In this document: piece after piece, positions 1 to 64,000 of the stretch | Layout of the letters: the number at the start of each line of letters is the position of its first letter | How positions within the stretch are numbered: position 1 is the first letter of the stretch | NCBI GenBank assembly: GCA_951406725.2 | Contig: OX597832.1 | Location: 67,208,001-67,272,000, forward strand | Source: Octopus vulgaris | Taxonomy: Eukaryota | DNA: 64,000 nucleotides | Direction of reading: 5' to 3' | Translations under genes and position numbers: made by a program | The notes under the pieces: model-generated | What the model saw: the letters and a program-made list of their open reading frames with translations, nothing else | Databases searched by the model: none | Told to the model about the DNA's origin: nothing

Positions 1-89
1 TATATATGTGTGTGTGAGTGAGTGCATGTGTGTAGCTACACCCACGCGCGCACAATGTTTCTCCATATATCATTATATACATTATTGTT

Positions 90-560
90 CACATAATAGT
101 TAATGATAAATTTCTTCATTAGTAGAACTCAGGAAGAGTACAAGAACTTCAACTATCGTAATTTAGGAACGTTGTTATGGTTATTTTCTAAAATATAAAC
201 CATTCATACTTTCTATATTTGGTGGTAATCCTAAGAATATGTTTCCAAAATTTGTTGAAAGCTTATAGAGGAAAACATAATATATAATTTCTATCGAAAT
301 AATGTTTATTTTGGAATAATGGATTGTTGAAATCGTGTTCAACTTCCAAAAGATTGCATTGAAAGTGCTATGGTAGGAAATATCTCTGCATAATGAGAAA
401 ATATATAAGCAATATTTGAAATGCATATCATATAAGTATCGCATATTTAAGTAGAGGGTAAAAGTATTATATTCCATACGTATATTTATTTTATATTTAT
501 CGTACAAAATATATGTTACGAATGTGTATTGAATAAAATATGTATATTGTCACGTATGAA
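90..560 (-). pseudogene. Highly degenerate Naiad-like PLE fragment (post-RT region)
   Basis: Minus-strand translation gives 'RDISYHSTFNAIF', 'IIYYVFLYKLSTNFGNIFLGL' and 'KFLYSS..MKKFIIN'. These loosely resemble the 'IIWFNPP..TNIG..FL.L...K.SYS..M..II' region of Naiad-type PLE ORFs. Judged by eye; frames are broken. Confidence 0.35.
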
Positions 561-607
561 TGTTTCATTGTAATGGTTTAGTTTATATTATGTCAGAACA
601 TATTATT

Positions 608-770
608 GGCGCAGGTCTGGTTGTGTGGTTAGAAGCTTGCTAGTAAAACACATGTTTCTGTGTTCAATTCGACAGCGTGACATCTTGCGCAAGTATCTTC
701 TACTATAGCCTCATGCAGACCGAAACTTTCTCTGTGGATTTGGTAGACGGAAACTGAAAGGAGACCGGTT
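608..770 (+). mobile_element. tRNA-derived SINE, family A (5' part)
   Basis: Head 'ggcgcaggtctggttgtgtggttagaagcttgc..gttcaattc' has A/B-box-like motifs. Body 'caagtatcttctactatagcctc..ggatttggtagacggaaactgaaag' recurs many times in the window. Confidence 0.8.
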
Positions 771-1044
771 ACGACGAGGGCCCTAGCTGATACGATCAAC
801 GGAAGCGCTTGCGCTTGAAATTAAGGTGTAAATGGTTGAGTACTCCAGAGACACGTGTACCCTTAAAGTAATTCTCAGACTCATTCAGCGTAACACAGGG
901 TGTGACAAGGCTGGATCCTTGAAATACAGGTACTACTCATTTTTGTCAGTTGAGTGAACTGGAGCAACGTGACAAAATGCGTCGCCGGGAATTGAACTCA
1001 CGATCTTACGATCGTGAGCCTAATACCCTAAACTCTGAGCCATG
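767..1044 (-). mobile_element. tRNA-derived SINE, family B
   Basis: Reverse complement aligns by eye with the copy at 8825-9141 (cctgtatttca..cagccttgtcaca..ccgttgatcg). Confidence 0.75.
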
Positions 1045-1389
1045 TTTATTTTCTCTCTACTTGTATTAGACATTTGACTGTAGCTATGCTGGAGAACTCC
1101 TTTGTACTTATTCTATCGATCGCTTCTACCTAACCACTAAGTTCTGTGTCATAAACACACCGTCACCTGTTGTCAGTCGGTGATTCACACAAAGACACAG
1201 ATACACGCACGCATGCATACACACACACATACACGCACATACGCACACACAGACACACTGACACACACACACACGCACATCTATATATATAATTACTCAG
1301 TGCTTACTACTTGATCCAGTCCACGACAGAGAGACAGGGGATGTTCTTGAAGCCGAATACTTTAAAAATTACAGTGACAATATTCACAT

Positions 1390-1492
1390 ATCGCCTGAGA
1401 CGCAACTATATCTCATACTACAGGGAATGAGTTGCATACGCAAGTACCTTCACACCTGGAGAACTACGTTGCGTGGAAACAATTGTAATGAT
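1390..1492 (+). ncRNA. Degenerate type I hammerhead ribozyme
   Basis: atcgc-CTGA(-)GA-cgcaac...gttgcg-tg-GAAA-caattg-TA-atgat. Stem III is palindromic and the core lacks one base. The related copy at 17668-17800 has 'gtgat', which would restore stem I. Confidence 0.5.
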
Positions 1493-1619
1493 TAAAAAAT
1501 AAATGTTTAACCATACTCCCTCTTGTTAACTCCAATTTTCTCAGTTATATATTCACATACGATAGATGCCCAACCGCAAACTTGGGATTACGTATAATAC
1601 TACTACTGGATAGCACAGA

Positions 1620-1622
<3 letters not shown>

Positions 1623-1682
<60 letters not shown>

Positions 1683-1828
1683 ATAGATAGATAGATATAT
1701 AGATATGTACATATATAAGTATCTATTTATATGCATATATACATCCACATATATACAAAGATATACATATTTGTATCTATATGATATATATATATATATA
1801 TATATACATACATATATATACATAAATT

Positions 1829-1864
<36 letters not shown>

Positions 1865-2293
1865 CTATATTTAGATACATACATACATTCATATACACAA
1901 AGGTATACATACATGTAATACAAAATAAGAGCCGTTAAAACGTAAAGGCTTACGTAATATCCACGTACGTTTATTGTATCATTTTGTGATCATGCTTTCG
2001 TGTTTTATGTAGTTCCAAAGAGAAACAGATTACTTAGGTGCACCTACCTGTTGTCCTCCAGATGAGAACTACTTTTTATTATGTTCGTCACGAAATACCT
2101 GCAAGATGAATAACGATATCTTTGCAAATGACATTTGAAAAAGTTTAATAAGGTTTTTCACAAATGAAATGTGTATTTTGCAAATCTGTGTGCATGTTAA
2201 TGCCTGAATGTGTGTAAGTGATACATCACACACATACACACATGCACGCACACACAAGCATATATATATATATATATATGTATGAATGTCAAA

Positions 2294-2378
<85 letters not shown>

Positions 2379-2403
2379 GCATGTTGATATACATGTAAAT
2401 GCA

Positions 2404-2449
<46 letters not shown>

Positions 2450-2763
2450 CATATTTATATATATATACATATATATTTATATACAGAGAGAGAGAGATTG
2501 CAACAGAAAAATGATTTTGCACATATACATATATATAGATTTAAACCTATATCTCTCACCGCCTATGTATCTGTTTATGTGTCTATACATTTATCTATTG
2601 CTTTTTATATGTATTTATATGTATGTATATATATGTATATATATGTGTGTGTGTGCGTGTGTGTATGTATCTCTCCTTCTCTTTCTCTCCCCCTCTCTCT
2701 CTCTCTCACTGTATATAAATATATGTATATATATATATATATATATATAAATATATGTATATA

Positions 2764-2795
<32 letters not shown>

Positions 2796-2830
2796 CATAT
2801 ATATATATATAACGATGTATATTATATATC
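1623..2830. repeat. Compound (TA)n/(CA)n/(TG)n microsatellite field (representative of dozens in the window)
   Basis: Directly visible. These tracts explain the [14 protein letters not shown] ORFs. Confidence 0.95.
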
Positions 2831-3323
2831 TCTGTGTTTATATGTGTATACAGTCAGAGAGAGAGAGAAAGAGAGAGAAATAAAGAGACAGAATATGCAA
2901 GGTAGTTTTAGGAGATTGACTGAAGTGCAGAAGCACTTATATCAAGAAAAAACATCTCCAAACCTTTTATAAATTTTAAATAACATGTAAAGCGAAACTG
3001 AAAACAACGTTAAAATCTTAAATATTACTAACGTGTACTGTCAGCTGATCGTTTGTAAGCTGTTGTTACGTGAGAGAAAATTGAATAATGGATGCGTAGG
3101 ATATCAGATTGATATTGAGAAAGACAGCAATGGAGAACAATTCAGATAAGGTGAGTTGGAAAACATTTGAAGTTATGAAGAAGATTTTGAGCATCGGAAG
3201 CCTAATCACTGCAGGCTATTAGACCGTATTAATGATTGACAAACAAATCTTATAATTCATCTCATGTCAAGAAGCAAAAATTAAATTCAATACACACGGC
3301 ATGCATATAAATCTATCTATCCA

Positions 3324-3357
<34 letters not shown>

Positions 3358-3395
3358 TGGGGAGAGAGTTAGATGGATCGATAGATAGTTAGATA

Positions 3396-3490
<95 letters not shown>

Positions 3491-3939
3491 ATACACTTAT
3501 ATACTTGCACACATGTATATGTATATAAGTATGTATATGCACTGATATTCGGGAAGTGACAATTATTGCTAAACACTGCATTCGTGGATATATATGAACA
3601 AGGCAAACAACGGTTTCATATTAAGATATCCTTACGTAAAACCATTGGGTAGCGCATAAATAAAATGTATATAAATATACTTATATACATACAGACAGAC
3701 GTATATATATATATATATATATACATATATATATACGTATGTATATATATGAGGTGTACAGAAGTATTATCTGTAGGAGAAGCTTGTCGTAGTTTAAGCA
3801 TACGCCGCTAGTAGCCATGTCATGCAAACCTCAGGATGACGATCGGCGTCATCGAATGAAGTATCCCTACCACTCTGTATGACTTTGGTTTGCATTGCAT
3901 GTCACTTATTCTTCGATTATTCAATGGCTAAAAAGGAAT

Positions 3940-4395
3940 AACAGCCTGATTCTGTGAAATTCTGCTTTCTACTTGAGAAAAAGGCGGCTGAAGCAGTTGT
4001 CATACTTCAAAAAAGCTTACGAATGTCGTGCCATACGCAAAAAACAAATTTTCAAGTGATTTTCACGTTTTTGGAACGGTGACTTGTCGCTTGAAGACCA
4101 ACCATGTTCGGCCGTTGACTCCCGAAGGAATGAAAACATCATTAAAATTCATTAACTCATTTTGAGGACCATCATCCAGCAATTGATGAACTTGTTCATA
4201 TGGCTGGTGTGCACTGGAGCTTCTGTCAGCGAATTTTGATCGAGAAATTATGAATGAAAAGAGGTGCAGCAAAATTTGTGCCTCACTTACACACAGACGT
4301 TCAAAAGCAATCGGGCCTGAATGCGTGTCGTGAACTTAAGGAACAGCTGGAAGTCGATTGAGACCTCCTTTTGAAGGACATCTCTGGCGGTAAGA
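3940..4395 (+). pseudogene. Mariner (Tc1/mariner) transposase relic, N-terminal half
   Basis: Broken frames read 'KFCFLLEKKAAE..QKAY..QIFK*FSRF.NGDLSLEDQP' and 'MKRGAAKFVPHLHTDVQKQ..NACREL' (WVPHEL-type motif). Confidence 0.7.
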
Positions 4396-4550
4396 ACTGG
4401 TCCTACCAAATTTGCAGATGTGGAAGTGGGGAAGAAAAACCCATATATAGTAAATCCGCAAAACAGAAGGACAACAAACAACAAAACACAACAACTCAAG
4501 GACGTGGTACGTGAGAAGTATCAGCATACGCTCAGGGAAGGAAAGAAAGA

Positions 4551-4588
4551 TATTTTAACGTTTCGAGCAACGCTCTTCTTCAGAAACA
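4551..4588 (-). ncRNA. Minimal type I hammerhead ribozyme
   Basis: Minus strand: tgttt-CTGAAGA-a-gagc gtt gctc-GAAA-cgtta-aaata. The stem III region is the palindrome aacgtt (dimer-type). Confidence 0.65.
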
Positions 4589-4659
4589 AAGTAAAGTCCA
4601 GCCGAAAAGAAGACGGAGAAAAAATCGTGAACGATTCACTTGTGGTTACATTTTAAAAC

Positions 4660-4695
<36 letters not shown>

Positions 4696-4715
4696 GCAGG
4701 TGTTATTCAAATTCT

Positions 4716-4815
4716 TTTCCTTCTGACACATGTTTCGGAGATATCATTGGTATTATTCCAAAGGAATAAAATGTTGTAAAACAATGTAATCTTCTCTTCA
4801 GGTGAATGAAGAAAT
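4716..4815 (-). ncRNA. Degenerate type I hammerhead ribozyme with long stem II
   Basis: Minus strand: CTGAAGA-gaagat.cattg...caatg.atctcc-GAAA-catgtg-TC. Stem I pairing next to the core is poor. Adjacent to (TA)n at 4661-4692. Confidence 0.5.
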
Positions 4816-5245
4816 CAAACTAGTCACTAGGACATTTTGACAGAATATGATGGATATGTAAACCCGTTGGGCGTAACCACTTTAGTTATCGACAACCCGA
4901 CCACTCAAAATGTTGCACTTGGTTAGACGTTAACTGTAGGACTCAAAGATCACTCAAGTGTGGCCTCATACACACACACGCAGCCATGCACTGTCACATG
5001 CACACTCACACACACACACACATGTCTCTCTCTCTGTATGTATATATATATATATATATATATGTGTATGTATATTTATACGATTCCCACCAACTATTTC
5101 TATTCTTTTCAATGTAGTGCTTCCGGGGCGAAAGGATATATATTTTGTAATATATCAAATACATTAAATATATTGACATGACTCAGAAATTTTTGTTAAA
5201 GGGTCTGAGAACATTGTTATTAAACCTAAATCCTCTAATGTATAT

Positions 5246-5276
<31 letters not shown>

Positions 5277-8200
5277 GGCGCGCGCGCTATTTTTGCATTC
5301 GTTATTCATCTATGTGTAAAATTCTAATTTACTTCAGCATGCCTTAAATCATTCGCTACTTTCCATATCTCTAAAAAGATTCTACCTCTTTAACACTTTC
5401 CAAGAATGAAAAATAGGAAAACGTATCTCTAGGGAGATTCGACCTAAGCATTAACACTTAGCGAGAGACATTACATTTTTTTCTTCACTGCAGAAGTGTT
5501 TCAACTCATAGGTTTTTCAAAATTTTTGAATGTACCTAACAGAAATCTTTGTTTCGTTTTTTCTTTGTAAATTTCAACACACGTATGCTGTCAGTATAAT
5601 GGCGAAAAGGACAATACACAATTTAGGGGAAGATATCTATAACACGTGAGCATTATTCTCTCCCCACAAAGTGTTTGCATAACTTGCAAGGGAATTGTAA
5701 ACATGTTATGGTGTTGGCACACGTAAAGTTCCGCTAATGTTCTCACGTTTAGTTGCCATATTATCAGTTTACAAGAAATAAAATACAAAATTCTTCAAAT
5801 AAAAAACAAAAAGAAAATATCATTTATTAATGTTTATAACTTTCAACAATTTTGTTTGCTGCGTTAAGACTCGTATATTTCGTCCAGGGATTTGCTGAGA
5901 CAGAATGTAAAAAGGAAAATTGTTTTAAATATATTATTATGCGCTTCCAAAAAAAAATGTTTCATTCAGAGTTCACCTCGCCCTATGTGTATGCTTGCGG
6001 AAATGTCATGAAGTGGTTATACACCAGGATTCGAACCATGGTACTGTGGTCTTCCCATGAGCGTTTTTCTCTGCAATCTGTAATAGTAAATACGCTGGCA
6101 TACAAAATACATAACTTTAAATTAATCAGTACTTACGTATTTTATTTCAAATTGTTCATAATTTTCAATTAATTACATATTTAATTAAATATCATTTTTT
6201 ACTCTATGAAATACATAATAAAAATGATTAGCTGATATATGTTTTTATACAAACCATACTGTCTGACGCCAGTCCAGATGAAGTTGAGGGGTCTAGACAA
6301 GATCATTCCAGCTGTATCGATATCATATTTCTTTCGAAACACAGTGTATCCACGGCAGCATTATATACTCTATACTTTGTATTTTAACCCTCGATAAGTA
6401 TGTGACCAGCAGATATGCTTTTTATTTCTCGTATGTCGGTCGTCCAGATATAAACTCTTTTGAAAATCAAAGTCTAAATTCGCACCCTCTATTTTTTTAT
6501 TCCAATCATCTCACCTACATCATATAATAATGACTTCTAAGTATTATCTAAAGCTATGTATCTTTGTGGTTTAGGTATTACTCATTCAATTGGGCTGTGA
6601 GAGTCACAATGTGTCTTAAATAGAGAGAATGAGAGAGTTATCCTTCAACAAGAAATCTCTTTCCTGTGCTGGTAACAGAGTGGACCCTCTTCAAGACACC
6701 TAAGGTGCTATCAGGTGATGGGGGTCAAACGGATAAAAATTCGAACTCGTTTCATCTAGGTCATTAGCTGAATCTTGAAATCAGAATGAAAGGAAAAAAA
6801 GAACAAAATGCTACAAACCCAACAGCTTGAAATTTCTTATAATTTTGCCAATCCAGTATTTCAGGGAATGTTAGTTGGTTTTTAATAAACTCGGACATAA
6901 TGAGAGATAACTTTGTCTTCTCCAGGATTTGAACTCACATTACAAATTGAACAAATAAAACTAAGGATTCTGTCCAACTTTCAGGTCACTCGTCCAATTC
7001 GTCACTTAAAATTGCTCTCTCTTACAGGATATGTGCTAACTGTCCCCGGTTTAGCGTGTTAAAATCGCTTATGTAGAGAAACTGAGCGCAGAACCTAAGA
7101 GACTAAACATATTGTTATATGGGTTTTCTTTTTTTTTTATTTTTAAAAAATTATTTCGCTGCCATATCTACCCTATTTATGCAGTCATTTCCAAATCTTT
7201 TTATTTTCTTACCGGATACATTTCGTCAGCTGAATCGTACACATAATATTACAGGTCCATATACAAACCAACGCAACGGAGAACTACATGACCCCCGGAC
7301 CAGCTAAATCACAGTACTGCCTTTCAAAGGAAGAATACTGGATGAAGCAGTCCTGCATATGCGTGACTGGTTATAACAGGGAATCTGGTAATTATTCCGA
7401 TATATTATGACTGAAGTGGAGTTCTTAGAAATATATATTCTGCTTCTCGTATCTGTATTTTCTTCGCTCGAATACTAAGGGTTAAAGCCTCGTCTATGTT
7501 GGGATTTCATTTCAAGAATAAAGCGATATTATTAACCATCGTGAAATGCGTCAAGCTTTTAGTCCGGCATTGTATTTTTTTTGCTATTCCACTGTCTTAT
7601 CGACCTTTTATGATAATGAGCAATAATTAATGTTCCAAGTGCTGCTTTTTTCTCTCTAGTAAACATAATCATTTATTTAAGCAATATTCATACAGTTTAA
7701 ATAGATGAATTATTTTTGCTCAACTTTGCCATTGTTCAAAGATCACACAAACGATTTTTCTAACAAAGAAATTTGTTCGATTTTTTATTATTATGGTTTT
7801 CGAGTTACTATTTTCTATGTATACTTGGTTTTTATTCTTTTAATATTTGTTTTCATTTGGTTAGTTTTGTTTAATTTCACTTGATTATTTTATTGATTTG
7901 ATTTATTTGATTTTTAGGTATTATTATTTGTCTTTTTTTTATTTTAGCCATAGATCGTCTCTTTGATATTGCCACAAATACTTCACCAGTTGAATGATTC
8001 TTGGCAAATGCCCAAACAAATCAAATTTAATTATCCAGACACACCGTTCATTAAACTAAGCTGCACGTAGTTTTATTCAAATGCACCTTCATAATTTCGT
8101 TCTCTACATTTTTTATTATGCTTGTGCCATACTAATTACTATACGGTTTCTAGTAATTTCTCGCTCTCGTCTTACTTCTAAACTTCTGTAGTAATTTTGG

Positions 8201-8374
8201 TCTCACGCCCCTCCCACCTATCCCAGTGTCGACTAGTTAAGTCTCATAAATTTACTCTGCTCCGTTCAGGCTGATATATATTGTTCGCTTACTGATACGC
8301 GCTTTTCGCTTCTTACATTTTTTGTTTTTCTCCCTTATTATTATAATTATTATTATTATTAAATTGTTATTAAA

Positions 8375-8430
<56 letters not shown>

Positions 8431-8824
8431 CATATTTTAAATGGATCTCGAAATTTTTAATTAATATCGTTTTAAACAATACTGAATTAGAATGTTAAAA
8501 TCGAGTCCTAAAACGACAGTACGTTTCATCTTTCCACATCTGGAGTTATAATTTGACTTGCTTTTCATTCTTCTATGTGTATATCAATGAAAAGACATCG
8601 CTATTATTGAGGAAAAACGAAATCATTCTTAAATATTATCCTTTTACAAATGTTCTTGCCGAACGATCGAAGCCATTAGGAAGGCTTCAAATGATTTCCT
8701 TGACAATTCCCATTGTGATGTGCACAATAATTGCGCTGGCAAATGCATACTTCATTCTTTAAACCGTAACATAATCAGCTAAGGAAGACTTCTTTCGTTT
8801 GACTTCTATTTCGAGTGAGTCAAG

Positions 8825-9141
8825 GTGTGTGGCTTAATGGTTAAGGTATTCGACTTATAGTCGTAATGTCATGTTTTCGATTCCCGGTTATGCGTTTTGT
8901 CCTTGAGCAAGACACTTTATTTCACATTACCCCAGTCCACTTATTTTCCAAAAATGGAGTAGAACCTGTATTTCAGAGGGTCAGCCTTGTCACATTCTGT
9001 GTCAAGCTGAATTTCCGTGAGAACTACTTACAGTGTACGAGTGTTTCTAGAATACTCAGCCATTTGCACGTAATTTCATGAGCAACACCTTCCGTTGATC
9101 GGATCAACTGGGACACTCATCGTCGTTATCGACGGAGTACC
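8825..9141 (+). mobile_element. tRNA-derived SINE, family B
   Basis: Head 'gtggcttaatggttaagg..ttcgattccc', then 'gtccttgagcaagacacttta'. Other copies at 767-1044 and 45280-45552. Confidence 0.8.
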
Positions 9142-10077
9142 AGGATATTATAATGTCAAGTGATCACAGACGTTGAGTGTGTAAATAATTATGTATGCAA
9201 CTCACACTTCTTTGTTTGATTTTGATTAGGCATTCTATATAATCGGAAGATATCAGAATATACTTTAAACATTGTATTTTACTCGTATTCTTTGATCAAA
9301 CGTAAGATGTCCAGTAAGTGGTCATTTCACTTGTCAGAAATAGTAAACAAATTTTTCTTATATCGTTCTATATAGATGAATGGCACATTCAGCAATATAG
9401 TCTTTGATGTACAAACAGACATGATTGCTACATTTGAAAGGCCTATGATCATAAATAAGTTCAGTCAGATCTGGTTTGTAGAAGGGGTAAAACAAGAACA
9501 ACAACAATAGCATATGAAAATGATTGACTGAAACGATTGTGTTCTTCCCAAACGGCGCCTTCCTCTAATCAATGAATTACATTGTCAAGTGTAACCGTGA
9601 TTCACAGAGGAAGTGTGGGATCCTTAACATTTTCATTCAGCCTCCCAGAAATATCAACCGAAACTCTTTCGAATCCCAATCTAGTGCAGGGTTGATATGG
9701 AACTCAACAAACAACACTCATCTACTTGTAAATAATAGCCTGCTTCCTATCTAGGCAATCAATATCCAACGATGTGACTATATTCTATATAATTCCAAAT
9801 ATTTAACCTTCTAGATGAAGAATTTCGCATTTTTATTTGACTATGGGAAATATAATCTTTTATAGTTTTAGTTTCACTAGAGAGTCAAATCACTTTCTCC
9901 ATTCTAGTTATTAAGATAAAGAAGTGATTTAGTTTTATTGATCTTTCGTTATCAAAATATTTGCTTTATATTTCAACAATTACCAAGAGACATTGCTAAA
10001 CAATCTCATATTCATAGCTGCTCTTTAAGAGGTTACATATTAAATTCTGTCAGCTATTGAACGATAAAATCATAGAA

Positions 10078-10126
<49 letters not shown>

Positions 10127-11866
10127 GCATTAATAATAACGGAAATTGTCTCAAAGCAACATTGTCAGCCCGTTATTAAAATCCGATCGTTCAAAGGCAT
10201 TGTCAATCTTGTCCACAAACAAACTAGATTTTAATCGATATAATATTGACTAAAATCTAGAAATTGTCTGCAGAGGGAAGTCATGTATTTCTCTCATGCC
10301 GTTTCGATTTCTCTTTGGATAAGCTTCTACTTTTCTGCTTTTGTTTTTGTTTAGTATGTTTTATAATTTGGTCACAGTTTTAAAATATTATTGGAGTTGG
10401 AAACGCGATGTGAATTTTAAAAATGGCCGAACCATTTTTAAAAACATACAGTAAACTCTAAAAGTTTTGTTCGTATTTATTGCTAAATTCGTATACTGAA
10501 CTTTGTTAACACACCTTATAATATTTCATATCGAAGTGTTAAGAAAGACGGTATGAGATTTGTTGGCTAGAATCCCTCGCTAATAAATCTCTTTAATGTT
10601 GTCAATAAAAATGCAAATAATTTTACCCTTCTCTTATACATTCTCTAAGCGCTCTATATCCATACACTTTGTGGGATGAATCGTTTATACAAGCCATCGA
10701 AATCCCTATCTGTATTACCAAACTCAGAAATGGTCGCTAAATTTAACTCAAGTCATGCTCTAAAGTGCTAACACACAAAAAAAGTTATTTGTGTTAGGTT
10801 TATAGTTCGGAAGTGATTAATTTGTACACCGTAATATCTAGATCCGGTGGGAAATCTAATAAGTGATAGGGGTAATTAATCTAAAAAAAATTTGTGTTTA
10901 TTACCTTTCGTTGAGACTCCACAACATTTTCTAAATCTCAAAAGAGAAGTCATGTCAAACACCGACGATTAAGCGAAAACTCACTCTCGAATTTTTCAGC
11001 AATATCTCTTCATGTATAAAAAGAATTACGGGAATAGCTTGAATCTCTGAATGCTATTTACCCGATTCAGCCGTTATCTATAACTTCACCCCGAAACTTT
11101 CAAGCGTAAAGCTGAATTTAGTTGCACCGAACATTTGGGTGATATTAGAAATCTCATCTACATAATTGCAGGAATCCTAACATATATCATTCTAAACTGT
11201 TAATGAATCGAATTTCGGCCACTTTTAGAGATAATGGCGAAATATCAGAGATATGGAAAATGCATTAAGGAAAGCATCTCCTTTGTAAAGACAGTGAAGT
11301 AGATAATGTTGGTTTATGTTTAACTGAAAACTCAAAAAAATCTCGTTCCTCAGTTCTGGGACGCCTCTTTTATAGTTTCATGCGATTAACGCTAACATAA
11401 GTCTAAAGAACACAATCAACGAACATATAGCTCTTAGATATCCCTATAAAGTGAAATAGTTTACAAACGCAATGGCTTACTGACTTCTATGTAGTCTGAG
11501 GCAATGAACATTTTTTAAGTCTGTGTGAACTTCAATCTCATTAGGCAGTTTTCTCTAGTTCCATGTTGGTCCCTTCTCGCGATACGACCACATACGTTGC
11601 AAGAAGTGTTTCTTAGATATTTCCCTTAAGTTTAATTTCTGCTATAGCGTTCTTTATGTTTTATCTTTTGTTTCTTCGGGCAGGGAAATGCGACCATGCT
11701 TCGTACCGCCTTAAACGGTCTATTCGAACAGATCAGCACTTATGTTTTACATCGGTCTCATTTCTCTAATCGTAGATACAGTGATGTACGATATATGAGC
11801 AATGACACATTGCACGTGCTCGCAAACACGCGCACCCACACACCCACACATCCACACATACACATG

Positions 11867-11906
<40 letters not shown>

Positions 11907-11924
11907 AAAATATACACACACCAT

Positions 11925-12068
11925 ACGGTTTTCTACACAGTTTCCGTAATTAAATTGACTCGCAACGTCTCCCGGAGCTCTAGAAACCAACTCTTGCCAA
12001 ATTTGCTGCACGGTGGGACCGAAACCGAAAGCACATGGTTATCAAGCGAGTTTCTTTCCATACAGCCA
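11925..12068 (-). mobile_element. SINE family A, degraded
   Basis: 'cagtttccgt..cttgccaa..gtgggaccgaaacc..catggtt..aagc..acagcca' is the reverse complement of the family A head. Confidence 0.65.
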
Positions 12069-12539
12069 TTCGTAATCCTATTGCAGAAATCAATGATAAT
12101 TTTTTTTATTAACTCCCATATGAAAAAATCAGTGTTAACAATTACGAGTTTCACAGATATTGATTATCATATACTGTTGCCTCTTTGGAAGATATTCGCA
12201 GAATAGCTCCAGTCTTTATCAGAAATATATCACTATCAGATGTTGTTGTACACTGCTTATCACTGTGCACTTTCTCGCATTGTCGAAGCTTTTGAATGAT
12301 GTTATCCCTCTAACTAGGCAGACAGGTTGGTCAACGATCCCTGCCAACAAACTGCCATTTTACAGTTGTTTTGCAATAAAGGAACGTTAAATGAAGTGTT
12401 TTGCACAGTCATTCTAACAATCGAACGTCGGTTTTGAAATCATGAGAATAGCAACCTAACTACTAGATAATGAACCTTCATATAACGCATATAAATTATT
12501 AGGTATTATATTGGCAACGATGTATTGTTCGATGAAATA

Positions 12540-12770
12540 TGGGATGCGCACATCAGAAATATTAAGTATAAATATCGAATCTCATCAGCAAAACGAGTCA
12601 TCTGTGCAACATGTCCAAATACTAGGATCCATCGAAAAGTGTTTACAGGTGAAAAAAAATAAAAACACGAATGTTTGCAGAGAAATGTCATCAATTTGCA
12701 TGAACGATGAGCAAGTAGTTGTTCTTTGATTCCTGAGAACGAAATATAAGTCCAAAATCAATGGAGTGTG
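12540..12770 (+). pseudogene. Possible mariner transposase relic
   Basis: 'tttgattcctgagaacgaa..caatggagtg' resembles the 'YDPE.K.QSMEW' motif. Very decayed. Confidence 0.3.
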
Positions 12771-13844
12771 GATTGAAAATTTATATTTTCAATTAATCAC
12801 TTGTAATGCATTCCCATAAACACAATTTTATGGTTTAGTAGATATCATGAGCCACTTGAAAATCAATGCCACCCATTAGAAATGCACATTAGTTTGCACC
12901 TCATAAGCTAAGAACACCTTCTTGTCAATCCTCACCTGAAAATTGTTCAAGTCGAAACACTCGGGTGATTAATTTTTCTTTTACCGATTATATTTAGCGT
13001 GATTATAAATATGTGACTGTGATTCTACAATATACTACAAACAGCAAATAACTTAATTAGTTCATTTAATTATCCAAGAAGATATTATATGTTTCAATAT
13101 CACATCTTTATAAGATCTTACTATTTTTATTTCTTTTACTTTTTTCCGTGCCCGAAGTCTGGTTCTTAAAAACGAAATTGCTGTTTTGTGATATCTCTTT
13201 TGCATTTCTTTCTTAGCATCCACGGCTTCAATCAAGTTGCTCATCAAATCGACTTGCTGATATGTTTAAATAATTTTTTTATATAATCATGTAATACATT
13301 AACGTAATTTTCGTCAGTCACATGTCATGTTTTTATGATATATGAGCTATATAAGATATACTTCGTTTTCAAAATATATTGTAAACGACAAAATACAGAA
13401 AAAATATCAAATGTTAATATTGATGAGGATATTTACATTTTTTACTGATAATATTGATGTCAGGAACCATTATCTTTGTGTGGTTGTTAAATCAATGTAG
13501 TTTATATTTTATATTACTAAAAACTACGGTTCTAGATTAATGTTGGCGAAAGTTTTATGCATCTTTCTTGTTAGGATATTGAAACAACGTTTTTCACCTG
13601 TACATATGTCTGTATCATATAAAAGCAATTTCACAGTTTGTTTTATGATGATATATGAGATTCGTTTATTTGAAAAATGTCAGCTAACATTTACTATTGT
13701 TTACATTTATATAATATATATTTATTTGTCACCCGCCATCCCTCCCCACTCTCTCTCTACCTACCTACCTACCACCCACTCTCTAGAGATACACCTGTCA
13801 TAATCGTTATTATTGTATTCATGGTATGGTCTTATAAAATAAGA

Positions 13845-14050
13845 GCTAGCACAGACGTTAGCACACCGGGCGAAATACTTAGCGGTATTTTGTCTGTCTT
13901 TACGTCCTGAGTTCAAATTCCGCCGCGGTTGACTTTGCCTTTCATCCTTTCGGGGTTGATAAATTAAGTACCAGTTGCGTACTAGGGTATATCCAATCGA
14001 CTGGTCCACTCCCTAAAATCTCGGACCTTGTGCCATGAGTAGAAAAGATA
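13845..14050 (+). mobile_element. SINE family C
   Basis: 'tgagttcaaattccgcc..gactttgcctttcatcctttcggggttgataaattaagtaccag..ccttgtgcc'. Reverse copies at about 42390-42560, 52010-52210 and 54808-54965. Confidence 0.75.
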
Positions 14051-14902
14051 TGGTTTTATAAATGAAAAATACTGCGTCCCAAATCATTATTACATGGATT
14101 CGTTTCAGATTTCCAACAGTTTTAGACATAATTCTTCAACTGATTCAATACACTTCCTCGTCCATATGTGCTTCAGTGTAAGCCATGTTCAGTATTGATA
14201 ATATAAAGACAAAATTTCCAGTTCACTTCGAGAATATTCAAGTTATTAACATGTTACATTTAATCGCACCGTCATTTATCTTTGAGGGTACAAAATAAAA
14301 ACTTTCTCTGCAGAATATCTAGACCAGTTTGTGGTTAAGGTTTTGCTTCTTGAGTGATGCTGCACCATTTCGTTGTATATATGGGCAGAGTCATTTCCGG
14401 ACACAAAGCTCAAACTAGAATGTTTACTACAATTGAAGAAATGCGTATTATAGCACAAATATTATAGTTTCTACACTATTCTAGAAGAATCTAGAAAAAT
14501 GCATTGCCTATACACTCACTCAATGGATTAATCAACTGACACACAAAAGGTGAGTGATAACATATTTACTAATTGAAGTGTACAGAGAAGTACTAATTAA
14601 AATTACAGATTCGAAGTATACATATTCGAAATTAACACATTCAGTAACGTAAGTGACAACAAACAACTACGAAATTATAATATAATTAATGAAAATGAAT
14701 ATAAAATGAAACATGAGCAGCAACATTGAGATTAGTGAGTCTTATGTAGAGGAAATGGCATCTTGTTTTACTTTATCAGATCACCTGAACAAAGTGTAGA
14801 ATTTGTTTGTTTTGGCAGGCAAAGGGAATTTCTCACACATATATACATAGGTGTGTGTACGTGTATATATATATATATATATACGCACTCACACACACAC
14901 AC

Positions 14903-14977
<75 letters not shown>

Positions 14978-15286
14978 GTAATATAATTCGAAAATTACAG
15001 GGAAAAATTCAGTTTAGAAATTCTAAAACAAATTTCACAATATATAACATATACACTTTCACTTGTTTCAGTCATGTGACTGTGGCCATGTTGGGGCACC
15101 GCCCTTTAGTCGAGTAAATCGACCCCAGGACTTATTCTTTGTAAGCCTAGTACTTATGCTATCGGTCTATTTTGCCGAACTGCTAAGGTACGAGGACGTA
15201 AACTCATCCGCATCGGTTGTCAAGCGATTTGGGAGAGAACAAAAACAGATAAACAAACATACACACACAGACACACACACACACAA

Positions 15287-15318
<32 letters not shown>

Positions 15319-15578
15319 TTATATATAAATTTATATAAATAAGGATAAGATCGTTAATCTAAAATTAAAATAAAATAACGATTTTATCAAGTGGTCAGTA
15401 TGGAAAAAATAAACTTCTAAGGTAATAATTATTAAAATTATAAATTAGGGTATCTACGAGATACCACCATGCTGAAAATAGCAGCCATGATCTGACTCTA
15501 AAACCACCTTACTTCTCCACATATCAACAGGGAGAGAAAACAGAGAGTCACGATGAAACTAGTAAAAATTACTGGATA

Positions 15579-15637
15579 ATTCCAGATCCCGGATTTCTGA
15601 CTTTGCATTTAGGAATGCTTTGCCTCGTCAGTAGAAT
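15579..15637 (-). ncRNA. Type I hammerhead ribozyme
   Basis: attcta-CTGACGA-ggc aaa gcatt ccta aatgc aaa gtc-a-GAAA-tcc g gga-TC-tggaat. Confidence 0.8.
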
Positions 15638-15842
15638 ACATACAGAAGAGAAACATAAATACTTATATATATAAATGCAACAGACGAATACTTACATACA
15701 CGAACGTATACCTACATATATATGCACGTGTGCATCATGGCCAGTTCAAAATGCCCGCCGTATTCGTATATGTAAGTATTCGTATGTTGTATTTATATAT
15801 ATATATATATATATATTATTTTTACGTTTCTCTTCTGTGTGT

Positions 15843-15901
15843 ATTCTACTGATGAGGCAAAGCATTTCTAAATGCAAATCCAAATATCCGGGATCTAGAA
15901 T
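15843..15901 (+). ncRNA. Type I hammerhead ribozyme, inverted copy with damaged GAAA
   Basis: attcta-CTGATGA-ggcaaagcatt..aatgc..tccggga-TC-tagaat. The GAAA box is mutated. Confidence 0.6.
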
Positions 15902-16031
15902 TATCCAGTAATTTTTTACAAGTTTAATCTTGTCCCTCTGTTTCTCTCCCTGTTGATATGTGGACAATTAAGGAGGTTTTAGAGTCATATCATGGCTGCT
16001 ATTTTCAGATTGGTGGTATCTCGTAGATACC

Positions 16032-16086
<55 letters not shown>

Positions 16087-16376
16087 ACGGGTTTCTTGCA
16101 GTTTCCTTCTACCAAATCCAATCACAAACCTTTGGTCGGACTGAGGTTATAGTAGAAGACACTTGCCCAAGGTGCCATGCAGTGGGACTGAAACTGGAAC
16201 CATGTGATTCGTAAGCAAGCTACTTACCACACAGCCACTCCTTTTAGAGAAAAACCTCTATTAAACAATTCAATAGAGAAAGACGTTATTCACACCATAT
16301 AGAAAATATATACTATAAAAAAATTATTCTAAATATAAATAAAGTACATAAACAATAAATTGTAAATAGTAGTAAA

Positions 16377-16497
16377 AAGAGTACGCGCGTTTCGTGGTTA
16401 TATTTTCAAATAGATAATAATAATAATAAAATCAATTCCGATTGAAAATTAAATCGATCTAAAGTTAATTTATAAAACAAAATCACTCATCAGGTCT
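16377..16497 (-). ncRNA. Type I hammerhead ribozyme with very long stem II insertion
   Basis: agac-CTGATGA-gtgat..(about 85 nt AT-rich)..accac-GAAA-cgcgcg-TA-ctct. Palindromic stem III. Lies upstream of, and antisense to, the PLE RT relic. Confidence 0.65.
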
Positions 16498-16499
16498 AA

Positions 16500-16545
<46 letters not shown>

Positions 16546-16849
16546 TAAATAATGATAATAATAATAGAATAAATGTAGGTATTTTAACTTATACTAATTA
16601 TCAAATAAATATAGAAAAATACGTGTATTAACTATAAATAATCGAAAGTCATTTAACAATATTTCTTAAAATAAAAGCATAACTTATCTTATCGAATAAT
16701 TTCTGTTAACTAAACATTTAAATGTAATACGTAGAACTTATCGTCTATAGGAAATATATCGCGTGAAAATGATAACTTAGAGAAATAAATAAATAAAAAA
16801 TATAAAATTGTTCCAGAAAATACTCTTTATAATATAAATAAGGACTCTA

Positions 16850-17662
16850 AATTAATCATGATGAAATATAATTTAGTTAATAAAACTGAACCTAATGTAA
16901 CTATGCACCCTATAATTACATTAAAAGACCATAAGGAAAATTGTTATTCTGAGTCAAAAGTTAGACTGGGTAAATTTAGATCATTTTAAATAAACATAAT
17001 AATAGATGAAATTAAATTAATCACTAGTACTAATGATACTAGTAATAATGATACTTTAAATCTAGTTAAATTAAGTAATATCATTTTAGATAAATATATT
17101 AATAGATTAAAGGAAATTAATTACCTTAAACTTTGGATTAGTACTAATGATACTTTAAAATTGTTTAATAATACTACAGATAAAAGTAGATATAAATTCA
17201 TTCAAATGGATATAGATAATTATTATTCTTCTATTAATGAGATTGTACTCAATAAGCCCCTAATTTATACAATGAATAAGGTAGGATTGATTTCTGATGA
17301 AGTTAACGTTGTTAAAACTTCTAGGAAATCGTTGATTAGATATGATAATAAATAGTTGGCTTGGAAGGATACTATGCACTATTTTGATATACCTATGGGG
17401 GCACCGGATTCTGCACAAGCAGAGGATTTAGTAGCTTTTCATTTATTATCGGAACTCCAATTAGAAATATTAAACGTAGAGGGTGGTTAATATAGGGATG
17501 ACCATTCATTAATAACTAAGAATTGTACCTATAGAACACTAGAATTATAAAAGAAGCAACTATATAGTGTTTTTAAAACATATGGATTAAGTATTACTAT
17601 ATACAATGAGAGCTATAATGTTGATTATTTAGATGCTAATTTTAATTTAATAACGGGTAAAA
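16850..17662 (+). pseudogene. Naiad-like Penelope-like element reverse transcriptase relic
   Basis: Motifs in order: 'ITLKDHKEN..KVRL', 'FIQMDIDNYYSSINE', 'FDIPMGAPDSAQ..LV', 'GG*YRDD', '[14 protein letters not shown]'. Contains stop codons. Confidence 0.8.
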
Positions 17663-17667
17663 CACAA

Positions 17668-17808
17668 GATCTCGCAATGCAGGGAAACGGTTAAACAACC
17701 AAAGACCTGCGAAACAGGAGAACTGCGTCGCGTGGAATCAATTGCAGTGATTACAAATAAATGTTCCTTTGTATTCTTTTTTGTTGACTCCAACATATTC
17801 CATTATAC
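17668..17808 (+). repeat. 3' piece of the same terminal-repeat family as 1410-1550
   Basis: 'ggagaactgcgtcgcgtggaatcaattgcagtgattacaaataaatg' versus 'ggagaactacgttgcgtggaaacaattgtaatgattaaaaaataaatg' at about 1458. Confidence 0.7.
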
Positions 17809-18056
17809 ACACACACACACACACACACATCTATGTACATATACATATATATTTATATGTATATATGTATATATATATAAATATATACATATATATGTAT
17901 GTATGTATGTGTATATATATATATATATATATATCCATATATACATAATTACATGTATATATATTCATATATATATATATATAAACGCATATATATATGC
18001 ATATATACACATATATATATATACACATACATACATATACATACCTATATATGATA

Positions 18057-18092
<36 letters not shown>

Positions 18093-19872
18093 CGTGTGTG
18101 CGTGTAGGTGTGAGTGTGTGTTTGAGTGCGCGCGTAGCCCATTGTCCATGCATGTTCGATTTCTGATTTAACAACAAAAGCTGTGACAAGCTGAAGCGCC
18201 TGTATGGTAAATGGATATTTCATGATATTGAATAAACTGTCTGAATATTACTATGCGAACCGTTTTGCTTGCTTCCAATAATTCGCTTCAACTAACCAAA
18301 TGCAGTTTGAGAAGGTTGTACATCGGTGACTCAACATGCATCAAAACAACAAACTAATTTTTTCCTCAAACTTTAACTAGTCGTCTGACTGTAAATCTTA
18401 TTGGATTGTATAGCTGAGACTGCACATGACTTCAGGATTAAAAGGGAAAGAACTGGTCTAATGTTCTTTGGTGATATATCTGCTCGATCATGTACGATGC
18501 AACAGTAAATATTAGGCATAACATTGCAGGATGCGCATCGGTCGTAATTTTCTAAACAACCAATGAATATATGGGAGCAACTAAGAAATAATCTTAATAT
18601 CAATATAGAAAATAATTATGATTTGAATATTTCTCTCATAATATTAGTCGTGTAATACAATTTACACGTGTCACCTACTTTACCTGTTTCCGCAATTCAA
18701 TTATTTACAAATTATATTATTTCTGTGTATTTACACAGGAAATAAATTGTAATGGTATTAAATTTTAACGATATAATTTGTTCGGATTTGGCTGTGTATC
18801 TTACATTATTATTGCTATCACCATAATATATACATATCGTCCACGATACCATAGAAATTGATATGTATATTGTTAGCATGGAACACTGTCGTAATATTGA
18901 AGTTGTAAAAGGAAGTCTAATTATATGAATTCCACTAATTATCTTATTACTAAATGAATACGAAAATTGCAAGCGATTTTCATATCTTGTTTATTGATCA
19001 ATTACGAGTAAATTTCTAGCTATCTTACTAGCAAACCATGCTTTAGATATGACAATAAGCGGACGTGTATATACGTGTGTATGCATGTATCTATGTGTGT
19101 TTATAGGTGACTTATCCGAGTTGAAACAGTGCTGGATCGAATGCTTTGCTATATTTACTAGATTCTCTCAACCATAAATTCAAATCCCTGTCATCAAATA
19201 TTGACAACGATTCTGCCAATATTCGGTTGAGAAACATTATCAGTAGTGATAAAAAAAAAGATATCAATAACTTAAATAGCTTCGATCGGTTTTGATCTGT
19301 ATAGGCCCAGGTTGTTTTTAATTGGTGAAGTGTTTTAGTCATAAATGGGGCACCATAGCCCACTCAAGCAAAGAATTATAATTATTGGAGACATATCCGC
19401 GTGTAGGAAGTTGGTCCGGGAATTTTTGGAGAAATTTGTCCAGAGAACTTTTGAATCATATGGGATCTGTTTCCGTTTTGACATATTTTGTTATACTATT
19501 AGTGAGAGCCTGGACAGATTTGAGGTAAAGTAGTTGTGACGCATTGTTGGTCATACCAATAATGATGTAATGGCGTGAGAGGTGAAGATAGATAATTTTG
19601 ACATCCATATGTGATTGTTGCATCATTATCTGAATCCGTCTTTTGTACTACTCTCTTACACACATACACACACACACACACACATCATACGCACTTAAAT
19701 ACACACATGCACATATAATAATGCCCGCATATTTATATGAATATATGTAAATATATGTTTAAATATATCTATATCTTTATCTATCTATCTATTTATCTAT
19801 CTATCTAACTACAAATCTATATATCTACCTATCTATCTATTATCTATCTATCAATCTATCTATCTATCTATC

Positions 19873-19903
<31 letters not shown>

Positions 19904-19904
19904 T

Positions 19905-20194
19905 GAGGCGCAATGGCCCAGTGGTTAAGGCGGCGGACGCGCGATCGTAGGATTGTAGTTTCGATTTCCAGACCGGGCGTTGTGAGAGTTTATTGAATGA
20001 AAACACCTAAAGCTCCACGAGGTACGGCAGAGGGTGGTGATGATCCCTGCTGTACACTTTCACCACAACTTTCTCTCACTACTTCTTCTGTTGGCCTGCT
20101 CGCTTAGCCAGCGGGGTGGCGTCATTGAAGGCTGAAACAATGCGAAGCGCATTGTGACCAGCGCTGTCTGACAACATCTGATGGCCTAGCCGGT

Positions 20195-20201
<7 letters not shown>
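19905..20201 (+). mobile_element. tRNA-derived SINE, family D, inside (TA)n
   Basis: 'gaggcgcaatggcccagtggttaagg..gtttcgattt' A/B-box head, flanked by TA tracts. Confidence 0.75.
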
Positions 20202-20248
<47 letters not shown>

Positions 20249-20412
20249 ATAATTATAAACATAATTATAATTGGCTGACCCCTAATTATGATTATGTTTA
20301 TAATTATAGAATATTCTTATAATTTTACCTAAATAGGTTATTTTAACGTTCCGATCTAATTGGTACAATTATTGATTATCAATTAATTAATTATCCCCTT
20401 TTATTATTAATA

Positions 20413-20446
<34 letters not shown>

Positions 20447-21642
20447 AACATTCATAAGTATATGCATATATACATACATATATATAGTAAACTTGAGCAT
20501 ATATCGGTAAGTATGTGCTATTTGCCAATGCCATGTCTCGTTTAATTGCCACAGCAATTCTAGTATACCCATAGAAGCAGCTATTTTTCCCAGAAATTTA
20601 TTCACGTCTCCGTGGCTTGTCGGGCAATCACAGAGACTTGTTCCTTCGTTGATTTATCCTTGATAATATCAAGTAAGTCTTGACCTGTTAGATTGAATAT
20701 TTGTACCATAATGTGTCTACGAGTGTAAGAATTCGAATTGCATGATTGCAGTTGCATGATAATGGCATCTCAGCTCTGGGTACGGTTTAATTCTAACACT
20801 AAAATGCTTTATGCAATGCTGATCTCATATTTTCCACATTGCACAAATGACCTTGCTTCTGCAGCGGCGTTTGAGGGAATACAGATTGAGTTCCGTAAGC
20901 TGATATCAGTAATAAAGTACTATCATACCAGGTATGTCTTTGCATCTTCCTTTGGGATGCCTTAGGTATTTTGTATTGTATAGGGAGAAAATGAAATGCA
21001 GTAGTATTGTGGATGAGAGCGTGCAAAGAAGAGAAAGGAAGAATGACATCTAGTCCTCTGGAATAGAAAGGTCTAAAGAATTCTGGGATCTACCTATGAG
21101 CCATATCAACTTCACCTTTTAAACGGGTACTCCAGCTGAAGCTGTTAGCAATAGTTTTTCAAGTGTTTGATTGCGTGAAATGTCATGAGTGATCTTCTAA
21201 GAGTAAATAATAACGTGTTTAAAAGCATTACCCTTATCAATGTGCATTAAATCAAATTTTCTTCCCATTAGCAGCATTTTTTTGTTTCTTTATGCTTATT
21301 CCCTTATAACACGGAGAAAGGAGTATTACACGCTCGCCAGCTCTATGGATAATGTTTTCATGCAACAGTTTTTCAATTTCTTTATTTTTTACTTTGTTTC
21401 ACTACATTTATGACGTGATTTCCGTAAATTATAAAACGGAGTAAATCCAAAAGAATCCCTTGGGTAACTGCTACTCGAGATATTTGATGGTATCAGTGAA
21501 TTTTGGCTCTCATCAAATATTGGTTTCTGTTTATCAGGAAATATTCAGAACATAGACCGGAACGAATGCTGTTGAGTATTTTGTCCGGCATACTCACGAT
21601 TCTACTGACACCTCGACTTAGTAATAATAATAATGATGATGG

Positions 21643-21678
<36 letters not shown>

Positions 21679-21689
21679 CGATGATGATT

Positions 21690-22197
21690 TGACAGAGCAA
21701 AAAATTGGTACGACCACAAACCTGAAGGCATTATCGAAAATAGAAATGAAAAGATCCTATGGGATTTTATGACTCAGAGCGACCATGATATAGAGAATAC
21801 GAAGCCGGACATAGTCTTAATTGTCAAAGAAAACAAACTATGCAGGATCATAGATATAGCATGCGCAGCTGACAAGGTATGCGATAAGGAAGAAAGAAAA
21901 GTCGAGAAATATTATAGATTAACTTGAGAAGTTAAACAGTTGTGGTCGATGAAAAAGGCTGCAGTAATACCAATAATTGTTGGTGCCCTGGAAACAGTGA
22001 GCAAAAATCTCGAGAAGTACGCGGAACAAATAGGGGCTGCAATAATGGTGGAGCACTTGCAGAAAACAGCACTGCTTGTAACCGCTCGAATACTCCGGAA
22101 GGTGCTCGAAAAATAAGAGGTATTACCTTAGTTCACTTGTAGTGAACAGCTGACACCGAACTACATCTCCAGCTTTAGAAGCTGTGCAAAGACAATA
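21690..22197 (+). mobile_element. R4/Dong-like non-LTR retrotransposon 3' fragment (restriction-like endonuclease)
   Basis: 'KPDIVLIVKENKLCRIIDIAC..K..KY', 'VIPIIVGALETV', 'LQKTALLVTARILRKVLEK*', then a short UTR and (AAT)n. Confidence 0.85.
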
Positions 22198-22267
<70 letters not shown>

Positions 22268-23234
22268 GTGATGACAACAACATCAATGATGATAATAATA
22301 ATCATAATAATAATAATGATAATAATGGTAAGAAGGAAGAGGAGGACAGCTACTACAACAAGGTCTAGCAATGTTTGTGTGAGGAGGAAGAGGAGATGAG
22401 GAACATGGTATGACAGATAAAACTAATGGTCATACAGATGAAGATGATCACTGTCGATGATAATGATGATGGTGAAGACGACGATGATGACGGCGGCAGC
22501 GGTGAAGATGATGGTTGAAAATGGTGACGTTGATGATGGAAATGGTGGAGCTGCCTTTGGCGGTGACGATGAAATGTTTATTGTGAAGAGCTAATGTTTC
22601 TGGTCATCAATTGATCTAACGAATCAAAGTAAAGTTCAAATATTCGATGTTGTAATAAAAGCATATTACATCAAGATTAGAAAGAAAACAAAAACACGAA
22701 CGTTTTGAGTGAAGCTGTGAAACGGAAGCCTGGCAGCTGAGTTTTGAAGTGGTAGATCATTTGAGATTTCCTGTTAAGTTATTAATGTGTGTAAACCATA
22801 TTTCAGAGGGAATTAATGTTCTGGGCTTGAATTCCAAGACTGAAATTCACAAGGTCTCGATAAAAGAACGAATCAGTTTTTGAGTATTTGATAGGAAGAG
22901 GTCAAAGGGTTATACAAGTTACAATACGATAATGGACTCATATTTTTGGTACTGTAACAAAAGCCATCATCTGAAAACAGTTTTGTTGCTGGGGTATGAA
23001 GAACAAGAATTAATGAGAAACGCGCAACAAGGACACTTTTTTTTAAATATTCAGTGCAGTATGTTCGCGTGTGTCTGTTCGTGGGTGCATGTAGACAAAC
23101 ATGTAAACACATATGTATAGTACACTATGATATAATATGTGTGTGTGCACGCGCGCATTTGTGTGTGTGTGCACGCGCGCATTTGTGTGTGTGTGTGTGT
23201 GTACCTGTTGGTGCGTGTGTGTGTAATAAAGAGA

Positions 23235-23530
23235 AGACACCGGAAAATCAAAGGTTGCGTAACGAACTCCATTCGTTTAAAAGTGTTTCAGATATAAGAT
23301 ATCGTTGCAGTCACAGTCGAAGACCCCATCATCTTCAAACGGAATATGGACAAATTTCTTCAAAGGATACCTGATAAGCTTCATATACCTGGATACACCT
23401 CACCCAACAAGACTCTCTACTCGAACGGGACATGATATCACAATACTTCGACTTACAAAGGATTCAGCAAATCCTAACAAATGGTGCTATTAAGGTAGAC
23501 ATGGCCTGGGCCAGTCTTTGTTCGGAACAT
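23235..23530 (+). mobile_element. CR1/L2-group LINE 3' fragment
   Basis: 'EDPIIFKRNMDKFLQRIPDKLHIPGY' matches the typical 'FK..LD.FL..IPD.P...GY' ORF2 C-terminus. Confidence 0.6.
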
Positions 23531-24224
23531 ATCGAATTTATCAGTTTATAAAAATATATGTATATGCATATGCATATACATACATACATACATACATACA
23601 TATCTATATCTATATATATATATACGAAAAATGTTTGGTAGGAATCAATGGATATATGGATGTTTTTAGTTGATCAAACAATCTCTTAATCGATCACTGA
23701 CGCTTTCACTCTGTGGCATATTTTGTATTTAAAGGTACGGATATGAGTCATTAGCTTGAACGCATGCTACATCTGTATAGTCAAAGTAGACTTAAAAACT
23801 AACTTACATGAAACAAAATGTTCTGCACCTAAAACAAGATTATTTAGTAATGGATGTTAGATTTTATATTTTCGTCCCTTCCAACTCATCCTGATTGTTT
23901 TCTAAATGTACGACGAAGACCTATGTGGAAAAATTCATAGTATTACTTTATAGCTTGCACTTTATAATTTGCTTCCTTCGTCGAGTATCAACTTCATGAT
24001 ACAACACGAGAATATCTCTTGTAATTCATATTGTCTCTTGTTATTCACTTGAATTTTGGAAACGGTAGACATGAGTATAATGATGTAAAAATGCCTGCAT
24101 TCATAGATGCATGTATCTATATACATACACACGCTTTGCCTAAGCATGGAAGTGTGTGTACGTGAGAATGGTGGTAATTTCAGATCCGAAATTTTACATC
24201 GGGGATATGTAGACTTATGTGCTG

Positions 24225-24298
<74 letters not shown>

Positions 24299-24766
24299 AA
24301 GACATATATACAGAGAGAGAGAGAGAAAGAAAGACAGAAATAAAGAAACAGGGAGAGCGTTGTATATACGTATATACGTAAAGAAATTATGTATATATCT
24401 ACGTGTGTATATATATACACATACTCATGCACACGCGCACGCACAGACACACACACGCCTTATTTGCAGAACATGTGTTTACTAGTTACTACGTGCTGCA
24501 GGCTGTGAGTCTTAGAAATGTCTTCCTTTGAAAGAAATAACGAAGACGTGAACATGAGGTGGATGATAAAATTTGACGTCAATAGTCGTGTGCCTGTTAC
24601 CGTGTATATTCATTCCTGGTTGAAGGACGAATTATTTCTTTTAAATGAAACATTAATAAAAATAAAAACAATAAGTCTTGCCCGAAGAGTAATCGACATA
24701 AACAGACTAATAACATATCCTCTTCATAAACTGCGCGCACACACACACACACTCACACACACTAAC

Positions 24767-24826
<60 letters not shown>

Positions 24827-25439
24827 GCATTTATATATCTATACACACACACCAACACACACACATATATATATGTAGATATCTCATCCAGTGTGCAAAT
24901 AGACGCATGTCTGCTACTATTTAGTTTAGAGCGCCACATATATACTTTAGCATTTTTTTATTTTGCTGCCAGTATTATGTTTAGAAAATAATTATAATTA
25001 GCTTAGGAAACAATTATAATTAGAAATAAGTACAATTAGTTACTAGTTTTGATACATATAGCAAATGTAATAGAAAGTACGTCAAATAAATTTATATTAT
25101 TTGTTCCCATACATGTTTCACCCTTGTGGAACTTAGCAATGGACGTTCCAAGTGAATTAGAATGTTAAAGTACAATCTGTCATCAGGGAATACTGTCTTC
25201 TATTGTATTGTTACAGTGAACTCGTGTTTAATGTTGGTCAGATGGTGAAGCATTTCATATATACTTTGCTAGGGAAGTAGAAAAAAGCATTTGGAAGAGA
25301 AACGTAAAGAGGGGGTGAAAATAGAGACAAAGAGAGAGAGAGAGAGAATCAAAAAGGAGTAGTTACTTGCTATATTTCCTTTTCTTTTGATTTTTCAATA
25401 TCCGAACCGTTCGGCTTTTCTTCATTGATTCAGGATTAA

Positions 25440-26030
25440 CTCCTGTCTGAAGTATTTAGATGATTTCTTAAGTCAATCACAAAGTGCAGTGATACATTTT
25501 AGCCAACATTCATGGAATAAATCTCGTTCAGGAAATTTTCAGTTTGGCACCCCTTTCAATACTTTCTAAAATATTCTCCTGTTATCTTCTTAGATTTGGT
25601 AAATCTAAGTTATTCATCCTTATCCTTTTTAACCATTATACATAATCATCGTACTTTATTTCGTGGCTCCAAATGTTTCTCCAGAATTCCATTACCCCTT
25701 CCTTGTTGGGTGGCAAGCTCACTATAGCATCTCCTTTTAGTTCCTTATAAAATCTTTGATCCGTTTCGAACAACTTATTTTCTCTAGACTGTTCAGTTCT
25801 GTTTTTGCATCTTTTGATCTTGGCAACTTGCGCTTTAAACTTTTTTCTTTTTATTCTTCCATTAGTCACTTACATCTTTTTTTGTTTCTGTTACTACTTT
25901 CTTTAGATTGCTTCATACAATCTAGATTTTGGTGTAACCCTATGACTAAGAATCTCCACCCTCGCAATATCTTTTTGCAACCTGTCTACCTGTTCCTGTA
26001 ATCGCCTTTTCCTTCAGCGTGCTGTTTCTT
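25440..26030 (-). pseudogene. R4/Dong-like ORF fragment (pre-RT region)
   Basis: 'KAQVAKIKRCKNRTEQSRENKLFETDQRFYKEL..PPNKEGVMEFWRNIWS'. Confidence 0.7.
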
Positions 26031-26051
26031 CTTCTTCTTCTTCTTCTTCTT

Positions 26052-26114
<63 letters not shown>

Positions 26115-26556
26115 GAGTGAGAGAGCAGTTCATGCCATCAAAGTGACACTGGGGTAAATATACGAAGCCCAATATACCCATCATGACTACCCGTCTGATA
26201 AAGGTACACCAGGCACATGCATCACAACCATATGTGCGCGACATGGTGATCTCATATCAAGATAAACAGCACATGACCTTGCAGGTGGGGCCCATGTTAG
26301 AATTTTCTTCAGGTTGAGTAGCCCATCCCGCTCAAACGGTCCCTGAATAAGGGTTGCTTAAGGATGTTGAAAGAACCACCCATGTTTCCAGAGGTGAACT
26401 ATTCAAACCCCAAAGAATCCCTCTCAACACATGGCTATGATGCTCCCCCACTACTTCTGCTCGTGATCAGAGATGCACATATCGTCAGCCACTAAGAGAC
26501 ATGCTCAACTGGTTAAGGTCAAACAACTGACAAGCAAATCTGTGGTATTGGCTTGC
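26115..26556. repeat. Unclassified 440-bp element bounded by (TTA)n/(TTC)n tracts
   Basis: Non-simple, higher-GC block sharply bounded by trinucleotide repeats, lying between two R4-like fragments. Probably a microsatellite-targeted retroposon (inference). Confidence 0.45.
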
Positions 26557-26606
26557 TGTAGCCCTTCTTCTTCTTCTTCTTCCTTCTTCTTGCCTTCTTC
26601 TTCTTC

Positions 26607-26672
<66 letters not shown>

Positions 26673-26714
26673 TCATCATCATCATCATTATTATTATTAT
26701 TATTATTATTTATA

Positions 26715-28400
26715 GTTACCTTTCATTTTAACTTTATTCCAGCTGCTTTTAGTTGTTCACGTTGACTGGAGTTACCAGGGAGTTGCTTAATATACTTATC
26801 AGCTCCCTCCTTCATCATTATGGCTTCAGTTATAGCTTTAGTGAGGTGTAGCTGATCTTTACAGCATTATGAGCCCTTGCAGCGTCCCTTCAGCTCTTCT
26901 GGAAACAGATTGCTTTCTTCTAGATGTTTGCTCATTCTCTGTGATATTATTGCAGTTAAGGCTTTGTAAATTGTAGGGGAACAAGTTATCGGTATGCACT
27001 TTTGTGGGTTTGCCGTTTCAGTAGATCTGGGATAAAGGATAGCTTTCCCTTCCGTGAACCATTCAGGCAGTGTTTATAGCTCTAACAGTATTTCATTAAA
27101 TTTCTCAGCCACCGTTTTATGTGTTCCTGTTAGATATTCTAACTAGAAATTGGATGTGCTTTGGCGAAGATATCTTGCTTTAGCTGTTCTTTTACCTCAG
27201 GTATACCTCGTTCTGTAATTTTGTATTTACGTAATAGTTTTCTTCTCTTTTTGTTGCTTAGTAGTTTTGATGTCTACTAATTTCATTAAGGATTGACAAA
27301 TCGTTTCTCTTATTTTCTATTTGTTCTGGATATGGGGTATCTAGTTTCATTTGTGACCACAGAAGCTGCTGTATATATTATATTGTCATTTGTTCTGTGG
27401 CTATTAGTTCTGTGACGGCTAGGTTCATGCTATTTATTATTCATGCAGTTTTATTATCAATTTAAAGTTTTGTGAGGTACAATCCGTGGTCCATACTGAT
27501 ATCTGTGGCTTTGAAATGCTAAGTTTTAGAGTATCATAATCATTAGCTTCACCTTCACTGATTCCTGGTTTTAGATTTGTTTCGTATTCCCTCTTGTTAA
27601 TATATTTGATATTTGATTCATTATTATACATTCCTACAGTTTGGGTTTGTTGTCTTTTTTGTTTACTTCGTTTTTGTTGGTTACGTCTGTCTTCATATTA
27701 TACAGTCCCAGTTCTTATAATATCATTTGGCATTGTGGTGTGGTTACTCTCTAGGTTTTCTTGATGTACTTTTTCTCATATAAATGTTCCATTCCTATTT
27801 CTGACATTTTTTGTTTTCTTTTGAGAATATATATCCCCCTGTGTTAGCAAGTTCATTAGGGCTCATTGTTGTATCCAAACTTTTATCTAGGTTACTTTTC
27901 TTCCAGATTTTATTTGTATATGTTGCGTGTTCGTCCTGTAGGCAGTGCACTGCTGTAAAATAAGATTGCAGTATTGAAATATATTTCTCACGTGTCCGTT
28001 TATGTTGCTTTGATTTTATTTACAGGACATGAGAAATAACGTCGGACCTTTATTTTGATGGTCATCATTTTTGTAAGGTACCGGTCCGTTCATTTCTAGT
28101 GTTAAAAGGTTTTGTACGTGTAGCTTTCCGTTCATTTTGTGTAACAAGTTTAAAGTAAGTACTACTCATTTGCTATCCTTGGGTTGAATAATACGGGTAT
28201 TATTGGATATATATATATTTTTTATTTTTGTTTATGGTGGTTGGGGACGGAGATGGTCTGATGTTGATTGGATCGTAATGTGGCTAGCGTGTTTACACGT
28301 GCTGCCCGAGTGATGGAGATTACACTCAGTTGAAACATGTCATTTCATTTGGAAGATAGAAATGAATATTAATGAGTATTACTTCCTCGGATATAGTCCA
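26715..28400 (-). pseudogene. R4/Dong-like element, 5' region through start of RT, internally deleted
   Basis: N-terminal 'HKRTREKYISILQSY'. RT 'PEWFTEGKAILYP..PQKCIPITCSPTIYKALTAII..NLFPEELKGRCKGS*CCKDQL'. Confidence 0.75.
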
Positions 28401-28517
28401 AAACTTTGTCAGTTATTCTAGTCTCCATTTGTTGTCTTTATTCCCAATGGTTTTGGATAGATTTCGGAGCGTTTTTTTATCGCTTTCACATGGTAAGCGT
28501 CGATATTATTATTATTA

Positions 28518-28653
<136 letters not shown>

Positions 28654-29169
28654 CGTCAAAATTATCCTCGCCATTGTTGCTATAATTATAGTTTTTGTAC
28701 TTAATATTTTTTGAAAGTCTTCCACTTCCATTTCGACCAGTAAACACACCTTAAACACACGTATACATGCACGCGCACACAAAAACACTAACACACACAT
28801 ACACACACACACACACACATGCATGTACGTATATATATGCACGTATGCGTGTATGTTTCTTTGCCTATAAAACAGAAGAAATTCTGAAGTAGCCGAGTAT
28901 ATCACAAGAGTCATGACTTCATCTTAAGATCTATATTCCAGTCTTATGCTGATAACATGGCATTTTACCAAGAAGGAATTTTAATAAGGAGTTAAAACGC
29001 TGGTTTCAGCATCTCATATGGTACCGAAGTGTAGAATAGTATCGCATATACAAAAGCATACACACAAGTAAATACATACACAAAAACAAATACACGGACA
29101 CATCCCTTTCACACGCACTCACAAACAGATATATCAATATATATATAGATATATACATGCAAATATATG

Positions 29170-29200
<31 letters not shown>

Positions 29201-30031
29201 ATACATTCATATACATACATATATAGATATATATATATTCATATACATACGTACATATATATATATACACATACTTACATATACAAACACACACACACAT
29301 ATATATATATGTGTATACATACATACATATACACTGAAACCTATATATTTATGTAAAAAACACAGGCATACCTATATAAATTCGGAGACATACACACATA
29401 CGAAATTATATTTGAGACCGTGTGCTTCTCTAACCGAACACATATTCACTAACAATCTATTGCTGGTACGCATATATGGAATGATACGTTTCAGTTTAAA
29501 CATATATACTGATATACATAATACGTATGTGAATGTTCGTGTGCGTGCGTTTGTGTGTGTGCGCGCGTGTGCGCGCGCGTGTGCGCGTAAGTAAATCATC
29601 TAAATCTTAATTTCTGGTGAAAATATAGTTTGGAGTACAATATTTTTCAAAACTGGCCCGAAGGTCCTAATTTGGACTTTCATTGTTTGAAGACTTGAGG
29701 CAAAATACCAAGTAGTAGTCGTGACTGATATTCTATTCTACGGCAATAAAATGGCTATTTATAATTCGCGTACATCTATTAATCTACGCACATAGGTACA
29801 CACACACATACATACACACATACATATATAAATATGTTTATGTGTGTATGTGTGAAAGTCGAAAACAGAAGCGGGTCAATATAGAAGAAATGTTGTTTAA
29901 GTTAACATTTAAAATGTAGGCAGCGTCTTTGCGTTTCTGGCGTTAGTTTTACACTGGAAAAATTTAGCGAAGATGATTATATTTAGAGTGTAAAAGAGAA
30001 GGGAAAGAAAAATGAAAAGTAAAAACGGAGA

Positions 30032-30071
<40 letters not shown>

Positions 30072-30468
30072 GTAAAAGAATGTGAAAATAGTGAGAGGAG
30101 AGTTAGTCACGGGATATTTAGTGCAGTGTAATGAACAGTGAAATAGAAAAAAGGTTTTGTAACGGTTAAGAAATATTCTGAAAACAATGAAAACAAAATG
30201 GAAGAAAGGAAAAGACAAGGGTCCAATTTTGCAATTGCTGGGGCCTGAAATATACTGGTCAGGCATCCGTTAAGAGGATACGTAATGCAGGGTTGTAGCA
30301 GTGTTAAAAAAGCTCAAAATTGTTGGACTTTATGCAGTTCTTGATTCACTTTGGTTCCTGGGTGGACATACACAACACCATCTCTTCGGTTATCTGGCCA
30401 TCTGAAAAAACGCTATGAAAAAATACCGCTATATAACAGGAAATTACTGTGTTATAATTCCACTACTT

Positions 30469-30628
<160 letters not shown>

Positions 30629-30772
30629 AACTTATAAATAAGGGCAAACGAAAACATTTCTAATGCCAAATATGCCGAAAATTTAACATATTGTCCATTA
30701 CCATATAATGTTTCACAATACGCACGCTACTCGAAAAAAAAAAACAACAGAAATTTCTAAAAAATTCCATTA

Positions 30773-30834
30773 TTACCATATCGGACCGATTTCGGGGTTA
30801 GTTCGTTAAGAACCCTCCCTTCGTCAGTGATAAA
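30773..30834 (-). ncRNA. Type I hammerhead ribozyme
   Basis: ttatca-CTGACGA-aggg..gttc ttaac gaac..cccc-GAAA-tcgg t ccga-TA-tggtaa. Confidence 0.85.
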
Positions 30835-31200
30835 TGTAGCAAAGAAATAAATGAGATACTTACTCATACCCATGGAAGAAGCAAAACACTAAGTCATGAG
30901 CACGATTAAGTACCCCAAATACATCCAAAATAGAAATACACCAGCCCATTCAAGACACGTGCGATGTGAACTGAGGCTCTCACAGAGTGAGAGAGTCCGG
31001 AAGTGAACACTTAAATTTATATTTAATGTAGGATAACATTTTTTTCGAAAAAAATTTTATCAATGGCTAGCATATTAAAAAATACCTTTTTTAGAGTATT
31101 TCTATTCTGGATGTATTTGGGGTACTTAATTGTGCTCATGACTTAGTGTTTTGCTTCTTCCATGGGTATGAGTAAGTATCTCATTTATTTCTTTGCAACA

Positions 31201-31262
31201 TTTATCACTGACGAAGGGAGGGTTCTTAACGAACTAACCCTGAAATCGGTCCGATATGGTAA
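31201..31262 (+). ncRNA. Type I hammerhead ribozyme (canonical core)
   Basis: ttatca-CTGACGA-aggg..gttc ttaac gaac..ccct-GAAA-tcgg t ccga-TA-tggtaa. All three stems pair. Confidence 0.9.
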
Positions 31263-31490
31263 TAATGGAATTTTTTAGAAATTTCTGTCGGTTTTTTTCG
31301 AGTAGCGTGCGTATTGTGAAAAATTATATGGTAATGGAAAATATGTTAAATTTTCGGCATATTTGGCATTAGAAAGTTTTTCGTTTGCCCTTATTTATAA
31401 GTTGTTTAAAATTTTAACCTTTAAATGTATTTTATAATATGCTGGCCATTGATAAAAAATTTTTTCGAAAGAAGTTTTATCGTACATTAA

Positions 31491-31535
<45 letters not shown>

Positions 31536-31574
31536 TATGTGCATGTGTCTCTGTATATCCTTTTATTCTTATGC

Positions 31575-31902
31575 TTGTTTCAATAATTTAACTGCGGCCA
31601 TGCTGGAGTACCACCTTAGTCTTATTCTTTATAAGCCTAGTACTTATTCTATTGGTCTTTTTTGCCGAAAGCTACATTACGGGGACGTAAACACACCAGC
31701 ATCGGTTGACAGGCGATGTTGGGGAACAAACACACACACAAACACACACATATACGACGTGCTTCTTTCAGTTTCCCTCTACCAAATCCACTCACTAGGC
31801 TTTGGTCGGCTCGAGGCCATTGTAAAAGATACTTGCCCAAGTTGTCACGCAATGGGATTGAACCTAGAACCATGTGGCTGTGAAGAAGCTACTTACTACA
31901 CG
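31575..31902 (-). mobile_element. SINE family A
   Basis: Both halves present: 'aagcctagtacttattctat..' and 'cagtttccctctaccaaatccactcac..cttgcccaag'. Confidence 0.8.
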
Positions 31903-32167
31903 CTTATTTCCTTGACGAACTTTAAGCAATTGGACTGTTAATCGACATCTATTTCATCCAAAACGTTCTAAATCAGATTTAATTCAAGAGAAATATTTGA
32001 CGGTTTCGCATACTTATATCCCAGTAATTTTGTAAAACAAGAAATTGTGAAACAAGGTTCGTATGGATGTGCACATAATACATACATGCATTATATACAT
32101 ATATACATACAGACACACATATATATATATATATTTATCAAAATAAAAACATGATGCAGAGGATTTA

Positions 32168-32254
32168 GCGGTACATATGTTTCGGGCCTTTATTAGATGG
32201 TTATATCAATGCATAATTGATGTAAAATGTGTGTCAATAGCCTTCTTCAGCCGC
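32168..32254 (-). ncRNA. Type I hammerhead ribozyme
   Basis: gcgg-CTGAAGA-aggc tattga...tctaata.. gccc-GAAA-catatg-TA-ccgc. About 35 nt from a (TA)n tract. Confidence 0.85.
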
Positions 32255-33558
32255 GTACAATTACTACTTCAAGGACATGAGTTTTACGTTGGAGATGCAA
32301 ATCCTCAGTCGCGTACGACAGGGCGAGGCACCAAAACAAAACAAAATCAAAGAATCCATCCCGTTATTCACTCGATGTATAATGAGGAGGCTGGATGTTG
32401 AGATAGAGAGGGAAGGAGTTGGAGGGGGGTTAATCTTTAGTGAGTTAGGGATCACAAAGAGGGAGGGTAGTAGGTGCAACATGTAGTAAAAGGTAAAAAA
32501 TTACAAAAGAGTAAAATTTTAAAAGATATATAAAAAAATAAGAATATAAAAATGTATCTAAGTATATATATATATAAATATATAAATACACACAGACGTG
32601 AAACAAACATGGGAATATAAATAAATAGAGATAAAGATAAAGAAGCGAAAAATAAAGACGAAAAATGTAAGGATAAAAAAATATATATATATAAAGGGAT
32701 AAAGAAATATAAAGGGATGAAGAAATATAAAGGGGTGAATAACTAAAAGGGTGGTCGGAAGATAACGTAATGTACAGAAAAAGGACATATTCCGGTTGTT
32801 GAAGCCTAAGGATGTAATAGCGAGTGACATAAATTAACTTAATTGTCTGGAGACCAAGTGGATGGTCAATATAGGTTGTCTGGTTTGTGGTTAAATAGTT
32901 TATCTACTTTCTCGTAAATTGTCTGTGTTACTAACGGTCAACATGTACACACGTACACGCATGCATACATATACACATCCACACGTATATATACATACGT
33001 ACTCTCGTGTAAAAATACCGACAGAGATACCTATATACATACGTCCCGCTACGTACAGATACCTAAACCCGCACAAACTAAATACATAAAAGCATATGCG
33101 TTAACACGCCTCTGCAGACGCACTCGTATACATACAAATATATACTCACACGTACATATATTAAGCCTGCACATCTACACACTTATATACGTATATGCGC
33201 ACATACATAAATATCTCAATATACACATACATACGGAAAAAAGCGCATGTAGTTGGGTACAAGAACCCACGCGCATACGTACGTATATACATACACGTAC
33301 ATACACACATACATACACACTCACACACACACTCACACACACGAGGAAGTAAATCCCTATGCATATACACAAAAATATGCATATATGCATATGCACAGAA
33401 ACAGGAATATCTATTCGCATGCCTACGCCCGTGCATGCGCACCTCCATGCACTCGGACGAGGAGGAATTAGAAATGCGCATATAAGTATACATACGCATA
33501 CACATATAACTACACACACACACGCACAAGCACACATACCTATACACGTATAAGTATA

Positions 33559-33622
<64 letters not shown>

Positions 33623-33862
33623 TCACTTGACCGACCAGGCAGTCAGGAGTTGTTAGAGATAGCTGGTCACATTGGGCCTTTCCATTCTTTCAGCCGACAC
33701 ACCCTACTGATCGAAAGGAGGACTGGGGTAACGTGAAATGGAATGCCTTGCTCAAGAGCACAACGCGCCGCCCAGTCAGGGCTTCAAACTCACGAACTAA
33801 AGACTATGAGAGAAGAATTTTATCGTTAGAAATGTGACTGAGGGTGCCGAAGTATCTATATT

Positions 33863-34237
33863 GCTAGAGATAAGTGTTAAACACACTTACTGCTGTAACA
33901 AAAGCCTAATACATACACACTGGCAGGGGAGTTAACCGCCCTATGACCGTCTCTGGAATGACAAGATTGGACTTGTTTTGACTAATCGTAGACATCATGA
34001 ATAGTGAATATTCAAACAGCTTTCGGTTTGGCTGAATCTATCTGCAAGTATATATATTTTTACCATAAAGATTTATGGCTAATTTAGCGAAAAGCTAGAA
34101 ATAAGTGTTAAAGATTCTTAATGCTGTATCAATGCTGTGTCAAGAGTGCAACACACACACACTCACGCATACACACTGACAGGGAAGTTAACAACCCGGT
34201 GATCATTTCTTGAATTACTAGACTAGATTTGTTTTGC
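33863..34237 (+). repeat. Diverged direct duplication (about 120-140 bp units, about 230 bp apart)
   Basis: 'gctaga.ataagtgttaaa..tgctgta..acacactg.caggg.agttaac..ttgttttg' occurs twice. Confidence 0.6.
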
Positions 34238-35260
34238 CTGTGGGTTTGTTCTCTCCCCTCTCGGTGTGTAAATATTGCGTTCTTCTTACAACTTTGAGAG
34301 ACATTTACGAGAAAATAGTGAAAACAACAAAGTAATGCAGGCTGTTGGAATTGTGAATAAATACTTCAGGATCCTGCAGAATTATTTAAGTAATTGTTTT
34401 GAAATGATTGTATTAAAACTGATTGTCAATAATAGAGATATATCTTCTTGACAAGCTGTGGTTTTACAACTACGTGAGAGATTATATCGCTGTTTATCAA
34501 CATTACTATCTTCATTGACCATAGCAAAGAAGATGACACAGCTACAACCTGAATTATGTTATTCCTAACTGTAATCCCTTTTATTCAGAAACCATTAACA
34601 CGCACAAGCATTCATATACACACACAAACATACACGCAAGCACACACACATTATTTTGGCCGGATCAGTCCCACTCTAATTTTAGCTTTGCTTGTTGGTG
34701 AATAACACTTCGGCAAATTGCGACTGGCAACATACCTGAAGTGACTGCACACATGTAAACGAAACTCATGTTAATAACAGATGACACGATCCAAATAAAA
34801 TGTAGTTTTACATTCTTTTTCCTGACAGTCGCAACTTCTAGATCAAACCAGTAAAAGTTAAAAGATTCGTAAATGTAGAGGGAAATAGGTAGGTAGATAT
34901 GCTCACACAAACATACTCACACACACACGTATACACACATACATATATACATACATAGATATACACACATATATATGAGTATGTATATATGTTTAAATAT
35001 ATATGTGTGTGTGTGCGTGTGTGTGTGCGTGTGTGTGTGCGTGTGTGCGTGTATTTATATATGTAAACATTCATACACATATACACAGTGATACACACAT
35101 ATCATAGAAGTCGTGGTATAATTATGTAATGTAAACATTCGTTTTCAGATGAATTGGTAAATAAACTAGTTTATTATAACTTCAATCAATCTACTCATAC
35201 ATTTTGAAATGTAGTTTTAAATCAAATATTTCGGCATAAATATATAAATACATACATATA

Positions 35261-35336
<76 letters not shown>

Positions 35337-35642
35337 TGTGTGTGTTTGTGTGTGTGCTTCTTTTCTATTAAATAGTCATGTAAAGAATTATGTTATTGAC
35401 AAAAACTTGAAATAGTTCAATAGAATTTTTATTGCCTTAAAAGATTAGATTTCCTTTTTGTTATTTTCTTTGCCTTTGAAAGTCGAGATTCCAATTTTTT
35501 TTTTCTTTTTTCAATAATTTCCTGACCTTCCACTGAGCAGAATTCTTTACAGTTAAGAATAGTAAACAACTTTATAGATACTGGTCGAAATATTGGTTTT
35601 CTCTTTCAAAACACTATCAGCAATTTAAAGCATTTAAGGACG

Positions 35643-35711
<69 letters not shown>

Positions 35712-35913
35712 GCATTAATCACAATATTATTTGAGTATTTTTATATTTTTATATTTTTATATTTTTTTAGATACATGAGTTACTTCGAAACTTGTGTCAA
35801 TTTTAAGGCTTCCAAGTCTGGTAAGATAAAAGCAAGGTGACTTCGCTACAAACTGTGCTAAAAGGTCTCTGCTGTAGATAATATGTTCTTTTCTTCTGGC
35901 TGTCATCATGTGT

Positions 35914-36002
<89 letters not shown>

Positions 36003-36209
36003 AAGAAGGGTAGTAATAATTGGTTACTACCAGGTGCCCAGCACAAAAGACGAATTGGTCATAAGACAAAATATTATTCAAAAAGAAAAATATTATTCAT
36101 GTAGTAATACAATTAAGGGCTCCTAAATTAGGATGCCGAGTACTGGGAACCAAAAGGGAGATGAATTTATCGAGAGTGAAAATCAAAAACGTTTACCGAT
36201 AATTTACAC

Positions 36210-36284
36210 CTCGGACTGATCAGTTTCTGCCTCATTCTAGCAAAACAAAGAATATGTTTGCTAAGGCTGGCTTCATCAACGAGT
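36210..36284 (-). ncRNA. Type I hammerhead ribozyme (C3U variant)
   Basis: Mirror copy of 36315-36389. Confidence 0.75.
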
Positions 36285-36314
36285 CGCCTAAATTGAGGCG
36301 ACTCAATTTAGGCG

Positions 36315-36389
36315 ACTCGTTGATGAAGCCAACCTTAGCAAACATATTCTGTGTTTTGCTAGAAAGAGGCAGAAACTGATCAGTCCGAG
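36315..36389 (+). ncRNA. Type I hammerhead ribozyme (C3U variant)
   Basis: ctcg-TTGATGA-a-gcc..tagcaaa...tttgcta..ggc-a-GAAA-ctgatcag-TC-cgag. Palindromic stem III. Confidence 0.75.
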
Positions 36390-36491
36390 GTGTAAAGTTA
36401 TCGGTAAACGTTTTTGATTTTCACTCTCGATAAATTCATCTCCCTTTTGTGTTCCCAGTACTCGGCATCCTAATTTAGGAGCCCTTAATTG

Positions 36492-36577
<86 letters not shown>

Positions 36578-36655
36578 TACGTATATATAAATACATATAT
36601 GCATATATATATAAATATATATGCATGTATGTATGTACGAATGCATATGTGTATG

Positions 36656-36756
<101 letters not shown>

Positions 36757-36876
36757 ATATTTCGGAATGGTCATATTGCCAGTTTAGCCAATAAAAACAC
36801 ACGCACTATATATTTGGTGTTATTTTGCTTCAGTGTTATTTATTTTTTACATTAATCTTAATCTTAATCTTATTTC

Positions 36877-36921
36877 GGCCAGAGTTCTTTCGTCACATTC
36901 CTGTGACCGCATCAGTGGTCC
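36877..36921 (-). ncRNA. Hammerhead-like motif (variant core)
   Basis: Mirror copy of 38090-38134. Confidence 0.55.
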
Positions 36922-37678
36922 TTTGTTTTCTTCTTTCTTTTTTGTGTCTCTCCTTACTAACCTTCAGCCATTTTGTATTTCTATTGTATGTTTTCATTTA
37001 CGCATGCTTATATCTCTATGTGCGTCTATGTTTATTTAGCGTGTGTATGTGGGGGATGCCTGTAATATTTGTATCTTCTGTTTATATACGTTCATGTAAT
37101 TTGTATTTTGTTTTTTGTTGTTGTTTTTGTTTATTCTTATTTTGTTCATGTGTTTACATCCACTTATTATCATTACATATGATTGCATGTATGTATGTAT
37201 AACAACGATACTAGTAATAATAATAATAAATCGAATCGAAAAAAACAGTACTGTACTGTATGTAGATTTAGCCCACAAACAAACTGTTAAGCCAGAAATG
37301 TAGTCTATAGTATAAGATGTATAGAGGGACGATGCAGTAACAAGACAACGACATGCGTAGGGGAAACGGCAAGAAGCATAGGAGAGCGGGTAAATGTACA
37401 TTGGTGACAACTCAAGGAAGGTAAAAGCTCATCGATTCTGTACCAACACGCCGAACTGGAACACGGGAGATCAATCAATAACATAGAAATTAAAATATTG
37501 TCCACACATAGAACAGATGCAACAATTAGACAAATTACAGAAGCTACACACATAATAGAAAATAAACCTAGCCTGAATAGAAAACTAGAATGGAGCACTA
37601 GCACACACCACAACATATGACGATAGAGGATCCCGAAAACATAATAAATACACAGATAAATAAACAAATAGAAATAAA

Positions 37679-37747
<69 letters not shown>

Positions 37748-38089
37748 GTATATATATATATTTTTTTCGATTCGATTTCTTATTATTATTACTAGTATTG
37801 TTGTTATACATACATACATACAAGCATATGTAATGATAATAATAAGTGGATGTAAACACATGATCAATATAAGAATAAACGAAAATAACAACAACAAAAA
37901 CAAAATAGAAATTACATGAACGTATATAAACAGAAGATACAAATATTACAGGCATCCCCCCACATACACACACTAAATAAACATAGACGCACATAGAGAT
38001 ATAAGCATGCGCAAATGAAAACATACAATAGAAATACAAAATGGCTGACGGTTAGTAAGGTGACCCGCAAATAACAAAAAGAAAACAAA

Positions 38090-38134
38090 GGACCACTGAT
38101 GCGGTCACAGGAGTGTGACGAAAGAACTCTGGCC
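38090..38134 (+). ncRNA. Hammerhead-like motif (variant core CUGAUGcg)
   Basis: ggacca-CTGATGCG-gtcac aggagt gtgac-GAAA-gaac-TC-tggcc. A9 is altered in both copies and stem III is minimal. Confidence 0.55.
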
Positions 38135-38309
38135 GAAATAAGATTAAGATTAATGTAAAAAATAAATAACACTGAAGCAAAATAACACCAAATATATAGT
38201 GCGTGTGTTTTTATTGGCTAAACTGGCAATATGACAATTCCGCAATATAAAAATATATGTTTCAACACACGACTTCACATAAAAATTCTTGCACAACAAA
38301 TATTTAAAC

Positions 38310-38360
<51 letters not shown>

Positions 38361-38366
<6 letters not shown>

Positions 38367-38606
38367 GTTGTATACCGTCAATCTAACAAGAACGTGACAG
38401 TAGAGGTACACCACCGCTGTATAGCCCTAGGAGGCATCGAACGCCTCCTGATAGCTTTGACACATTTTTTCCCTGTGTCCTTATATACATACACGAAGGG
38501 GAGACAAACACCCCCGGCCGCCGGAACTGCATCTAGGGACACCGTGTTTCAGGATCATTGTCCTTCATCGGCCTAGAGTAGCAGACACCGGTCAGCTGGT
38601 GATATT
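38361..38606 (-). repeat. Partial copy of 364-nt HHR repeat unit
   Basis: Nearly identical to 40461-40706. Begins directly at a (TA)n tract. Confidence 0.95.
38526..38584 (-). ncRNA. Type I hammerhead ribozyme (U4C variant)
   Basis: ctgc..tctagg-CCGATGA-agga caatga tcct-GAAA-cac g gtg-TC-cctaga.gcag. Predicted cut between 38538 and 38537. Confidence 0.8.
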
Positions 38607-38764
38607 ATATCTTTATTATGGGCACGATGGCCCGAATGCAGAGGGGGCATTACAGGACGGGACGTGGGGTACATAAAGTAAAAATAAAATATGAAATGAA
38701 GATAAATTATGTGTAATGATTTAGATGGAACGGCTTACGAACCCCCCAACTCGCAGTTCCGTTG

Positions 38765-38940
38765 AAAATACAATTTTACATTTTACAGTTACATATATTC
38801 CAGTTCAAAATACAATTTTACATTTTATAATTTTACAATTTACAATTTTACATTTTAACATTACATATATTCCAGTTCAAAATACAATTTTACATTTTAT
38901 AATTTACAATGTTACATGTTATAATTTACAATGTTACATA
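38765..38940. repeat. Imperfect tandem repeats of a 'ttttaca'-like 7-mer in the 3' UTR of the ORF1-like element
   Basis: 'aaaatacaattttacattt' occurs three times and 'ttacatatattccagttc' twice. Confidence 0.8.
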
Positions 38941-40221
38941 ATACGTTAAATAAACCTGATCAAACATACTTTTCAATTTAGTAAATGTTCCTTTATCTAC
39001 AACTATCCCTTTCACATCGTCATCATGCAGTTTTGGGTGTAATTTATCCCTAATTAATCCTTTCCTACCTGCAAGTCTTTTTTCCACTTCTGTGTCTTTC
39101 ACGTATAACATGAGTACTTTCAGGTATTTTCCTACAGGTCTTTTTCCCTTCTTACAAGCATCCAACTGTTCTCTCACTTTTTTCTCCATTCTAGGTTTAC
39201 CTCTGTCTTTGTCTGTTCGTCCTTTTCTTTGCACGTTCTCTCTTCTTTTTCTTCTGTTATCTTGCTTTTGATTTTTTTTCTTTTTTACAACTTTCGGTGA
39301 TGATTCCACCCTTGTTCTCTTCCTATCTTCTGTTCTTTCATCCTCTGCACTTGCACGTTCTTCTTCCATATCCTCAATTAGCTGCTCCTCCGTTTGTGCC
39401 TCCACTGCTTTCGTTTCCTCCTGCACTTCTTCCTCCTCCACACACATATCTTTCCACTCCTTCGTTACAGCCTCCGGTGTTATCGTTTTCTCCAGCGGGA
39501 ACACATCCTTCATGTGGCCTCTGAATTTGCAATTATAACAAACTGGAGGTCTTCCCTCTACCACGACTCTAAGCCGTGTCTCATCAGGGAAGACCAACTC
39601 CTCCGGGATGTTGTATAGGTCTGCCACGGTTATATGTGCCAGAACCTGTACCGCATATCCCCACCACTTAACTTCTGTTGACTTTTCCACCTTCACCACC
39701 TCCACACTTTCCTTGCAGTTGAAAACTACTGCCGCTAATATCCTCTCCATGTTAAGTTCAGGCGAAATCCTACTAATTCTTATTCTGACAGCCCTCTTTC
39801 CGCAGTAACTAGGTAATAAAGTCCAACTTTCCGATTTCAGAATTTTTGTCGCATTCTTTCTTGCTTCATTTTCATTTTTAAAGTGTACCACCACTGTGGC
39901 ATATTTCCTTCCTCTGTTGAAAAAGGTAGGTTCACCCTCAATTCCTTGCAGACATTTCTCTATTTCTTCCGTCTCTGCTACTTCTATTTTTCTTGACGCC
40001 ACACACCATGTCCTGTATGTTATCATACGTTTCTCCGCATTGTTTTCTTCTTCTTCGGACGGTGTGACTCTCACGCAGTCACCCCCCTCTTCAAACTGTC
40101 GAAATATTTTTCTAAAGTTTTCTGTTCGACTACCACTTCTTCCATTTCTAGTTCTCTCGCAACCAGGCCTCTGCCTGCTGCTCTCGCATAAGTCTGGTCT
40201 TGCATTTTCAAAAATCTCCAA
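38926..40221 (-). CDS. LINE ORF1/gag-like nucleic-acid-binding protein (RRM-like region, zinc knuckle, acidic then basic tail)
   Basis: The only long non-repetitive ORF (431 codons). 'LRVVVEGRPPVCYNCKFRGHMKDVFP' is CX2CX4HX4(F), and the F codon TTC is one substitution from TGC. 'YATVVVHFKNENEARK' is RRM-like. The track's start is TTG. The likely true start is ATG at 40205 in an overlapping frame. Confidence 0.75.
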   Translation of the reverse strand: MEIFENARPDLCESSRQRPGCERTRNGRSGSRTENFRKIFRQFEEGGDCVRVTPSEEEENNAEKRMITYRTWCVASRKIEVAETEEIEKCLQGIEGEPTFFNRGRKYATVVVHFKNENEARKNATKILKSESWTLLPSYCGKRAVRIRISRISPELNMERILAAVVFNCKESVEVVKVEKSTEVKWWGYAVQVLAHITVADLYNIPEELVFPDETRLRVVVEGRPPVCYNCKFRGHMKDVFPLEKTITPEAVTKEWKDMCVEEEEVQEETKAVEAQTEEQLIEDMEEERASAEDERTEDRKRTRVESSPKVVKKKKNQKQDNRRKRRENVQRKGRTDKDRGKPRMEKKVREQLDACKKGKRPVGKYLKVLMLYVKDTEVEKRLAGRKGLIRDKLHPKLHDDDVKGIVVDKGTFTKLKSMFDQVYLTYYVTL

Positions 40222-40325
40222 ATAAATTTCACCACGTCCTCCAGCAACGAACTCGAACTCACAACCTCTTCACAATGACGCACTCGAAACCAACACACCA
40301 GAATAACGACTCCAAAAAAAAAATA

Positions 40326-40769
40326 GGTCGGCTGGTGATATTTGCCTCGACTTCGTAATTGTATATATGTAAACTCAGTGAAGTCTATTCACTGATTATC
40401 AAAATAAGAAATATTGAATTTCTAAATCTCTCGTAGAGACATGTACGGTGGTGGGGTGATAGAATGGTTGTATACTGTCAATCTAACAAGAACGTGACAG
40501 TAGGAGGTACACCACCGCTGTATAGCCCTAGGAAGCATCGAACGACTCCTGATAGATTTGACACATTTTCCCTGTGTCCTTATATACATATACGAAGGGG
40601 AGACAAACACCCCCCGGCCGCCGGAACTGCATCTAGGGACACTGTGTTTCAGGATCATTGTCCTTCATCGGCCTAGAGTAGCAGACACCGGTCAGCTGGT
40701 GATATTTGCCTCGACTTCCTAATTGTATATATGTAAACTCAGTGAAGTCTATTTACTGATTATCAAAAT
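40326..40769 (-). repeat. 364-nt HHR repeat unit plus 80-nt tandem overlap
   Basis: 40326-40405 recurs at 40690-40769, giving a period of 364. Confidence 0.95.
40626..40684 (-). ncRNA. Type I hammerhead ribozyme (U4C variant)
   Basis: Same as 38526-38584 except stem III cac-a-gtg. Predicted cut between 40638 and 40637. Confidence 0.8.
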
Positions 40770-40771
40770 CA

Positions 40772-40873
40772 GTACCCCCTACTGTCACGTTCTTGTTAGA
40801 TTGACAGTATACAACCCTTCTATCGCCCCACCACCGTACATGTCTCTACGAGAGATTTAGAAATTCAATATTT

Positions 40874-40877
<4 letters not shown>
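40772..40877 (+). repeat. Inverted partial copy of the HHR repeat unit
   Basis: Reverse complement of about 40405-40510. Runs directly into (TA)n. Confidence 0.9.
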
Positions 40878-40943
<66 letters not shown>

Positions 40944-43900
40944 CATGTGTATGTATGTATATATATATATATACATATACCTATGTATATATATTATGTA
41001 TATATATGTATATATATATATACATATACCTATGTATATATATTACTTGTGTGTATACACATACAGATATAAAAAGTTATAAATATGATATAAATGAGAA
41101 TATGGGATAAATATAGAGCTCAGGAAGATAAGAAGATGAAACTTGATTACGTCATTGAAATTATTTTCGCAACTTTGTAGACATAAACAGAAAGGCAGAC
41201 AAAGGATAACAGGTGTCAGAAATGTATTTAAATGAAAAGTTGCGAATGGAGTTTACGCGGACGCACACATGCATTTACGCATATATAGTTATACGCACAC
41301 AAACAATCACGCGCGCGCACACAAGCACACACACGTATGTATATGTATGTGTGTGTGTTTGGGGGATGTAAGTGTGCGTGTATGCATGTTTGTGTGTTTG
41401 CATGTTTGTGTATCTGTATGTAGGCAATTATGTACATGAATGTAACTTTGTAAGTATAAATGCTTGAATTCTTCTACACGTTTCAGCCCTAAGGCTCTGG
41501 CCATACTGGGTCATTGCCAGTGCAATCAGCTTTTCAATGAATAATCGTATGCGATTGACTTTCGGTGGTGGCTAGAGTTCTACTCTGTTGCCCTCCTTTG
41601 AGAATATATCTAAGAAATTAAAATGATAATTGAAACTTTCATTAATACAATAAAAGACGGGAGAAGAATTTTAATGACGTTGACAAGAGCAATCTGAAAC
41701 GAAATGCATTTGATAAAAGCCCATTTTCGTCTCACTGATCTATAGAATTTAAACTGCAGACAGATTACTCTAACATTGTTGCTACTGCACGCAATACTTG
41801 ACAGTTTGGAGATGATGCATAAAAATGAATGGCAAATATTACGTCTATGTACCTCCAATAACAAATACAATGCTACAACAAAGATTAAGTTTTAATGCTC
41901 AATGTTGGAGAAAGCAAATTTGAGGTGGTACGTAAACTTTTGTTATGGTAATGTCCTCGTGACAAATACTTGAGAAGGTTTTACTTTGTTTATTTCAATG
42001 AAATCGTGCAAAATATTGGGTCAAAGCTGGAAAAGCTACAAACTGTTTTGGACGATGATACACAGTGGCGATCTTCTTTTCCATTTTTTTTTTTGAGGGA
42101 CTGATAAATGACAACTTCAACAAGAATAACCATGATAAAAGGAATTCATGTTATAACATATAACAGACCGTTATTTTTAAAGGTATATAGCAGTAAATTA
42201 GATATCTGCCCTTTGAATTTTATAAGGCAGAGTGTGATTTGAAGGAGATTAACTAATCTTTTTCGCACATGAAGTAACTACTAAGAGGTACTGTCATTGA
42301 TTGTTGTCATATTTCGTTCTCCACAGTGAATGCGAGCTTTAAGCTGGATACAAACATAGATCTATTACGTTTAATCTATAATATTGATTTCTAACATAGA
42401 TACAAGTATAGTGAAAGAATATAGTAAATTCTATTGATTCCTGTACTTGACTAGTATATTTTATCGACTCCGGAAGGATAAGCGGCAAAGTTGACGCCGA
42501 TGAGGTTTGAACTTCTGAGGTAAAAGGCCGAACATAATAACACGTGTTGACAATCTATCAGAATCAATAATACTATATATTCTTTGAATATGTAGATATG
42601 TATTTGTTTTATATAAATTATTATTAGTAATATTGACTAGAAAGGGTAATGCTTCTTAAGACTACATTGGCATATATACCGGTCGTAAGTTATGCTCTAT
42701 CAAAATATGTAAAAATAGAAAAGATTTGTGGAACGTATGATGTTAAAGTTTATTTTAAAAATATGTAACAAAGAAAAAGGGGAAACCTAATAAAAGATAT
42801 ACTGTTTTACGAACCATTATACATATGAAGGTGGTGGACGGCAGAGATGGCAGGGCAGAGAACAAATTAACGAGTCATAGTTGGCTTTCTACAATTCTGT
42901 TCTGATTTGAAATCTTTTTCAAAGTGAATTCCATTTTGCGTTCATACGCTCTGTGTCACTTTGTAAGTAGAGAACTGTGCATTTACATGTCTTTCTCTTT
43001 CTCTCCAGTTAAACTCAAACACACAAGAGCTAATATAAACATGCGTGTGTTTGTGTGTAAATGCATTTATACATTCGTTCGTCTATCTGTTAATGTGTGT
43101 GTGTGTGTGTGTAACAGTTTCTAGGGATCACTTAGTTCGTTGTTAATACCTCATTAGCATACCGCATAGAACTGACTAGTTTAGAAAACTCAAAGGAATA
43201 TTAATCGATGAATAAATTTATTAACATTTATTAATCAACGTATAAAATTCAATTCTTTATTGTATATTTTCTTATATATTTGTGTCTAATATTAGCAGGC
43301 ATTTCAGTGAAAAGAAATGAAATGCTTCTAACTTTTCCCTTTGTACCAAACTGTAAAGTAACTGAATTTAGAACACAATAAAAGCTGAGCTATGAGAAAG
43401 TTATAGCTCACGTAGGAATGTCATAAAACGCCACCAAACGACGTGAGTTCGTACTTAGCAATGTTTGGACCAATATTTAGGCTTTGTTTCTTTTATATCA
43501 CTAGCAATAGGTCATAGGTAACGGAGGTGAATTATTGATTTTCGACTGATCTTAATGATTAATTGAATTATCAGTAAACACCGATTATATTTAGCAATGT
43601 GTTAATTCCAATAGCAATATTAATAAGTTGAAGTGGAGAAATTTGCAGAAAATTTCACTCAGGTAATCAAATAAGATAGTGGCTTAATCAGCTCGATAGC
43701 AGTTAATTATCATTTGTAACGACGACCTAGTATACAAGCCCTAATTACATTAATAACATAATTTATATTCTGTCACATTTTTACTTCAATTACCCCATCG
43801 CTGATTAAAGAGCAACATTTATTCGCAGGTGTGCACGTAAGCACATTCGGGCATACTTGCACTCAGTCTTACATAGCGATAAACACACATTCACATACAT

Positions 43901-44067
43901 ATATATGCATGCTTGTGTAAATGAATGAAACTTATGAACGATTTTTTGTTCTTGTTGTTACTGTGTGCATGTGAATACATTCGTACACACACATAAATGT
44001 ATGTGTGTGCGTATTTCTGACTGTATATATAAGGATACACAGACTGTATACATAAGGATACATAGAT

Positions 44068-44107
<40 letters not shown>

Positions 44108-44984
44108 ATCTAGACACACATACATATTATTATATGAATATACGTTTATGCATACATACATGCATTGCTGTAACGGAAAGGACTGGAGTATTAAAACTAT
44201 ACGATTCATTCTTACCAACACATAAAGAGACATATTGTATCTTACGAAACGTCTCTTTTTCGGATTGGTTCGATGTGTTACCAACCAAGTACCCTCTCCT
44301 TTTCTTCACACGTATATATTTTTGTCAACTTAAATACGTCCTTTTTTAAAATTTTCCTATCTTAATTTAATTATAGACCTAATAATACGATTAAATTAAT
44401 TTTTGCAAAATGATTTTGAATTTTTCTGTTTCTTTTTTCTTTTTTCCTCTTTTGCTCCTCACAATCTCATGGTTTATAATGTCAAAGCTTTTATTATGTT
44501 GTCATGGAATTTATCTCAACACATAGCTTATCTGTAACATTTCTGACATTCTTCAGCACCAGAATTTGATATGATTAGTAATATCTTTTATTTTCATTTT
44601 AAATTTAATTTTATTAGCTTTCTCCAAAATTTCATTTCGCTAGCTATCTCGAAAATTTTTGAACATTTCCTTCAAAACGTACTGTATTTTGAAGAAGAAT
44701 AACAAACGCGGTAATGACTATACTTAGCAAATAAAATCAATAAAATGGTTCTAATTGATATTAGTACTTGCGTAAAGTGGGTCGCTTCAGTGAAAAGACA
44801 TGAAATTTTGGATCACTGTCAACAGTCAACAAAATAAAAACAAAAGCATATGCTCATTCAAAAGTATGTCCCTCTGTATGTGTGTGTCTTTGCTGTACTA
44901 CTTATGAGTGTGTATATAAGATATGCCGATGATATTGTATTATTAACGAAAAATTATCAAAAATTGCTGATATTATAAAAGAAC

Positions 44985-45170
44985 AAATTGGCAAGAAACT
45001 CCTAATTACGAATGTAAAAACAAACAATAGACAATGGTTATTAGTACGACAGACTATATGGAAGCAAATATCAAGGTAGCAGGACAGAAACATGTACAAG
45101 GAAACATCTTTAAGCTTTTAGGACAAATAATACGCAAGGAAGGTTGCTGTCTGGAAGAAATTTCTCAAGC
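44985..45170 (+). pseudogene. RTE-like LINE RT C-terminal fragment
   Basis: 'MVISTT..ANIKVAGQ..FKLLGQIIRKEGCCLEEI' resembles 'K.M....F.YLGS.I..DG....EI'. Confidence 0.5.
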
Positions 45171-45279
45171 GAATGTAAAATATCTTCACCTCAAAGATAT
45201 ATCACTTCCATCGAAACTGAGTCCTGTTAATTGTTCTATTATGCTAATTATCCTCCACAGAAATGGCATTTCGCCGTTT

Positions 45280-45552
45280 ACGGTATGAGCTTTCCAGTTG
45301 ATGCGATCAACAGCATACCCTGATCATGAGATTAACGTACAAGTGCCTGAGATCTCCGCGAACTTGCTTAAGGAGATGCAGCGTGACACATGTGGACCTT
45401 TGAATTACTGGTACAACTCATTTTATGCAAGCTGAGTGGACTGAAGCATTGTGAAATAACGTCTGTTGATCAAAGACAAATTACACCGCTGGGAAACAAA
45501 ACTCATGACCTTACGACCGTGAACCCAATACTTAACCACTAGACACATGTCT
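45280..45552 (-). mobile_element. SINE family B, degraded
   Basis: Reverse complement similar to 8825-9141. Confidence 0.7.
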
Positions 45553-45991
45553 TTACACTCTACAGAACAAAGTCGTGCAAAATTTACGGAGGGATGTAAA
45601 AGATGTGTTTGAGATGTAAACCTTTCGAAGACTGAGCAGAATGAAGTGATGAGAAAACAAATGGTGTAGTTAGAGGACATCCGAAGAACCTTTTGCCGAG
45701 AATCAAATCTGCAAATATATCATATAAGTTTGTCATGAATCATTATCGAAGACCATATTACGGCAAGTGGGGGGGGGGATCAAAAACCTCTATAGACTGA
45801 AGAATGGATGATAAGTCTGGCTCCTTGTATGTATGCTGCGAAACGCAAAGGGTAATGAAGAATCTTAGCATGTCGACTACACAGGAAGGTCCAACCAAAG
45901 GCTTGTGAGTGGATCTGGTAGGTGGAAATTTACAGAAATCTCCCATATGTATGTATGTATGTCTGTCTATCTGTCTATGTGTCTATCTATC

Positions 45992-46022
<31 letters not shown>

Positions 46023-46055
46023 AATCTATATATCAATCTATGTATATATATATAC

Positions 46056-46120
<65 letters not shown>

Positions 46121-46259
46121 GGTAGTTCAATGAATTATCTTGTTAAGGATAATTCGGTTAACCGATACCTGGGTACCAAATTCACATCAGGGAAGACACG
46201 TTTGAAGTTACGTGCTTTCGTGTGGAAATTTGAATGTTTTTTTTAAATATAAATATATT

Positions 46260-47119
46260 AAAGAATGGAGTTGAACGACGAATTAACAAAATTCCTTTAT
46301 TTTCGACTTATGTTTCGAAGGCTGCATATTCCTAATTGGGAAGGAATAAGGAGTATATATGAATAATGATTAATATAGATAGCCCCTTGAATTTTATTTA
46401 TTTAATAAAATTCTTTTTTTATATATTTCACCCCCATAGTCAAAAAATTATTTTTATACTTTCAAAGAACTGCTACCCAAGCCAGTGAGGTATGTGTTAC
46501 CTTTGTCCCTATACCTCGCCCTCCTCTTTCTCTCTCTTTCTCTCTCTCTCTTTCTCTCTCTCTCTCTTTCCCTCTATCTATAGTAAGCACAATCATACAA
46601 ACAGACACAAACCGTTCACCTTACCACTGTCTCATTTCTGACACCCACCCATCCACAAACACAATCACACACACAGATACACACACACACACACACACAC
46701 ACACATTAATGCCGTTATATATAGTCACACACACAGACACTCATTAACAAAAGAAAATTCACCATTCATTTGAACTGCACCCTTTCACCTTCCTATTCTT
46801 ATGCCTCTCTTCTACTTCGTTTGAACCCTTGAACCTTTAGAACATTCTAGAATCTTCTACATCCAACCATTTTGACGTCACTCCTTATAAAGGAATTTTT
46901 TTATAGAGACACTCATTATCACTATGGGCTCCGTGTGAGCAGTCATCTAAAAGTTTTTTGTGCATCTTGATGTTGACATAAGTTCCTTGCTTTTCCTGAT
47001 GAGAAAGCGGCATAATATACTCCTTATTCCTTCGCAATTACGAATATGCAGCCTTCGAAACATATGTCGAAAATAAAGGAATTTTGTTAATTCGTCGTTC
47101 AACTCCATTCTTTCATATA

Positions 47120-47125
<6 letters not shown>
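46260..47125. repeat. Inverted repeat (46260-46357 vs 47016-47113) of an HHR cassette
   Basis: 'aagaatggagttgaacgacgaattaacaaaattccttt..ggaataaggagtata' and its reverse complement. The left copy lacks the CUGAUGA half. Confidence 0.9.
46983..47081 (+). ncRNA. Type I hammerhead ribozyme
   Basis: ttcctt..ttttc-CTGATGA-gaaagc.gcata...tatgc.gccttc-GAAA-catatg-TC-gaaaa..aaggaa. Confidence 0.85.
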
Positions 47126-47208
<83 letters not shown>

Positions 47209-47474
47209 TTGGAAATGGATACGTGACATTCAATTAAATAATAATATAAATAATATGTATATACATATATATGTACACACACACACACACACATATATAT
47301 ATAATAAATAATATTAGGTTAATAAGAATTATAGAAATTATTATTACCAGTTGCCTAGCACAAAAACAAATAGTCAATAGAATATATATTATTCACATAA
47401 AAATATCGTGTACATTAGAACACATTAAGAGGCTTTCCTATGATGGAAGCCTCTAACGTGTTCCAATGTACACG

Positions 47475-47560
<86 letters not shown>

Positions 47561-47779
47561 GTATGTATGTATATTCACATGCACATTTGGGTACAGGACG
47601 TCACCAACTGTGTAAACAATATGAAGTACGAAAACGAATGAGTTAAATACGCAAACAACAAGACAAAAAGTGGAAAACATGACAATACAGAGAACGACGC
47701 TTCATAGTTGTCGGGTATCTATCTACTTCTATCTGTGACAACGTAGGGCTTCTAATATGTGTGTGCGTAAGTGTGTGTG

Positions 47780-48215
47780 TGTGTGGTCAGTAGCTTGCTA
47801 CCAAGCACTGGCTCTGGCTGGGTTCACTCCCACTGCGTAGTATCTTGGACATGTGTCTTTCATCTATTGCCTCAGTCCGACCAAAGCCTTGTGAGTGGAA
47901 TTGTAGACGGAAACTGCAAGGAGACCGTTGTATGTATATGTGTGTGTTTGTGTGTGTGTATGTGTGTGCGTGCGTGCGCGCGTGCGTGCGTATGTGTGTG
48001 TGTGTGTGTGTTTGTATGTCTATGCTTGCCTCCTCACCATTGCGTGATAGCCGATATTGGTGTGTTTACACCCCCAAAACTTAGCGGTTCCGCAAAAAAC
48101 ACCGATAGAATAAGTACTAGTCTTAGAAAGAATAAATCCTGGGGTCGATGTGTTCGACTAGAGGTGATGCCAGCATGGGCGCAGTCAAATGACTGAAAGA
48201 AATATAAGAATAAAA
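47780..48215 (+). mobile_element. SINE family A, near full length with internal (TG)n
   Basis: Head, internal microsatellite and tail 'gatagaataagtactag..cctggggtcga..gcagtcaaatgactgaaa'. Confidence 0.8.
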
Positions 48216-49329
48216 GAATAACAGTATATACACACATGCGTAGATATGGGTCTGGCCACATATGTCATGTACTAAGTTAAAATAATAAAGGTAAAAGTAA
48301 AACCTCTGAAATGGTAAGATTTGAAAGTAAAAAGGAAGACGGATGTGTATACATTCGTTGACATGATCACATATACAGACGTATACACAGTCACACACAC
48401 ATACCCGATCGTGCTGTCAACGGATAATCATTTAATATAGTCATAAACAACCAAGATGTTCGCAGATAAATGGTATCTGGCTCCCTGTTGCCTAGCAGAT
48501 TTTAGAATCCGTTACGGATGACTGAGCACATTATGGATGGTGGAGGTGGTTTGACAGACACAATCCCACATACACAGGCATTTGTATATATACATAGACG
48601 CACACGTATACATATCACCGTATGAATATGTGTGTGTATGTATGACATCCATTTATCTCTGTTCATCTATATATATCTATAAACACAAAGGGGCCTACAA
48701 GTAAATACCTATCTTCCAGGTGCGTAGGTGCACCATATGGAGTCTATCTAAATATTTACTCTCCCGCTTACGTACCCGTAGAGATACATTTATACGTGCT
48801 TGTACACAGCTGCGTTTCCGCAATAGCATATGTCAGTGACACACACACTCAATCCTATGCTTATATAAATAAACAGACAATAATCACAACGCATATTAAA
48901 TAAAATGGAATTTTAAAGATGTACATACATCTAGAGGAACAGTGCATGATTGCACTTATAACATTCACAGTCACAACATACAACCAGCAACATATAGCAT
49001 ATTATATATATCATACCGTTGTAGGGACTTACCGGTTTTTTATGATTAAGTTGGTATACTTTTTCGTCACTTGAAACTTAATTCAGAGGGACAAAACCAC
49101 ATGTATTCAGGGCAGTGTACAATCAATATCAGTTTTCAATTTACACGGCCCAGCAGGTTATCCTGTGGTTCCACGATAGTCTTGCAGGCTGTATCCACTT
49201 CATTGGGAATGGGGAAGCTTAGATTACCTAACTGTTGCGTTTTCTATAATTAATGTGTAATCTTTATACACTGTTTCTACCGTACTGCGCAAATGTATTC
49301 TTGGTTGTGCAATCACCTCACCAATCTGT

Positions 49330-49700
49330 CAGAAAATCTATTGATAAAGCTATCTTGGTCAACAGTATGGACAACAACTCCTCGGAACATAGTTGGCATT
49401 TCCTGGAAAAGGAGTTGTATGGATTCACATGTCTTACTATTGACTTTATGAAGTCTTATTTAACCTTCTCGCCTTTGAGTCTTGGGACGAAATCGGCCAG
49501 TGATGTTGAGTGTCGCCTGTAGTTGACGTTTTTTAAGCTGACGATGTGGTTTCTATACTTATTTTTCAAAATATCGGTAGATGCGCCGATACACACATAC
49601 ATGCCTCCTTTGGTGTTCATCGTGCATTTATATATTACATTCCGACTGGTGCAGAGGTTCTGCAGAGGACATGAGATTTGGTATCGACTGTAACTTTTCT
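49330..49700 (-). pseudogene. Naiad-like PLE GIY-YIG endonuclease relic
   Basis: 'SCPLQNLCTSRNVIYKCTM..MYVCIGAST..KNKYRNHIVSL..HSTSLADFV.RLK..NPYNSFSRKCQLCSEE'. Internal stop present. Confidence 0.75.
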
Positions 49701-49875
49701 GTGTACACTGCCCGTGGCTTTCGCACCTGCTTTAGACATACTTTTACAGGTAGCCCGCTTGATTACATATATAAACACACACATACATACACACTAGCAA
49801 TGCAGTCCAGAGTTGCCCATGTGTTATGACCTACAGATACATTGCATTATTTATTTATTTCTTATGGGCAACACT

Positions 49876-50027
49876 GCAGTTTCCGTCTACCAAATTTCTT
49901 CACAAATTTGAGGTTGGGCTAGGGCTATATTGGAAAATACTTGTCCAATATACCATGCAGAAGGACTGAACGTAGAACCATGTGGTTGTGAAGTAAATTT
50001 CTGAACCACGCAGTCATCCTTGCACCT
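49876..50027 (-). mobile_element. SINE family A head
   Basis: 'cagtttccgtctaccaaat..acttgtccaa..gaaccatgtggttg'. Confidence 0.7.
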
Positions 50028-50328
50028 AATATGTGTGTGTGTTTACATTTGTTGTTAAATAAAGTATTGATAAAGATCGTTCAGGCAAAGTTGCCTTCCT
50101 TAGCTAATGACCTCAAAATTGTGCGACTCGACCTCGTTTTCCAGGTTATTTCTGTGTAGTAAAAAAGAGTTGTGCAAAAAACATAGTTTATTTGGTAGCC
50201 GAAAGATTATTGAATCTTAGATAATTCATACGTCAAAATCGGCAACTCAGATTTCGAATCCATTACGATCTTATGCATGCGCACACACATACACACACAC
50301 TCACACACAAACGAAAAACATACTCTGT

Positions 50329-50359
<31 letters not shown>

Positions 50360-50364
50360 ATATG

Positions 50365-50403
<39 letters not shown>

Positions 50404-50406
50404 GTA

Positions 50407-50789
50407 TCTCTCTCTATATAAACGGCAGTTTGTCTGTGCGTGTTTCTGTGTGTCTGTTTTCTCGTACCCTCACCCTGACCACGGCTTTCAACCGATTCTG
50501 ATGAAACTTGACACACACATAGCCCAATGTCATAATTCAAAACTAACGCAGCGAAAATTTTGAAAAGTTCCCCCAGTTCTGAAAAAAATCGATAAATTCG
50601 ACATGGGGTCGAGAATCAGAAACACAAACTGCAAACTGTCTAGGTGACGCAACTCCACCTTTTTTAACTAAAAAAAAAATTTACCATCATTTTTTTTCCA
50701 TTTTTTTGCTATTTTTTGGCTATAACTCTCTAAAAATGCTTTATAGTTATTTCCCTTACAAACCTGAGCAACGCCGGGCGATACTGCTA

Positions 50790-50790
<1 letters not shown>
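50407..50790 (+). mobile_element. Non-autonomous Helitron-like element
   Basis: 5' A|TC start, subterminal GC-rich hairpin 'cctgagcaacgccggg', 3' CTAG|T end, and internal 'accgattctgatgaaact' motif common in short Helitrons. Confidence 0.7.
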
Positions 50791-50830
<40 letters not shown>

Positions 50831-50918
50831 TATAACGATCTATATAATAAATTAATTTTACTCTGCTATGTATTGAGTACCTTATTTATTGTGGTTAACC
50901 CCGAATCAACCCGGGACC

Positions 50919-51012
<94 letters not shown>

Positions 51013-51054
51013 TTGCTGTTGTCCGTTACTTCTTGTGTCCATGCCCAGGTCAAA

Positions 51055-51276
51055 AGGGTCGGTTGTCTGGTTTCGTTGGCGTATAGTTTCCCCACCTGGA
51101 CGGGACACCGATGCATCGCTGGCGAGCTGCTAGATGCAGGAGGAAAGACTGAGAGAAAGTTGTGGGGAAAGAGTCAGCAGAGTTCGCCATCACCTTCTGC
51201 TGGAGCCGCGTGAGATTCGTACCCAGGATGCCTCGACTGCGAGTCCGCTGGTACAGCCACTAGGCCATGTACCTCC
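51055..51276 (-). mobile_element. tRNA-derived SINE (D-like head)
   Basis: Reverse complement reads 'gaggtacatggcctagtggctgtaccagcggactcgcagtcgagg..gggtacgaatc'. Confidence 0.6.
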
Positions 51277-52009
51277 CCTCTCCCCCTCATTCTCCCCCTC
51301 TCTCTCTCTCTCTGACACACACACACACACACACGCACACAAACACACACTCTTGAATGAAGATAATGCAATAGAAGAGTTTCTGATAAATACATAGAAG
51401 AAACTAGGTCAGAAATTTCAGTGTAATTCTATGAATTATACATTCCATAACATACTTCATATTGCTTATTTTAAGAGGTGAAATATTTTAAAGGTGTTTC
51501 ACACATTTCTCATCTGCTGCTAACATGAAAATTGGTGAAAAAAGTAAATATTACAAATTGCTAAAAACTGTCTTATAACGGAAAATTCAAAGCAATTATC
51601 TAGTGTCGGAATTATTTAAGAGAATTTCAAAGTGGTGTTACAAAATATTTTTATATGGTTAAAAATACAGGGAAAATCAGAATATGACGAGATAAACGTC
51701 TCAAAGAAGCCGTATATCCGGTAAAATATCGTTTTATAAAAGATATCGTTCCTTGGGGCAAGGTATCAAACTTAAGCATAAATTCAGCAGACAATATTTA
51801 TATGTATGTACATGTATACATACATACATACATACATACATACATACATACATACATACAAATGTGCATGCATGCATACATACAAAAAAAAACAGTTCAT
51901 GCTACTGGTAAAACATTAATAAATAATGAACTTCAATACTACACGCAAGTCATTTTGCTTCAAATAATTTCTAGATCACATCCGGGCTATGGTTCCTTAA
52001 ATATTGCTT

Positions 52010-52210
52010 TTAAATTCTGGCACAAGGCCAGCAATTTCCGGTGAAGTATTAAGCCGATTATATCATCCCCTGTGCTCAATTGGTACTCATTTTACTGAAC
52101 CCCAAATCATAAATGGTGGAATTTGAACACAGAAAGAAAGACCGACGAAGTGCTGCGAAGCATAAGCATTTTGTATGGTGGGCTCACGATTCTCCCAACT
52201 CGACGCCTTA
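52010..52210 (-). mobile_element. SINE family C
   Basis: 'ggcacaaggccagcaat..caattggtact..ggaatttgaac'. Confidence 0.65.
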
Positions 52211-52767
52211 GGATCACGAAATATCGAATAATTTTCTTCGATTTATAAATTATTGAATTCAAGAATGACAACAAATCCTAGTGAACGGTAAACCTTTTGC
52301 GTAATTAGAATCCTACCATTTAGTTGACTAGTTACCTTTGTGTAGCACATCAGTATATGCTCTGTAGAAAATGTTGCCATATATCATCTACTTTCACTCG
52401 GTCGAGTCAGATGTAGATTTAAAGCGGATGTACTCTATTATTAGATTCGCGTGTAACACTGATGAGGTAAAAACTCATTGTCTCACCTTGCTTGTCGAGT
52501 GTACCACCCATTAGGAATCAATGCTAGATGTGTCGAAACAATTGTCGCGATTAATAATATATTTACACATATTCCACCTTCTGTCTTTCATTTACTATAT
52601 ACATAAAGATCGCTGTGAAAGTGAATGTGCTTTACCAGTAAGCCACCAGGTGTCATCCAATTGTGTTATTACACTCACACGCACACACACGCACATATAT
52701 ATATATAGATAGATACATACATACACTCACCTATATACATATATACATATACATATATATATACATA

Positions 52768-52831
<64 letters not shown>

Positions 52832-52838
52832 GGTGTGC

Positions 52839-52880
<42 letters not shown>

Positions 52881-53481
52881 ATATACAAATGCATGCAGTC
52901 CGGTATTTCCAACTACGATCGATCCAAATTATAAAGACGTATAAAGACATTAACACGATAAATAATACTGATGAAAAAATTATTGAATAGGCATTCATAA
53001 AAATAGTACAATGAACGAAATAAAATTATTGATTATTTAGAGTAATATTTTCATCAAAACTCCTTATCAGAGTTATTGACCTGGAAATGATCAAAATTAC
53101 AAAAGTTAATAACTAAACCGTAATATCATTGATGATTATCTATTTCAGTTTTCCTTGTGATATCTTTGTGACATGATCCAATAAGAACTTGATTAAGAAT
53201 GCGAGTATATAAGTGTATTTTAATTATGAATGCCTTATAATGGTTGATGCTTTGTACGGTATTTCATTCTTTTAAGAATGTCCCGCATGATATAACGTTA
53301 TTTTTAAGGCTTTGTACGTAGAGTAGAAATAATAATAATAATAATAATAATAATGATGATGATGATGATGATGATAATGATGATAATAATAATAATAATA
53401 ATAATAACATAAATAATAATAATAATAATAGTTATAATAATAATAGTAATAATAATAATGATCATAATAATAATAGTAATG

Positions 53482-53618
<137 letters not shown>

Positions 53619-53719
53619 AATAATAATGATGATAAGAAGAAGAAGAATAAGAAGATAAAGAAAAGATGAAAAAGAAGAAGAAGGAGAAGAAAAACAAGAA
53701 GAATGAGGAAGAAAGAAAT

Positions 53720-54007
53720 GTCGATAGGTATGACAAGTTAGCTTGTGAGGTAAAGCATTTGTGGTCGATGAAAAGATGGTAGTGGTACCAATAAATGTCG
53801 GAGCCCTGGGAACAGTGAGTAAAAATCCCGAGAAATATATGAAGTAAAGACTGCAATAAGGATGGAGCACTTGCAGAAAACAGCACTACTTGGAACCGCT
53901 CGAAAACTCTGGAAGGTGCTCGAAAAATAAGATGTGTTACCTTAGTTCACTGATAGTGAACAGCTGACACCGTAGTACATCTCCAGCGTTAGAAGCTGTG
54001 CAAAAGC

Positions 54008-54008
<1 letters not shown>
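53720..54008 (+). mobile_element. R4/Dong-like 3' fragment, same family as 21690-22197
   Basis: 'tggagcacttgcagaaaacagcact..ggaaggtgctcgaaaaataaga..ttaccttagttcact..agaagctgtgcaaa' followed by (AAT)n. Confidence 0.85.
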
Positions 54009-54068
<60 letters not shown>

Positions 54069-54095
54069 TTAATAATAATGATGATGATGATGATG

Positions 54096-54167
<72 letters not shown>

Positions 54168-54171
<4 letters not shown>

Positions 54172-54383
54172 TTCAGACAAATACAAAACAAAAACACCAG
54201 GACTTACAAACACATATAACATACAGAGAATTGCACTACTAGGCACTGCACACATCCTACGCAGAACACTTTCCATACAATAACCATCAGAGCATCACAA
54301 CAAATCACAGCACATACCCAAGGCACACAGAGCTGCGCTCGGTAGTGAAGTGAAAGCACGCTACAAAAAATAAAACTGACTGA
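54168..54383 (+). mobile_element. Second R4/Dong-like family, extreme 3' end inside (AAT)n
   Basis: 'KYSDKYKTKTPGLTNTYNIQRIALLGTAHILRRTLSIQ*', then UTR and (AAT)n. Confidence 0.8.
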
Positions 54384-54807
54384 ATAATAATAATAATAAT
54401 AGAAAAATATGTCAGAGGAATCGGAATTGACATGAGAGTAGAGAAGGCCCCAAAGCTGTTCTGCTGGGGACTGATAGGATTCTGAGATTGGTACTTGGGT
54501 GTTGAATGTTTTCCACGATAATGAACATCCAATTATTAATACTTATAACTTCCAGAAAGAGACCCTGTGAGACTTCTCAACAGGCTGCTGTCTGTTGTCA
54601 CAGAATCAACCAGAGCAAACAAGACCGAGCGCTCTGGGAAGTAATACAACTACGACGACGACGATGACAATGACAAGAAACAACAACAACAACAACAACA
54701 ATAATGTACAAATGGAAAGAAAATGTCTAGTAGAGTATTTCCAGGGTAGCACACAAAAAATTCTAAAGGCAGTTAAGAAAGAGGTGATGCAAATTTAGAT
54801 TCATATT

Positions 54808-54965
54808 TGGCACAAGGCCAGTAATTTCGGGTGTGGGGGTAAATCGACCCCAGCGCTCAACTGTTACTTATTTAAATTCGACCTGGCTGAAGTTTGAACT
54901 CAGAACATCTCGACGGACGAAATACCACTGAGAATTTCGTCAAGCGCGCTAACGATTCTACGAGC
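54808..54965 (-). mobile_element. SINE family C
   Basis: 'tggcacaaggcc..aatcgaccccag..tttgaactcagaac..gacgaaatacc..gcgctaacgattct'. Confidence 0.7.
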
Positions 54966-54991
54966 ATGTTGACTAAATGATAATGATGATA

Positions 54992-55050
<59 letters not shown>

Positions 55051-55090
55051 GATGAGGATAATGATAGCAATGATGATAAACATGATAATG

Positions 55091-55156
<66 letters not shown>

Positions 55157-57012
55157 TAGTAATTATAGAGGCACGATATCAAACATGTATGGTTATGGAG
55201 ATACTCAAGACTTTCTTCATAACTGACTTCTACTTTTGTTATCTCCAAGTTATCCTGGGTGAGATTCGAACGTTTGACATAAACTGGCGAAAGTAAATCA
55301 TGTTATTTTAACCAGTGCTTTATGATTCTAGCCTTATATGTAATAGTAACTAAAAATATTTCTGATATTGACATAAGGCCACTAATTTTGTGGTGAGTGG
55401 GGATATTCGAATTTGAGCTCGGTGTCATTTAAATACAGATGGTAGAAAACTGAGTAACTTGCAGATGATAGTGGATATTTTTATTCCCGAAGCCATATCG
55501 ATATTACCGTTTCACCGCAATAATAGTAACAATTATTTTCTATATAACGAAGAGGCCAGCAAATATCTATATAAAGGGGTAGAGGTGGCTTGTGGACTGC
55601 CTTAAATCAAGGATACATTATTTTCTCAACTCGCAAATCACGAATGATAACATGATCCTCGGAGAGTTTGTAACTCAGTTTCTTAAGAAATACAATTAAG
55701 TATATAAATGGAAATTTTCTCCCCGGAACTGCTTTTCGTTGACAAAAACATGATGACTCAATCTATCGTCCAGATCGACACGATATCTTGAATCTCATTG
55801 TGTTGTAGACATTCGGAGTAGCTTTCCGGTTTAAGAAAAATTTCTCCCTTTCTCCTACTAGAGACGAAGGCCATGAAATTTTTCTTGGGGTCCTTGTTCA
55901 TTTTCTCAGGTTGATGGAAATCAGTATCTGCAACTACATCCCCAGGTAACTTTTATTTCAGAATCTTTTATCGCTTCATCCTTTAATGATCTTCATATAC
56001 AAAATATTTCAGAGGCGTCATTTTCGTGACATATTCTCCTCTGAATCAGCGATACGAAAATAAAGAAGAAAAACCAAAAACGTCCAGACATTCGGAATTT
56101 ACATATTAGCGACGAATGCTTTTTTTAAATTGATAGAAATTCACAATTTAAATTTCACAGAAGCACGCTAAAGAGACGCACTGTGTGGTCTTTCGACCTG
56201 CTACTACTTCCTAGCAGATATGTTAGAGTCAGGTATATTGCTTTGCAGGGTTTGTTTAACTCTTTACATTCGTCTCTCGAATCTTGTTCAAGACATCTAT
56301 GCCTTTCAACTTTACGTGTTATATTTTCTAAAATACGATATTAAACAAGTCGATAATATCAGCTAAAACCTAGCGGTAAAAGTTGCTGCCATTCTGCTGC
56401 AATGCGTTCAAAGACTTGCATACATTAAATAGATGTCTTTAAAAGAATTGCATACATTAAGTGAAGTCTTTAAAAGAAAAACAGTTCTTTTTCAAAATCA
56501 GGCCATGGTTGTATTTGGAATAATCGTGATGTGCCAAAACAGAGGGAACCCAAGGCTAAATATCAACAAATAAATAACTGCAGAATAAAGAAAGAAATAA
56601 CAAGAATCTATGAAGTCTGATGTGATATTATTCATTATCTGATATCATCTGAAACTTTCGTTATCTGATATCATATTCACACACTACGATGACCAACCCT
56701 AAGTCATGAATATTTCATAGGGAGTTCGAAAGAGCCAACAGGAGATATTTACAAGTATATCAATATTTATGGAAGATAACATTCTGATATTATTTTAGAC
56801 AAGACCTAAATGAATATTTTATGGAAAATTAGTTTATTAACATTCTCTGTAATGTATTATGTATTATTTATTGCTCACGCCTGTATATATATATATATAT
56901 ATATATATATGCTTGTGTGTGTGTCTGTGTGTCTGTGTGTGTATTTATATATACATACTTCACATATATGCATCCATATATATTTACAATATATACATAG
57001 AGATACATAATT

Positions 57013-57057
<45 letters not shown>

Positions 57058-58753
57058 TACATATATGCATATGTGTATTTGTGTGTGCGTGTGTGTATGT
57101 GCGTGTCTATGTGTGTGTGTCTCGCTGCATAATCAATATTGAAAATCTTTACAGATATATTGTGTAGTTTTTTAATGTAACCTCCTTGAACAACCCTGAG
57201 CAAGACTGAATCAGTCCAATCTCGAACATCTTTCTCCCAGTTGTAAGACGAATATATTCTCTTTAAGTCTCATTCACTTAAGAAATACCTTCCATCGAAA
57301 ACTAAATATAGAATGTGTTATATAGAATAAATAATTTCCCATTACTATTCTGTATGGTGTCATACATATTTTTTCTCAGCCAATTTTTATAGTAACAAAG
57401 GTCTTGTTAGCTTAATAAGGCTTGATAACGAAACGTCTAAACATAAACTATTTCTTTTAAAGATGAATAGTTTTTGCTATACTATCAGACAAACAAAACA
57501 AAAATTACAAAGATAGTCATATAAAGATGAAATAGTAAAAACAGTAATAAATATATTATTAAAAGCAAATATAAGATTGAGTAGGATGTCATAAATTTGC
57601 TATTTACGAAACCCGAATACTATTTCTGAATTCATCCTAATAAAGCGTTTGAATTTGGAAGTCTAAACTTGCTCACTATTGGTCAACGTAAGACAATAGA
57701 TCATTAAAACAGCCAGAAATATTTTTAGAAATGTTGTTTAGTTTTCTTGTTTGGTCAATCGATACGTCATATTTGAACACCTTATAGATTTTTTGATATA
57801 CGTTTTAGACTTATAAAAAATTTAAAAAAATTACCGAGTCTGCTGTTTTTAGGATACATACATATGTATATATGTGTGCCTGTGTGTATGTACGTGTGTG
57901 CATATATGTGTACAATATTGCATTATTTTCGCTAAAAAATGTTGAATTGCTAAAAACAATAGATCGTTGCGATAAAATGTCATCTGCTCTATAGTTTCAT
58001 CTGTCTAATATTTGAAAGAGTACCTTCCTAATGTGTTTACCTTTCAATATCTTCATGGCGAGATATATAACAGTAACAAACCGCAGCAATACAGTATATC
58101 GTATGGTGATTAAATATAATTTAAATTGAACGATAAAGGTTACACCATAGTAACTCGGTGTTATTGTGACATCATCTACCCTTTAGTTTAAACAAATCGT
58201 ATCTAAATTGTAAACTTTGTTTCAACCGTTTTATGCGAAAGTCTGATACATCCGCTCAGACTTACATTACCATTAATACAGACTGGTTTTATGCAGCAGG
58301 CTATGTTTTGTTGAGGTATACTATGTTATGACATGTTCTACCTCTCCTCCTTTTATCATGTTGTTAAGATTATTTCTACGGATATTCTAAAGAAATTATA
58401 GCCAGCATTAATTTTGCTACAACCTCGTACGTGTACAAACATTGAGATCGAAGACGAAAATGGGTAATACAATGAGACATATATCGTGGGGTATTTGCCC
58501 CCTCATCTGCACTCATCTCGCCTCCAATCTCATTGCTTATTATAGCAACCGCCTACAGCGGTGTGAAGATATTAGATATACCAGTTTAGATATTAAGCAC
58601 ATTCATGTGGCTGGTTTGCATAGCGAAATACCACGTACCTACAAATCATTGATATTTACGTACCAGTTCATATTTACAGAAAACAAAAGACGAATACAGG
58701 TGAACGAATGGCTAGCAAGTGTATTCGTTTGAGGTTCCGGAAGAATGGAAAAC

Positions 58754-58788
58754 TCTTTGACCTTTCAAGTCTACGCTCTTCGATAGTG
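58754..58788 (-). ncRNA. Strongly decayed minimal hammerhead-like motif
   Basis: ctatcga-agagc gtag actt-GAAA-gg-TC-aaaga. Layout and distance to (TA)n resemble the motif at 4551-4588. Confidence 0.3.
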
Positions 58789-58847
58789 GAAAAAATGGAG
58801 AGCGAACAAAAATGCCGGTTTGAGAAAAGAATGTGTCGGGATTAAAT

Positions 58848-58894
<47 letters not shown>

Positions 58895-59584
58895 TATACG
58901 GTGGAGCTTATCAACAATGACATAATCTCTCAGTATTTCATCTTGATAATAATAATCATTAAATAATTTGTCTTACTTAATCTTAAGTTTCATTTGGAAC
59001 GAAAACTAGTATTCAAACAACCTATAACCAGACTATGAATTACCCGTTGGATTTTAAACGACGCGGAACCTCTTTCATTTTATAGCTGAATTTGTTTCGA
59101 AATGTTTTTCGTTACCACGTTTTCTTGTTTCTTCATTACGTTAATAGGCATAAAAAGCAACATATTCTTAAATATGTATGTACCAACATATAAATCAACA
59201 TTTAAATGAATTTCCGCTAACCAATATAATTCCTGTTAGTCCTAATGCTATGCAGTTAAATATTGCACCAAATATTAGATCTTAGAAAAGAGCATTCCTA
59301 GTTGTTTGTAGACATCTGTGAAGGCAATATGTTTTTATTTTGGCGAGTAAACTATATTATTTTCTTTGAGAAATGCTTCCCGAACTTAGAATTGTTAAGA
59401 ACGTTTTCAAAACTTTTAATACATAATTTATTCAACTTCATGTCACCTCAAACTTTTATAGAATCGATGGTTAGTCAGAATGAAAGATTCATTGAATTTA
59501 AGGGGTAACTAATTTTCAAATTGTTGGGTAGATTATACTATAAAATATCTCTTAATCACTTTCTGCGAAAGCGTAGCTTAGATC

Positions 59585-59906
59585 GCCAGCGCTTAATTTT
59601 TTAGCCTAGTTCTTATTCTACTGATAACCTTAACCACTAAGTTACGGGGTGGCGACCAAAACAAAACCGCTGTTGAAGCAGTGGGGGACGAACATTCACA
59701 CAGAAAAGCACCCACACACAGACACATATTAATATATATACGACTGGTTTCTTTCAGTTTTTTTTTCTACCAAGTCAACTGAGAAGTCAATGGGCTGCCC
59801 TAGGCTACAGTAGAAGATACTTGCCGAAGTTGCCATGTAGTGGGACAGCACCTAGGATCGTGCGATTGGGAAGCAAACGTCTTACCGCATAGCTACGCCT
59901 GCGCCT
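59585..59906 (-). mobile_element. SINE family A
   Basis: Ends in 'cttaccgcatagctacgcctgcgcc', the reverse complement of the family A start. Confidence 0.75.
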
Positions 59907-60942
59907 ATATACATAAACTAAAAGAGTACTCCAATTTTCAAATTCATCTAAAGAATAGGAAGGAGTAATTCGTAATAACGATATGTAGGGTCTGAATCTT
60001 AAATTCCATCTTTCCTATAGAGTACGCTATTTTCTTCCCATTTTTGATACTACTGTAAAAACCTTCTGATCATAGTAGATTGTTAGTTGAAATATTTGAT
60101 AAAATATCTCCGTTCCAACAAAAAATTACTTCTGTTGTCGATGGGATTCATGAAAATATTATTTTTGTAAATAAAGGAAATTATTTTCAATATCGACAGA
60201 ATTTTCGAAATATCAAGATCAAACAGTTGTAATGCCTATCTAAATGTATATATATACGTATGAAAGAATGTGCATATAAACATGTATATATGTGCATATA
60301 CTTTGATACTTACTTTGATACTTTGATAGGTTTCGGCCATGTCTAACTTAATAGCACCACCTGGTGATAGCACCACCTGGTATGTGAGTATATATGTATA
60401 GACATAAATTATTGTCTATGTATGCTTGTGTGGATGTATGGAATTACTTGAGTGTCTAAAAGACAAGAGTCGAAATACTTCCATCGGTTCACAAATATAT
60501 GAGTGAGTCGATATGTGCACATATGAACATACGTCGCAGTCAGTGCAAGTATACTTCTGATATGTATACCTGTATAATTAGTAAAGTCTGTACATAATTG
60601 CTCTTTATATACATGTGAGTGTGTACGTGCGTGATCCTTATATCATTCGGGATTTGTTCTTTTTTATTGCAGGAAATTCATATATATATATATACATCGG
60701 TGAATTAGTCAGAAAATAATCAATTAATCAATTTAGGGTAGTAAAAAATTCGATAGAAATTTATCACTCCCAGCGGCCCAGTGGAAAAGAAAAATAGTCA
60801 TGAGACTAAAATGTAAATATATAACAATTTAGGAATGGCCTTAACAGGCCATTCGTCCACTAGACAGAGCAGCCATAACTCCAACCGCCAAGTAATATAA
60901 TTCGGAAATAGGTGAAAAATTAAAAACATTTACCCTAATTCA

Positions 60943-61042
60943 TCTTTTAGACGATGCATCGTTTCTGCGTTTTTAATGATAGACCAGCTTAATTAAATTA
61001 AATTAAGCTAATCTACCATAGGTCACGCTTCGTTAGTAAAGA
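60943..61042 (-). ncRNA. Type I hammerhead ribozyme with G5A change
   Basis: ttta-CTAACGA-a-gcgt..atggtagattagcttaat/attaagctggtctatcat..acgc-a-GAAA-cgatgcatcg-TC-taaa. Confidence 0.7.
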
Positions 61043-61435
61043 AACCTTTGGTAGAGGCAAATATACACGAGGCTACTGCATCGAAGCCTCCGGAATATCT
61101 GTCTTAAAATTTTCGAAGACCAGCGCAATCGCGATACATCGGTGTATATTTACATGTATGTACACAGATACAGGCACACACACACACACACACAGATACA
61201 CACCCACACATACATATAACGAAAATAAAGAGAAATGTGAATAATATGGAAATATTCTTTTAAATGTTCTCTTGCTCATCAGAAAAATACATCGCATAAT
61301 TTTAATGCCCCATCCACCTCCACAAAAAAACTATAAGCCCCTCTCTTCTATTTCTGAGCAAACTCTTCTCTCTACCTCTCATTTTGAAAGTAGCCGCAGG
61401 TGGCAGCACCAACAATCGCCAGTCAAATTTCCCAC

Positions 61436-61485
<50 letters not shown>

Positions 61486-61518
61486 GTGTGTGTGTGTGTG
61501 TGTGTTTGTGTGAATGTA

Positions 61519-61581
<63 letters not shown>

Positions 61582-61772
61582 GTAAACGTTAAAAAAAACA
61601 CAAACTGGGACAAGAACGCGAAACATTCTGAAGACGACAAAAAACACACAGACAGGACTTTCGAAGCTCTCAGTCATCAGTCAAGAACCAGATCATCTTC
61701 GCAATCTCGGCCGATTAATACCGAGATTGCTCCAATCTAGGCAGCCCGCCAAGGGAAATCTAAGCCAATATA

Positions 61773-61940
61773 TATATAATATTAATTAGAGACAAAGCCA
61801 CTATTTTGCAAATCAAACAAGGAAAGACTTAATCAATACATAAAAAAATTTTAATATATTAAAATTTTTTTATGTATTGATTAAGTCTTTCCTTGTTTGA
61901 TTTGCAAAATAGTGGTTTTGTCTCTAATTAATATTATATA
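61773..61940. repeat. 168-bp near-perfect spacerless palindrome
   Basis: Centred on 'ttaata|tattaa' at 61856/61857. Confidence 0.95.
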
Positions 61941-62013
61941 ATATTTTACTATAAAATTGGATTCAATCCTAAATCTGATTTTTCCCTGTAAATTTGGATT
62001 TATTCCCTAATAT

Positions 62014-62070
<57 letters not shown>

Positions 62071-62077
62071 ATATATG

Positions 62078-62108
<31 letters not shown>

Positions 62109-62129
62109 GTATATATATATATATGTATG

Positions 62130-62224
<95 letters not shown>

Positions 62225-62226
<2 letters not shown>

Positions 62227-64000
62227 GAAATATGTTACGAAAAGAGAATATAAAATACACGGGGAAATGTAAGATTAAAATATGAAAAATCAACGAAAAT
62301 GCATATTGCAAATAGAAAAAGGCTATTTATGACAGGTAACGACAAATATATACATTTAGATTGACTGAGGTAGTAATACGAGTCATAAAAGTCATTATTA
62401 TGAGATGATTATAAGATGATAATAAAGTAAGAGAACAAAACGAACCAATGGTTTACGCAAAACTATTCATCGTTTGAACAACACCGGTTAATATACGGTG
62501 TGAGGTCTAGTAGTTCCTGAGAAAAAAGATTATTTGTAAGGGAGGTAAGTAGTTCTGGATTTAGAGATGTGAGTGGTGTAGGAAGTGTATAGGGTTTAGT
62601 GGTTTCAATTGAAGAGTTAGTGGTGTTCTGTATTGAGTTGTGTGTTCATATTTAGTTGGGGGAGAAATTTGTTGATGAAAAAATGCCTCTTTATTCAACC
62701 TTTGTTGCATTGTCGTGTTCTGTGAGAATTGGTAAAAGGGAAATATTTGGAAATTGGGATTAAGATTCCTGGCACATCTTTCTATGTGTTGACTCACCTT
62801 TAACTGTCTGTATTGTGGGTGACGGATTTGCTCTTTGTGAATGGTGATTCTTTGACGGAGCGAAATTCCTGTTTGTCCAATATAGAGTTTACCACATCCT
62901 ATGCATATTTCTCCTTGTTTGAATTGGAATTCTGAACCCTCCAGAAGGTGGGGGCATGTTCCACAGTTAGAACGTCCACATTTTGTCACTTTTGGCTCAG
63001 TTGTTAGTGGGTAAAGTCTAGCGCTGGTTAATATTCTTTTCAGTGACTTCGGTTGCTTTTTGCTTTTTATAATTTTATATGAGCTTAAAATTTCGTTCAT
63101 TGTTTTGTCTGCTGTGAGGATGGGAAGGTTTTGGGTAATAATGTTGAAGGCTTCGTTGTTTCTGGGGTTATGTGTGAAGATGTATGGGAGTATTTTTAAG
63201 TCTTGTTTAGTATTTCGGCTAGTTTTCCTTAATCTTTTTATATCTATTTCCTTAGCTCTTTTGATGCCTTCATTTACTAATGAGATTGGGTAATGTCTTT
63301 TAGTTAGTGGAGATCTAAGTTCAAGGAGTCTATGTTCTCGAGTGTATGTATCGGAAATTATGATGCAGATTCTTTTTGCTAGGTTAAAGGGTATGTTGAA
63401 TTTTATGTTTTTGGGGTGGCAGGAGTTAAATAATAGTTATTGTTTAGAATCTGTGGGTTTATAAAAGATGTATGTTTCTATGTGGTTGTTAACTATTCTA
63501 ATATGTCTACAAAGGGAGTTGTTTACTGTTGCGTTCCATAGTGAATTGTATATTGCTGTGTATATTGTTGAGCATTCTTTTGAAATCAACGAGTTGATCC
63601 ATGCTATCTTGCCAAAGTATGGAGCAATCATATAAATATCTCTTCCTGCTCTCCTTTAAGTACCAATTGAAAGAGGCGCCATATTTTTCTAGTGATGATT
63701 GGTATAACTTAAGTTCGTGGTAACCCATTACGAGGTTTGCAATCACTGGAGCAGCTCTGGTCCCCATTGCAATTCCGCATTTCTGTCGATAGTAAGTAGT
63801 ATCGAACACGAAATGATTGTTCAACAGGACGAATTTCAGTGCTTCAATTATAAAATTGTGGTTAATTCGTTCTGGGATCTCTTCTGGGTATTTTTCTAGC
63901 CAAAATGTGATTGCTTCTATACCGGAGTCGTATGGGATATTAGCGTATAGATTCACCACATCGAAAGATACCAGTAGAGTTCCGTCCTATACTGTCTTCG
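62225..64000 (-). mobile_element. Neptune-like Penelope-like element (RT + GIY-YIG), disrupted, continues beyond window
   Basis: RT: 'LVSFDVVNLYANIP', 'YYRQKCGIAMGTRAAPVIANLVMG', 'RYLYD' (YLDD decayed), 'IFYKPTDSKQ*..SCHP'. Endonuclease: 'KCGRSNCGTC..CIGCGKLYIGQT..RQRITIH..VSQHI'. The 3' end joins (TA)n at about 62223. Confidence 0.9.

Follow-up and report, generated by a model that had tools for sequence, protein, structure and literature searches.

An ORF1-only retrotransposon nested at the likely transcription start of a Penelope-type hammerhead retrozyme in Octopus vulgaris

Introduction

R2 is processed by a ribozyme, and Ty3 and TRE5 are tethered to Pol III initiation factors. Among target-specific elements of the Tx1 clade, Tx1L inserts in Tx1D, Keno inserts in U2 and Tx1-Mar is found with SINEU, and transcription of such elements from flanking target sequence has been proposed (PMC4494074, PMC4640811). 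R2 is likewise described as being co-transcribed with its target (PMC4494074). ORF1-only, non-autonomous LINEs are represented by HAL1 (half-L1), HeT-A and Ag-Sponge (PMC5786205, PMC5753468). Non-LTR retrozymes have been described as non-coding (bioRxiv 10.64898/2026.07.22.740005), and an inverted arm, a tail and (TA)n are described marks of PLE insertion (PMC8557442, PMC11167929). With regard to promoters, the vertebrate PSE has been placed 60 bp upstream of the start (PMC4494074) and newt satellite 2 has an snRNA-type promoter (Coats 1994, cited in PMC2220036).

Here we analyse a locus within a 64,000-nt stretch of Octopus vulgaris DNA (the window, to which all positions refer), where a Gag/ORF1-like gene is bracketed by two hammerhead ribozymes. 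The locus is very likely a nested insertion. We consider it highly probable that it consists of a non-autonomous, ORF1-only element of likely Tx1-type lineage, lodged in a Penelope-type hammerhead retrozyme at a likely snRNA-type start.

Results

Organization of the locus

Along the minus strand the order is (TA)n, a 107-nt inverted arm, a whole 365-nt unit, a second unit broken off after its first ~80 nt, an insert of 1.72 kb and the remainder of the interrupted unit, which runs to 38361 and is followed by (TA)n (Table 1). The inverted arm and the 54-nt tail are insertion marks of the Penelope type and were absent from the original prediction. That prediction did include an origin by insertion on the strength of a 17-bp duplication. 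We agree on the origin, and the duplication is present as a target duplication, but its copies match at 16 of 17 positions and, on the 5' side, the final ~5 bases probably belong to the element. One contig of run X16 spans the 3' junction (38551-38684, 3 differences). Contigs of two runs guessed to be RNA and of two unlabelled runs cover 29-30 of 30 bins, and strand, ends and circles are not readable from them.

Table 1. Features of the locus, in positions of the 64,000-nt window.
Feature	Position	Strand	Details
Inverted, 5'-truncated copy of the last 107 nt of the retrozyme unit (PLE-type arm)	40772..40878	+	beside (TA)n; 97% identity to opposite-facing 40404-40510
Complete hammerhead retrozyme unit (~365 nt)	40405..40770	-	includes 54-nt tail (40405-40459); best genome matches 94-96%
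ATCAGTA in upstream unit	40754-40760		
Upstream type I hammerhead	40632..40677	-	short stem III and U4C core; cut predicted at 40638/40637
PSE-like ATCAGTG	40390..40396	-	57 nt upstream of insertion site; motif and offset as in U1/U2 genes of this genome; putative promoter role
Start of second unit, up to target	40326..40404	-	predicted +1 at 40339; 5' duplication copy 40342-40326
ORF1-only (HAL1-like) non-LTR retrotransposon	38607..40325	-	T-rich 5' UTR, ORF1, 3' UTR, terminal stem-loop, AATAAA (38612-38617)
ORF1, broken	38926..40205	-	ATG 40205; frameshift near 40084; two predicted RRM-like domains; CCHC 39499-39540; C-terminal deletion near 38934
Downstream half of interrupted unit	38361..38606	-	3' duplication copy 38606-38590; predicted +1 38603; natural tail-less end 38361, then (TA)n
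Downstream type I hammerhead	38532..38577	-	cut predicted at 38538/38537, 66 nt from predicted +1

The insert and its protein

The 1.72-kb part has ends of its own and an ORF1 under purifying selection, and is a non-LTR retrotransposon of the ORF1-only (HAL1-like) kind. Scoring 39 of 224 candidates gave 75 family matches (74-94% identical), ~45 of them near full length; some lie in tandem arrays, whose copies come from different subfamilies. Intact copies elsewhere in the genome encode 443-459 aa. Among 12 of these the core had dN/dS of 0.06-0.25 in all nine pairs computed, while the linker and C-terminus are less constrained, with dN/dS >1 in some young pairs. Two claims made earlier about the coding content held up: there is no RT or EN in the insert, and the gene is ORF1-like, its genome relatives being the ORF1s of ORF1+APE+RT elements. 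Identity to the ORF1s of those families is 20-31%, and the 3' UTR and AATAAA come directly after the ORF. An ORF1 native to PLEs, in the style of Terminon/Athena or Chlamys-2, was rejected because the relatives of the ORF are ORF1s of APE-RT elements.

Details of the predicted gene required correction. The gene reported as a 431-codon ORF does exist, but that ORF opens at a TTG (40221) within the 5' UTR, whereas the start used by the family is the downstream ATG (MQDQTYARAAG). Similarly, the zinc-knuckle-like motif is a CCHC knuckle whose fourth ligand is F here but C in nearly all other copies. A 1-base deletion has put the N-terminus in another frame, and ~30 C-terminal codons are lost through the second deletion. 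With its frameshift, broken zinc knuckle and C-terminal deletion, the window copy is decayed.

The predicted fold is two RRM-like domains plus a knuckle. A model of an intact copy (mean pLDDT 68) resembles tandem-RRM proteins with modest scores (Foldseek E 2e-4; VIA Z up to 8.4), and the CCHC knuckle follows. With the window ORF, Pfam returned only zf-CCHC at E=0.83 and a low-complexity CDC45 match. A single-sequence protein search found one relative, an O. bimaculoides protein; a profile search found 1360 proteins at E<=0.001 (150 listed), and in the 19 profile-matched proteins scanned the matched part, where Pfam names one, is the zinc knuckle.

The host repeat and its hammerheads

For the retrozyme unit, 40 scored of 2191 candidates yielded 115 genome matches, and there are 201 exact empty target sites genome-wide. 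ORF-less loci contain partial tandems, inverted truncated arms, (TA)n flanks and ends at unit position 312 or 366, and the inverted-arm layout of the window is repeated at many of them. The unit is tandem or dispersed, falls within the 150-450 nt range of retrozymes, carries a type I hammerhead and is accompanied by an inverted arm, a tail and (TA)n. These PLE-type ends and the unit structure confirm the suggestion that the ribozymes belong to a PLE-type non-LTR retrozyme. An LTR retrozyme was rejected, as the ribozyme is of type I and LTRs are absent.

We also find both hammerheads as they were predicted, of type I and co-oriented on the minus strand, with cores (CCGATGA) at 40671 and 38571, C17 at 40638 and 38538 and predicted cuts exactly 2100 nt apart; in each, stem II is 4 bp long, stem III is short and GUC is present. 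When 8 hammerheads drawn from several retrozyme families are compared, the three helices covary: 97% of 104 cells are paired, and two-sided changes occur in 8 of 13 pairs. The covariation score was matched by 0 of 500 shuffles, in a control that is inflated by related sequences. Rfam reported no hammerhead in the 64-kb window nor in 38360-40880, the listed window matches being microsatellites below the gathering score, and single-sequence folding of the two hammerheads was not significant (z-scores -1.3 and -0.4). All 37 cores counted (30 loci, L031-L060) have the U4C core, a change that reduces activity in vitro yet is tolerated in a viroid (PMC3088659). The extended stem I starts at the predicted +1 ATC in most retrozyme families folded.

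Since the host array already contained a complete unit on the upstream side, the two-ribozyme bracket in the window is incidental. The locus could yield a 2100-nt cleavage product as a by-product, though its ORF is broken. Joining 38538 to 40637 in a read recreates ordinary unit sequence and for this reason would not be diagnostic of excised RNA.

Repeated, site-specific insertion

The ORF1-only element entered the retrozyme site many times independently. The idea that the window might hold a one-off chimera is contradicted by 14 exact filled 3' junctions on 12 contigs genome-wide. Recurrence of the junctions at other loci, which had been put forward as the sign of a propagating composite, is therefore real, and its source is site-specific insertion instead. 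The best 24 3'-end matches of the subfamily all adjoin the same target leader: 17 run into unit position 65 (the ribozyme), 4 into another ORF1-only copy that opens with the target leader and 3 into the 5' end of the autonomous family. A pattern for the 5' junction was too loose (424 matches vs 289 in the control), and its loci served as background only.

On a tree combining 17 filled with 59 empty downstream halves, 16 label changes were required, against a shuffled mean of 15.4; the starred branches force at least 7 changes, and a single filled clade appeared in 0% of bootstrap trees. The empty rows were the best unit matches plus 40 sites picked from the exact empty list to cover subfamilies, 10 of these 69 having no usable row. 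Thirteen of the 17 filled halves are most closely related to an empty unit; of the remaining four, two sit side by side at a single locus. Filled halves are scattered among empty ones, and the insertions are therefore independent. Mantel tests, all on small samples, gave r=0.20, p=0.13 (n=12) for ORF vs downstream flank, r=-0.06, p=0.59 (n=14) for ORF vs upstream flank and r=0.48, p=0.028 (n=7) for upstream vs downstream flank. By tree and Mantel tests, then, filled units do not form a lineage congruent with the ORF. A co-oriented upstream core is present at 4 of 19 composite loci, and the clean two-ribozyme bracket only at the window and L093.

Two loci have unusual joins. At L098 (G000:C20), (TA)n is followed by an inverted arm of unit positions 312 to 79 that joins the ORF interior through a 3-nt microhomology, without target duplication; the arms differ at 3 of 234 positions, and the locus also has an internal deletion. 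At L072, a truncated ORF1 copy is joined to the 3' portion of a PLE-like ORF. Later deletion can account for these two loci, and so can occasional copying of the composite by a PLE.

An autonomous partner with the same target

From fragments beside three ORF1-only copies we traced an autonomous ORF1+APE+RT family (42 matches), in which a 1134-codon open stretch is kept in 2 of 20 copies. When these 20 were followed downstream, 10 led to the hammerhead-core pattern, 2 to a core with one visible change, 2 to U2 and 3 to another element, the ends of the last 3 being unrecovered. Rfam confirmed the adjacent U2 (179-185 bits), and at three loci (L235, L257, L258) the partner lies in a relative of the window's unit (76-88% identity), again at the homologous position. 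Several diverged retrozyme families thus carry the partner family at the homologous site, and U2 snRNA genes carry it at +1.

The 3' tails (stem-loop plus AATAAA) align better than shuffled ones for three of four autonomous ends (p 0.001-0.005; p=0.17 for the fourth), and a second autonomous family has the tail in common and a different target. Identity of the ORF1-only protein is 20-23% to the ORF1 of the co-targeting partner and 30-31% to that of another family. With identities this low, we infer the donor from target and tail, not from descent.

The partner encodes an ORF1 with RRM and CCHC and an ORF2 with APE, RT and a C-terminal zinc domain, an architecture common to other L1-group clades, and it shows target specificity with a long target duplication. 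Among solved structures (PDB) its RT is closer to L1 ORF2p than to R2 (E 1e-50 vs 1e-25). No match named Tx1 was returned for it by cluster look-up or the Atlas. From architecture and target specificity rather than from a tree, the lineage is likely to be Tx1-type. Keno was rejected as its identity: the partner's duplication covers U2 +1 to +14, whereas Keno is placed at U2 nucleotide 38/39 (PMC4640811).

The target resembles an snRNA-type transcription start

ATCAGT is found near -57 to -60 both in the retrozyme targets and in U1 and U2 genes. Of 42 U1 matches, 20 loci were fetched, and all 20 have the motif between -57 and -59; of 48 U2 matches, 30 loci were used, and 27 have it between -57 and -61. 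Both sets include near-copies from clusters, and two of the three U2 loci without the motif have a retroelement 3' end there. With one-letter variants allowed, it is found at -56 to -60 of ATC in 33 of 34 insertion targets, 3 being U2 genes (chance ~0.002 per 5-nt window). In U2 insertions the duplication covers +1 to +14, and in all four U2-inserted copies this is followed by a 16-nt leader that matches +1 to +16 of a retrozyme family at 15 of 16 positions. Furthermore, in the window's subfamily, 11 of the 12 junctions of that type have CCGACC in the 5' duplication copy, whereas 9 of the first 100 empty sites listed have C. Leader carry-over into U2 and the CCGACC bias are both signs pointing to RNAs that start at the retrozyme ATC. 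Probably, then, the insertion site is the start of the retrozyme's own snRNA-type promoter, borrowed by the element.

U1 is hardly targeted, with none of the 20 top U1 loci filled; the one U1 3' junction genome-wide is 88% identical to the partner, and its 5' side is without U1 promoter. A sister ORF1-only subfamily lies ~25-30 nt downstream of TATA-like boxes at six inspected outer junctions (read by eye, no control).

Discussion

The original prediction was of a self-excisable coding retrozyme. In propagating as a unit, a ribozyme-cut 2.1-kb linear or circular RNA of the composite would be re-inserted by Penelope RT. As the main mode of spread we find this quite improbable: filled halves do not cluster and are mostly closest to empty units, ORF and flank distances are uncorrelated, the upstream ribozyme is absent at 15 of 19 composite loci, and the ORF family is also present at non-ribozyme targets. 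Composite loci do have PLE-type ends, but these are equally present at ORF-less loci, and the clean bracket at the window and L093 also fits a composite. Also in its favor are L098, where an inverted arm joined straight into the ORF without duplication looks PLE-made, and the L072 fusion; the internal deletion at L098 means, however, that later deletion can account for that locus. Mobilization of the composite by Penelope RT as an occasional side route is something we doubt but take more seriously. It is extremely improbable that the locus is a one-off chimera or an assembly artefact. The window copy is the longest end branch of its ORF clade and has three lesions, which would suit such an origin, yet the exact junctions on 12 contigs refute it and the run X16 contig bridges the 3' junction.

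Given a nested insertion, one may ask how the site is found. In an R2-like scheme, the preference of the endonuclease and pairing of a read-through trailer would direct insertion, and the PSE would only supply expression. In its favor, (i) ATCGCT is common to U2 and the retrozyme leader carried into U2; (ii) U1, which starts with ATAC, has the same upstream motif yet is hardly targeted and (iii) Tx1 target choice is usually credited to the endonuclease in the source consulted (PMC4494074). Nevertheless, the targets of one autonomous family differ beyond ATC (ATCGAAAACC, ATCGCTACC, ATCTTCAGC, ATCGCTTCTC) at a fixed distance to the motif, and the sister subfamily's place downstream of TATA-like boxes, at the six junctions read by eye and with no control, also speaks against sequence targeting. 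We regard that scheme as rather unlikely, and give about even chances to targeting by tethering as opposed to pure sequence recognition.

Our working model for the nested element is as follows. ATCAGT would mark the PSE and Pol II would start at ATC. Insertion would duplicate about +1 to +12, placing the element under the promoter of the host repeat with the ribozyme body intact downstream. Element RNA would then start at +1, be packaged in cis by its own ORF1p and be reverse-transcribed in trans by the ORF2p of the autonomous family, as the common target and tail suggest. Transcripts that read through may be trimmed 66 nt into the target by the downstream hammerhead. That targets share little beyond ATC and the promoter motif would point to the promoter complex as what is recognized, possibly with some contribution from pairing between RNA and target. 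A broader version, which we offer tentatively, is that an octopus LINE lineage finds its targets via transcription-start complexes and not DNA sequence. One branch would insert at +1 of SNAPc promoters (U2, rarely U1, several retrozyme families) and a sister branch downstream of TATA boxes; the riders would take the retrozyme promoter for their 5' end and the ribozyme for their 3' end, and Penelope RT would occasionally re-copy the composite, possibly yielding a protein-coding retrozyme.

Each part of this arrangement has precedent. The combination, an ORF1-only rider and a LINE at snRNA-type starts of retrozymes and U2, was not found in the literature searched, where no title or abstract describes a LINE targeting retrozyme starts; Repbase entries, subscription papers such as Kojima and Fujiwara (2004), and material in figures or supplements may include such families. 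The locus would represent a three-tier parasitism of a Penelope element, its retrozyme, and a LINE and half-LINE at the retrozyme start site. The insertions and carried-over leaders point to an snRNA-type promoter and start in mollusc retrozymes, reported otherwise only for newt satellite 2 in the literature searched. If the site is determined by distance to the PSE and not by sequence, the lineage would amount to a LINE tethered to SNAPc promoters, with a bearing on target switching by APE-type elements. There is also a caution, in that an ORF between two ribozymes in an animal genome can be a nested insertion and not a coding circular RNA.

The host repeat agrees with described non-LTR retrozymes and PLE pLTRs (PMC7229834, PMC4209133, PMC8557442, PMC11167929, bioRxiv 10.64898/2026.07.22.740005) in its 150-450 nt unit, its type I hammerhead with short stem III, its partial tandems, inverted 5'-truncated arm and tail, and its (TA)n targets. 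It differs in having a 54-nt tail where 30-40 nt are described, and the protein found here, in contrast to the non-coding retrozymes of those accounts, is a passenger insertion and not retrozyme cargo by descent.

The insert resembles HAL1, HeT-A and Ag-Sponge in having a single ORF1-like protein, without RT or EN, a LINE-like 3' tail and a selected ORF, and resembles HeT-A also in its tandem arrays. Unlike these elements, which belong to the L1, Jockey and CR1 clades (none is listed from Tx1 in the portions of the sources consulted), it is specific for a ribozyme repeat. With Tx1-clade elements, as far as the sources consulted describe them, the lineage shares an APE-type LINE, 10-17 bp duplications, repeats and snRNA genes as targets, sequential tandem insertion and non-autonomous riders on the same target. 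The duplication of U2 +1 to +14, and of the equivalent position in several retrozyme families, sets it apart from Keno and Utopia (U2 nucleotide 38/39, PMC4640811); overlap is possible with the Tx1 families targeting satellites and U5 that appear in Fig. 3 of PMC4494074.

Newt satellite 2 is a comparable hammerhead repeat with an internal snRNA-type Pol II promoter, the promoter here being suggested by motif and position only. Unlike in that amphibian repeat, for which none was found in the literature searched, a retroelement targets the repeat in octopus. Finally, the use of the target's promoter and insertion at a fixed distance from it recall R2, Ty3 and TRE5, but clade and endonuclease are different here, and the ribozyme is part of the target, located 3' of the element.

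Autonomous elements at snRNA and repeat targets

We found full-length autonomous elements occupying position +1 of U2 snRNA genes. Each of these copies carries a retrozyme-derived leader, and the entire U2 gene is kept 3' of the insertion but is separated from the U2 promoter. A 5'-truncated copy of the same lineage terminates at U1 +1; inspection of its 5' side revealed neither a U1 promoter nor a duplication. A young autonomous family (loci L116-L145; ORF2 of 1132 aa, 95-99% identical, 51 matches) is inserted mostly just ahead of ACAACATGGAGGAAAGCACC, a repeat that reads like decayed ORF1 sequence.

Locations of individual features
Feature	Locus or window positions (strand)	Genome position
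Autonomous elements at U2 +1	L259, L260, L218	G000:C3:20.81-20.83 Mb
Autonomous element at U2 +1	L223	C23:43.31 Mb
5'-truncated copy at U1 +1	L356:6646-8795	G000:C18:49.05 Mb
Filled retrozyme array	L061-L062	G000:C1:194.34 Mb
PLE-like ORF fusion	L072:3657-5493	
Insertion in ORF1-only copy	L099/L073	G000:C22:23.355 Mb
121-aa frame	window 16990-17355 (+)	
MITE-like inverted repeat	window 30737-31298	
Broken Penelope-like element	window 62561-63986 (-)	

Retrozymes and ORF1-only elements

At least three more diverged retrozyme families are present among loci L236-L255, with TTGACGA, CTGATGA, CCGACGA or TCGAAGA cores, and all contain the PSE-like motif. In one retrozyme array, consecutive units are each filled by different ORF1-only or autonomous elements. 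Nested tandem clusters (L023, L025-L030, L067-L071, L076) combine copies of a sister ORF1-only subfamily with members of other ORF1-only families; TATA-like boxes, read by eye, lie ~25-30 nt upstream of the sister subfamily's outer 5' junctions. One ORF1-only copy carries a ~1.3-kb insertion of mariner-like appearance in its 3' UTR.

Within the window, the broken Penelope-like element gives weak RVT_1 and GIY-YIG matches, the MITE-like repeat has 203-nt arms (97% complementary) around a 156-nt spacer, and the AT-rich 121-aa frame contains what we take to be an RT-like motif.

Truncated ORF1 copies were also found fused to an inverted retrozyme arm (L098) and to a PLE-like ORF (L072). It is possible that both joins reflect PLE copying of the composite of retrozyme and inserted ORF1 copy.

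Follow-up and report, generated by a model that had tools for sequence, protein, structure and literature searches.

ORF1-only LINE parasites are, as a kind, already known from mammals and insects. The mammalian form, HAL1, ends in a 3' poly(A) tail as L1 does, and its families are multicopy and have kept their coding capacity. As described in PMC5753468 and PMC3627910, HAL1 is a non-autonomous LINE derivative that encodes ORF1p only; the ORF1p of its parent, mammalian L1, is the Transposase_22 protein, made up of a coiled coil, one RRM and a C-terminal domain (PMC5203782). PMC5786205 describes ORF1-only derivatives arising in the L1, Jockey and CR1 clades, among them the invertebrate elements HeT-A (Jockey clade) and Ag-Sponge (CR1 clade), which are thought to rely on an autonomous partner. 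Insertion into other mobile elements is described for Xenopus Tx1, found in Tx1D, and likewise for the crocodilian Tx1-Mar, Tx1-9_AMi and SINEU-3, the last with a 16-bp target duplication in Mariner-N4_AMi (PMC4494074).

We analysed a 64,000-nucleotide stretch of Octopus vulgaris DNA (contig OX597832.1), referred to throughout as the window, in which an earlier note had proposed a HAL1-like element. The likeness held for the ORF1p-only design and failed for the protein itself, which is not of the mammalian L1 type and instead has two predicted RRMs and a zinc knuckle. In contrast to HAL1, the window element is one copy with a broken ORF1 and no poly(A) tail. Judged from its sequence, it resembles HAL1 in design and is not HAL1, because the L1-type ORF1p is missing. 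It also differs from HeT-A and Ag-Sponge, since its parent clade is probably Tx1-like and its host phylum is the molluscs, and, unlike HeT-A, it shows no telomere association within the window. The Tx1-clade examples differ in turn in being autonomous elements or SINEs with DNA transposons, LTR elements, snRNA genes and microsatellites as targets; a hammerhead or Penelope-like target is absent from the insertions described in PMC4494074, a comparison of target preference that rests on one insertion site in the window.

An insertion and its empty site

The insert, its duplicated target and the repeat that it interrupts occupy the following positions.

38607..40325, minus strand: ORF1-only insert, 1719 bp (blastn within the 64-kb window)
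38590..38606, unstranded: target-site duplication on the element's 3' side, same bases as the empty site
40326..40342, unstranded: target-site duplication on the element's 5' side, differing at one base from both the other copy and the empty site
40690..40706, unstranded: empty target site, a lone 17-mer in the uninterrupted adjoining host-repeat unit (sequence match)
38361..38606, minus strand: part of the interrupted host-repeat unit lying 3' of the insert, ending at (TA)23 (sequence match)
40343..40771, minus strand: what is left of the interrupted unit, followed by its uninterrupted 364-bp neighbour (sequence match)
40772..40878, plus strand: inverted 107-bp copy of the host-repeat end, abutting (TA)n, 97% identical to 40404-40510
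38532..38577, minus strand: the interrupted unit's type I hammerhead-like motif, at a distance of 12 nt from the duplicated target (own descriptor scan)
40632..40677, minus strand: the hammerhead-like motif again, lying 2100 nt away from the copy above (own descriptor scan)

The 1719-bp insert between near-identical 17-mers that the earlier note had reported was recovered at 38607-40325, with the flanking 17-mers agreeing at 16 of 17 bases. A lone pair of this quality is weak evidence of duplication without an empty site, as the window holds seven 16/17 pairs at 1.5-2 kb spacing, at three loci, where five shuffles averaged 1.0. Across the whole window and both strands, three sites match the 17-mer with at most three mismatches, and the third, at 40690-40706, is the empty site; excising the insert together with one 17-mer restores a host unit colinear with the empty unit. 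Because this empty site is present in the neighbouring host unit, the 17-mers are a true duplication rather than a mere similarity, and the proposed 17-bp target-site duplication, of a size that TPRT produces, is thereby proved. The adjoining empty site makes this an unusually clean record of an insertion event. Elsewhere in the window, blastn showed no further copy of the insert and tblastn with 150 relatives no other ORF1 match; the five tblastn matches outside the insert all traced to a single chimeric protein, in its repeat-derived portion.

The insert splits one unit of a tandem repeat with a 364-bp period and (TA)n at both of its ends, a host that the earlier note had not mentioned. Segments 38361-38606 and 40461-40706 are 96% identical, 40326-40408 and 40690-40772 are 95% identical, and the two host units differ by substitutions (7 in 246 bp and 2 in 63 bp). 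A hammerhead descriptor scan gave three matches in the window and none in each of 10 shuffles. Two of these motifs lie in the repeat, one per 364-bp unit, with a helix I of 6 bp, a helix II of 4 bp and a short palindromic helix III, the same type I layout as described in PMC4209133. Tandem units each carrying a type I hammerhead-like motif, an inverted truncated copy at one end and a microsatellite target are features shared with Penelope-like pseudo-LTRs and non-LTR retrozymes, the inverted copy with (TA)n matching the Penelope-like architecture described in PMC8557442, and a preprint (10.64898/2026.07.22.740005) describes retrozymes as non-autonomous Penelope derivatives. Unlike in retrozymes, the core reads CCGATGA rather than CTGATGA, one non-canonical base, and the motifs have no Rfam match. 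At the DNA level, the host repeat did not match the Penelope remnant at 61600-64000 significantly, four short host-repeat motifs were absent from the Naiad supplement of PMC8557442, and no parent Penelope ORF was linked to the repeat. On these features the host appears to be a hammerhead-bearing, Penelope-like or retrozyme repeat in (TA)n, with self-cleavage only putative.

A broken ORF1 and its relatives

Within the insert, the coding and non-coding parts are arranged as follows, from the element's 5' end.

40314..40325, minus strand: TA then T10 at the insert's 5' end (compared with PMC2837659)
40206..40325, minus strand: 5' leader, 120 nt, G/T-rich, no ATG; the first ATG is at 40205
40071..40205, minus strand: true ORF1 N-terminus, 44 codons then a stop, out of frame with the remainder (phmmer, alignment)
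40082..40087, minus strand: G6 run, with the frame shifting at or beside it (alignment)
38926..40080, minus strand: ORF1 body, 384 codons and a stop (AlphaFold2, Foldseek, relatives)
39499..39501, minus strand: fourth ligand position of the zinc knuckle, here Phe; Cys in 27 of 32 knuckles of relatives
38769..38940, minus strand: AT-rich, TGTAA-rich tandem repeats starting from the ORF1 stop codon (72 bp x 2.4; 15 bp x 8.9)
38607..38680, minus strand: predicted terminal stem-loop, which includes AATAAA (folding)

The N-terminal peptide, searched against 150 relatives with phmmer, matched P0009 (E 5e-6) and P0122 (E 1e-3), and its first ATG aligns with the first residues of relatives. Reading through the shift with a bridging X outscored the alternative in 11 of 12 relatives, these 12 having been chosen from the 17 of 150 that carry the N-terminal motif. 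An in-frame upstream extension, 40269-40081, was also considered as the N-terminus and rejected, as its best match to relatives reached E 0.012 and the out-of-frame peptide matches better. The frameshift at the G6 run is possibly a mutation or an assembly error.

Along its body, ORF1 reads in order as a predicted RRM1, RRM2, zinc knuckle, charged helix, disordered linker and small C-terminal alpha/beta domain. The AlphaFold2 model built from an 80-sequence alignment reached a pLDDT of 78.6, the single-sequence model being unusable at 38.6. With the former, Foldseek returned tandem-RRM structures, and the VIA La RRM matched with a Z of 9.1 and an rmsd of 2.6 over 83 aligned. We identify ORF1 as a LINE ORF1-type protein with two predicted RRMs and a zinc knuckle, in line with the ORF1 identified in the earlier note, and its product as a predicted RNA-binding protein. 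On its own, the window ORF drew from Pfam a zinc knuckle below threshold and a CDC45 match due to composition, and a PDB search with the single ORF1 sequence gave no match. Transposase_22 was not found in the window protein at E<=1 and was absent among the 25 families listed of the 65 for the 80 aligned members, 26 of which contain zf-CCHC. The C-terminal domain is common to relatives P0001, P0038, P0065, P0120 and P0003; as a family it has 0 Pfam matches, Atlas scores below 0.9 and low recognition.

Searches at E<=0.001 returned 354 relatives of ORF1. The nearest named relative is P0001 of Octopus bimaculoides (58% over 122 aa), in keeping with the proposal of a mollusc element, and a quick tree of 64 rows places ORF1 as sister to the O. 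bimaculoides protein (SH-aLRT 93). Relatives are mostly short (105 of 151 are below 200 aa) and fast-diverging (120 of 150 are less than 40% identical), and three sit in gene models for unrelated proteins (WD40, LDL-receptor repeat, astacin), into which they have been spliced. In bacterial and archaeal genomes, 63 pattern matches yielded no confirmed relative. ORF1 stops 11 residues past the last conserved motif, the same as the O. bimaculoides relative, compared with 30-41 residues in five more distant relatives; because the O. bimaculoides relative ends likewise, ORF1 was not cut in this copy alone. It spans the N and C ends of relatives, and the protein is conserved across its family, yet this copy carries a frameshift and a knuckle substitution.

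The predicted RRM and CCHC knuckle correspond to the type I ORF1p of the Tx1 clade, with which the window ORF1 fits as described for Tx1-clade LINEs, and the clade of the parent LINE is probably Tx1-like; PMC5203782 describes RRM+CCHC ORF1s in Jockey-group elements too, so that the type is not exclusive to Tx1. Autonomous partners are plausible, because a table in PMC13282606 gives O. vulgaris 13 recently active L1-Tx1 families.

No ORF2 remnant was found 3' of the ORF, where five minus-strand stretches of at least 20 codons gave no endonuclease or RT match at E<=10, which bears out the absence of ORF2 previously noted. The further claim that the element keeps only its RNA-binding protein stood as to the missing ORF2 and faltered on the protein, given the frameshift and the Phe at the fourth knuckle ligand. 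The window holds no autonomous LINE with this ORF1, and a crude motif scan gave one isolated YADD at 44922. Among the 33 relatives scanned, including all 19 of at least 300 aa, none had an endonuclease or RT domain (for P0020, among 5 listed of 18 families), and no fused ORF1-ORF2 protein of greater length turned up among 7999 candidates, which is weak evidence. We place little weight on relatives without RT, since ORF1 and ORF2 occupy different frames and RT genes are often removed from gene sets.

Insert ends and the origin of the insert

The earlier note had described a short 5' leader, a repetitive 3' UTR, a terminal hairpin and a terminal AATAAA, and each was recovered. The 120 nt before the first ATG show no stable structure: the two 5' stretches that were folded gave a z near +0.9. 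At the other end, the hairpin has an energy of -16.9 kcal/mol and a z of -3.2, with no equally good structure in 200 shuffles, though it ranks second among 29 windows along the insert, behind an internal ORF window at z -3.8. The sense strand has a single AATAAA, at 38617-38612 (nt 1709 of 1719), and the insert stops 5 nt past it, directly at the duplication, with no 3' poly(A) tail. No tRNA head was found. The 3' end looks like a genuine RNA end, in keeping with the apparently complete ends proposed; the lack of poly(A) and the opening TA+T10 at the 5' end, neither of which the earlier note had mentioned, leave room for a one-off origin. The T10 tract (40323-40314) lies just inside the 5' duplication, separated from it by TA, and may belong to the element's own 5' terminus, be an inverted poly(A) or consist of untemplated bases.

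We judge the chances about evenly balanced that the insert is a decayed member of a non-autonomous, Tx1-like family with ORF1 only, mobilised in trans by the RT of a full-length LINE. A master copy, which like further copies is postulated here, would be transcribed into a ~1.7-kb RNA, and ORF1p, with its two predicted RRMs and zinc knuckle, would coat its own RNA in cis. The ORF2p of an autonomous relative would then recognise the 3' end, perhaps through the stem-loop, and open the plus strand at TATT/T, the T-rich end of the 17-mer; the insertion would be finished by reverse transcription together with a further nick at a distance of 17 bp. Later, this copy would have gained the frameshift (possibly an assembly error), the knuckle substitution and one change in the duplication. 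Against the family reading stand the single copy in the window, its twice-broken ORF1, the absence of poly(A), and the resemblance of the 5' T10 to the inverted poly(A) that marks one-off L1 insertions made by twin priming.

That resemblance leads to an alternative that we consider somewhat unlikely, in which the insert is a one-off copy of a shortened autonomous-LINE transcript, the 320 nt after ORF1 being the spacer before ORF2 and the RNA having ended at AATAAA; twin priming may in addition have inverted everything except the poly(A), now seen as the 5' T10. This would account at once for the missing 3' poly(A) and for the T10 inside the 5' duplication, and AT-rich LINEs are known to undergo premature polyadenylation, as described in PMC7140322. 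Meyer et al. 2010 (PMC2837659) report 39 such L1 loci, with a T tract between the 5' duplication and a sense LINE piece as in the window, duplications of 7-20 bp and often no 3' poly(A); two represent 5' portions of L1, and among the remaining 37, 26 end before the poly(A) tail. In that study, however, the endonuclease motif lies on the poly(T) side, whereas in the window the T-tract side deviates from TTTT/A at 5 of 5 positions and the element's 3' junction, on the opposite side, at 2 of 5, a test valid only for an endonuclease like that of L1, and a Tx1 partner may have another kind. The window tract is also shorter, 10 nt compared with 14-39 nt, with TA between it and the duplication, and the insert differs in including the ORF1 start and ending at a polyadenylation signal. 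Moreover, by the usual anatomy of LINEs, a TGTAA-rich array and a terminal hairpin after ORF1 are more like a 3' UTR than a spacer.

A 3' UTR directly behind ORF1 could also result from a single internal deletion, or from an RT template jump, that removed ORF2 and joined ORF1 to its own 3' UTR, which we regard as unlikely. Two native-looking ends and an undamaged duplication are what the loss of the middle alone would leave, the tandem repeats start at the stop codon and could favour a template jump, and a single copy is known. Such an event would nevertheless need breaks at or just after the ORF1 stop and within the 3' UTR with no ORF2 base left, and the end of ORF1 agrees with that of the O. 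bimaculoides relative. Random deletion is disfavoured, because pieces of ORF2 would be expected to remain and none were found.

Mammalian L1TD1 is a precedent for a host gene domesticated from a LINE ORF1, and a processed retrocopy of a comparable octopus gene would explain an intronless ORF with short UTRs, an AATAAA near its end and a target duplication; language-model features likewise resemble ZCCHC3-like host proteins (score 0.90). We think this improbable, as the relatives are numerous, diverge fast and are mostly short, with three of them spliced into other gene models like interspersed repeats, and the poly(A) tail is missing. Finally, it is very improbable that the 17-mers arose by rearrangement of Penelope-like tandem repeats or by misassembly, for although the region is rich in tandem and inverted repeats and microsatellites, structures with which assemblies have trouble (PMC8557442), the unit without the insert and one 17-mer is colinear with the empty unit, and the substitutions between the units (7 in 246 bp, 2 in 63 bp) show that they are not one sequence assembled twice.

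Implications for ORF1-only elements

Returning to the reading as a decayed copy of a non-autonomous family, the single copy examined here is likely a parasite of full-length LINEs. A bolder extension, which we hold to be improbable, is that an ORF1-only, Tx1-derived octopus family targets one 17-bp site in hammerhead-bearing Penelope or retrozyme repeats and lives as a double parasite. If so, the target would lie 12 nt upstream of the ribozyme on the same strand, and the two flanking hammerheads would excise a 2100-nt RNA with the whole element. ORF2p would be borrowed from a LINE, transcription, RNA ends and perhaps mobility would come from the retrozyme, and a poly(A) tail would be unnecessary.

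We found no report of an ORF1-only LINE in molluscs in the literature outside Repbase, Dfam and most subscription journals, and an ORF1-only octopus element may already be catalogued. Surveys that extract RT-containing ORFs, such as that described in PMC10294476, would miss ORF1-only elements because these have no RT. Should the insert be a one-off, it would be a commonplace broken copy of a retrotransposon. If the family reading is true, a Tx1-like mollusc family would be a fourth independent origin of ORF1-only elements, with a different ORF1p architecture, and would support the idea that ORF1p is needed in cis while ORF2p can be borrowed.

Insertion into a tandem repeat with hammerhead-like motifs

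The insert is 1719 bp long (38607-40325) and is flanked by two 17-mers, at 38590-38606 and at 40326-40342, with a single mismatch between them. Read along the minus strand, it opens with TA, T10 and the remaining part of a 120-nt leader, runs through ORF1, and closes with 170 nt of TGTAA-rich tandem repeats, 160 nt more, AATAAA and 5 further bases. Every feature listed in an earlier note (17-mers, leader, ORF1, repetitive 3' UTR, hairpin and AATAAAG) is present, and the 17-bp target-site duplication it proposed is real, because an insert-free copy of the host repeat with one 17-mer exists downstream, an empty site that the note had overlooked. The 246 bp ending in the left 17-mer (38361-38606) are repeated at 40461-40706 (96%), the 83 bp starting with the right 17-mer (40326-40408) are repeated at 40690-40772 (95%), and the single 17-mer of the empty site occupies 40690-40706. 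Across the whole window, allowing up to three mismatches, the 17-mer matches only at these three places. If the empty site were lacking, the two 17-mers would amount to modest sequence evidence, since seven comparable pairs with similar spacing occur at three loci in the window against a mean of 1.0 in shuffles (n=5). On this comparison we regard the insertion at 38607-40325 as real and cleanly documented. The left junction, 38601-38611, reads GATAT-T-ATATC, a 5-bp inverted repeat; the target may have been the template for the insert's final 5 nt, the element proper then ending at AATAAA.

The host repeats a 364-bp unit in partial tandem; a 107-bp inverted copy of its end lies at 40772-40878, and (TA)n flanks it on either side. 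A descriptor scan placed one motif in each unit:

38532-38577, minus strand, type I hammerhead-like motif
40632-40677, minus strand, type I hammerhead-like motif

These motifs have a 6-bp helix I, a 4-bp helix II and a short, palindromic helix III, and the scan returned three such motifs across the window, compared with zero in every one of 10 shuffles. We treat them as predicted ribozymes of unproven activity, because an Rfam search detected no hammerhead in the window and C replaces the usual U at the second core position. One motif begins 12 nt downstream of the insert, on the identical strand, and the insert lies between the two predicted cleavage sites, which are 2100 nt apart. Penelope-like elements are described as forming partial tandems, carrying an inverted, truncated copy and repeat-borne hammerheads, and targeting microsatellites (PMC8557442, PMC4209133, PMC11167929), and the host resembles them in its partial tandem, inverted copy, hammerhead-like motifs and (TA)n flanks. 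ORF-less tandem hammerhead repeats derived from such elements are described as retrozymes (preprint 10.64898/2026.07.22.740005). The two host units also differ by three indel events (38403, 38465-38470 and 38511-38515 versus 40504-40615), namely G vs GG, T6 vs T4 and C5 vs C6. Collectively, sequence comparison demonstrates that a repeat bearing hammerhead-like motifs holds an ORF1-only unit flanked by a target duplication.

Several other repeats share the window. A second hammerhead-like motif, unrelated to those of the host (31202-31262, plus strand, core CTGACGA), sits inside a 316-bp inverted repeat (30624-30939 / 31096-31408, 96%) that adjoins (TA)n and is another Penelope-like fragment. 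A near-perfect hairpin (35914-36695, centre near 36305) and a 608-bp inverted repeat (36654-37245 / 37761-38361, 89%) reach directly to the host's left (TA)n, and these structures are likely further Penelope-type inverted insertions stacked in microsatellites; within them, 38096-38131 resembles a degenerate hammerhead by eye and was not passed by the descriptor scan. A Penelope-like ORF remnant lies at 62564-63986 (minus strand), with RT-like (RVT_1, E 0.017) and GIY-YIG (E 0.0009) pieces that both fall under the Pfam cut-offs, and is followed by a palindrome at 61767-61945. Two copies, 84% identical and with (TAA)n at the end (21884-22334 and 53703-54147), resemble the 3' terminus of a LINE of the restriction-endonuclease type. 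Finally, a dispersed SINE-like repeat with copies 70-80% identical (618-767, 16040-16237, 31541-31901, 45894 and 47780-48239) explains the other complex direct-repeat pair at ~2 kb spacing.

ORF1 and its predicted product

The longest ATG-started frame in the insert encodes 366 aa (40026-38926), and a full-library search with ORF1 at E<=0.001 gave 354 relatives, 150 of them as matches listed. Only one relative carries a name, an uncharacterised protein from Octopus bimaculoides (58% identity over 122 aa). It was sister to ORF1 (SH-aLRT 93) in a quick tree whose 64 rows took in 63 of the 150. From the first ATG (40205), 44 codons run in a frame different from the main ORF1, and the peptide they encode matches the N-termini of two relatives, P0009 (E 5e-6) and P0122 (E 1e-3); an in-frame upstream extension, tried as the N-terminus, matched no relative convincingly (best E 0.012). 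When the two frames are joined by X, alignment with the relatives begins at their first residues. The frame shift lies at, or adjoining, the G6 run at 40082-40087. Slippage or a long-read assembly error may be its source, as the host-unit indels are likewise run-length changes. The fourth zinc-knuckle ligand is Phe here and Cys in 27 of 32 knuckles of relatives, and 11 residues follow the last conserved motif, as in the O. bimaculoides protein, against 30-41 in five others. From its sequence, ORF1 reads as full in span yet broken in the copy examined.

An AlphaFold2 model (80 sequences) reached a mean pLDDT of 78.6, with values of ~90 or higher across the first 180 residues. Foldseek matched it to tandem-RRM proteins (best E 8.8e-5), and VIA-align matched both halves to RRM or ferredoxin-like folds, the best being a La RRM (Z 9.1, rmsd 2.6, 83 aligned). 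A zinc knuckle lies C-terminal to the predicted RRM part (26 of 80 members have zf-CCHC). It is followed by a charged helix, then a disordered linker and finally a small domain of ~70 aa (38929-39170, minus strand), which is predicted alpha/beta, common to at least five relatives and without a Pfam or Atlas family. Atlas features resemble mollusc CCHC proteins and ZCCHC3-like RNA-binding domains (0.90-0.92); the part of PMC10351740 that we consulted holds no statement on the origin of ZCCHC3. The modelled product is a predicted type I ORF1p. In non-mammalian animals this type is consistent with the Tx1 clade (PMC5203782), an assignment that is only likely for the insert because Jockey-group elements, according to the same source, carry it too. 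Gene models P0020, P0086 and P0113, which splice ORF1-family pieces to WD40, LDL-receptor-repeat and astacin parts, are probably annotation chimeras.

Origin of the insert

Five minus-strand stop-free stretches (>=20 codons) 3' of ORF1 gave no endonuclease or RT family match, even at E<=10. The 1719-nt sense strand contains one AATAAA, at nt 1709, and by our own arithmetic the chance of a lone AATAAA within the final 30 nt is ~2%. Stringent LINEs are reported to carry 3' stem-loops (PMC3747384); the last 74 nt of the insert fold with z -3.2 (rank 2 of 29 windows), and the predicted terminal hairpin is suggestive only, because an internal window folds better.

We put at about even the prospect that the insert is a copy of a self-propagating ORF1-only family, given that one random deletion would rarely take all of ORF2 yet spare ORF1 and the 3' UTR. 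An ORF1-only RNA, covered by its own ORF1p, would be reverse transcribed by the ORF2p of an autonomous partner LINE at a plus-strand nick after 38606, with a second nick 17 bp from the first. Such partners are plausible because 13 L1-Tx1 families, accounting for 421 insertions, are reported as recently active in O. vulgaris (PMC13282606).

The weak point of the case is the ends of the insert, which has no poly(A) and carries T10 directly inside the 5' duplication. Both traits recall the 39 primate L1 loci of Meyer et al., who interpret the T tracts there as poly(A) tails inverted by twin priming; two of these loci derive from the L1 5' part, 26 of the 37 others end before the poly(A), and the main hallmark is that the endonuclease motif lies next to the T tract (PMC2837659). 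A shortened or twin-primed transcript, premature polyadenylation being on record (PMC7140322), has perhaps half the standing of the family reading. Set against TTTT/A, 5 of 5 positions differ on the T side and 2 of 5 on the 3' side. If the partner's endonuclease is L1-like, this speaks for ordinary 3'-end priming; twin priming retains weight because a Tx1 endonuclease need not be L1-like. A single deletion would yield the same layout and is unlikely, as loss of the whole of ORF2 with ORF1 and the 3' UTR intact would be rare. Retrocopying of a domesticated gene is more doubtful still, and we give an artefact hardly any credence.

Relation to known ORF1-only LINEs

Non-autonomous ORF1-only LINEs are described from the L1 (HAL1), Jockey (HeT-A) and CR1 (Ag-Sponge) clades (PMC5786205, PMC5753468, PMC3627910), and the insert would share their mode of working if the family reading holds. 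The earlier note's term HAL1-like is apt for an ORF1 without ORF2, whereas the insert is not a HAL1 proper, because it encodes a different type of ORF1p and has no poly(A). L1-Tx1 elements are reported as widespread in molluscs (PMC10294476), and some Tx1 elements are known to use other transposons as insertion targets (PMC4494074). That an ORF1-only family aims at retrozymes and is released through their predicted hammerheads strikes us as improbable. Our literature search, with Repbase and Dfam outside its scope, found no report of an ORF1-only LINE in molluscs; most likely, the insert is a further example of an already known kind of ORF1-only LINE.
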